Below are positions 1 to 64,000 of a DNA stretch of 64,000 nucleotides, piece after piece. Position numbers and translations under genes: made by a program. Numbering within the stretch: position 1 is the first letter of the stretch; the number at the start of each line of letters is the position of its first letter. Source of the stretch: Octopus bimaculoides (Eukaryota); assembly GCF_001194135.2 (NCBI RefSeq), contig NC_068991.1, positions 78,205,396-78,269,395 of the forward strand. The letters run 5' to 3'. The notes under the pieces were generated by a model that saw only the letters and a program-made list of their open reading frames with translations, was not told the origin of the DNA and did no database searches.

Positions 1-1515
1 CAGATGGAATAACCATCTAAGCGATAAGAATATCCGTTTTACTACCTGTATAAATTACCCATGTTAACCCTGGGCATACATATACAAGCATATTATGTTC
101 ATAGCATACAGGCAATAACAAAAATAAACAAGAGTTTATCAGGAATCAAATTTAAATTAAGCAGAAAATGGAGAAATCTTGATCAACAACAATTGACTAC
201 CATCGATTATTATTTTTTAATACAAAACTTTATCCCCTCCAACAGCCGTTTCTGCTTCCAACGTCCTATAGTGTTGCCAAAGAAAATTCTGAGAATAATA
301 TTCGTCATATTTTGTAGCACATCCGATCTGGGACATGGAGCGTCATCAGAGTGAAGAAAAATACATAAAATAAAAGAAGAGAAAAGAAGAGCCTCGGGAG
401 GAGGAATGAAGACTTAATATATTTGAATCATACCATGGTATGATTCAAATTGTATAAGACGATCAGACAGACACGCAGACAGACAGACAAACAGACAGAC
501 AGAAACATCATGCTAAATTTATGTTCCAAACATTAGCTTAATAATGATGAAGTTATTTGCTGAATTCTTTATTAGTTTCAAAATCGATTGAAAGGCCGTG
601 TATTTCAAGAGAAATTTGGTAACAAAAGGGTTAAAGGAATTATGAGAAGAAAGTTCAAAATATGTTATTTTTAGAAAAATAGGAGAAAGGAGAAGGATCG
701 CTAAGTAATATATTGAATAAGGTGAACAAAAAAGAGGGGACAAAAGTGAGTATATGGAAATAAAAGACACAGAAGAGTATCTCGTAGATAGGAAAAGGAA
801 GAATGGGGGTGGGGGAGTGTACAAGAAATCTAATTAATGTCATAAGGAAGAATGAAAATTTCTAAAGAATACGAATTTCTGTCTCGGGTACAAGATTCAG
901 AGTGAAAGGGTGAACAAGAAGGTCATAATGGATAATGACGAAGCTCAGAAGTCGATTTGTATTTATCTTATCGATTTCGGAATGAGGAAAAATCAAAGCA
1001 GAGACGTCGGTGGGGTTTGAAACCAAAATGTAAAAAAGAAATCGTTCTGGTCTCTTTTATAACGAATGATACTGGCTAGTGACACAGACACCAGGTCATG
1101 AGGTCACGAGGTTACTAAGGCATAAATAAAAGGGACTAGTTGATTATATTCACCCCCAGTTCTTCCTGATGCTTTATTTCATTTATCCTGAAAGTCAGCC
1201 CTGGTGAGACATGAACACAAACTGTAGAGGGACCCAATCCCAAATAAACATCACAAGGCATTATTATCAGACGTTGTACCTATTCTGTCAAACCATGGTG
1301 TTTCACAAAAATAATTGTTTCTCGCAATGGCACAAGGCCTGAAATCTCGTGAGGAAGTTGTTCTTTACCATTGACTCCAGTAATTTATCTGTCCCGAAAG
1401 GACGAAAGACAACGTTGATCTCAATAGGATTTGAACTCAGGACGTAAAAAGCCAAAACAAATAGCGCCGCAAAGTATTTTTTCCAAAGTTATGTCGATTC
1501 TGATACGTCACCGCT

Positions 1516-1517
<2 letters not shown>

Positions 1518-1596
<79 letters not shown>
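1518..1596. repeat. (AAT)n microsatellite; representative of many simple repeats
   Basis: Others include (GT)n 6798-6871, (GATA)n ~7725-7812 and ~12963-13037, (GGAA)n ~20030-20190, (AAT)n 24120-24187, 24526-24670 and ~35757-35830, (TATG)n ~25920-26100, and (GAT)n 53395-53460. Most N gaps start or end in such tracts. Confidence 0.97.
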
Positions 1597-2448
1597 NNNN
1601 NNNNNNNNNNNNNNNNNNNNNNNNNNNNNNNNNNNNNNNNNNNNNNNNNNNNNNNNNNNNNNNNNNNNNNNNNNNNNNNNNNNNNNNNNNNNNNNNNNNN
1701 NNNNNNNNNNNNNNNNNNNNNNNNNNNNNNNNNNNNNNNNNNNNNNNNNNNNNNNNNNNNNNNNNNNNNNNNNNNNNNNNNNNNNNNNNNNNNNNNNNNN
1801 NNNNNNNNNNNNNNNNNNNNNNNNNNNNNNNNNNNNNNNNNNNNNNNNNNNNNNNNNNNNNNNNNNNNNNNNNNNNNNNNNNNNNNNNNNNNNNNNNNNN
1901 NNNNNNNNNNNNNNNNNNNNNNNNNNNNNNNNNNNNNNNNNNNNNNNNNNNNNNNNNNNNNNNNNNNNNNNNNNNNNNNNNNNNNNNNNNNNNNNNNNNN
2001 NNNNNNNNNNNNNNNNNNNNNNNNNNNNNNNNNNNNNNNNNNNNNNNNNNNNNNNNNNNNNNNNNNNNNNNNNNNNNNNNNNNNNNNNNNNNNNNNNNNN
2101 NNNNNNNNNNNNNNNNNNNNNNNNNNNNNNNNNNNNNNNNNNNNNNNNNNNNNNNNNNNNNNNNNNNNNNNNNNNNNNNNNNNNNNNNNNNNNNNNNNNN
2201 NNNNNNNNNNNNNNNNNNNNNNNNNNNNNNNNNNNNNNNNNNNNNNNNNNNNNNNNNNNNNNNNNNNNNNNNNNNNNNNNNNNNNNNNNNNNNNNNNNNN
2301 NNNNNNNNNNNNNNNNNNNNNNNNNNNNNNNNNNNNNNNNNNNNNNNNNNNNNNNNNNNNNNNNNNNNNNNNNNNNNNNNNNNNNNNNNNNNNNNNNNNN
2401 NNNNNNNNNNNNNNNNNNNNNNNNNNNNNNNNNNNNNNNNNNNNNNNN

Positions 2449-2580
2449 GAGACTCACGCTGTCGACCGGCAGAAAAGTGCCATCCTATAAGCTTCAAGAA
2501 TCCTACGAAAGATTCAAGAGATTTGAGGAGACTTGTTGTCACCAAGTCACAAGACAACAAACCCTGCCAACTAAAGTAGC
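2449..2580 (+). mobile_element. second RLE-type LINE 3' end fragment
   Basis: QKSAIL*ASRILRKIQEI* matches the same LQKxAILxxARILR terminal motif; it sits right after the gap that follows (AAT)n. Confidence 0.5.
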
Positions 2581-2811
2581 ACGTATTAGCTTTATACTCA
2601 TAAAAATTATTATTTCTAATCTTGGCCCAAGGCCAACAATTTCAGGAGGAGGAGGAGGAGACAAGTCGATTACATCGACCCCATTCCTGAGCTGGTACTT
2701 ATTTTATCGATCCCGAAAGGATGAAAGGTACAGTCGAGACATCGGTGGTATATGAACTCAGAACGTAAAAGGCTGAATGAAATTCTGACACTCTACCGAC
2801 TCTGCCAGTTC

Positions 2812-2910
2812 GAGAAGTACGTGGAACAAATAGGAGCTGCAATAAGAGTGGAGTACTTGCAGAAAACAGCAGTGCTTGGAACCGCTCGAATACTCCGGAA
2901 GGTGCTCTAA
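2812..2910 (+). mobile_element. C-terminal fragment of an RLE-type (R4/Dong-like) LINE ORF
   Basis: EKYVEQIGAAIRVEYLQKTAVLGTARILRKVL* (TAA 2908-10). Confidence 0.7.
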
Positions 2911-2934
2911 AATTGCGTGCAAACAAGACTAACA

Positions 2935-4330
2935 ATTTTTTTTTTTTTTAAAGAGGAAGAAAGAAATCAACAATGTGTAACCCTCAATAGGGAGGAGATT
3001 CGAGGGCTGTTCATGGAAAAACCGCATTAAAAAACCATGGGTACCCTGACTTTTGGGGCGTATGCTCAGGGTAGGCCCGTTCACACGCACCATTCTCGCC
3101 ACTTTCATCCACCTTTCAGCAAACTGACTAGAAGACAATACTTCTCTTTCAAGAAGTTCATCAGGGATTGGCCAAACAGAAAAGTACTTGTTTCAGCCTC
3201 TTCAATCTCGTCCACCATACAACCTCTTTCGCCAAGGCCACCAGGCATATAAAAACAGCCTTTCCTTCTCGGTTAAAGGAAAGCAGCGGGGTGATCTTCA
3301 CGATGGATTCAATTGACAGCTAGATCCATCCCACACGCGATAACAGGTGTTCGACATAAGCCCACAGGTCAGCAATGCTCGAGCACTGGACGAGTGTATG
3401 CAGGACCGTCTCGTCCTGCGCGTATCTCGCACTTGCTCGGCTGACGGCACTTTCGTGCCTGTAAAGTTTATTTCGAACAGGCAAAGCTCCCCAGCAGCAC
3501 TACCAAGCCAGAGATTTTTGGAAATTATCCATCGGTCCCGGCCTGAAAGTTCTCCACAAAAGAGCAACTAGTTGGTCTTCTTCGACGCCCAAGGTCACCC
3601 TAAAAACGTCGTCGCACTTTTTCTCCACTAATCCTCTATAAAAAGCTAAAGAGGACGTTCCACCTATCACAGTGTCTGATTGGCTGAGGGCTGTGAGCGC
3701 TTGAATACATTCCACTTTCAAAAAGCAGCCCCTCGGTCTCTGCTTTACCCAGGACTGCAGCTCCGTTAAAGAAACTAGTTGGGGAAGTATGTCTGGCGAA
3801 CGTCGACCACACCAATTCACCGTCAAGGAAGCACTGGAGGTGTCGTAGCCGCAGTGCATGTCTGCGTGTCATCAATTATGGCATGTCCAGGTCACCACGC
3901 AACGGATGCTGACAGCAGATAGACCACTTGACCATCGGGACGCATCCCTTCCACTAAAACCGGAAGAGTATACGCTCCAGTGTAATCAGACGGTGGCCAG
4001 GACAAGGTACGATGGGTCAAACGATAGTAGATGTGGGACGCGATATACGCGTTAGCCACCTCTGCCTGACCTTTCAGAGATAACTTTCTCTCGGCCCATT
4101 TCTGGGTGAGAGTAGTCACCGTCCTCGTTATTATGCCCCAGTTTTTGTCCATCTGGAGGTCAGGACCGAATCAGACCCCGAGCATTTTGACCGCTTCATC
4201 CGTCAAGCGCCCAACGACGGTATGGACTTGGACGGCATAGACTTGCTTCTGCAGGTGTCGAGCCGCAAACCCAATGATTTTTCCTGGTTAATTGTCGCTC
4301 CTGAAACCACCTCGTAGTCCCTGAGAGCGG
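2935..4330 (-). mobile_element. 5'-truncated L1/Tx1-clade LINE with poly(A) tail
   Basis: Minus translation YEVVSGATINQEKSLGL...VKMLGV*FG...NWGII...WAERKLSLKGQAEVANAYIASHIYYRLT; the T-run at 2935-49 is the poly(A) tail. Confidence 0.85.
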
Positions 4331-4972
4331 TGCCGATAATGACAATAATAAATCCACATTTTCATAGATGTTTCAGACAAAATAATAGGACGGAGATGAC
4401 ATGCAGAGCAATTTCGTAGCGCAAATAATCTGAATGTTGATAAACAAGTATACTGAAACCTAACATAACTATACGTTCCTCACAGCCTTTTTTCACTTCG
4501 TTTTGTTTCGTATTTTCTTTTCTTTTTCTGTCTTCTTTTTGTCTCTTACATATTTCCCCAGTAACTCTGAACGCCATTTTGACGTTGCTTTCCGATTAGT
4601 TTACTCAATAACAGTATATTTTTGTCACTTTTGCTTTCTTTTATTTATGTATTTATATATTTTTCTTTATGCTCTATTTTCCATTTTCATTTCTTTCGTC
4701 TATCATTTCTGTCTCTTTTTTCTTTTTCTTCTTTCCCCATCTTCATTGCTTTAAGAGGTGTGTTAATAAATACACAACTGACGACTACATTAATGGTGCC
4801 AACAGTTGTAAGAACAGAATGTAAAACAAGTAGCGATTATGCAATAATTTAGTAATTATTGGTAAAATAAAATGTAGTTTCTGATACTTCAAAGATCTCC
4901 ACAGGATTGGCGAAGCACAGAAAAAAATCAACAAGGTTTATTTGTGATTTGTTTGTTTGTTAGTATGTCTGC

Positions 4973-5007
<35 letters not shown>

Positions 5008-6389
5008 CTTTGGCTTGTTTTTTTTTAGTTGGTTGTGTGTGTGTTTTTCTCCGATCTACTGATATTTACCTTAAACTCTAGCAAATGATGCAGACGATAA
5101 AGAAGAGGGGAAAAAATGAAGTTCACGAAGTGGTTGAAGTATTTTGCTGTCAACAACGTTAACTCTCAGCCTCATCAACATCTGTATTGAGCTTTAGAAG
5201 AGAAGAAAGATGAAAGAGGAATGGGACGTGGTAATTATGATGTAAATTATTAGATGCGAAGAACAGTTATATATACAAATATACTAACACGCTATCTTAA
5301 AGAAAGCGTATTTGGCAGCAACATTGGATTTTGAATATGGTAATTACTTAATGCATTCTCTTGTAGCTTGTATGTGTATATATGTGAGTGTATGTGTGTA
5401 TGTGTGTGTGGTGCGCGTGTGTATGCGTGGTTCCCAGACATAGTTATTATGCTATGGTTTATTAGTTGTGACGGAGGTATATATAAAAATATACTAGCTC
5501 TAACATGTTATCTTAAAGAAAGTTTATTTGGTCGTGATATTGCGCTTTGTATATGATTAATGAATGCAAGCTCTTGTGTATATATGTGGATGTATATATA
5601 ATGGATTCTCTCCTCGATTTCCACGTGTGAAGGTCCACACCTTAGCTGCTAGATGACCCACACAGATGATTTGTTTTCAGTGGTGAAGGCCTGTGAAAGA
5701 ATATCCACACTCATTGGAAATTCTGACAGCAGAAAATTGTTGCAAATGTTTGCCAATAAATTCTATGAACAACACATCTCAGACTTTCCCTTTTGAGTTC
5801 TCCATCTCCTACGTCAGTTCTCTGCACCCCGACTTGCATTCTAACGCATACATTTTGACAAAAAGGCACACGTAGGTACTAACCCAAAACTTTCTAAGTC
5901 CTCGTGTATAATATACATATATTATGCAATTGGATGGACGTTGACTCTTCTGAATTCAGTCATTCTTTGACGCATCGCCTTTTCCCATTCTACAGAATGT
6001 CCAAAAACCACCTTACTCACCAAGGAAGCTCGGTGGTGTTGCTGGTTTAGTCGCTGATGGCTCGACCATCAACAGGTAGGACTGGGTTGCACGATACATT
6101 CAAGAACGACCCGACATGTATGTATATATACATACATACATGCATACATACATACACACACATACACACACACACACATATATATATAGAACAATGAGAA
6201 TGAGTGTTCAACAGCGCATTAGTGGATAAAGATTATTTGTGTATTAAGGCTACCATTGGTTTCATGTTAAGGAGTACTTCAACAATTATCAAGCCTACCA
6301 CAAGGAACATCAGTGTTCGTCTTCATTTTGGATTAAGATATATATGAGGTGGATGTGTAACTAACAGAATATTGCAATTATGGCGAATG

Positions 6390-6795
6390 GCAAAGAAAAG
6401 CCATGTGAAATGGAAATAAATGAAAAGGAAACAAAATCTATGGTAATACCAAGAAGCAATAGACATCCGAAATAAGTATTACTATAGAAGGAAAGCCGAT
6501 TAATTGAACAGGCATTAAAGATAACATGCCTGGCATATATCCAATGAGAAAACGGGAGGTCAGAGAAAAACTATGTTATGCAGGCCACTACCGGAGAACT
6601 AACGATGAAATATCCAAGAAATATCTCTCGCAGAAACCCGTGCCTGGGTATAGGGGTATCAGCGGGCCAAGAAGACAAATAGAGCGATCGACTTTTGGAA
6701 AATATTGGATATCAAGTTGAGTATATGAAGACTGTTATGGAAGATCGCGACATCTGGCGTTTCATTAGTTCAGGCAAGTCACCCGACCGGATAGG
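6390..6795 (+). mobile_element. decayed RTE-clade LINE fragments
   Basis: MEINEKETKSMVI; KLCYAGHYRR; MEDRDIWR, which are typical RTE ORF C-terminal motifs. Confidence 0.6.
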
Positions 6796-6811
6796 TAATG
6801 TGTGTGTGTGT

Positions 6812-6871
<60 letters not shown>

Positions 6872-7735
6872 NNNNNNNNNNNNNNNNNNNNNNNNNNNNN
6901 NNNNNNNNNNNNNNNNNNNNNNNNNNNNNNNNNNNNNNNNNNNNNNNNNNNNNNNNNNNNNNNNNNNNNNNNNNNNNNNNNNNNNNNNNNNNNNNNNNNN
7001 NNNNNNNNNNNNNNNNNNNNNNNNNNNNNNNNNNNNNNNNNNNNNNNNNNNNNNNNNNNNNNNNNNNNNNNNNNNNNNNNNNNNNNNNNNNNNNNNNNNN
7101 NNNNNNNNNNNNNNNNNNNNNNNNNNNNNNNNNNNNNNNNNNNNNNNNNNNNNNNNNNNNNNNNNNNNNNNNNNNNNNNNNNNNNNNNNNNNNNNNNNNN
7201 NNNNNNNNNNNNNNNNNNNNNNNNNNNNNNNNNNNNNNNNNNNNNNNNNNNNNNNNNNNNNNNNNNNNNNNNNNNNNNNNNNNNNNNNNNNNNNNNNNNN
7301 NNNNNNNNNNNNNNNNNNNNNNNNNNNNNNNNNNNNNNNNNNNNNNNNNNNNNNNNNNNNNNNNNNNNNNNNNNNNNNNNNNNNNNNNNNNNNNNNNNNN
7401 NNNNNNNNNNNNNNNNNNNNNNNNNNNNNNNNNNNNNNNNNNNNNNNNNNNNNNNNNNNNNNNNNNNNNNNNNNNNNNNNNNNNNNNNNNNNNNNNNNNN
7501 NNNNNNNNNNNNNNNNNNNNNNNNATATATATTAATATATATGTGTGTGTGTAATATAAAGATAAAACATATATATAGTATATAAAAGATAGGCATATAT
7601 AAAATGTAATATATATAATATATTTGTATGTGTGTACGCATGTTTGTGTGTGTGCGCGCGCGCGTGTGTGTTCAGAGAATTAGGTACACTTCAATTACAA
7701 GATATTGTACCGAATTTACTGAATAGATAGATAGG

Positions 7736-7813
<78 letters not shown>

Positions 7814-8157
7814 TTTTTGTAAGCAGATTCTACAAAAGGGAAATTAGAAAGAGCGTTTGATTTGCTGATTAATAACTCACTCGAACTAATTACTAAAATG
7901 GCGTCTCGGAATAATTTTCTTCAAAGATTTTTTTTTTAGTATGCTAATTGTTCATTGTTATTCTTGTAAAATATCGATCGTGTGCTTCTTGATTCTTTCC
8001 TCATTACTTCGGTAAGAACAGTAAATGAAGTTTTACTGAAGGGAACTAATATGGCAGAAACATGTCTGGTGTTGTTTTCTGTATTTGAGAAATTTAACTA
8101 AATAAAATTAGTTATTGAAATAGGATTATTGTTTTTATTTTCATCATTGCATTATTG

Positions 8158-8965
8158 CAGGGTGTTCGGGCTAAATTTGACAGTGTGCATAAAAGAAAAA
8201 AGACAGCACAATATTCTATCCAAAAATAAAAGTACCTTTAAAAAATTTAAAAAATATCAACCAGATTATGACTGAGAGATAACAGTTAATTCAAAGTAAC
8301 CACTCCCAGCTTCCACCATGGCCGCAAAACGGCTCCGAAACCTGGCGCATGCGCTCCTCACTGTATCCGCGGGAAGATCTTTGTGCATTTCCTTCATCTT
8401 GGCCACCTGTTCGACCTTGATTTTGCAGGTGTCATTCTCAACCGCGACCCACACATAGTAATCTGTGGGATTACAATCGGGGGTGGGGGGAGACCAGAGA
8501 TTGGAACTGGTGAACTCTAGGAATTCTCTGACAGCTACTTCTGACTATTTCCAGAGGTAAGGCAAAGAGCTGAATCCTGCTGCCACACATATAGCCATCC
8601 ACCAGCAACCTTCTCCAGCTAGGGATTGACCACAGTCTCTTGAAGCTTCACACAGCCGTCTGAATTGAGTCTAATGCCCTGTTCAAAGATGTGGTTCGGC
8701 ATGATGCTGCCCTGTATTCCTGCTGTGTCCCTTCTAGCTGGCCACAGCTCCGTAGTCTCCGTTGCAGCTGTCCACGTCATGTCTTACAGCATTTACAGTG
8801 TTCACAAAGCATAGAGCAGCAGTTATGACGCCGACATTTTGATATCGGGCACAAATCATGAGGATACGGGTAACTCTTTTCCTACGTCCAGATGGTTCGT
8901 CTAGTGATATTAGCGATTAAAACAGGGCGGCAAGCTGGTAGAAGCCACATCAAAATTTCCATTGG
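8158..8965 (-). mobile_element. internally deleted DD37D (maT-type) Tc1/mariner transposon
   Basis: YVWQQDSA...WSPPTPDCNPTDYYVW with 37 residues between the two Asp after repairing one 1-nt deletion; C-terminus ACARFRSRFAAMVEAGSGYFE; TIR-like CAGGGTGTTCGGGCTAAATTTG at 8158. Confidence 0.8.
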
Positions 8966-8987
8966 CCCCTCTAAGGGGAGGTAGCGT

Positions 8988-9500
8988 CTACTCTGGAAAG
9001 CGGTATCCTATGACTTTTACAAGCCATGCAACATCGGCGATACTGGCCGAAAACAGCGAAACCCCACCAGCGAGACAGGGCGAGACGATGTGATTCATGT
9101 CCTTAAACGCATTTTGCAAATTTGGCGACTGCAAGGAAAATACGGCATTGAGATAATTGTTTTGGGGGTCACCGTCACTCAACGCCAATATATATTTCTG
9201 TATGAAGTTGATCTGACAGATGACTGTTGACAGCTTAATACTGAATATATACAGCTTATAAATAACATTAAAGCGTAGCATGAGAAGTTTTCCAATTTCT
9301 TTTGCCATTATATCAGAGAACATTTTGGGTGAGAGGAAGTGGGGGGGAAACTCAATCACTTTCATGTTACAGATCAATGAGGATATTGCAAGATATGGTC
9401 GAAAGATCTGTGCTAATATGTATTCAACGATAATGCCTACCAATATACAGCTGTAACCATTTTTGAAAGAACGCTTAGAATTTACCTGCAGAACATGTTA
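8988..9500 (-). mobile_element. decayed CR1/L2/Jockey-group RT fragment
   Basis: The ORF has PYLAISSLICNMKVIE (compare YRPISLL..SKVxE), STVICQI, and NAVF...LQNAFKDMNH (compare DFSKAFDxVNH). Confidence 0.4.
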
Positions 9501-9907
9501 AATGGGAGAAAGTCAACGTAAGTAACGAGAGTGGATAAAAAAATACTTCAAGAAAAACATCAACAACATGCGTCGTACAATCGAACGTATAAATATCCAA
9601 TCGGGTGAATAGGATTTTCACAATAGACCAAAAAATCTAAAATGTGCCGAGGTTCTACGTTCCAAACACTTGAAAGAAATATTTGTAGAATATTATTCTT
9701 TTATTTGTTTAAAGTTATTCGATTGCGGCCATGCTGGAGCACCGTCTTTAGTCAAACAAATCGACTCCCAAAGCTTATTCTTTGTAAGCCTTAATGCTTA
9801 TTCTATCAGTCTCTTTTGCCGAACACCGCTAAGTTACAGGGACGTAAACACACCAGCATCGTTTGTCAAGCGATGATGAGGGAACAAACAAACACACACA
9901 CACACAC

Positions 9908-10008
<101 letters not shown>

Positions 10009-10219
10009 AAGAAACATGTTTCTCGTTCCTAATCATCTCGCAACAAACGTAAAGATATTTTAAGCTTTCTTCCGTAGACAGTGGGATCGGTTTTACTCGT
10101 ATCAAGCTAAAAACAAACACGGCAGGAATTACCGATTCCACAAGTGCGAGGATTACCCAAAAAAGTGAAAATATTTCTATAGTTTTCCTTTTTCTTCTTT
10201 TTCTTTTTTGCTATCAATA

Positions 10220-10545
10220 GAGGAGGCGTAGCTGAATGGTTAAAACGCTCGCTGTGATTAACAAGCACGTTGATTCGGGTACAGTCCCGCTGCTCGGCAC
10301 CTTGGGCTAGTGTCTTCTACTATAGCCCTGGACTCACCAATGCGTTGCGAATAAATTTGGTGGCTGGAGAGTGTATGGAAGCCCGTCCTATAAATGAATA
10401 TACTTGTGGTGGTGGTGGGGGGTTCGTCCTTTCTCATCACTTGACGACCGGTGTTGGTTTCTTTAAATCAATAAAAACATTCGAGGTGCTGCTCCAGCAT
10501 GTCCGCTGTCCAATGACTGAAACAAGCGAAAGAATAAAAGAATGC
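10220..10545 (+). mobile_element. SINE family A, older copy
   Basis: Head GGCGTAGCTGAATGGTTAA...CACCTTGGGCTAGTGTCTTCTACTATAGCC; tail CCAATGACTGAAACAAG. Partial copies also at 9696-9900(-), 11135-11340(-), 11578-11740(+), 11975-12110(+), 16680-16920(-), 17590-17820(+), 17860-18010(+), 32770-32985(+), 53945-54165(+) and 51141-51184(-). Confidence 0.8.
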
Positions 10546-11505
10546 AAGAACAAATGTATTCTTCCATAATAAACGCCATGAAAATTCCTATGAATACACG
10601 TCTAGCGTTGGACATAAATGCAGAGATCTGTAAAAACCAGCGAATTCGATATTATCCGGCTGCAAAGGTTTATTGACAATAAGGAACAAATGTAAAAAAG
10701 AAAAAAACAACAACAACAACAAAACCAATAATTAAAAACAAAAACAGTGCTAAAGTGTCTTCAGTTTTTTGTGTCGTCAAAGATTGAAGATATAACTTTC
10801 TATTGTTCAATTTATAATCTGCGTTTTTTCAGCTGAAATGGTTATTGTTTTTTCTCTTTTTTATATTTAGTTCTTTCTTAGTTCTTTTTAATGGTTTCTT
10901 AATACGATTGCCTTTGTCTTTTTTTTTTTTTCTAAATTTGTTTTTTTAAGTTGTTAAGTCACAACGCAGATTGTATGTAGGTTAGCAATTATATATTGTG
11001 TGCAGATGTAATGCGTGGGTAGTGTAGCGCAGACACGCACACACACACACACACGCATGCATATACATGCTACATAATGATTGCCATACTGAAATACGAC
11101 GAGAACCGCGCGTGTGTGTATGTATAATATCTGCATTTATTTTATCTTTTACTTGTTTCAGTCTTGAGACTGCGGCCATGCTGGGGCACCGCTCGTGAAG
11201 GAATTTACTCGAACGAAGCGACCCCAGTACTTTTTCTTTTTGAAGTTTCGTACTTATTCTATCGGTGTGCTACGGGGGACGTGAGCACACCAACACCGGT
11301 TGTCAAGCGGTGGTGGGAGACAACCACAGACACAAACACACACACACACATCTAAACATACTTTATACATATACACACAAACACACACATACATACATAC
11401 ATACATACATACATACATACATACGTACATACACAGACACACACACGTGTGTGCGTCTGTGCGTCTGTGCGTCTGTGCGTGTGTGTGTGTGCGTGTGTGC
11501 GTGTA

Positions 11506-11573
<68 letters not shown>

Positions 11574-12309
11574 GATAAATGCAGGTGTGGCTGAATAATT
11601 AAGAAGTTCGCTTCCCAGCCGTGATGTCTAAAGTTTAGTCCTAGTGCGTGGCATGTTGGTCAAGTGTCTTTACTACAGCCTCACATCACCCAAAAGCATT
11701 TGATAGAAATTGTTTAGAGAAGCCCATTGGATGGATTGTGTCTGTATTGAAACGTCTAACCTCATCACACACAAGAAACACACAAAGAGTTACAGAAAGA
11801 GGGGCAGGACTTCTGAAAACAGGCGGGAATTTTACATAATGTAACTCTGTTGAACCACATTGCATCGCCAGTTTTGTTTTCTTCGGTGCCAGATCCATAT
11901 TCTAATCGTCGCAAAGATTTGTTTTGATGTTTTTAATATATAAGTGTAAAAACCGGGTTTAAGTAGACGAGTATAACTGAGTGGTTAAGAAGAAGTCCCA
12001 GGTTCGAATTCACTTCGAGATATCTTGAACAGATGTCATTTTCTTTAGCCTTCGGCCGACCCATGGCTTGTGGGTGAAATGGGTTAACGGAAACTGTAAA
12101 GAAGCCCATCATATTGATTGTATCTGGAATTCCAAACAGTATAGCCTTATCATATACTGTATCACACTGTCTCTGCTTGAGATTTTGCTTAAGGGTACAC
12201 GTATCGATGGAATACTCAGCCACTAACACGTTGAATTCCTTCACCTAATTATTTTCAAATTTTCTACACTGATGTAACTTCTTTATTATTAATTAATTTA
12301 TAGAAAAAA

Positions 12310-12525
12310 GCGGCGAGCTGGCAGAATCATTAGCACGCCGGGCAAAATGCTTAGCAGCATTTCGTCCGACTCTACGTTCTGAGTTTAAATTCCGCCGAGG
12401 TCGACTTTGCATTTCATCCTATCGGAATCGATTAAATAAGTACCAGTTGAACACTGGGATCGATGTAATCGATTTATCCCCTCTCCCGAAATTGCTGGCC
12501 TTGTGCCAAAATTTGAAGTCATTAT
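12310..12525 (+). mobile_element. SINE family B, full-length copy
   Basis: GCGGCGAGCTGGCAGAATC...GAGTTTAAATTCC (B-box-like)...GGTCGACTTTGCATTTCATCC...GGCCTTGTGCCAAAATTTGAA+ATTATT. Other copies at 1325-1517(-), 2615-2812(-), 16370-16563(-), 40575-40800(+), 41835-41907(-) and 61625-61815(-). Confidence 0.88.
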
Positions 12526-12964
12526 TAATTTTTTAAAAAACGATGGATAAGATTCTCGTCATCAAGATGCAAAATTACAAATTTTTAAACATATAATCTG
12601 GTGAAAATTTTAAATACTTCAAGTGGTTGGACGAAATTTAACAAGGTCCTTTAATTCTCATCGTCAAATGACAAAGATCTGGTTTAGATATTTTATTTCC
12701 AAAACCTAAAATGTCACAACTCCACTCAACACTTCTCTTTGAAACCCTCTACTTCCCTCAAAGCGCTCCCTTCTTTCTAATGGGGGGATGCCATAGCCCA
12801 GCTTAATCATTGTTCGAAATTCTTGAACTGATTTCCGTCGTCTCTCTTTCCAGGTCAGCCTCCTCCAACTCAACCCATGTCAGCAGTATTTAATTTTCCA
12901 TAATATAGTTTCATTTATAGAAAGTTTATTCCCGTGTTTTCCTTTTACTACCTGTCTATTTACG

Positions 12965-13037
<73 letters not shown>

Positions 13038-13289
13038 TCTGCGATGATTTGAGAAGCGGTGACGAGTCACAATTCTGTAAATAATAATAATATTCTATAA
13101 GCTAAAAGCTTATAAGCGATCACCTTCAACGAAAAAAAGTAGGTTTTCGGTACGCATGCGTACACGTATTTCTGTGTACATTGGTGGTACTGGAGACATC
13201 ATGAAAAATCGTCTGCTAAATCCCTTTTATGTCATTTTCCAATGTAAACTAAAGGCACTCCACATCATTATCTAACCTTATCTAGAGGC

Positions 13290-26440: not shown

Positions 26441-27724
26441 TTATGTATGTATGTGTGGAGGCGCGCGGTTTAGTGGTTTAGGCGTTGCACTCATGATCGT
26501 AAGATTGTGGTTCCGATCCTTGGATCGAGCGATGGGCTGTGTTCTCGAGTAAAACCCTTAATTTTACGTTGCTCCCCTCTTATTCAGCTGGCGAAACGAA
26601 TAATGCTACAACGGAGCAGCATCCTGTCCACTGTGGGTATATAAACGCCGGAGAATCCAGGAGACAGGTCTTATTAGCCTAGGAAAGTCCCTTTTGGTCC
26701 TTTTTTATGCGTATATATGTGTGTGTGCGTTTGTGAATATTCATATGTATGTGGATATATGTGTTCGTGTATGCATATGTATGTATACGTGTGTCTGATT
26801 GCCTGGCTCTACAGAAATAATTTAAATTAAGTACAGAAGACATTTATCACAATTCCATCTCACGAATTATGAAGAATTCCGTAACAGATCCCCCGTGAGA
26901 ATACTCCATGTGTAAACCTAGATATGGGAAGTAGCATCAAGAGAATAATATGTAGCATATCGCTTTACTCGAACTCGAACCAACAAGGTTCAAGTCTGAA
27001 AGCCAAAACCGATGGTGAGTAATAAATGCCAAATTTGGTAATGTTTGGAGTTCATTTTGTCTATATCCCTGAAATCTGTTTAAATGTTTACTGGCATTCT
27101 TTCCAATCAATCAGCTTTGACGTTCTTGATTGGCGTTGACAGACAAACAGAAAGGTTTAATTTGCTCGCCTAAAGGTCTCATGGAAAATTCTACAGCATT
27201 TTGGCGAGCTGATAAGACCCTATAAGATCAGCTCTCCATAATGAATTTTTGCTATTGTGGCCAAAGGCAATATGTTTTTTAGACCCTTGTTAGTAAGATA
27301 ATTTTCATCCCTCAACTTTGTAAAAAAAACCGAAGGTTTTATCCGACATTTATACAAGATCTGTCAGCTCTCCTATTTTCTCCTATCTCCATTGTTTCTT
27401 ACTTCGCGCACATTACATACAACAAATTAATTGTACGTTTGTGTGTGTGTATTAAAATGTTTACTGTTATCGATAATCGTTGTTGAAAGTAATTCTTTCT
27501 TTTATTGATTATTCAATGTGTTAATCAGAACACCATCTTCAAACACACACGCGTGCCCGCGCGTGCGCATATTTATATTTATAAATGTGTGTGTGTGTGT
27601 ATGTATACATATATACATATGCATATATATACATATATATATAAATATATATGTATAAATATGTATATATGTGTGTACATATGTGTGTGTGTGTGTATAT
27701 ACACGCATACATATATACATATAC

Positions 27725-27791
<67 letters not shown>

Positions 27792-30654
27792 NNNNNNNNN
27801 NNNNNNNNNNNNNNNNNNNNNNNNNNNNNNNNNNNNNNNNNNNNNNNNNNNNNNNNNNNNNNNNNNNNNNNNNNNNNNNNNNNNNNNNNNNNNNNNNNNN
27901 NNNNNNNNNNNNNNNNNNNNNNNNNNNNNNNNNNNNNNNNNNNNNNNNNNNNNNNNNNNNNNNNNNNNNNNNNNNNNNNNNNNNNNNNNNNNNNNNNNNN
28001 NNNNNNNNNNNNNNNNNNNNNNNNNNNNNNNNNNNNNNNNNNNNNNNNNNNNNNNNNNNNNNNNNNNNNNNNNNNNNNNNNNNNNNNNNNNNNNNNNNNN
28101 NNNNNNNNNNNNNNNNNNNNNNNNNNNNNNNNNNNNNNNNNNNNNNNNNNNNNNNNNNNNNNNNNNNNNNNNNNNNNNNNNNNNNNNNNNNNNNNNNNNN
28201 NNNNNNNNNNNNNNNNNNNNNNNNNNNNNNNNNNNNNNNNNNNNNNNNNNNNNNNNNNNNNNNNNNNNNNNNNNNNNNNNNNNNNNNNNNNNNNNNNNNN
28301 NNNNNNNNNNNNNNNNNNNNNNNNNNNNNNNNNNNNNNNNNNNNNNNNNNNNNNNNNNNNNNNNNNNNNNNNNNNNNNNNNNNNNNNNNNNNNNNNNNNN
28401 NNNNNNNNNNNNNNNNNNNNNNNNNNNNNNNNNNNNNNNNNNNNNNNNNNNNNNNNNNNNNNNNNNNNNNNNNNNNNNNNNNNNNNNNNNNNNNNNNNNN
28501 NNNNNNNNNNNNNNNNNNNNNNNNNNNNNNNNNNNNNNNNNNNNNNNNNNNNNNNNNNNNNNNNNNNNNNNNNNNNNNNNNNNNNNNNNNNNNNNNNNNN
28601 NNNNNNNNNNNNNNNNNNNNNNNNNNNNNNNNNNNNNNNNNNNNNNNNNNNNNNNNNNNNNNNNNNNNNNNNNNNNNNNNNNNNNNNNNNNNNNNNNNNN
28701 NNNNNNNNNNNNNNNNNNNNNTATGTATGTATGTATGTATATATAAGAGAAAGGCAGTTAATGAAAAGTCGAGGAGGATATTGTTCACTGAGACTTGAAA
28801 GAAATCTGCTCATAATATTAAATATGATTAATAATAAAAACAAAAATAAAACACAGGCAAAATGCATAAACTAAAATCAAATAAAAATGAAATGGAATTA
28901 TAAGACGTGTATATGAATAAAGCCATACACATGTAGGTACAGAAATCATAAAATATACAAAACAATAAATTGCAGCAATACGAATATACATACATTTCTA
29001 AGTTTCTATGAAAACGTTCGGCGAGATGTCAGTTGTTTAAATTTTATAGTATGATCAATATTTGAGCCGTAAATTATTTAGTACGAAGCGTCAAGTGCAG
29101 TTAGTGAAGGGATGTTTTGTTCGTTAATCATATACTTACTATTCTTCACTTCTGTTTAACAAGTTTAAAACCAAGAGACATTGTTGTAATATGAATATGT
29201 ATGGTGTGTTTGTTAATGGAATTTAGGCTTTTAAAGAGATCAAACGAGGAAGTTCCAACGTTAAGTATGGAGAGTTGAAAGATCGAGCAAGGGTTCAAGA
29301 CCTTCAGGCATTGATTTAAATGGATTAAATATACCGGTGTAAATGTAGGGGCTTTATTATTGCTGGTATAAATGTATTAGAAATATATTGAACGTTGCAT
29401 GTTTAAAATACACAAACAAGGTAAAAGAATCAACGAATATTTATTAACAGACTCGTTCTAGTTACTGCCATGCACTGAACATTCCAGTTCCTACAATATG
29501 TGCGTGCGTCTGTGTACATTGTTGAGCAGTATATTACTGGTTATGGCATATAACTGGTCAGAATGTTACCGACAGTTTCACGCAGACTATCGCACTTGGC
29601 AATATTGATAACACTTCAGGCATCGTGATGGAAGTGCAAAGACCCTTTCATGTTAAAAGTTAATACACACACACACACACACACACACACACGTATGTAT
29701 GTATGTATGTATGTATGTATGTATTATTGCTGGGGTTTTTTGAGTTTAAGTTCTTCTTGGGAGTGTTCAAACCGATCGCTAACAAAGCGACAAGACTTCT
29801 TGAGTTAAGAGACCTCCTGGTGTTTGTAAATATGTGGTTGAGTTGATGTATTGGTTGAGCTTCGATGCACGCACCCAAATGTGTGTATCTATTTCCAAGT
29901 GGTGGAAAGTTATAGTATTTTCCAAGAGGGAAGGAAGAGTTGCCTCCCATGGAACGAAGTCATGTGTGGTCGAGCGGTGCTAGCCATGCGTGTGTGCATG
30001 TTTGTCGTTCTCTAATTCGACAAAGGGAGCCATGTTGTCTAAACGAATTTCCTTCTATGAGGGCAAGAAGAAAATATTTCGCTTTTACGATTTAGAAAAG
30101 CACCCCCAATTTATTAGATTGTTTCTCCTCTCGGTTAAACAAAACCTGTAACGTCTAATTCAATTCAGATATGGTCTAACATATTCGTTAATGTTTGTTT
30201 TATGTCAAGTTATTTATAAAAGCAATTTAATTTAACATTAAACGCAAAGGTTCCCAATAACTTTTAATAGAATACATATTTATGAATTTTTACAAGGAAA
30301 AAATTAGAAATTATTTCGAGGTACTCGCTTCTTTGTTGTCATTATCATTGATATGTATATGTATATGTGTGTACATGCGTGCGTGTATGTGTGTGCATGT
30401 ATATATATATATATATATATATATNNNNNNNNNNNNNNNNNNNNNNNNNNNNNNNNNNNNNNNNNNNNNNNNNNNNATGAAAATACAAAATGGGACAAGA
30501 ACGCAAAACATCCAAACAATTAGGTGATACAAAAATAGGACAACAAAACATCCAGATAGACGATACAAAGAAAACAAGGACGAGTTTTCTTTCCTCAGTC
30601 GAGTTCCAGATTATCTTTGCAATTTCGGCTGGTTATATTCGAGATTGTTCCAGT

Positions 30655-30870
30655 CTCTGGATTAAGTAAGTTCAAATGGGAATTAAAGGATAAAAACATT
30701 GAATTTAATATTAAATGGGAGATTGTTAGTTTTGCAAAGCCATATCAAATCTCCAACAAAATATGTGAACTATGTGAAGTTACACAGAAAATTATACTCG
30801 GTTGCATCAGCAACTGCTCATACTCTGTGCAGTAGAAACACGTGTAGGTCGTTGTAAGCATAAAAATATG
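30655..30870 (+). mobile_element. Penelope-like element GIY-YIG C-terminal fragment
   Basis: LSKFKWELKDKNIEFNIKWEIVSFAKPYQISNKICELC...GRCKHKN. Confidence 0.75.
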
Positions 30871-32024
30871 ACATTGTGGAAGTACCAGTTTCCATATTCT
30901 CTTTCGTTATAATTATTGGTGATACATACACACACACATATATATATATACATACATACATACATATATATATANNNNNNNNNNNNNNNNNNNNNNNNNN
31001 NNNNNNNNNNNNNNNNNNNNNNNNNNNNNNNNNNNNNNNNNNNNNNNNNNNNNNNNNNNNNNNNNNNNNNNNNNNNNNNNNNNNNNNNNNNNNNNNNNNN
31101 NNNNNNNNNNNNNNNNNNNNNNNNNNNNNNNNNNNNNNNNNNNNNNNNNNNNNNNNNNNNNNNNNNNNNNNNNNNNNNNNNNNNNNNNNNNNNNNNNNNN
31201 NNNNNNNNNNNNNNNNNNNNNNNNNNNNNNNNNNNNNNNNNNNNNNNNNNNNNNNNNNNNNNNNNNNNNNNNNNNNNNNNNNNNNNNNNNNNNNNNNNNN
31301 NNNNNNNNNNNNNNNNNNNNNNNNNNNNNNNNNNNNNNNNNNNNNNNNNNNNNNNNNNNNNNNNNNNNNNNNNNNNNNNNNNNNNNNNNNNNNNNNNNNN
31401 NNNNNNNNNNNNNNNNNNNNNNNNNNNNNNNNNNNNNNNNNNNNNNNNNNNNNNNNNNNNNNNNNNNNNNNNNNNNNNNNNNNNNNNNNNNNNNNNNNNN
31501 NNNNNNNNNNNNNNNNNNNNNNNNNNNNNNNNNNNNNNNNNNNNNNNNNNNNNNNNNNNNNNNNNNNNNNNNNNNNNNNNNNNNNNNNNNNNNNNNNNNN
31601 NNNNNNNNNNNNNNNNNNNNNNNNNNNNNNNNNNNNNNNNNNNNNNNNNNNNNNNNNNNNNNNNNNNNNNNNNNNNNNNNNNNNNNNNNNNNNNNNNNNN
31701 NNNNNNNNNNNNNNNNNNNNNNNNNNNNNNNNNNNNNNNNNNNNNNNNNNNNNNNNNNNNNNNNNNNNNNNNNNNNNNNNNNNNNNNNNNNNNNNNNNNN
31801 NNNNNNNNNNNNNNNNNNNNNNNNNNNNNNNNNNNNNNNNNNNNNNNNNNNNNNNNNNNNNNNNNNNNNNNNNNNNNNNNNNNNNNNNNNNNNNNNNNNN
31901 NNNNNNNNNNNNNNNNNNNNNNNNNNNNNNNNNNNNNNNNNNNNNNNNNNNNNNNNNNNNNNAATATATTCGCCATAAATAATCTATTCGCCATGATTTT
32001 CTCTCACTGCTAATTTCTGTATTC

Positions 32025-32060
32025 CTTTCTGTCGAAGAGCGTCGGCTCGAAACGTAAAAG
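32025..32060 (+). ncRNA. hammerhead-like fold with variant core
   Basis: CUUU-CUGUCGA-A-GAG(CGUCGG)CUC-GAAA-CG-U-A|AAAG. Stems I and II are intact, stem III is the palindrome ACGU, and the core has A6U plus an extra A after A9. Confidence 0.55.
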
Positions 32061-32174
32061 ACTTTCTCACTTCCCGAGCGTTAAACTAATACATCTGTTT
32101 GTTGTTTACACACCCGTCTTCGTCTTTTTTTTTCTGTAAATTCCAACTATATATATATATATATATATATACTT

Positions 32175-32553
32175 GCTCTGCTCTGCCTGACCTCTTGTAC
32201 CAGCGAAAAACAGATGCTCGGCTCGTGCAATTTAATCCATGACCAGCCTGGAGCGTTTCATAAGTTTCTGTAGCATTCCTGCCCAGTTTAACACAAAGCT
32301 TTATTCCATAGCGAGCTTCCAGATTGTACTCACGTCCCGGCACCATTCTGTAAACCAGTCAGCTGTGACAAGCAGTATTCAATAGTTTGTGTTCAAAGTG
32401 CTCTTACAGTCGTATCGTTCAATCTGGAATAAAAGATTGGCTGGGCAGCTTATTATATTTATAGTAATGATAAACTAAAATTAAAATGATCAAAGACATT
32501 TATAACTCCCTCTCCTAAAAAAAAGTCTCAAGACTTCTGGGATGTACCTTGTA
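32175..32553 (-). mobile_element. mariner 5' fragment (terminus + HTH start)
   Basis: EARYGIKLCVKLGRNATETYETLQ...RASVFRWYKR; terminus-like TACAAGGTACATCCCAGAAGTC at 32553. Confidence 0.7.
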
Positions 32554-32641
32554 TGTATGTATGTAGGTAGGTATTATGTATGTATTATGTATGCATGCAT
32601 GTATGTATGTATGCATGTATGTATGTACGTATGTATGTATG

Positions 32642-32706
<65 letters not shown>

Positions 32707-32719
32707 GTATGCATGTGTG

Positions 32720-32750
<31 letters not shown>

Positions 32751-33009
32751 ATTTGCGTATGAGTGTGCGTGTGTGTCTTTATGTCTATGTTTGTCCCCAA
32801 TCGTTTGACAATCGGTGTCGGTGTGTTTATGTCCACACACCATAGCGGTTTGGCAAAAGAAGCAGATAGAATAAGCACCTGGCTTTGGCAAAAAATAAAT
32901 ACTGGTGGTGATTCGTTCGACTAAAATTCTTCAAGGTGATGCCCCAGCAAGGCCGCAATCCAATGACTAAGACAAATAAAAGACATATGGCTATCTTTTT
33001 ATCACACTT

Positions 33010-33290
33010 AATGTAAATACATCGTTGAAAGGCAAATTCACTGTGATATTCACCCGGAGATGATATCTCTTATGGACGTGATGTATTTAAAGACGCAATA
33101 TATATCAGATGGAGACGAAAATCGTTCCGGCAGCAACTAGTAAGAACCCTAGATGCATTTCGGCCTCAATGCGGTTTATCAATGACGTGTACTTACAGTC
33201 AACCACATATTTCGACGAGATTCGTCGCCACCGATATATAGAAAATCAGTAAATAAACATCCACTGACTCTAAAAATGGAGACAGCCTTG
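33010..33290 (+). mobile_element. possible highly decayed PLE RT thumb fragment
   Basis: KFT..., ISLMDV, IYRKSVNKHPLTLK resemble the PLE IKFT/FLDV/YRKxT..HP series, but in broken frames. Confidence 0.3.
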
Positions 33291-33927
33291 ATTCAATCAG
33301 CTTCAACTGACAAAAGGAAGTCGTAAAAAGAAACGCTAAGAATGGTTCGAACCGGGTGTCCAGACGAGAGCGTCAGTCTCCATCCACGATCCTCGCACTT
33401 CCGTAGAATCATGAAGGAGCGAACTGACAGGCTGCTGGGGATTTCGAAACACAGGCTCGTGAACAAGACTATACGAGGAGCCAGGCTAATCGAGGAGGGG
33501 CAAATAAACGCTTATGCCTACAAACATCAATGTACACGTCCATTCATTCCGTCTGGACCACTCCACTGTAGAATATCTCGCTTGTCTTAACCACACTCTT
33601 GTACCAGCAAATTTCCAGCAGCTATTTAACCGAATTACCACAGCACCGTTCTCAAGACAATATTGATTCCGAAGCGAATGTCCAGGAACCTATTACGAAA
33701 TTAAAAATATGAATAAATGAAGTGAAGAATCTCATTGTTGTAGTTATTGCATACAAATGCAGAAATCGTTCAAAGTGGCTGCATTTGCGAAAATCTTTTC
33801 CAATCGATTGTAATCGAATCTAGCTTTATATTTCTAAACCCTTCTCTCCAATATGTCATTACAGTTCTTTCCATCGACATGGGCAACTACAACTAAAAAT
33901 AGTGCTACAATATAACTATTACTACTA

Positions 33928-33935
33928 ATAGTAGT

Positions 33936-33967
<32 letters not shown>

Positions 33968-34117
33968 ATGGCGGTTGTGATGGTGATGGTGGTGATGATG
34001 GTGGTGGTGGTGGTAGTAGTGGTGATGGTGGCGGCGGCAGCAGCAGCAGAAGCAGCAGCAGGAGTAGTAGTAGTAGTAGTAGTAGAGGTGGCGGTGGTGG
34101 TGGTGGTGGTGGTGGTG
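33928..34117. repeat. compound trinucleotide microsatellite (TAG/GGT/GAT/GCA)
   Basis: Directly visible; it produces the spurious poly-P/L/T ORFs. Confidence 0.95.
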
Positions 34118-35049
34118 CTTCTGCTGCTGAACACAATGGCTTGCTGTATTTAGTTGCGTTTCTTTATGATCTCAGTTCTAAATATCCCCGCACCGAGGTC
34201 AGTTTTGCGTNNNNNNNNNNNNNNNNNNNNNNNNNNNNNNNNNNNNNNNNNNNNNNNNNNNNNNNNNNNNNNNNNNNNNNNNNNNNNNNNNNNNNNNNNN
34301 NNNNNNNNNNNNNNNNNNNNNNNNNNNNNNNNNNNNNNNNNNNNNNNNNNNNNNNNNNNNNNNNNNNNNNNNNNNNNNNNNNNNNNNNNNNNNNNNNNNN
34401 NNNNNNNNNNNNNNNNNNNNNNNNNNNNNNNNNNNNNNNNNNNNNNNNNNNNNNNNNNNNNNNNNNNNNNNNNNNNNNNNNNNNNNNNNNNNNNNNNNNN
34501 NNNNNNNNNNNNNNNNNNNNNNNNNNNNNNNNNNNNNNNNNNNNNNNNNNNNNNNNNNNNNNNNNNNNNNNNNNNNNNNNNNNNNNNNNNNNNNNNNNNN
34601 NNNNNNNNNNNNNNNNNNNNNNNNNNNNNNNNNNNNNNNNNNNNNNNNNNNNNNNNNNNNNNNNNNNNNNNNNNNNNNNNNNNNNNNNNNNNNNNNNNNN
34701 NNNNNNNNNNNNNNNNNNNNNNNNNNNNNNNNNNNNNNNNNNNNNNNNNNNNNNNNNNNNNNGTAGGGAGCTACTTCGTCGAAGATTTCTTTGAAGAAAA
34801 GTTGGACATTCTTCTACTATAAAGACCATACATAGATGACTGGAATTTGTGTTAATATGATTTTCTCGTTTGGCTTATTGTTTGGGTAGCAATTGTTCCT
34901 GTGCAAGCTGAGGTTGATACCAAGAAAACTTTAAAATACTGCTATGGGTGGTTATGAAATTCTTGAATTTACTAACGAACATTTTCTATGTGAAGTATTC
35001 TTACTGGCGTGATGAGAACTGGCTGCCTCGTCGTCTCCACGAAATCCTG

Positions 35050-35438
35050 TTTACGCTTTTACTCTTTTACTTGTTTCAGTCATTTGACTGCGGCCATGCT
35101 GGAGCACCGCCTTTAGTCGAACAAATCGACCCCAGGACTTATTCTTTGAAAGCCTAGTACTTATTCTATCGGTCTCTTTTGCCGAACCGCTAAGTTACGG
35201 GGACGTAAACACACCAGCATCGGTTGTCAAGCGATGGTGGGGGGACAAACACAGACACACATACATATATATATACATATATACGACGGGCTTCTTTCAG
35301 TTTCCGTGTACCAAATACACTCACAAGGCTTTGGTCGGCCCGAGGCTATAGTAGAAGACACTTGCCCAAGGTGTCACGCAGTGGGACAGAACCCGGAACC
35401 ATGTGGTTGGTAAGCAAGCTACTTACCACACAGCCACT
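35050..35438 (-). mobile_element. SINE family A (tRNA-like head, internal TA/TG microsatellite), full-length young copy
   Basis: A-box-like TGGCTGTGTGGT and B-box-like GGTTC(T/A)GTCCC; nearly identical to 58598-58982 and 21801-22188. Confidence 0.9.
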
Positions 35439-35758
35439 AAACTTTGTGTTTTGTGCACCTTTTTATGTCCAGACCGACAATGTCACAAACTGGCGCCGAA
35501 TGAACCTGAGGGAGCTGAGAGGCTGTTTAAAGCAGGCAGAATCTTTCTGGAAGAACAATCTTTGTCTCACATACAGAAATGCCGCCGGTTGTTAACATAC
35601 AAAATAAGCTTAACTCTGATATTGAAGTTTCAAGAAATCTAAATAGATTTTTATTTTCTTCGATAAAACCAATAAACTATACGAAATAAACAATAACAAT
35701 ATATACTCAATTACTTATAAAAATTATCGCTACCAATTAATGAAAAATTAGCGCACAG

Positions 35759-35873
<115 letters not shown>

Positions 35874-35951
35874 ACAACGTAAATAATGAGCCAAAAAATA
35901 GAGATCAGGAAGTGATATTAGAAAATCGCTTTGTGCAAGACGTACAACTCA

Positions 35952-37290
35952 AAATGTAGGCTAATTAATTCAGCTAAAACAGAGATTGAACAAATTAGTA
36001 AGAAAATATTAAGTAAAAGTAACAATAGCATTAGGAAGACAAGCAGGCACCAACAATGAAAACCAAGGATTGGTTTTCATATTAATAATAAGCATGATTC
36101 CACGTTCACCCAGTTTGCCATTGCTGATTTTTATCGTTCGATCTTTCAACCTTTTCTCGTTGGCACCCCACATTTCGACAGAAGATACAATAGCCTAGAT
36201 AACATAGACATATCAAATGGTATGCATTCAAGAAAGACTACTTTTCAATAAAAATTCTACCTAAGACAAAAAATCAGATCCAACAGGTTCAATTGATGTA
36301 ATCGTTTAAGAGAACAAATAGTTGGAATGTCGTTGGTCTTCGCACACAAGGCGTACTAACCACGAAATTCGCTACAGCCACCAAAGGAATATATGGAGTC
36401 GACAGACTTACCGCTTCTTCTCACGCCAGTAGGCCTATATTAGAAAACGTTCGGAAAATTCGTTAACACATTCAAGAATTTCGATCCAAAAATGACCATT
36501 ATCGTAGTTTTGCAAACATCTTAAATGTTACCCTCGACTTACACACTTACAAAGCGCACAGTAAACTCGAAGAGATACTCATTAACATTGGTTCCTATTC
36601 TCTATCTTCAGTCTTTAGAAATGTAATTAGTAACTTTAGTAGAAGAAACTCTAAATGTTCTTCAAACAAAAATCTTCGATAAGCCAGTTTCCTTTTGCAG
36701 AATTGATTTAGCAAAAAATTATTTACATTCGTCTATACTACATAAGACTAGACCCCGCAACATTTTATAGTTTCTACTCCTTGTAAACATGATGTTACAA
36801 AAACATTTCTAGACTTAAAAGATAAATATTTCTCAATTTAACACCAAGACAGAAAATTCTTCATCAGATACCACTTAAAAATTAGTTACATTATATGTCC
36901 AACACGAAATACATCACAACACAATCGCACAATATCATATTAGGTAATGTTCACGTGCAGAAACACCGATGCATGCCTACTCATTCAATTGCGTAATGCC
37001 GAAGCGAAGTCTATGAAGCAAACGTCACCTCTGAGCGTAAAAATATCAGAGGCATGTTCAAACTACATAAAAATAACAGGGATAAATTCAAACAACGTTA
37101 CCTTCATCTTTCTTCATCTTTCTTCATCTTTCATCCTTGTTAAAAAGAAGAACGCAACAACTTTGTCAAACAACATTTGGAACTTAAAAGGACACATCAA
37201 CGATTTCGATATTAAATGAAAAATACTAGAGCAATACACACTTTATACGACTGATACAAACAACTGCAAATTATGCAGCAGGGTGACAAG
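35952..37290 (+). mobile_element. degenerate Penelope-like element (RT + GIY-YIG), many frameshifts
   Basis: Ordered remnants: KCRLINSAKTEIEQISKKIL; FTQFAIADFYRSI; NILNVTLDL; NFSRRNSKCSSNK; RPRNIL; KTFLDLKDKYF; VYEANVTSE; FKQRY; NATTLSNNIWNLK; CKLC. Confidence 0.8.
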
Positions 37291-39499
37291 CAGCTACACA
37301 CGGGGAAAACAAGAAAATTCGTGAATTACCTAAACACAAGACATGGGGTGGGGATTAAAGGTCTAGTCCAAAAGCTGGCAACAGAGTCGATTCGGATAAA
37401 GGAGCCAAAAAAACAAGCTGTAGCTTTCGTCTTTCTTTTTTAAGTATAGTGTGATTCCATGACGTATATGCTGTAGAACCAGAAAGAAGAGCTTCTCCGA
37501 AGTCGTTTGATCTGCTAGAAATAGGAACCAAATCTCTCCCAAAGCACATCCTAATGTTTAAAAAAATCAGGAAGGCTGCATTAGATAACACACTCCTAGA
37601 TATATATGATAGAATGGTCAGAAGTGGTTTGAATTTGATCCTAGAACCTTCCCAATTGGAGCTGACCTGAATCTAAACAGGAAAACCATATTTCCCTGTC
37701 ATCTAGAGACTTGTTTCTTCTAAAAATTTAAATAATATAAACAGAAAATGGAAACACGATAATACATACACATATGCGCGTGCACACGCACACACACATA
37801 TATCGGTAGCTGTATCTAAATGAACATTCGATTACTAAGCTACTGCTGTCTATTAATCATTTAAACGAAACCATTATTTGTTTCTTTTATCAGATCTAAC
37901 CAGATATTAGACGAAAATTTTAAACACAGCTGACGTCACTTACTTAATCTACTTCGCGAAGTTATTTGATTAAAACTTCGTCTGGTTTTAAGCAAGCTGT
38001 ATACATGGTCCATTACACACTTGCTGACCGATATTCAAACCGAACATCGGTCAATAATGCAAGATTTTCATCATTTGACTGGACATTATTGAATGCTATA
38101 TGTTGTATGAAACAAAAATGGCCGCCGACGCAGAAACAGACGACCAGCCAAGGGAGATTGACGGTTCGTATCGCTTACAATTCTACATCGTGTTCGTCTG
38201 TGGTCGAGGCACTTTAACTGATTCTGTAAATCTTCTTTGGTGTCCGTCTATCTGTCACGAGAGACAATGGAGTTTCGGAACACGGATCAGTCAGGATTTG
38301 AGCTGCAGCTCTACAAAGGAGAATGAGGCAATTCACCGTCCATGTTGTTGCTGCTATTTTTCCCTGATGACACTGGAATATCCTCTTTCGAACACAAGCT
38401 TGAGTTGGATGTATGGCGATCCAGGGTTGCCTAAACACCAGAATCACAGACTCTTAACCTCTCTACTGTAATCCAAAGGTGTGTAGAACAACATATTTGG
38501 CACTAGTTTGGCTGTAGGATTTGCTATAAGAGTGTCCAGTTGACACCAAACTCCCTTTGGTGTTCTATTCCCAATTTTTATAAGATTAACTCCCTAGGTT
38601 TACCATACCAGATTGTGAGATGTTTACCTTTAGTTGCGAATCTGTATCACTAGACATGGCGCCATATCAGATAATATCAATTGAAGCTGAAATGAGATTC
38701 ATGTAAGACTGGAATGTTGCACCCTGAAGTAGTAAAAGAGAACGTTATTCAATACCTAGAGTAAAATAGAGCACAATAAATAAAGTACAATATCTAAATT
38801 CTTCATTGAAACAACTCAAGAAAAACCGTTTACATGAAATTAGAAAAGAAGCTTTAGATTTTAAACTATCTCGAGAAACCACGATGTTATGCATCAGTGA
38901 TCAATTAGGATTTAAACTTAAAGTGCCTGCAGTGAATGTTACATTTCATAATAGCACTGTAACGCCCAAGTTCGGCCTCATGTATAGAGATCATGAGTTG
39001 TCGTCACCTCTTGACCTCACTGTTGAGACCCAGAGGGATTTAAAGCAACACATTTTTTACAAGTTTGGCGGCAGGATTTGCTAGAAGAGCCTCAAGCTGA
39101 ACACCAAACTGTTTTCAAGGCTGTGTTCCAGATTTATTATAAGATTCACTCTCTTAGTTTATCACACAAGGTTGCAGACTTTTGCCCATAGCTGGATGGA
39201 TCTCTAACCCTGGACTGGGGTGGGGCTTCTATACGAGTACTTATCTGTCGGAGCCAGCAGACGCCAAGACACGCATCAGGTAGAGTTGTTACGTCCTGAA
39301 AAAGTAACTGAGTTCATCATCCTCTACTTTTTATACACACTCCTTGTACATATATCCCCATTTCAACCCAGATCGAATAGTCTCATGGTCAATAGCATTC
39401 CAGTCATGACCATCCCATCTTATTTTCAGACAGTATACCTTGCACTACGTCATTCAATGTGTCCTTCCTTGTTTCAGGCATCCATCCATCTTCTCCGCC

Positions 39500-39870
39500 C
39501 ATTATTCGTAGGAGAGGCGAAGACGTAAAGCCCTCAGGTGCTTCGTCCATAGGATCTTATCCAAAGCAACCATCGTTACACTTTCCTGTTGGTTTCCCAA
39601 ACGGGACCAGCTGAGATTATGAACATTATCCCACCATTTCGTTCTTGGTCTACCCCTGGGTCCCTTCCTGGTTGGCTTGGCTCGAAGAATCCGCCTTACG
39701 ATTCTTTCCTGCAACATTCTTGTCCCATGTCCATCGTACCGAAGTAATGATTCGACCTAGAGACACTCCCACCCCGCCCATCACTGAGCTACGCACCCGG
39801 TCGAATAAGGTGCGATTTAAGGAAATGTGACTGATATTTCTAATAAAGGCCGAGCGACCACATGTAAGTT
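39500..39870 (-). mobile_element. RTE-clade LINE 3' end fragment
   Basis: DRVRSSV...RIVRRILRAKPTRKGPRGRPRTKWWD...SWSRLG...ALDKILW. Confidence 0.75.
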
Positions 39871-40029
39871 TATTCGTGCAATTCATTGCAGTGAGCAGCG
39901 ATTATAGTGTACGTTGGGGTGTGGGTGTGGGAGAGAAATTACTAATGTTCAACTATTCATCTTATTAGAAAATTACTATTTTTAAATCTCACAACGAGAA
40001 ATATTCAGCAAGAGTACTTTGGAGTAAAT

Positions 40030-40249
40030 ATTGTTTGCCAGCATAACATGGCAGTCCTGGTTTAGGACGAATGTTGCTGTAATTTAGCCCCAGGAGACAT
40101 CGTCTCCAGCTGGCTATACGACACGATCTGTTCGAAAATATAAGGACACAGATCGTGTCGTATAGCCAGCTGGAGATGATGTCTCCTGGGGCTAAATTAC
40201 AGCAACATTCGTCCTAAACCAGGACGGCCATGTTATGTTGGCAAACAAT
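40030..40249. mobile_element. near-perfect inverted repeat (102-bp arms, 16-nt loop), probable MITE
   Basis: 40030-40131 is the reverse complement of 40148-40249 with 3 differences, two of them G.U compatible. Confidence 0.85.
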
Positions 40250-42221
40250 CTATATTCATCTTATGTATTGGGCAGTTCATTTGCCACACTGAGGTAACCG
40301 CCACCTGGTGGTGCATATCATACTTAACTATCGGAGATTCCACAAAGAGAAAGAGCTTAGAAAATGCCTTCATCCAATAGTTTTGTCTCATTTCATCATC
40401 GTCGTCGTCGTCTTCATCATCATCATCATCATCATCAGTATGACCACCGTCATCAGCATAACTCTCTATTGAGTATCTTCTTCTCTTAGATTATCTCTAC
40501 TCAAATGAGGATGTCAAACATTTTTGCAGTTGAGTACTTTGGTCAGCATTCCTCCAGGGTGGATAACATAAAGTTTCTGTCATCGCTAAAGGTCGATAAT
40601 ATAGACTAACCTCTTCTCTTGATCCCTCGAAAAATTACTGGCCTTGTGCCTAAATCAGAAACTATTATTGAAGGCAATGGGCCAGCAGAATCGTTAGCAC
40701 ACCGGACAAAATGTTGAGCGGCATTTCATCCGGCTAGAATCTTGCCGAGGTTAACTTTGCCTATCATCCTTTCGGAGTCGATAAAATAGAATATCAGTCA
40801 AACTGTATAAGTGTGGAATTGAACTTCTGGCACAACGATGGTAACAGACGAGAAAATATATTCTGATGAATAAACGCTTTTCGTATGTAACTTGTTTGAA
40901 TTATTAATTAAAGCTTCTAGAGTGTAATACGACGAAGCTTTAGACTCGACTTGGCACGTGCAGGTACAAACCTGCGCAAGGATTATCTTTTTTGATTGTT
41001 TGTTTGTTTGTTTGTTTACTTTCCTGATATCGACAGGCAATTTTTTTATTTGCTAAAGTATTAATGGATAAACTATTAAACAACCACACAATTCCTTGCT
41101 CTTTCTCATCTCCATGATGTAGTGATGGCTATTCCGAAAGACCGTCGATCAACTGCTAAACCCTTCTCACGGGTGTCATGATTTATTTATTAACCCTTTA
41201 GAATTTTTTCCTTTTTTTTTTTAGTGGTTATTTGGCTGTCGATAAGAAGCACCGTCTGGGCTTCTTTTTCCTCTGTTTTGTAGAAGACTAGTGGTTGTCC
41301 ATGCATGCAACATTCCCCCTGTTCTATGCCACCGTTGTTGCCTGACATTGCCGCATCGTCACAGACGTTGCTGTCAAAACGCAAAGGGCTTCAACAGATA
41401 TTGCAAGGCACGCTGTTATTTCCGCCGATCCATCGCATTGGATTGCTACTTTTTATCGACCCTGAAATGATGGAATTCTGGGAAAAGACAGATGGAACAC
41501 ATACTGCGATACATTCTGTCCACCACACAAACGACTCTCACAATTAATTGTCTTTCTTCACGTCTAAGTGTAATATCATTATTACAAATCTGCTTAATGG
41601 TTCTCTGAGTATTCTTTACCAAGAAATTTAAAGTAAATATTTCGCTAAGGAGGTTTAATAACTCTAGAACATAATTGGAGTTGTGTCTCTTATTCCGATA
41701 TTAAAAGCAACAGTAGGCAGCTTAATGCATTGAATATGTTCATTCTAACTTAATTCAGATACATCACAGCCATTGTATCGACCGCACTATCCGGTGTTGT
41801 TATACACCGCTAGTCACAATGCATTTCCTTGCACTGCTGTAAAGACAGACGAAATACCGCTAAGCATTTCGACCGGCGTACTAACGCTTCTGCCAGCTCG
41901 CTGCTTTACTTAGTTTAAATATTGTAGAACCCTTCATCCAAATATTTCTTATTCGCAGGAAAACTTCAACGTTTTTCCACAAAACTGAACGAAAATCCAG
42001 AGAAATGAATGTTGTTTGGATCGAAACCGGATCTAAAATACAGCTGGCTGGGTGGACGTTATCTCTTTTCAACAGCGTTCGCAGGCTGTCGATTTTTGGA
42101 GGAATATGAACTGGGGAATGAAGTCTCATTGCTTGAAGATTTTCTTTGATGTTTAGAAAGCTAATTAAAAAAGAAATTGTTTTAATGAAGAATAAAATAT
42201 AAATTGCAAAACAAAATGGCC

Positions 42222-42790
42222 ATCTCCGACGTGCATCAGCTTGGTCTTGGCCCAATTCACCTGAAGGCCAAGCTTTGCTGATCCTTCTCTGTGCATCCCT
42301 GAGCTGGTCGATCGAGTTGCTGAATAAGGTGGTAGTGTCCACATACTTCAGGTCAGTAAGGCGGTAGTTGCTGAAGGTAACGCCAAAGACTCGCTCACAA
42401 ATTTTGGTCGTCAGATAATCGATAACACAGCTGAAGTGGTCAAGATCGGCCACGCAGCTCCGTCTGATCCCGCTGTTGATGGGGAACCAGAGTTTTCCCG
42501 TTCATCCGCACGCAGCCCTCGGCACTGTTATAGAACTGTTGGAACAGGACGGTGACCTTGAGAGGCGAACCGACAAGCTTGAGAATTTCCCGGAGGAATG
42601 TGTGGTCGACTGTGTCGAAAGCTGCGTTGAGGTCGATGGAGGCGGTGAAGAGGTGGTGATCATTGCTAGACGTGATTAACAGAGATCTCCGGAGGCTGGA
42701 TGTCACTTTGACGGATGCAGAGGAGCTAGCACGTGACCATCAGCGATGCCGAGCACTGGTGGACCTGGGACCACTAACCTGAGATGACCC
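42222..42790 (-). mobile_element. RTE-clade LINE RT fragment
   Basis: IDLNAAFDTVDH...G.P.KV..L...Y..AEGCVR; LTDLKYVD (YADD remnant); LGLQVNWAKTKLM. Confidence 0.8.
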
Positions 42791-42984
42791 CAGCCCAATC
42801 AAGCAAAAGCATGAAGCGAAGCGAAAATAAAATGAACACACCAATATCCTTCCATCACTCAATAAAAATTAATATGGTCGCTTGATGCAATCGCGCGAGA
42901 CATGGATAACCTTTTTTCGAAAAGCGGATCGCATGACACAGGGACCATTATCAGCAGACCGCAATACGAAAAAAATGTCAATGA

Positions 42985-43930
42985 GATTTGTCATTTGGCT
43001 CACCATTCAAAAAGTCCTGCAGGCCGCAATTTTCCCATGACTGATCAAGAGGGCGGAGGTTGCAGAGGTGTTTATCGCTTCTGTAATCACCTACCGCCTG
43101 ACCGTCGTGCCTTGCCCCGATTCGTGGCTGAATAAATTGAAGCGCATGCTCTTTCGCTTCTTGTTGAGGGGTAGCAGACCTTTTGTAGGGCGCTCTATCT
43201 GCTGCCAAAAGCCGCTGAAGAGTGGGCTGGGGATGCCGTGGCTAAAAATGCGCAGACATGCGCGGAGGCTTAGGCACCTCTAGCTTGATCTGGACAATGA
43301 GCAGGTGTGGTCTCCGTTCGTCAAGCTGTTATTTCCACAGTTCACATCGTTTACCGAACTGGACCCATGGATCAAGCGTAGGCCGAGGTTGGGCGCGTGG
43401 CATGCAGAGTACCATCAGGTACTCGTGCTTCTCTCCCAGGACTACCTCGACGTCTTGGGAGAAACCCTAGGCTTCGGCGAAGATCAACTTGCCAACCTAT
43501 TCCAAATAACATTCGGGCCGGGGCCTATGGATAATTACCAGAAGTCCCTGCCCTGGCAATGTTACAAAGGAGCTTCACCGGTTCGAGATAAGCTCTTTAG
43601 ACACGGATGTGCGCCTTCGCCGGTTTGTACAAGATGCGAGCAGGACAGTGAAACTGTAATTAAGATCATTCTGTCGCCCTCTCTGAATAGGAAGGAGCGA
43701 GTCTGTTTTCTCTCGGTAGTTGCTGTTGCGAAAGAGGTCGTATGGAAGACGAGAGTGAAAGGAATTGCAACGGGCGTGTTAATCTCCAGTCTCGGGTTAA
43801 TCGACTTTTTCGTTTCCCACTTTTTCGTTTATTCATACGTCTCGTCCCATTCGATCCCCTCACCCCAATGTTTGTTTTGTCTGTCCTCGTATCGTCCCCT
43901 CTTTTTCTCAACCTTATATGGTTAATAAAG
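42985..43930 (+). mobile_element. 5'-truncated L1/Tx1-clade LINE ORF2 3' part (RT C-terminus + zf-RVT)
   Basis: FIASVITYRLT...LNKLKRMLFRFL...PLKSGLGMP; WQCYKGASPVRDKL...CTRCEQDSETV; AATAAA at ~43924. Confidence 0.85.
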
Positions 43931-43974
43931 AAATTGACTGATCAAGGAATTACCTCTTTCACTGCAGTATCTTC

Positions 43975-44019
<45 letters not shown>

Positions 44020-44472
44020 NNNNNNNNNNNNNNNNNNNNNNNNNNNNNNNNNNNNNNNNNNNNNNNNNNNNNNNNNNNNNNNNNNNNNNNNNNNNNNNNN
44101 NNNNNNNNNNNNNNNNNNNNNNNNNNNNNNNNNNNNNNNNNNNNNNNNNNNNNNNNNNNNNNNNNNNNNNNNNNNNNNNNNNNNNNNNNNNNNNNNNNNN
44201 NNNNNNNNNNNNNNNNNNNNNNNNNNNNNNNNNNNNNNNNNNNNNNNNNNNNNNNNNNNNNNNNNNNNNNNNNNNNNNNNNNNNNNNNNNNNNNNNNNNN
44301 NNNNNNNNNNNNNNNNNNNNNNNNNNNNNNNNNNNNNNNNNNNNNNNNNNNNNNNNNNNNNNNNNNNNNNNNNNNNNNNNNNNNNNNNNNNNNNNNNNNN
44401 NNNNNNNNNNNNNNNNNNNNNNNNNNNNNNNNNNNNNNNNNNNNNNNNNNNNNNNNNNNNNNNNNNNNNNNN

Positions 44473-44513
<41 letters not shown>

Positions 44514-44739
44514 ACGCACGCACGCACGCCCGCCCGTCTTTCTTTCACTTTCTCTTCTCTTTCAGTGTTTTCTCTCTTCTCAAAACGATCCATTTGTCCT
44601 GCTGCGGTGTTTTTCTTATCTTCAATTCTTTCATTTTTCTTTCTCCTTTTTTGTTCTAATTTGATGTGACTTGAAAGAAGCAAGACGCGAGCAAAACCTC
44701 TCCGAATGCTGGACTTTCTACTCTCACTGTGAAACTATT
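44473..44739 (+). promoter_or_regulatory. putative promoter / non-coding first exon of vasohibin
   Basis: CpG-retaining stretch with a GC-box-like CGCCCGCCCG (~44527). It ends at the U12 donor-like motif and lies upstream of the CpG-depleted gene body. The TSS is not located. Confidence 0.35.
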
Positions 44740-47563
44740 GTATCCTTTTAATAAGAGATTCATTCTTCGTTCTGGTTTCGAATCTCACTTGTTGACGACT
44801 TCCCAGACAGTTTTAAATAAGTATTATTTAAAAGAAGAATTTTTATTTTCCTTTTCTTTTTGCGATAAAATTATAATCGCCTTCGAAATACTGGTCGATA
44901 TAATTCACTGTCCACTCCCTTAAAAAATCCCCCGGGGGGAAGGGTTTTTTAAAAAATTTAGTTGCTATGGAAGAAATCATGTAGAAAACATTTTATGTTC
45001 AGGTCAATTTAATTTTAAATAAGAACCTTTCACATATCAGGAAGGGGTTCGATCTTTATCGCCTAGACCAGGGGGTCAGTAGAACGGTCAGTATTGACAC
45101 CTGTGGTGGGTGGGGACCTGTATAGCTATCCAAATGATTTTGAGCATTGAGCGTGCTGAATTATTAAGGAATTGAATTTGGAAGAACGTCGGTAAATTAA
45201 GGTTAAAAACTCACTAATTGCCAACCAAATACCGATACAATAACTAGCTTTCACCAAACACAGATTTCCCATTAAATATTCCAACTACATCGATATAATA
45301 TGATTGAATTTTTATTGTTCTTTATCAATTTCGTTAAGTATTTTCCATAAATTTCTTTAAATATTTCTTATTAAAATATAGTAATAATACAAAAGAAGCA
45401 GAGAATTATTGATTTTAAATCTAGAAATTTTTTATTAATTTCGCATTTTAATTTCATTAAAAAATTTACCTGAGGGAGTTTGATAAGTTATCGACATACC
45501 TATACAGGTGTGCCCACCTCTCACCTGCAATTTTATTTCCTCATAACTTTCAGTGAATATTTATAGTGACATTTTCTTCAAATACCTTTCAGAAGGTGTA
45601 CATTCTGTTTATACTGGAACCTGTTGTGAAAAACTATTTTTCATGGGTAGGGAGAGGAATTTTTGGTAATTCACATGAGTTGNNNNNNNNNNNNNNNNNN
45701 NNNNNNNNNNNNNNNNNNNNNNNNNNNNNNNNNNNNNNNNNNNNNNNNNNNNNNNNNNNNNNNNNNNNNNNNNNNNNNNNNNNNNNNNNNNNNNNNNNNN
45801 NNNNNNNNNNNNNNNNNNNNNNNNNNNNNNNNNNNNNNNNNNNNNNNNNNNNNNNNNNNNNNNNNNNNNNNNNNNNNNNNNNNNNNNNNNNNNNNNNNNN
45901 NNNNNNNNNNNNNNNNNNNNNNNNNNNNNNNNNNNNNNNNNNNNNNNNNNNNNNNNNNNNNNNNNNNNNNNNNNNNNNNNNNNNNNNNNNNNNNNNNNNN
46001 NNNNNNNNNNNNNNNNNNNNNNNNNNNNNNNNNNNNNNNNNNNNNNNNNNNNNNNNNNNNNNNNNNNNNNNNNNNNNNNNNNNNNNNNNNNNNNNNNNNN
46101 NNNNNNNNNNNNNNNNNNNNNNNNNNNNNNNNNNNNNNNNNNNNNNNNNNNNNNNNNNNNNNNNNNNNNNNNNNNNNNNNNNNNTCTCTCCGTCTCTCTC
46201 TCTCTTCTCTTCACCCTAAGTGCGTAGCTTTTGTGCCTATTCTGTGGTGAGACATGTTACATTCCGTTTCTTAAAAACATTATCACGAGTTAACAAGGAA
46301 GAAAGGGAGAGGAGTTGGAGTTTTTGTTTTGTTTTGTTTATCTTTTTATATATAGATCTTTAATTGTAAATGTATTTGTGTATGTATATGTATATAATAA
46401 TATGATACTGAACTAATTGTATACAGTGCTCGGGTGCACTAGAACCAGAGGCGGACTTGCCAGCTTGCCCGATAGCAAATGGGCCCCTGCGCTATTAGAA
46501 TCTATATATGGGGACACATGTTAGTATCCAAGGGGCCCATCCCCTCAAGTTTGAGAATTCTTTATTCACTCCTGGAAGAATGCATTAATCATTTCAGCCT
46601 GGCTGTGTTTGTAGACAGTTGTAAAGAATACTTTTAACACAAAAAAAAAATAAGCGATAGCATTGTAGTTGCGGGTGGGCTTCCTAGTAGTTGCGGGTGG
46701 GACCCCTTGTAGTTGCGGATGGGCACCCTAGTAGTTGCGGATGGGCACCCTAGTAGTTGCGGGTGGGACCCCTTGTAGTTGCAGGTGGGCCCTCTTGTAG
46801 TTGTGGGTGGGTCCTCTAGTAGTTGCGGGTGGGATCCCTTGTAGTTGCGGATGGGCACCCTGGTAGTTGCAGGTGCGCCCCCTAGTAATTGCAGGTGGGC
46901 CCCCTACTAGTTGCNNNNNNNNNNNNNNNNNNNNNNNNNNNNNNNNNNNNNNNNNNNNNNNNNNNNNNNNNNNNNNNNNNNNNNNNNNNNNNNNNNNNNN
47001 NNNNNNNNNNNNNNNNNNNNNNNNNNNNNNNNNNNNNNNNNNNNNNNNNNNNNNNNNNNNNNNNNNNNNNNNNNNNNNNNNNNNNNNNNNNNNNNNNNNN
47101 NNNNNNNNNNNNNNNNNNNNNNNNNNNNNNNNNNNNNNNNNNNNNNNNNNNNNNNNNNNNNNNNNNNNNNNNNNNNNNNNNNNNNNNNNNNNNNNNNNNN
47201 NNNNNNNNNNNNNNNNNNNNNNNNNNNNNNNNNNNNNNNNNNNNNNNNNNNNNNNNNNNNNNNNNNNNNNNNNNNNNNNNNNNNNNNNNNNNNNNNNNNN
47301 NNNNNNNNNNNNNNNNNNNNNNNNNNNNNNNNNNNNNNNNNNNNNNNNNNNNNNNNNNNNNNNNNNNNNNNNNNNNNNNNNNNNNNNNNNNNNNNNNNNN
47401 NNNNNNNNNNNNNNNNNNNNNNNNNNNNNNNNNNNNNNNNNNNNNNNNNNNNNNNNNNNNNNNNNNNNNNNNNNNNNNNNNNNNNNNNNNNNNNNNNNNN
47501 NNNNNNNNNNNNNNNNNNNNNNNNNNNNNNNNNNNNNNNNNNNNNNNNNNNNNNNNNNNNNNN

Positions 47564-47631
<68 letters not shown>

Positions 47632-49070
47632 AACCCAGCATGGAGTCAATAGCTAACTAGCATTAGTACTTAGTGACACAAATACTTGAGATGGTGAACA
47701 AGTGCTTCATAAGACCACTTCGGGAAGTGATGGTCCTGTAGTTCTTGTCACAGCATGTTTTGGAAAGGGATAGAGGTAGCTCCTTTGATATCTGCCCAGC
47801 ATTGTAAGTCCAAGAAAACAAAACCTAGCCGAATGCTTCCTCATAGAATAACAAAAGCTGTCAATCAGCTTCAATTCACTTTCAAGAAGCTGCATTTCCA
47901 GCAACCTCCTGCAGGTGGTTGAAATGAGCTAGAAGTCATCTTGGATCACCTTTGCCGCTAGATCTATATTTAAGAGTGATTCAGCGAAATGTGGAAATGA
48001 ACACCCTCACTCCCCACCCCAATCTCACTCTTCTGAATCTTCACATTTGCTTCATTTTTTTTCTCTATTTCTGCACTTAAAAAATTGTATTTGTTTAACC
48101 CATCAAATTCCCACATCATCTTAGGTTAAACATTCAATTCTAATTTCAGTGACCTAATTTGGCTTTGACACAGGTATATTCCCAAGACACCTGTAAAAAA
48201 AAAAAACAGCTCCTTCATTCTGTGACTAAGAGACAGTTTACTTCCATCACCTTTTGTCAGCTTCTTTCTGCCAGCTTCAAACTTCACTGAGACTTAATTT
48301 TCACACACACACACACACACACACAAACTTCTTTCTTGTGAGCCTGGAACCCTTTACATTTCCTTTCACACATTTAGTGGAAGACTACCAAAAGACATTC
48401 CATGTAAACAAACAGTTGTCCACAACACACAAATGTGTGTGCTTTCTTCCAAATCCTTTCTCTCTGAATAAATCTGTACAATTCCAGCATCCAAAACAGG
48501 CATTACATGATTAAGAAGAGGCAATAATTATAGACTTTGTAACATCAATTTATTTCAGTAATTCAGAAATTACTTATTACATCTCACTTGTTACACATAT
48601 TCTGTAAAGATTCAGAATAACTATATATCTAATACAGTTCTATATTTAAGAGATGAGGAATTATGTACATTATTTACATTATTTACATTTGACAGATATT
48701 TGTCATCATTTGTGGTGGTGGTGGTGGTGGTGGTGGTGGTGGTGGTGGGAAGTGGGGTGAGGGTTTTTCTTCATCATCATCATCATCATCATCGTTTAAC
48801 GTCCGCTCTCCATGCTAGCATGGGTTGGACGATTTGACTGAGGACTGGTGAACCAGATGGCTAACACGATTCATGTACTGGCAGTTTTTTCATATTTTGG
48901 AATTTCAATTAAAGGATTATCACTTGTGATAAACTTGCAAACAAATCATAAATCAATGTGTATTTCAATGTTTCCTTTTTCTTTTTCATTTTTTTTTTTA
49001 TATAATGCTAGTTTTTATAATCTTGTCATATAAAAGAAAAACAAGAATTCCTTGATGCTGTACCTAACAG
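44740..49070 (+). other. candidate U12-type intron in the vasohibin 5' UTR
   Basis: GTATCCTTTT at 44740; TTCCTTGAT at 49048-56, 15 nt before the acceptor ctaacAG (49070), which is 21 nt upstream of the ATG. Confidence 0.5.
46663..46914 (+). repeat. GC-rich minisatellite, 21-22 bp unit TAGTAGTTGCGGGTGGGACCCC, running into a gap
   Basis: About 11 visibly tandem, slightly variant units. Confidence 0.9.
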
Positions 49071-49091
49071 ATAAGTCGAGCAATTGGCTGA

Positions 49092-49304
49092 ATGTCAGTT
49101 CGTAAGGCAACTTTACCTTTAAGGCAACACAAACACAATGATAAATTAAAGCATAATGCCGGCTGTTTCTTTTGGGTCAACCAAAATGGTTTACCACTGA
49201 AAGAAGAGACGTGGGAAAGAATGTGGTCATTTGCTGCCAAGCAACATCCGGATGGAGAGAATGTTATTGAAAGCGTTAGAGTTCTTAGTGATAACCTTCC
49301 AAAG
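49092..49304 (+). CDS. VASH: vasohibin coding exon C1 (71 codons)
   Basis: ATG at 49092 with an in-frame TGA immediately upstream (49089-91); encodes GLPLKEETWERMWSFAAKQHPDGE; donor AAG|GTAAAT at 49305, phase 0. Confidence 0.9.
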
Positions 49305-49890
49305 GTAAATTATTGTATAATTCTCTAATATTTGTGAATTCTTCGAAAATGAAAGATTAATTTAAAAGCTGTGACAGTAGAAATGTTGAGGGCTTGACAA
49401 TGGGAGGTTAATGTAAGAGCCACTGCAGAAGGAGTGTCGAAAGTTGACAGTGGGAGGGTAAGAGAATAGCCAGAACAATATTTGTCCTGAGGAGGTTAGT
49501 TAATGGGAAGTTAATGTAATAGCCACTGCAGTGGGAGTGTCATGAAGTTGACAGTGGGAGGATCAAGGAATAGCTCCAGCGGTGGGGCTGAAAGTGGGAG
49601 GATCATCAAATAGCTGTAGCAGTAGTAGGAGTGATAAGGCTTTGAGAGTAGGAGGATAATGAAATAACAACAGCAGTGGGAGTGTCAAAGATTGAGAGTG
49701 GGAGGATCTTAGAAAAGCAGCAGCAGCAGCAGCAGTGAAATGAAGTTGATTGATGGAGGGGTGGGTGGGAGAGTAGAAGATCAGAAAACAACATGAACTG
49801 CATAATTAATTAGATTCGTTAGCTTACAGGTATTTCAACAAAGTAAATGAAACAATGCTATGCAATGCATACTACTCCATATTACCTGAG

Positions 49891-49926
<36 letters not shown>

Positions 49927-49952
49927 GAAGCTGGATCTTTATATTATACATT

Positions 49953-49983
<31 letters not shown>

Positions 49984-51182
49984 TTGTGCATGTGTGTATG
50001 TATGTATGTGTGTATGTACGTGTGTGTGTGTATGTATGCATATATTTGTGTATGTATGCATGTATGCATGTTTATGTAGGTGCATATGCATGTGTATGTA
50101 TATTGTATATGTATATATATTTACATATGCACATATGTATGTATGTATGTATGTATGTATGTCATTGTTCAATTTTATCAGGTCATCCCATAAGTTCTGT
50201 CCGGTGTTATCTTTTTTAAAATTGAATGAAATTTAATAGTATTTTAGAATGTCTAATGGAATTAAAAATTATTTTTATGCATTTGTGTACATTTAAACTA
50301 ATTATATATCATTTTACAGAATAATAGAATTAAAATTTCTTTGATTAAAACCCTTTATAACATGGAAGTATCCAAAGAGCATTTAAGGCACATAATGCTT
50401 TATGAGTATAAAAAAAAGAAATTCTGCAGCCGAAGCGACTCGAAACATGCACTCAGTTTATGGGAAAGAATGCTTGAATGAAAGAACTTGCAGAAGATGG
50501 TTTGCAAAGTTCAGAAGTGGAGATTCCAGCCTTGAAGATGAAGATCGAACAGGACGTCCAGTTGAATTTGATGATAAGCTCCTTGATGCATTACTTGAAG
50601 AAAATCCTGCATTATCATTTGAAGAATTGGCAATAAACCTTAGTTCAAACCATACAACTGTTCATCGTCATCTTCAACAACTTGGAAAGGTTCCTAAACT
50701 TGGAAAATGGGTGACTCATGAATTGTCCGAAAGCAACCGTAAATCCCGAGTTGACATCTGCTCTTCTCTCCATTGTCACGAACTCATTTCACCCGAGAGG
50801 TTCTTCTCTCTATCTGGTGGGATTGCAAAGAAGTAATTCACTTTGAATTGTTACTACATAATGCAACAATCACTGCTCAAGTCTACTGTCAGCAATTAGA
50901 GCATTTGAACCAAGCTTCGAAGAGAAAAAGACCTGCTTTAGTGAATTGAAAAGGAGTGATGTTTCATCAGGACAATGTGCGACCCCAAACTGCAAAGATC
51001 ACATCACAGAAGATCAAAGAGCTTGGTTGGGAAAAAATTCCTCATCCACCTTATTCTGCCGACCTTTCTCCTTCAAACTACCATTTGTTTCATAGTTTAC
51101 AGAATCATTTAGGGGACATAACTTTCACAAGCCAGGAGGAGGTTAGTAAGCAAGCTACTTGCCACACACCCACTCCTGTGCC

Positions 51183-51257
<75 letters not shown>

Positions 51258-51357
51258 TGGAGTAAGCATATAAATGTGAAACAAAACTGTCCAGCGAACA
51301 GGAACGTGAAACTCTGAGTAACAGTTTTTGTGATATTTCTGCTGCTTTTCAATAAAG

Positions 51358-51398
<41 letters not shown>

Positions 51399-53391
51399 GC
51401 ATGCATACATACATACATACATACATACATACATACATGCATACATACATACATGTATATACACACACACACAGATATATGCATGTACACACTACATACA
51501 TACTGCTACTCCCTGATCCCGTCACTCGTCTTTACTCTTACGACACCAATGAAAAATGGAACCAGTTTTTCTTCCCTCAAACTTCCTCTCTCACTGACAT
51601 AGATTTCACTATTATCTCTTTGGATGTTGTTCTCCTTTCAGCTCTGTTCTGAATATGAGAGCAATCCATTGAAGTTCAGCAAATCTTAATATTTTAGTCT
51701 GTTTCTTTTTTCCTGGATCTCTATATTCTAAATAAAACACATGGTCTTTCTTATTCTGTACAACAACCGAGCCAGTGTGATTTTTCTCTTTGTTGTGATT
51801 CACAAAGTCATTTGGAATAAGGAAATAAAAAGCTTTGCTGGTTACTTTCTTTCCTTTCTTGGTGCTCTGTTGCCAAGTCCCAGAGGCCGTACTCTCTGTA
51901 CTAAATAGAGAGAGTTGCCCCTTAAACTTCCTTCGGGTGCAACACAGTGCAGCGTTTGTGTTGAAATACAGAAGGTGACGTCATGCACATTGTGTTGTTG
52001 CAGGTAGTATTGCTTCACATATCTCCTCCTTTCAACGCCCACCACCAGCTCACTCATGCCAAAAGCAAGGTGAGTGCATAAGCTTTTCATGCTGGTCCAT
52101 AACCTCTCCATTACCAAGATCCCAATCAAACCACCATGCTATAACCAACGGCAACTATGTCCCTGTGAGCATTGACTAATTGGTTGGAGATTACACTCAC
52201 TCACACGTGTCACGCATCTATGTATACGCACAGACACGCATACATATATATATACACATACATTCACAAACACACACAGAGATTACTTCACAAATGCCAT
52301 GCTTTGTTCTTCCCCCGCCCCCCCAGCTAATCTCTGCATGCATGACAACATGACAAATTGTAATCCCTTGAACCAGATATATTTGACTTCCACAAATGTT
52401 GTTCTCTCTGATTAGTTTACACTTGTGTCGTAGACCTGCTTGAACAGATCTTACCAAGCTTATTCAATAGTTTTATCATGAGTCAATAAGAGACCCTCAC
52501 CATGTTCCCTCAGCCTGCTAGAAATAACAGCCAATTCTCCTTTAAATTGGCCAAAGACGGTTATATTATGTCTATCAAGACAGGATGGTCATGGCTGGAA
52601 AACTTTTGGTCATATGTCTGATAGGCCAAGCCTGATTTGAAATGGACAGCAACAAAACCAACAACATTAGTGGACACATAATGAAGTTTCAGTTAGGAAA
52701 TTATAATAATGATTTAATTCTTAAACTTTTATGTTGATTCTATAAATGAATTAAGAAAATAGGAAACTTATTGTGTCTTGGGCTGGTCATTATGCCAATA
52801 ATAATAAACACCTGAACTGGTTTAATATCACTTCTGTATTGAACCAGAGCAGGTGTTTATTATTATTGGTGCAATGACCCTCCCAAGACACAACATGGTT
52901 TGTTTCAACACATGAATTCACATCAAGAACCTTGCAAACCCATAATGAGATAAGAAAATAAGAAAACACATTGGAAATTTTATAGGACACAAAATAGTTT
53001 AAGTAATTAATTAGTTATATATACCTGTCTTTAAATAGCCATCCCAATATGGCTGCCTTTGAATAATTGGTTAGATGCACCTGTTTTTAAGGAGCTGAGG
53101 TGCAGCTGTGTGGCTAAGAAGTTTGTTTCCTGACCATGTGGTCTCAGGTTCAGTCCCACTGCATGGCACTTTGGGAAAACATCTTCTACTATTACCCTGG
53201 ACTAACTAAGGCCTTGTGAGCAGACTTAATGGATGGAAACCATCCTACGAGCAGTGTTGTTCCTTTCCAGTCTTCTAAACATGGGGAAACAGGTGAGGGT
53301 TGGTGACTGGAAGGGCATCCAGCCATAGAAAATCTCTCTCAACAAATTCCATTTGATGCATGCAAGCATAGGAAAGTGGACATTAAACAGA

Positions 53392-53450
<59 letters not shown>

Positions 53451-56400
53451 CGATGACGATGGTATACTTATCTTTGCATAGTTGGTTAAATATGCTTGTC
53501 TTAATCTATATATTGATTTTTGTTTATCCTTTCCCCCACCCAAATCAATTCTATCTGGATCAATGAAGAGGTAATTTCTATACCAGTTATTGTGGTTGTT
53601 GACTTAAGTGTGCATACACACACACACTGTGTGGAGAAATATTTTCTTTGACAGGAGAAAAGATCGAAGAGAGAGAGACAGGATATGTGCTGTCCTTAGG
53701 ACAGTCCTGAAAAAAAAGAAAGTACAGGACTTAGAAAAATTCAAGGACTGCTGCATTGTGTGTGAATCTGAGTGGGGAATAGAATCATAATTAACTGGTT
53801 CTCCTGTATTCTCTTTTACCCAAAGCCAAGACATTTTCAGTACTCCCTCATATACGTGTGTGTGTTTTTTGTGTGTGTGTGTGTGTGAATGTGTATGTAT
53901 ATACTTATGCACACACATGTGTGTACATGTATGTTTGTGCATCTGTATTTATGTTTGTCTCCCACCAAACCTAAGAAACCAATACCAACTGCTGTTGGTT
54001 TGTTTATATCCCCATAACTTAAAAGCTTGGCAAAAGACATCAACAAAATAAGTATGATACTTAAAAAAAAATAAGCGCTGAGGTTGATTTGTCTGACCAA
54101 AACCTTTTATAGCAGTGCTCCAGCATGGCTGGAGTCCAATCACTGAAACAAGTAAAAGATAAAACATTTTCAATTGAAATTCCTCAATGTGGTTCTCTTG
54201 TTCCCCTAAAAGAAGCATGACATTATCATTACAGAAAACTATTTTGGAAAAATGAGATTTTTTATCCAAAGAATGATTCTATTTAATTTGCTATTTCTTG
54301 ATCTGATTTCTGTATAATTCTTGAACCATGGCTGTTTTTCTTTGCACCAACAGATTCCATTTCCAACGTCAACCATACATTCTAATATGAGTGTCTACCA
54401 GAAGATAATTGAAATCCAGAAATACATAGAAGCTCTTGAGTATCCTTTGTAGAAATTAAAAGAAAATGGTATTCTCCATTTATATATTTTTTTTATGGTT
54501 TTGTCAGTAAAGAATGAAGGGCAATGTTGATGGTTCTTTTACAAGATCCCAAAGACAAGTAGAGGGAAAGAAGGAAGAATTTTATATCCTTATATCAGAG
54601 ACATGATCCAAATGTTTGCAACAGAATGGATTCTGCCACTCTGCTAAAAAAAAATACCCAAGAATTAATCAGTGGTTTTTAACCATTTTAATGCCAACCG
54701 TCCTGAAACAAACACTTAAAGTGATCTGAATTAAAATCTTCCATAAAGATTTCCTGTTAAATTTCTTCTAAATACCAGCTTAAAAACAGCAAAGGTATTT
54801 TAATAAATTTTTCATTATATTTAAAATTAGCTGAAGAAAGGGTAGTGTATTCCAGCAGAAATATGGTAACAAACTGGTTAAAGTAATCTCAATTAAAACC
54901 TTCCTAAAGCTTGGAATCAAAATTTTAAAACAAAGATATTTACAGCAATCAAAATAAATCACTTCATAATTTTTTACTTGTTTAATTTTATTTTTATCCA
55001 AAGTTATTAAGCTCATGTTTAACTTATTGGCCCCATTTAGATTTAAAAAGCCATTAAACTTAATCAAGTCCCTCAGAATCTACTGAAACCCTTTTTAGTT
55101 TCAGAGTCTCTTCAAACTGTTTGGAGCCCCTAGAATTAATGAGGCCCTCTAAATTACCTTATTATGCTTTGAATTAGCTCTTTTTCAAATAGTGCCCTTT
55201 TTCAAAAATACTCTGAGCCCGTTTCCTTTTAATTTGAGGGTAATCAACAGTAATGCATTATCTCAACAAAGTAACATCAACTGTTTGGATGAAACATCTT
55301 TTCCACAGTTGGAAAGAATAAAAGGTCATTTGTGATCAGCTCTCGGTCAAACAAAGTTGGCTGCTCTTAGTATCATGTGCATTGAAGCAGATAAACTCCA
55401 TGAAAAAAAAAAAAGTTTTGATGACTCAATCAAAGCCTTTATTGTTTATAAATAAGAAAAAAATACAGTTTAATTTATTCTGTTCTTGGCTAAAAAATCT
55501 TTTAATTATTTATATTTCAGTAAAAACTGTGATACCTAATTTTAGTTTTCTCAAACTATTCATATCTAAAAAAAAAACCTGCTCTTAATAATTTAATTTA
55601 TTTATATTCTGTCAGTTTATTATGTGCAATATTTTATGTTGGCTTTTCATTTCTTCCTTAAATACTGATCCTTTAGATCAAACTGCATTTAGTTTTGTTG
55701 TTCAACTCTGTTCATACCAAACTGTAATGACTATTTGCCATGTTGCAATTCAATGGTGTGATACAGTCTTTTGGTTGTTTGGTTGCAGCAGCCAAATTCA
55801 TTTGACATGAACAATGAGATTTTGATTGGCTTTAGAAATCTAAACAGTTAAAAACAATGTATGCAAAACCACAGGGCACCCCAACCAAAACCAAAACCAA
55901 AAAAAAATAAGCCTATTGGCCCAAGGATTCCAGCAGATCTAAATCTGCCACATTTCAATATCCATATTATTTTACTTAATTGACTTTAGATACAATTATA
56001 CTGGGACACAGTTTTTCCATATCCAGAAGTCTAAACCTCTTTNNNNNNNNNNNNNNNNNNNNNNNNNNNNNNNNNNNNNNNNNNNNNNNNNNNNNNNNNN
56101 NNNNNNNNNNNNNNNNNNNNNNNNNNNNNNNNNNNNNNNNNNNNNNNNNNNNNNNNNNNNNNNNNNNNNNNNNNNNNNNNNNNNNNNNNNNNNNNNNNNN
56201 NNNNNNNNNNNNNNNNNNNNNNNNNNNNNNNNNNNNNNNNNNNNNNNNNNNNNNNNNNNNNNNNNNNNNNNNNNNNNNNNNNNNNNNNNNNNNNNNNNNN
56301 NNNNNNNTATATATATATATATATTTATAATGTGGGCAGCTGGGTGCAATATAAACCGTACAGGCAAAATTTAGTCATCACTAATTGTGACCGTATGTGC

Positions 56401-59400
56401 TACAAACACATATATTGCTAGAAATAGCAGTTAAACCACTCATAGCTGCATGAAAATACATTTATATATTCTAAGAGGATAGATAACTGCCCCATGAGGG
56501 AAGCAAAGCTGGAACACTGGATTGCAAAGTTTGCATCATCTGCTCCAGCTGAGGCAGGATCCAGGCTGTTCCATGAGCATCTATTCAATCTGGCATGATG
56601 TTCCCTAATGCCATACGTAGTGGACCAAAGACTTCACATTGTGTATTTCTAGGATCCTGAAAGAAAACTTGGGGTTATTTAAGCACAGCTTAAAGGGAAA
56701 CTCCATTACTCCAATATATTTCTTTGTGTTATTCGTGCTGCTGCTGCAATCATTGCCATTCCTGCTGTTTATAAGAGTTATAAGAGTTCAGGGGTGTCAA
56801 TGACTCTCACCATAACACTGGGTTAATCAGGTGGCGCTTGGGATTGGAGGGGAAGTTTGGTTTGTGATCTTTGATGGTGATAAAAGCATCTCTCTCTCTT
56901 TCTCACTCTCTCTCTATACATATATATGTGTGTGTATTTATATATATTTTTATACCAAAAATTAGGCAAAAATATTGTATCTGTTAACAAACTTAGCAAA
57001 ATACTCACAATTGAGTTTTTGTATATATATTGACTTAAATGAGAGCTCAAAACTGATCCAGTGAAAATACTTTATTATAATAATAATAATGAAAATGACT
57101 TATGATCATTATGCACGAATCGATCTGGATATTGCATCGAAATGATCATAGGTCATTTTCATTATTATTATTATAATAAAGTATTTTCAATGGATCAGTT
57201 TTGAGCTCTCATTTAAGTCGATATATATATATATATATCATCATCATCATCATCGTTTAACGTCCGCTTCCCATGCTAGCATGGGTTGGACGATTTGACT
57301 GAGGACTGGTGAAACCGGATGGCAACACCAGGCTCCAATCTAATTTGGCAGAGTTTCTACAGCTGGATGCCCTTCCTAACGCCAACCACTCAGAGAGTGT
57401 AGTGGGTGCTTTTACGTGTCACCCGCACGAAAACGGCCACGCTCGAAATGGTGTCTTTTATGTGCCACCCGCACAAGCCAGTCCAGGGGCACTGGCAACG
57501 ATCTCACACGAAAATCCTACGGGAGCCAGTCAGGCGGTACTGGCAACGGCCACGCTCAAAATGGTGCATCTCATGTGCCACCCGCACAAGAGCCAGTCCA
57601 GGGGCACTGGCAACAATCTTACTTGGCTTGCTGGGTCTTCTCACGCACAGCAAAGATAAAGAGAGAGAGATTACATATATGTATGTGTGTGTGAGTGTGC
57701 AGGTGCGCACGCATGTGTGTGTATGTATATATTTATATGTATGTATGTGTATATATGTTCCAATCTTTCAGCTTAATGGAAACAGCCAAAGAAATTATGA
57801 AGGAATGCCTTCCAATCAAATGTCTTGAAGCTGTCATACTTGCTGTGTATCCTTCACTCAAAGACAATTAAACATGTTTTCTCAATATTCTCCCAAAGGA
57901 AATCCAAATAATTTTAAAGTACTTTTTCACAACTTTTGTGTTGTAGAAGGGGTTTGTATTTTTTGTCATCATTTTGGAGGAGTGTACGTCATTCTTATTA
58001 TCATATTTATTGGGTGGACTCTTTTTAATTATCATATTTATTGGGGAGGAGTCTTTTTAATTATCATATTTATTGGGGTGGAGTCTTTTTAATTATCATT
58101 TTTAGAAAGCTTGCCATTTTTATTATCATTTTAGGCCAGCCTCTCCAACACATTTTTTTATCATGTTCTTTTAAGGTTTTACCTTTTTTTTTTTTATTAT
58201 CATGAGTGGTGTGAAGGTGCGTGGCTTAGTGGTTAGGGCATTTGGCTCACAAACATAAGGTTGTGAGTTCAATTCCTGGTGACGTGTTCTGTCCTTGAGC
58301 AAGACACTTTATTCCCCATTGCTCCAGTCCACTCAGCTGGCAAAAATGAGCTGTACCTGTATTTCAAACGTGGTTCTCGGGGGAGATTCAGCATGGCACA
58401 AAGTGTGGCAAGGCTGGCCAATACAGGGAATAAAATTACAAAAAGAAAACAGGCTTGTGGCAAAACAATATAGGTGCTTACTGTACATGATCGTTGGCAT
58501 AACCTGCTAGAAATAACATCTAAATCTCCCTTAAATTCAAATGTCTGCCCTGGATGGTTTGAATTGACAACCTTCATACTCTCTCTCTCTCTCTCTCTTT
58601 TGACTGCGGCCATGCTGGGGCACTGCCTTTAGTTGAGCAAATTGACCCCAGGGCTTATTCTTTGTAAGCCTAGTACTTATTCTATCGGTCTCTTTTGCCG
58701 AACCGCTAAGTTACGGGTGATGTAAACACACCAGCATCGGTAGTCAAGCGAAGTTGGGGGGACAAACACATACACACAAACATATACACACACATACATA
58801 TATATATATACATATATACGACGGGCTTCTTTCAGTTTCCGTCTACCAAATCCACTCACAAGGCTTTGGTTGGGCCGAGGCTATAGTAGAAGACACTTGC
58901 CCAAGGTGCCACGCAGTGGGACTGAACCCGGAACCATGTGGTTGGTAAGCAAGCTACTTACCACACAGCCACCCCTGCGCCTATAATTTTTTTTATGTCC
59001 CTTCATCCTGGATAGAAAAACCTATGTATTTAAGGTAAGGTGACTATTCTAGATGGTTAGGTGTGCCGTAGCAATGAAGAATTAAGTATTTTAGTAGCAA
59101 TGGAGCATTTATATCTAGTTTCCAACCAGGGATCTACAAACCCCTAGCAATCTACAAGGGGGGTCTATAATCTGAGTCAAACATTTCTTGAGTGAACAGA
59201 CCTTTTGAAATTTAGGGTCTGTGAGAAAAGTCATTTCCATAAAAAGAGATCCTTTGCAGTGAAATGATTGGGAACCATGCAACCACTTGATTTTTCTATA
59301 AATAGCAGCAAAATTTCCCTTGCATCACTTCCTCTTGTTACAAAACAAGAAGGACACAGTGGATGATGTAGTTGTAGATGTAGAAAGAGTTGAGATGGTC

Positions 59401-62400
59401 ATGTATGGAATGCCTTTGATCATAGATCAACTCAAACAAGGTTGACTAAACTAAGGCAAAATTACATTAACGAGAAATTCTCTGCCCAGAAACACAATGT
59501 GATGCTTGTCATGGACTTGAACCCACAACCCGTGACCAGGTTGTCCAATCACTTTATCCACTCAGCTATTATGACCTCGGCTCATTAATGACATAAATAT
59601 ACAAGAAAATTAATTCTAGCCCAACCTGGAATCAAAACAGAAGGTTGTGGGTTCAATTCACAAGGTGCTCCACCTCAACAAACATATCCTTGTTGCTGTT
59701 GTTATCATTGTTGTTTAACCCCAGGTTAGTCCTGATGGAAGAGATTTAGGATTGAAGACATCCCAGCCATGACCAACGCAGCCTTTTTTCTTTCTGCTGG
59801 TCACTTGTGGTCAAGGGTCACTTTGGTTGCATGTGCCATCTTTGCACTGCTTTAGCTGCCTGTACTGTTGTGACCAAGCATAAACAATCTCTCAAAGCTG
59901 CCCCACCTCCTTTGATCCAGTGAAATGTCCCAGATGTGACTGCTGATGGGAGAGAGGGGTCACACCAACGTTTTTCTGGGGCTTATTTTTGCTGAGGAGA
60001 CATGAGCAACATGAAATAAAGTTCCTTACTCAAAGACACAATGTAACACCTGGTCCAAAAATTGACCTCACAACCTCTTGATCATCAACCCAACAACATA
60101 AACATTCAGCCACATGCCTGCACTTCTAGACAATGTTTCCATGACTCTGTTATCCTATGTATCCTTCCATTTTTCATAATAGTAAGGTATGATTTTTGAG
60201 AGATTTAGTAGCTATTTCTAGCAGACAAGGCAACCACATAGTGGTTTCTTCCATTACCCATTCTTAAATATCAATACTTTTAAATAACCAATCAATAAAA
60301 TTGAAGAATTTCCTGAACGAGACAAAGTTATATGACAAATGGGATTCCAGTTCTTGAAAGGTTTTCAATTGGGTTCAAGACAGTCTTCAAAACTGTGGAA
60401 TATCGACATGTTGTCTTGGGCCTCTACTACAAAGGGGCTTACGGTGCTCTTGGCATGAGTCGGAGGGAAAAACTCATGTATAAACCATTAGTTTATTCGG
60501 TAAGAGGATTTTCTTTTTATCTTTTGACCATTTTCTTTGATAATTTATAGGGTCCCCAACTTTATCACCCCTTTTTTTTAAATGAGTTTTCCCACAGACC
60601 CCAGGATATTGAAAGGTCTGTCAGCTTAACATGCTCACAGACCCCCAGTACAACCATTGCGGATCACCAGGGGTTTGTCGACCTCATGTTGGGAACCATT
60701 GATTTATAGCTTCAACTGCTGATCTGTCCCTGACAGAATTTTCACTGTCTCTGGCACAAATTTGCCACACATCATCATTGGTATCTCTTTGTGTGAAGAA
60801 TTTCATTCCTTTGAATTGTATAAACTATAGGTTATCTACAGAAGCCATTTTTTTTTTCTCTCAAAAAAACAAAAATTGGCAAATCAGACAAGAGAAACTG
60901 TATGGAATCATCCATGAATCCACTTGTAAGTGCATAACTGTGTGTTACTGATGCACATACCACCATGCATATGCATTTGCAATATGTATGTGCATAGCTG
61001 TGCATTGCCAATGCAGGCCACTATGCACAAATATGTTGACACTAAATTGATTGACAAACACAGTGGAAATGAGAGACTCTGGTAGATATATGAGGCAACC
61101 CCTATCACCCTACACTAGAGATGAAAAAAAGGAAAAGACTTATTGATAATAGATTGGTAAACATGCTTTGATATGTGCCGCAGGCTGGTTCACATCCACT
61201 GCTTTGTTAGTTTGCACACATTGGTGTGTAAATAAACATCCATCTGTGTTTCATGTTTGTGTGTGTGTTTATATGCAAGTGTGTAGTATTGTATGTTGGT
61301 AGAGGAATTCCTTATTTTTTATTCTCTTGGATTATTAGAAAGAATGGTGAAGAGATTTGTAAAATTATAATTTGATTCACATTGATGAAGTCACGGATGG
61401 CAACAAAAGGATTCTGAGAAGCGTGGCTGATTGATTGATTGGCCAAGTGATTAGACAAATATTCGATTGGTCAAACAATTGGCTAAATGTCTAGCAGACA
61501 GGTATAACCAATACCAAAGAAGAGTAATTCCCAGAAACCAGCCAGTCTGTTGGTTCCTGTCAATGCTAGATGGGAGTTGCCCACTCCCTTGTTTGCAATA
61601 TAACAGACAGATATTCTTTTCTGCTCTAGGCACAAGACCCAAAATTTTGGTGGAGGGGGATAGTCAATTAGATCAATCTCAGTACACAACTGGTACTTAA
61701 TTTATCGACCCCCAAAAGGATGAAAGGCAAAGTCGACCTTGGCAGAATTTGAACTCAGAACGTAAAGACAGACAAATTACTGAAAAGCATTGCGCCCAGC
61801 ATGCTAACGTTTCTGATATTGTGTCATTAACCTGCTGGAGGATGTGTTCTCCTGGGGTTAAAAAGAGTAGTAACAGTGTTCTGTACGGAACAACCCCATT
61901 GAGGTGGTAACAACCATTACTTCGAAGTAGAGTAACTACTTGCCTCTCATAGAGATTTTGGAACTAGCCACTTTACTTGCTGATTAACTAAAGGACTAAT
62001 TGGTTAAGTGATTAACTACTTGAGTAATAATAAGTAATAATTTGAAAAAGTGAAATAGAACCAGTGCATGTGTTTTGGTTGGCATTATGACCCTCCCAAG
62101 ATACAACAAAATCTTTTTCATCACATGGCTTCTCGTCCGGAACCTTACAAACCAAATAAAAAATTTTTTTTTTAATTCAGAATCTTTTATAAGTTTTAGA
62201 TTTTGAGTTGAGACGTTGCATTTGAATAAAAACAATAAAAACATCCACTATTATTACTTTCAGAGTTTACATGAATTGATATTGAATTACCAGCTGTCTT
62301 ACAAAGACTGTAAGTTATTCGTTTTCCCAGTTTAGTCTGGTTGTAAGGTGTTGTGTTGCTCTGGCAATGAGACAGCATGGGTTGATGCTCGTTGCTTACA

Positions 62401-63978
62401 ATAGGTGCATGATAGTTCAAGATATGTATGTGTGCATGTGTATGTGTGTGTGTGTGTGTGTGCATTTGTACGCTGTATGCATACATACATATGTACATAT
62501 ATACGTTTGCATATATGAATGTGTATGTGTATATGCATGTATGTTATGAATATCTGTTATGTATGTATATATGTGTATATGTCACAAGTGCACCATAACT
62601 TACTACCTAGCTAAAATCATCATCATCATCATCGTTTTAATGTCCTATACTTGCATAGTTTAGATGGAATGCATTGAGGCAAATTTTCTGCAGCCGGATG
62701 CTCTTCCTGCTGTCAACCCTCATCTGTTTCCAGAAGGATAATGTTTCTCCCTGGCCAGACGTGTTTTCATAGAAGATCCTAATCAAAAGACACCAACTTG
62801 TATGTTGTTGACATTCATTTGCAACAATCACACGAAGTCCAGTCAAGATTCTAACACCACTAGAATCCTGGTTGACTGTAGCTAATAACCAAATAAAAAC
62901 GTCCATTCAGATCTAATTAAACACGACACCATAAAGAATATAAAGAAGATACTAAGAAACCAGATTCCATTGCCATACCAGAAAATGAGAGAATTCTAAA
63001 GAGTACAAAGACAAGAAATAAGAGTACAACCAGTCTGGTGAAAAACGTACTCAACACCAAACCAATGAGAATGAATCCACAACTCCATAGACATCACAAT
63101 AACAGTTCTTCCATTCAAACAAGTATAGACCTCTCATCTTCTGAACCTTTCAGAATCTTTATGTATATAAAGAGTATGTTGGTTGCAGTGGTTCCTCCTT
63201 GTTTCAGAGAATTTCTTTCTTTCTTTTCATTTTACTTCCTTATTTATGTCTCTGATGGCTGGCAAGGCTGATTTCTGTCTGGAGCAATTGTCCTCAAACT
63301 TTACATCTCATGGTCAGTGAAGGCCTTGATTGCATTTGGCAGCCCTTTCATCATGACCATTTAACCTCTTCATGCTGGCTTGGGTTGAATGATCCAGCGA
63401 GTCACAGGGCTACATCAAACTCTGGTACCAGCTTTGGCATGGTTTCCACAGTTGGATGCCCTTCCTAATGCCAACCAATTAACAGGGTGGGCTTTTTTTT
63501 TCTTAGCACCAGCACTAGTGAGGTTGCCAGGTAATTAGCAAGACAAAAAAGTTGGTAGAAGAAAATGGAAAAAGAAAGAAAAAGAAGAAAAAACCTCCAC
63601 TTAACGGATGGGAGAGATATAAAAAGGTGAGGCTGTGATTGTAAGCCAGGTATTGAAGGACTAAGTGGTATGACAGAGGATAATTCTTGAATGGATGAAC
63701 AAATTGAGAAGGAACTTCGAAAGATCATCGTTTTTTTCTTTGTTTTAATCATTATTTTTGTATTATCTTTTAATGGCAACAGTTGTCATCATTGTAAAAT
63801 CTTTTAATTATTTTTCTAATTAGCAAATATATCTGTCTTACATTTTTGTTTATTTTTAAGGATTTTATTTACTTCTTTTCTTTTATTTCTTCATCCAGAT
63901 GGTCACAAACTGCTAAAACTTCATATTGGTTTACCAATTACCCATAATCCTACATCATGTAGAAGTATTGTATGGAAG
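49092..63978 (+). CDS. VASH: Vasohibin family tubulinyl-Tyr carboxypeptidase; 7 coding exons (C1-C7), 3' end beyond the window
   Basis: join(49092-49304,54354-54439,55990-~56046,57772-57846,60328-60499,62264-62309,63899-63978) gives a stop-free, phase-consistent protein: ...[31 protein letters not shown]...LPK/IPFP...IQKYIEALE/YNYTGTQFFHIQKSKPLx(G)/LMETAKEIMKECLPIKCLEAVILAV/YMTNGIPVLERFSIGFKT...YRHVVLG...YGALGMSRREKLMYKP.../SLHELILNY...Y/GHKLLKLHIGLPITHNPTSCRSIVWK. It is collinear with human VASH1 motifs recalled from memory (TWERMW, YNHTGTQFF, LPIKCLEAVIL, RHIVLG, GALGMSRR). It is probably a co-ortholog of VASH1 and VASH2. Confidence 0.95.
50176..51141 (+). mobile_element. mariner (DD34D, Hsmar1/cecropia-like) transposase pseudogene in vasohibin intron
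   Basis: TA+TCAGGTCATCCCATAAG terminus; ATG at 50362; HLRHIMLYEY, frameshift in an A-run, HTH RTGRP, GKWVTHEL, HQDN, YSADLSPSNYHLF. The segment with the first Asp is deleted and the 3' end is truncated. Confidence 0.9.
51283..51328 (+). ncRNA. degenerate hammerhead-like fold inside vasohibin intron
   Basis: AAAACUGU-CCAGCGA-AC(AGGAAC)GU-GAAA-CUC-U-GAG-U-A|ACAGUUUU. Stem I is 8 bp, stem III is ACUC/GAGU and the triplet is GUA, but the core deviates at U4, G5 and A6. Confidence 0.5.
53715..53852 (+). mobile_element. mariner 3' end fragment
   Basis: QDLEKFKDCCIVCESEWGIES* resembles the mariner C-terminus; terminus-like TTCAGTACTCCCTCATA followed by TA. Confidence 0.5.
54354..54439 (+). CDS. 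VASH: vasohibin coding exon C2 (86 nt)
   Basis: Acceptor tttttctttgcaccaacAG; IPFPTSTIHSNMSVYQKIIEIQKYIEAL+GA; donor GTATCCTTTG (U12 type), phase 2. Confidence 0.88.
54440..55989 (+). other. U12-type (minor spliceosome) GT-AG intron, phase 2
   Basis: The 5'SS is GTATCCTTT exactly at the exon end. A branch-like TTACTTAAT (55972-80) lies ~10 nt before the AG, with no long polypyrimidine tract. Confidence 0.88.
55990..56042 (+). CDS. VASH: vasohibin coding exon C3 (last ~4 nt and donor lost in N gap)
   Basis: Acceptor ttacttaattgactttAG; A+YNYTGTQFFHIQKSKPL, then the gap starts at 56043. Confidence 0.9.
57031..57220. mobile_element. fold-back MITE inserted in (TA)n, inside vasohibin intron C3-C4
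   Basis: 57031-57110 pairs with 57141-57220 (3 differences); terminus CGACTTAAATGAGAGCTC; TA repeats on both flanks. Confidence 0.85.
57238..57655 (-). mobile_element. SINE family C with GGAAGGGCATCCAG motif and (GAT)n tail (RTE-related)
   Basis: The minus strand ends ...CATGCTAGCATGGGAAGCGGACGTTAAACGATGATGATG. Related copies at 48770-48870(-), 62617-62830(-), 63340-63540(-) and 53285-53460(+). Confidence 0.75.
57772..57846 (+). CDS. VASH: vasohibin coding exon C4 (75 nt) with catalytic Cys
   Basis: Acceptor caatctttcAG; C+LMETAKEIMKECLPIKCLEAVILA+GT; Cys codon TGT at 57821-23; donor GTATCCTTCA (U12 type), phase 2. Confidence 0.93.
58213..58540 (+). mobile_element. SINE family D (clear tRNA head; CORE/V-like central segment)
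   Basis: A box TGGCTTAGTGG, B box GTTCAATTCC, then CCTTGAGCAAGACACTT...GTCCACTCAGCTGG and CTAGAAATAACA. Related pieces at 26458-26690, 20745-20910, 37470-37680, 52480-52665, 59290-59460 and 59960-60120(-). Confidence 0.75.
58598..58982 (-). mobile_element. SINE family A, full-length young copy in vasohibin intron
   Basis: Near-identical to 35050-35438; its CpGs are retained despite CpG-poor surroundings. Confidence 0.9.
59113..59281. mobile_element. hAT-like MITE relic
   Basis: Decayed termini ...GTTTCCAACC / TTGGGAACCA, resembling CAGTGGTTCCCAAC-type TIRs. Confidence 0.4.
60328..60499 (+). CDS. VASH: vasohibin coding exon C5 (172 nt) with catalytic His and Ser
   Basis: Acceptor tttcctgaacgagacaaAG; T+YMTNGIPVLERF...YRHVVLG (CAT 60407-09)...GALGMSRR (AGT 60458-60)...KPLVYS; donor TCG|GTAAGA. 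Confidence 0.95.
60547..60702. mobile_element. hAT-like MITE relic
   Basis: TAGGGTCCCCAAC ... GTTGGGAACCATTG inverted termini. Confidence 0.45.
62264..62309 (+). CDS. VASH: vasohibin coding exon C6 (46 nt)
   Basis: Acceptor ttattactttcAG; SLHELILNYQLSYKD+T (compare human TLSELVLDFEAAYGR); donor ACT|GTAAGT. Its phases 0/1 fit both neighbours. Confidence 0.82.
63899..63978 (+). CDS. VASH: vasohibin coding exon C7 (80 nt)
   Basis: Acceptor tttcttcatccAG; AT+GHKLLKLHIGLPITHNPTSCRSIVWK (compare human WHVLKKVKLGQSVSHDPHSVEQIEWK); donor AAG|GTAAGA. Confidence 0.88.
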
Positions 63979-64000
63979 GTAAGAGGGGAACAAAATTGCG

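What the first reader, a model, noticed from the sequence alone, without database searches (positions are those of the whole stretch)
54440..60327. Catalytic Cys of vasohibin sits on a two-exon cassette bracketed by two phase-2 U12 introns: a built-in minor-spliceosome off switch
Seen: both introns flanking exons C3+C4 have GTATCCTT donors and U12-like branch sites ~10 nt from the AG, while the C4 acceptor looks U2-type. Established: U12 and U2 splice sites do not normally pair. Inference: the only compatible skip is donor 54440 to acceptor 60327. It would remove C3+C4 (~132 nt, 44 aa) in frame (CTT GA|T TAT = L-D-Y) and delete IKCLEA with the catalytic Cys, while keeping the N-terminal SVBP-binding region. 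The product would be a stable dead or dominant-negative detyrosinase controlled by minor-spliceosome activity. The reciprocal back-splice (57847 to 55989) would give a C3+C4 circle. From memory, human VASH2 has 355- and 311-aa isoforms (a 44-aa difference), which would fit a conserved mechanism, but I could not verify this.
Basis: partly seen in the sequence, partly recalled or inferred. Interest (0 to 1): 0.72.

Follow-up and report, generated by a model that had tools for sequence, protein, structure and literature searches.

The report
Octopus vasohibin catalytic cassette between minor introns
In the octopus vasohibin (tubulin detyrosinase) gene, the two small exons that carry the catalytic cysteine lie between two rare minor-spliceosome introns. 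This layout, and the 44-residue-shorter cysteine-less isoform it permits, are ancient and already in databases for human and octopus, but whether the isoform does anything is unknown.

Summary
The window is Octopus bimaculoides vasohibin. Intron I2 (54440-55989) and intron I4 (57847-60327) both start GTATCCTT, carry TCCTTAAC-like branch sites 9 nt before the AG, and are phase 2. They bracket exons C3 and C4 (57 + 75 = 132 nt, 44 codons).

The N gap hides the last 4 nt of C3 and the donor of the middle intron. Its flanks are colinear with O. sinensis and O. vulgaris, where that donor is U2-type GTGAGT.

The predicted skip (…EAL-D-YMTNG…) is an annotated product. RefSeq XP_052827975.1 (O. bimaculoides) and XP_036362942.1 (O. 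sinensis isoform X2) carry exactly this junction.

The U12-U2-U12 layout with 57/75-nt exons recurs in limpet, acorn worm, amphioxus, and mammalian VASH1 and VASH2. MIDB already lists two minor introns each in mouse Vash1 and Vash2.

The "off switch" reading is not shown. The skip itself needs the minor spliceosome. Loss of U11 in mouse is reported to give Vash2 intron retention. The stability and any dominant-negative action of the product are untested. This is an orthologue of a known case, with a useful hypothesis attached.

The parts
49092..49304 (+). Vasohibin exon E1 (ATG to ...LPK), followed by U2-type donor GTAAAT
54354..54439 (+). Exon E2 (86 nt, IPFPTS...YIEAL), ends in phase 2 (CTT GA|)
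54440..55989 (+). Intron I2, GT-AG U12-type. Donor GTATCCTTTG at 54440. Branch site TACTTAAT at 55973-55980, 9 nt before the AG.
   Evidence: Orthologous U12 intron. Listed in MIDB for mouse Vash1/2.
55990..56046 (+). Exon C3 (YNYTGTQFFHIQKSKPL..). 53 nt are readable (55990-56042). The last 4 nt are inferred from sister species and lie in the gap.
56043..56307 (.). Assembly gap. It hides the 3' end of C3 and the I3 donor. The flanks are colinear with O. sinensis and O. vulgaris, where the interval is 1064 nt and the donor is GTGAGT.
56047..57771 (+). Intron I3, U2-type, phase 2. The donor is unreadable here. The acceptor is ttccaatctttcag.
57772..57846 (+). Exon C4 (75 nt, LMETAKEIMKECLPIKCLEAVILA). 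Catalytic Cys codon TGT at 57821-57823, aligned to human VASH1 C169.
57847..60327 (+). Intron I4, GT-AG U12-type, phase 2. Donor GTATCCTTCA at 57847. Branch site TCCTGAAC at 60311-60318, then purine-rich GAGACAAAG to the AG.
   Evidence: Orthologues. MIDB.
60159..60166 (+). Third GTATCCTT, inside I4 and 169 nt before its acceptor. It is also present in O. sinensis and O. vulgaris. Significance unknown.
60328..60499 (+). Exon E5 (172 nt). It carries the other catalytic residues, aligned to human VASH1 H204 and S221.
62264..62309 (+). Exon E6 (46 nt)
63899..63978 (+). Exon E7 (80 nt). The remaining three coding exons lie beyond the window.

Best explanation
The region is the catalytic core of the Octopus bimaculoides vasohibin (tubulinyl-Tyr carboxypeptidase) gene. 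Exons C3 (57 nt) and C4 (75 nt, with the catalytic Cys) are separated by a U2-type intron. They are bracketed by two GT-AG U12-type introns, and all three introns are phase 2.

This U12-U2-U12 arrangement is inherited from the bilaterian ancestor and persists in vertebrate VASH1 and VASH2. A U12 donor pairs productively only with a U12 branch site and acceptor (established knowledge). So the only type-compatible exon skip joins donor 54440 to acceptor 60327. That removes both exons together, in frame, and gives a protein 44 residues shorter that lacks the nucleophile.

This product is annotated in octopus and in many vertebrate VASH2 genes, including the curated human 311-aa isoform.

Shown: the gene structure, its conservation, and the existence and exact junction of the annotated isoforms.

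Inferred: that the isoform is a minor alternative product whose abundance depends on recognition of the internal C3-C4 exon pair, not on a dedicated switch. Also inferred: that loss of minor-spliceosome activity acts mainly through intron retention, which meets early stop codons.
For: Gene identity.

U12 signals in the window.

Same architecture, with 57 + 75 nt exons and phase 2 throughout:
- O. sinensis and O. vulgaris
- Lottia, Branchiostoma, rabbit VASH1 and warthog VASH2
- Saccoglossus, where the I2 donor is lost in a gap

MIDB lists two minor introns each for mouse Vash1 and Vash2. They lie 1321 and 783 nt apart, which fits two small exons plus one intron.

Skip isoforms with the exact junction:
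- P0002 and P0255, octopus
- human NP_079025.2 and about 30 vertebrate VASH2 entries
- The junction residue varies between Q and H, as expected for a phase-2 CA|N codon.
- Skipping in silico in the suid locus gives 311 aa, 304/311 identical to the human isoform.

Retention meets stops quickly. U11-null mouse shows Vash2 minor-intron retention.
Against: No RNA-seq reads were examined. The octopus isoforms are Gnomon models.

In O. bimaculoides the skip form is the only model in its protein cluster. It may have been favoured because the assembly gap breaks C3.

No skip isoform of VASH1, or of any invertebrate other than octopus, appeared among the 240 proteins inspected.

Olthof et al. 2019 record only a cryptic-exon event for human VASH2 in their table of alternative splicing above 10%. 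The skip may therefore be rare in the tissues they sampled.
Confidence: 0.8

Rival explanations
1. One reading: a regulated pseudoenzyme switch. The cysteine-less 44-residue-shorter isoform is a functional, selected product, either dominant-negative or an SVBP sink. The paired U12 introns are kept so that the cassette is removed all-or-none, and the isoform ratio follows minor-spliceosome (U11/U12 di-snRNP) availability.
For: The same precise skip is annotated from octopus to human. The architecture and exon lengths are unchanged across Bilateria. One U11/U12 di-snRNP would suffice for the skip, whereas inclusion needs two (inference). The AF2 model of the skip form keeps the N-terminal helices and the beta-sheet with similar confidence, pLDDT 81.4 against 82.9, but this is not a test of stability.
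Against: The skip also needs the minor spliceosome. U11 loss is reported to give retention. The conservation can be neutral: most human minor introns are still minor in molluscs. The frame is preserved automatically once the phases are equal and the core tolerates no indels. The cassette holds 19 of 52 invariant residues and two core helices. VASH core domains enclose SVBP, so a folded product is doubtful. The function is listed as unknown. The tunicate Styela has lost the arrangement.
Confidence: 0.15
2. The skip isoform is splicing noise or an annotation artefact with no stable protein. In O. bimaculoides the model would be forced by the assembly gap in C3.
For: The gap removes the C3 donor. 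The older O. bimaculoides model A0A0L8HU07 is visibly mis-spliced and ends at the gap. No assembled transcript with the junction was recovered (an uninformative search).
Against: O. sinensis has no gap here, yet carries both X1 (305 aa) and X2 (261 aa). The human form is a curated NP_ RefSeq and also appears under the GenBank name FLJ12505 (EAW93373.1). Independent annotations in many vertebrate classes give the same junction.
Confidence: 0.25
3. The GTATCCTT donors are chance matches and the introns are ordinary U2-type.
For: Three further GTATCCTT copies in the window are not at recognisable exon ends.
Against: Both sites lie exactly at homology-defined exon ends. They are paired with TCCTTAAC-like elements 9 nt from the AG. 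The donors are not preceded by AG at -2/-1. They are orthologous to introns with the same signals in six other lineages and to catalogued mouse and human minor introns.
Confidence: 0.02

Closest known systems
Mammalian VASH1 and VASH2 as minor-intron-containing genes (MIDB; Olthof et al. 2019, PMC6717393)
   Same: Two U12-type GT-AG introns at the same codon positions and phase, flanking the same 57- and 75-nt exons with a U2 intron between them.
   Different: In octopus there is a single vasohibin gene, the introns are longer and repeat-rich, and the N-terminus is shorter. I found no published U12 classification for the octopus introns.
Human VASH2 311-aa isoform (NP_079025.2, transcript from cDNA FLJ12505)
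   Same: Exact deletion of the C3+C4 cassette. It is in frame, with a hybrid junction codon, and lacks the catalytic Cys.
   Different: The junction residue is H (CA|T) in human and D (GA|T) in octopus. The human isoform is curated from cDNA, whereas the octopus ones are computed models. The function of both is unknown.
Alternative splicing around minor introns and exon-bridging between the two spliceosomes (Olthof et al. 2019 and 2021, PMC6717393 and PMC8034651)
   Same: Exons next to minor introns are defined by cross-talk between U11/U12 and U1/U2. Exon skipping around minor introns occurs and varies by tissue.
   Different: Here two minor introns bracket a two-exon unit, so the compatible skip joins two U12 sites. 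I found no paper that describes this for vasohibin.
Genes with two U12-type introns (about 50 in human, for example SCN and CACNA1 channels; Turunen et al. 2013, PMC3584512)
   Same: More than one minor intron in one gene.
   Different: In vasohibin the two introns are near neighbours, share a phase, and enclose the active-site nucleophile.

Membership tests
U12-type (minor) intron, GT-AG subtype | 5' splice site matching /GTATCCTT | tested here: met
   I2 has GTATCCTTTG at 54440 and I4 has GTATCCTTCA at 57847, each 8/8 to the consensus core.
U12-type (minor) intron, GT-AG subtype | TCCTTAAC-like branch site about 10-15 nt from the 3' splice site | tested here: met
   I2 has TACTTAAT (2 mismatches) and I4 has TCCTGAAC (1 mismatch), each followed by 9 nt to the intron end. 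The sister species have TGCTTAAC and TCCTGAAC.
U12-type (minor) intron, GT-AG subtype | No strong polypyrimidine tract; no AG at donor positions -2/-1 | tested here: inconclusive
   The I4 tail is purine-rich (pyrimidine fraction 0.40). The I2 tail scores 0.70, the same as the U2-type I3 in the sister species, so this measure does not separate I2. The donor -2/-1 bases are GA and GT, not AG.
U12-type (minor) intron, GT-AG subtype | Orthology to introns already classed as minor | tested here: met
   Same position and phase as the two minor introns that MIDB lists for mouse Vash1 and Vash2. The 5'SS and branch-site strings match the rabbit and warthog loci.
U12-type (minor) intron, GT-AG subtype | Removal depends on U11/U12/U4atac/U6atac | not testable with these tools
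   Only indirect evidence: mouse Vash2 minor-intron retention rises in U11-null tissue.
Vasohibin / tubulinyl-Tyr carboxypeptidase (PF14822) | Match to the Pfam Vasohibin domain | tested here: met
   296 bits against a cut-off of 24 for the window-encoded exons. 95% identity to the O. vulgaris orthologue.
Vasohibin / tubulinyl-Tyr carboxypeptidase (PF14822) | Catalytic Cys-His-Ser positions (human VASH1 C169, H204, S221) conserved | tested here: met
   These positions align to C136, H171 and S188 of the octopus protein and are invariant in 41 sequences. C169A and C158A are the published dead mutants. The identity of H204 and S221 as the other catalytic residues is from memory, and describes the triad as Cys, His and Leu.
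Vasohibin / tubulinyl-Tyr carboxypeptidase (PF14822) | Detyrosinase activity with the SVBP partner | not tested
   SVBP was not sought in the window. An activity assay is needed.
Conserved 44-residue-shorter, cysteine-less VASH isoform (human VASH2 311 aa) | Precise E2-E5 junction that removes the 57+75 nt cassette in frame | tested here: met
   Octopus P0002 and P0255 and human P0241 share the junction position.
Conserved 44-residue-shorter, cysteine-less VASH isoform (human VASH2 311 aa) | Transcript actually present in the animal | not testable with these tools
   Only annotation-level evidence is available. No reads could be examined.
Switch governed by minor-spliceosome level | Isoform ratio changes with minor-spliceosome activity | not testable with these tools
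   Logic argues against a simple switch, because both isoforms need U12-type splicing. The only data found show retention.

The most novel reading that the evidence does not exclude
The cysteine-less, 44-residue-shorter vasohibin is an ancient functional pseudoenzyme isoform retained from the bilaterian ancestor. The same-phase U12-U2-U12 layout is kept because it forces all-or-none removal of the catalytic cassette. The skip-to-inclusion ratio rises when U11/U12 di-snRNP is limiting, since the skip needs one di-snRNP and inclusion needs two. Minor-spliceosome activity would then be coupled to tubulin detyrosination.
Probability: 0.12. Interest if true: 0.8.

Novelty: new member of a known kind. 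Interest (0 to 1): 0.45.

Why it matters
Vasohibins set the level of detyrosinated tubulin in neurons, muscle and mitosis. A catalytically dead isoform with exactly the same junction is annotated in both human and octopus, and papers still list it as 'function unknown'.

Recognising that it is the one skip allowed by two flanking minor introns gives a concrete hypothesis. That hypothesis can be tested cheaply with existing RNA-seq from minor-spliceosome mutants and with a simple co-expression assay with SVBP.

If the isoform turns out to be noise, the locus is still a clean textbook case of how intron type limits which exons can be skipped. It also shows U12 introns being missed by older gene models.

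Tried and rejected
1. A search with an 86-aa peptide spanning the junction, meant to find assembled octopus transcripts with the skip, returned only 8 short fragments. It did not even recover P0002, so it says nothing either way.

2. Genomic look-ups of the skip isoforms (P0002, P0241) failed because only the longest product per gene is indexed. P0006 and P0051 were not on record.

3. Full-text searches for vasohibin with 'minor intron' or 'minor spliceosome' gave nothing relevant except one preprint. A search for circVASH gave one uninformative mention.

4. I tested whether VASH1B (204 aa) is read-through of the second U12 intron. In rabbit the read-through gives 255 aa, so the human tail could not be checked with the loci at hand. 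This remains an inference from exon counts.

5. AF2 models of the full and skipped proteins have similar confidence (82.9 and 81.4). AF2 does not measure stability, so I did not use this for or against a stable product.

6. tRNA and Rfam scans of 54000-61000 found nothing.

7. The GTATCCTT copies at 18313 and 44740 have no open frame running into them, so I treated them as chance.
Full report
**What is in the window**

A database search with the joined exons confirmed the identity. The best hit is 95% identical, to 'tubulinyl-Tyr carboxypeptidase 1-like [Octopus vulgaris]', followed by hundreds of PF14822 proteins. Pfam gives Vasohibin at 296 bits.

The exon map, with every boundary checked base by base:

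| Exon | Coordinates |
|---|---|
| E1 | 49092-49304 |
| E2 | 54354-54439 |
| C3 | 55990 into the gap |
| C4 | 57772-57846 |
| E5 | 60328-60499 |
| E6 | 62264-62309 |
| E7 | 63899-63978 |

Three more coding exons lie beyond the window. The skip product of the window's exons is identical to the first 199 residues of O. bimaculoides XP_052827975.1, so the window is from that species.

**The gap, tested first**

The N run at 56043-56307 cuts C3 after 53 nt and removes the donor of the middle intron. The sequence on both sides is colinear, and in the same orientation, with O. sinensis (L001) and O. vulgaris (L002) at about 90% identity. The hidden interval is 1064 nt in O. sinensis, so the 265 N is only a placeholder.

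In both sister species C3 is 57 nt, ending ...CCTCTTTGCTT|GTGAGT, and C4 is 75 nt. The frame across the gap, and the figure of 132 nt (44 codons), therefore rest on the sister genomes. They are consistent with everything that can be read in the window.

**The splice signals**

GTATCCTT occurs five times in the window, against 1.77 expected. Two copies are exactly the first bases of the introns after E2 (54440) and after C4 (57847).

The two intron tails carry U12-type branch sites:
- I2 has TACTTAAT at 55973-55980.
- I4 has TCCTGAAC at 60311-60318.

Each element is followed by 9 nt to the intron end. The I4 tail is purine-rich. Neither donor is preceded by AG.

The C4 acceptor has a pyrimidine run and no branch-site match. 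In the sister species the I3 donor is GTGAGT, so the middle intron is U2-type. All three introns are phase 2.

**Conservation**

I mapped proteins onto genomic loci with an exact spliced aligner. The same U12-U2-U12 arrangement, with 57- and 75-nt exons and phase 2 throughout, is present in:
- O. sinensis and O. vulgaris
- the limpet Lottia, amphioxus, rabbit VASH1 and warthog VASH2
- the acorn worm Saccoglossus, where the I2 donor is lost in a gap

The tunicate Styela has lost it. There, a differently placed U2 intron replaces I2, I3 is gone, and the I4 position holds an 81-nt intron starting GTATATGC.

The supplement of Olthof et al. 2019 (MIDB) lists two minor introns each for mouse Vash1 and Vash2. 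Their spacing (1321 and 783 nt) fits two small exons plus one intron. Their 5'SS and branch-site strings match my mammalian loci.

A later survey states that most orthologues of human minor introns are still minor in molluscs. The octopus case is therefore an expected member of a catalogued class. About 50 human genes have two U12 introns.

**The skip isoform**

Joining donor 54440 to acceptor 60327 gives CTT GA|T TAT, which reads L-D-Y. This is not hypothetical:
- O. sinensis XP_036362942.1 'isoform X2' (261 aa) differs from the 305-aa form only by this 44-residue deletion.
- O. bimaculoides XP_052827975.1 (278 aa) has the same junction.
- Human NP_079025.2 (311 aa, in an 85-member cluster) reads ...NYMKTL-H-YLTNG... 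and lacks YNHTGTQFF...LPIKCLEAVILG, including Cys158.
- About 30 VASH2 entries from mammals, marsupials, birds, crocodile, turtle, snake, amphibians and teleosts show the same junction. The junction residue is Q or H, as a phase-2 CA|N codon predicts.
- Joining the U12 donor of I2 to the U12 acceptor of I4 in the suid VASH2 locus yields 311 aa. That product is 304/311 identical to the human isoform.

A 2019 review lists the 311-aa isoform with 'function unknown'.

**What the deletion removes**

The octopus protein aligns to solved human VASH1 structures over residues 54-308. Its Cys136 sits on C169, and the other catalytic positions (H204, S221; my recollection of the structural papers) fall in E5. 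C169A and C158A are the standard dead mutants.

In a 41-sequence alignment the 44-residue cassette (14% of the protein) holds 19 of the 52 invariant columns. In the AF2 model the cassette spans a loop, helix 117-130 and the start of helix 136-146, which carries the Cys at its N-terminus.

The AF2 model of the skipped protein keeps the other elements at similar confidence. This says nothing about stability. VASH core domains are described as enclosing SVBP. So 'keeps the SVBP-binding region' and 'stable' remain assumptions.

**Mechanism**

*Shown.* The gene structure, the types of the splice signals, their conservation, and the annotated isoforms.

*Established knowledge.* U12-type and U2-type sites do not pair productively. 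Skipping C3 alone or C4 alone would also be in frame, but each would need a mixed pair. The only compatible skip therefore takes both exons.

*Inferred.* The skip arises when the internal sites of the C3-C4 unit are not recognised and the outer U12 sites pair.

The 'off switch by minor-spliceosome activity' does not follow. The skip itself is a U12-type splice. The one experimental datum I found is increased Vash2 minor-intron retention in U11-null mouse tissue. In the window, retaining I2 or I4 meets a stop after 3 or 8 intron-encoded residues. So the ordinary consequence of weak minor splicing is loss of product.

A dose-sensor version, in which the skip needs one di-snRNP and inclusion needs two, is conceivable but untested.

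**Verdict**

The components are already known. Vertebrate VASH genes are listed as carrying minor introns. The 311-aa isoform is in RefSeq. The octopus skip models are in RefSeq too.

I did not find anyone connecting these facts. No paper in the library contains both 'vasohibin' and 'minor intron'. The link is that the cysteine-less isoform is the single skip permitted by two flanking minor introns, and that both the layout and the annotated isoform reach from octopus to human. That is a modest but testable point.

Noticed in passing
window 49092-56042 (UniProt A0A0L8HU07, P0256): The older O. bimaculoides gene model (85 aa) joins E1 directly to C3 out of frame (...LPK-IQLYWDTVFPYPEV) and stops at the gap. 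It skips E2, probably because the U12 intron was not recognised.
   Followed up: partly
window 60159-60166; L001 17593; L002 14694: A third GTATCCTT lies inside I4, 169 nt upstream of its acceptor, and is present in all three Octopus species. The surrounding intron is about 90% identical anyway, so this conservation is not informative. It could act as a U11-binding decoy or a cryptic donor.
   Followed up: partly
window 57022-57229: A near-perfect palindrome inside I3 (two 89-nt arms, 97% complementary, 30 nt apart). It looks like a MITE or foldback element.
   Followed up: partly
window 48776-48870 and 57232-57640: A repeat beginning (CAT)n CGTTTAACGTCCGCT...CCATGCTAGCATGGGTTGGACG occurs just upstream of E1 and again inside I3. 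By eye, similar sequence is seen near 62618 and 63380. It is probably a dispersed octopus SINE-like family.
   Followed up: partly
L008 (Styela clava) 964-1459: The tunicate vasohibin has lost the paired U12 introns. The I4 position keeps an 81-nt intron with donor GTATATGC, which looks like a U12-to-U2 conversion. I2 is replaced by a phase-1 U2 intron 15 nt downstream, and I3 is absent.
   Followed up: partly
L004 (rabbit VASH1) intron 8584-11417; human VASH1B from the literature: VASH1B (204 aa, 'four exons') ends after the C4-equivalent exon. It would therefore arise by not splicing the second U12 intron, giving another isoform truncated at a minor intron and lacking the His and Ser. This is inferred from exon counts and was not verified on human DNA.
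   Followed up: partly
window 18313 and 44740: Two further GTATCCTT copies on the + strand have no open frame leading into them. I treated them as chance matches.
   Followed up: yes
window, whole: The window has 17 N gaps, 10-988 nt long, so it comes from a fragmented assembly. Any exon near a gap should be checked against O. sinensis or O. vulgaris.
   Followed up: no
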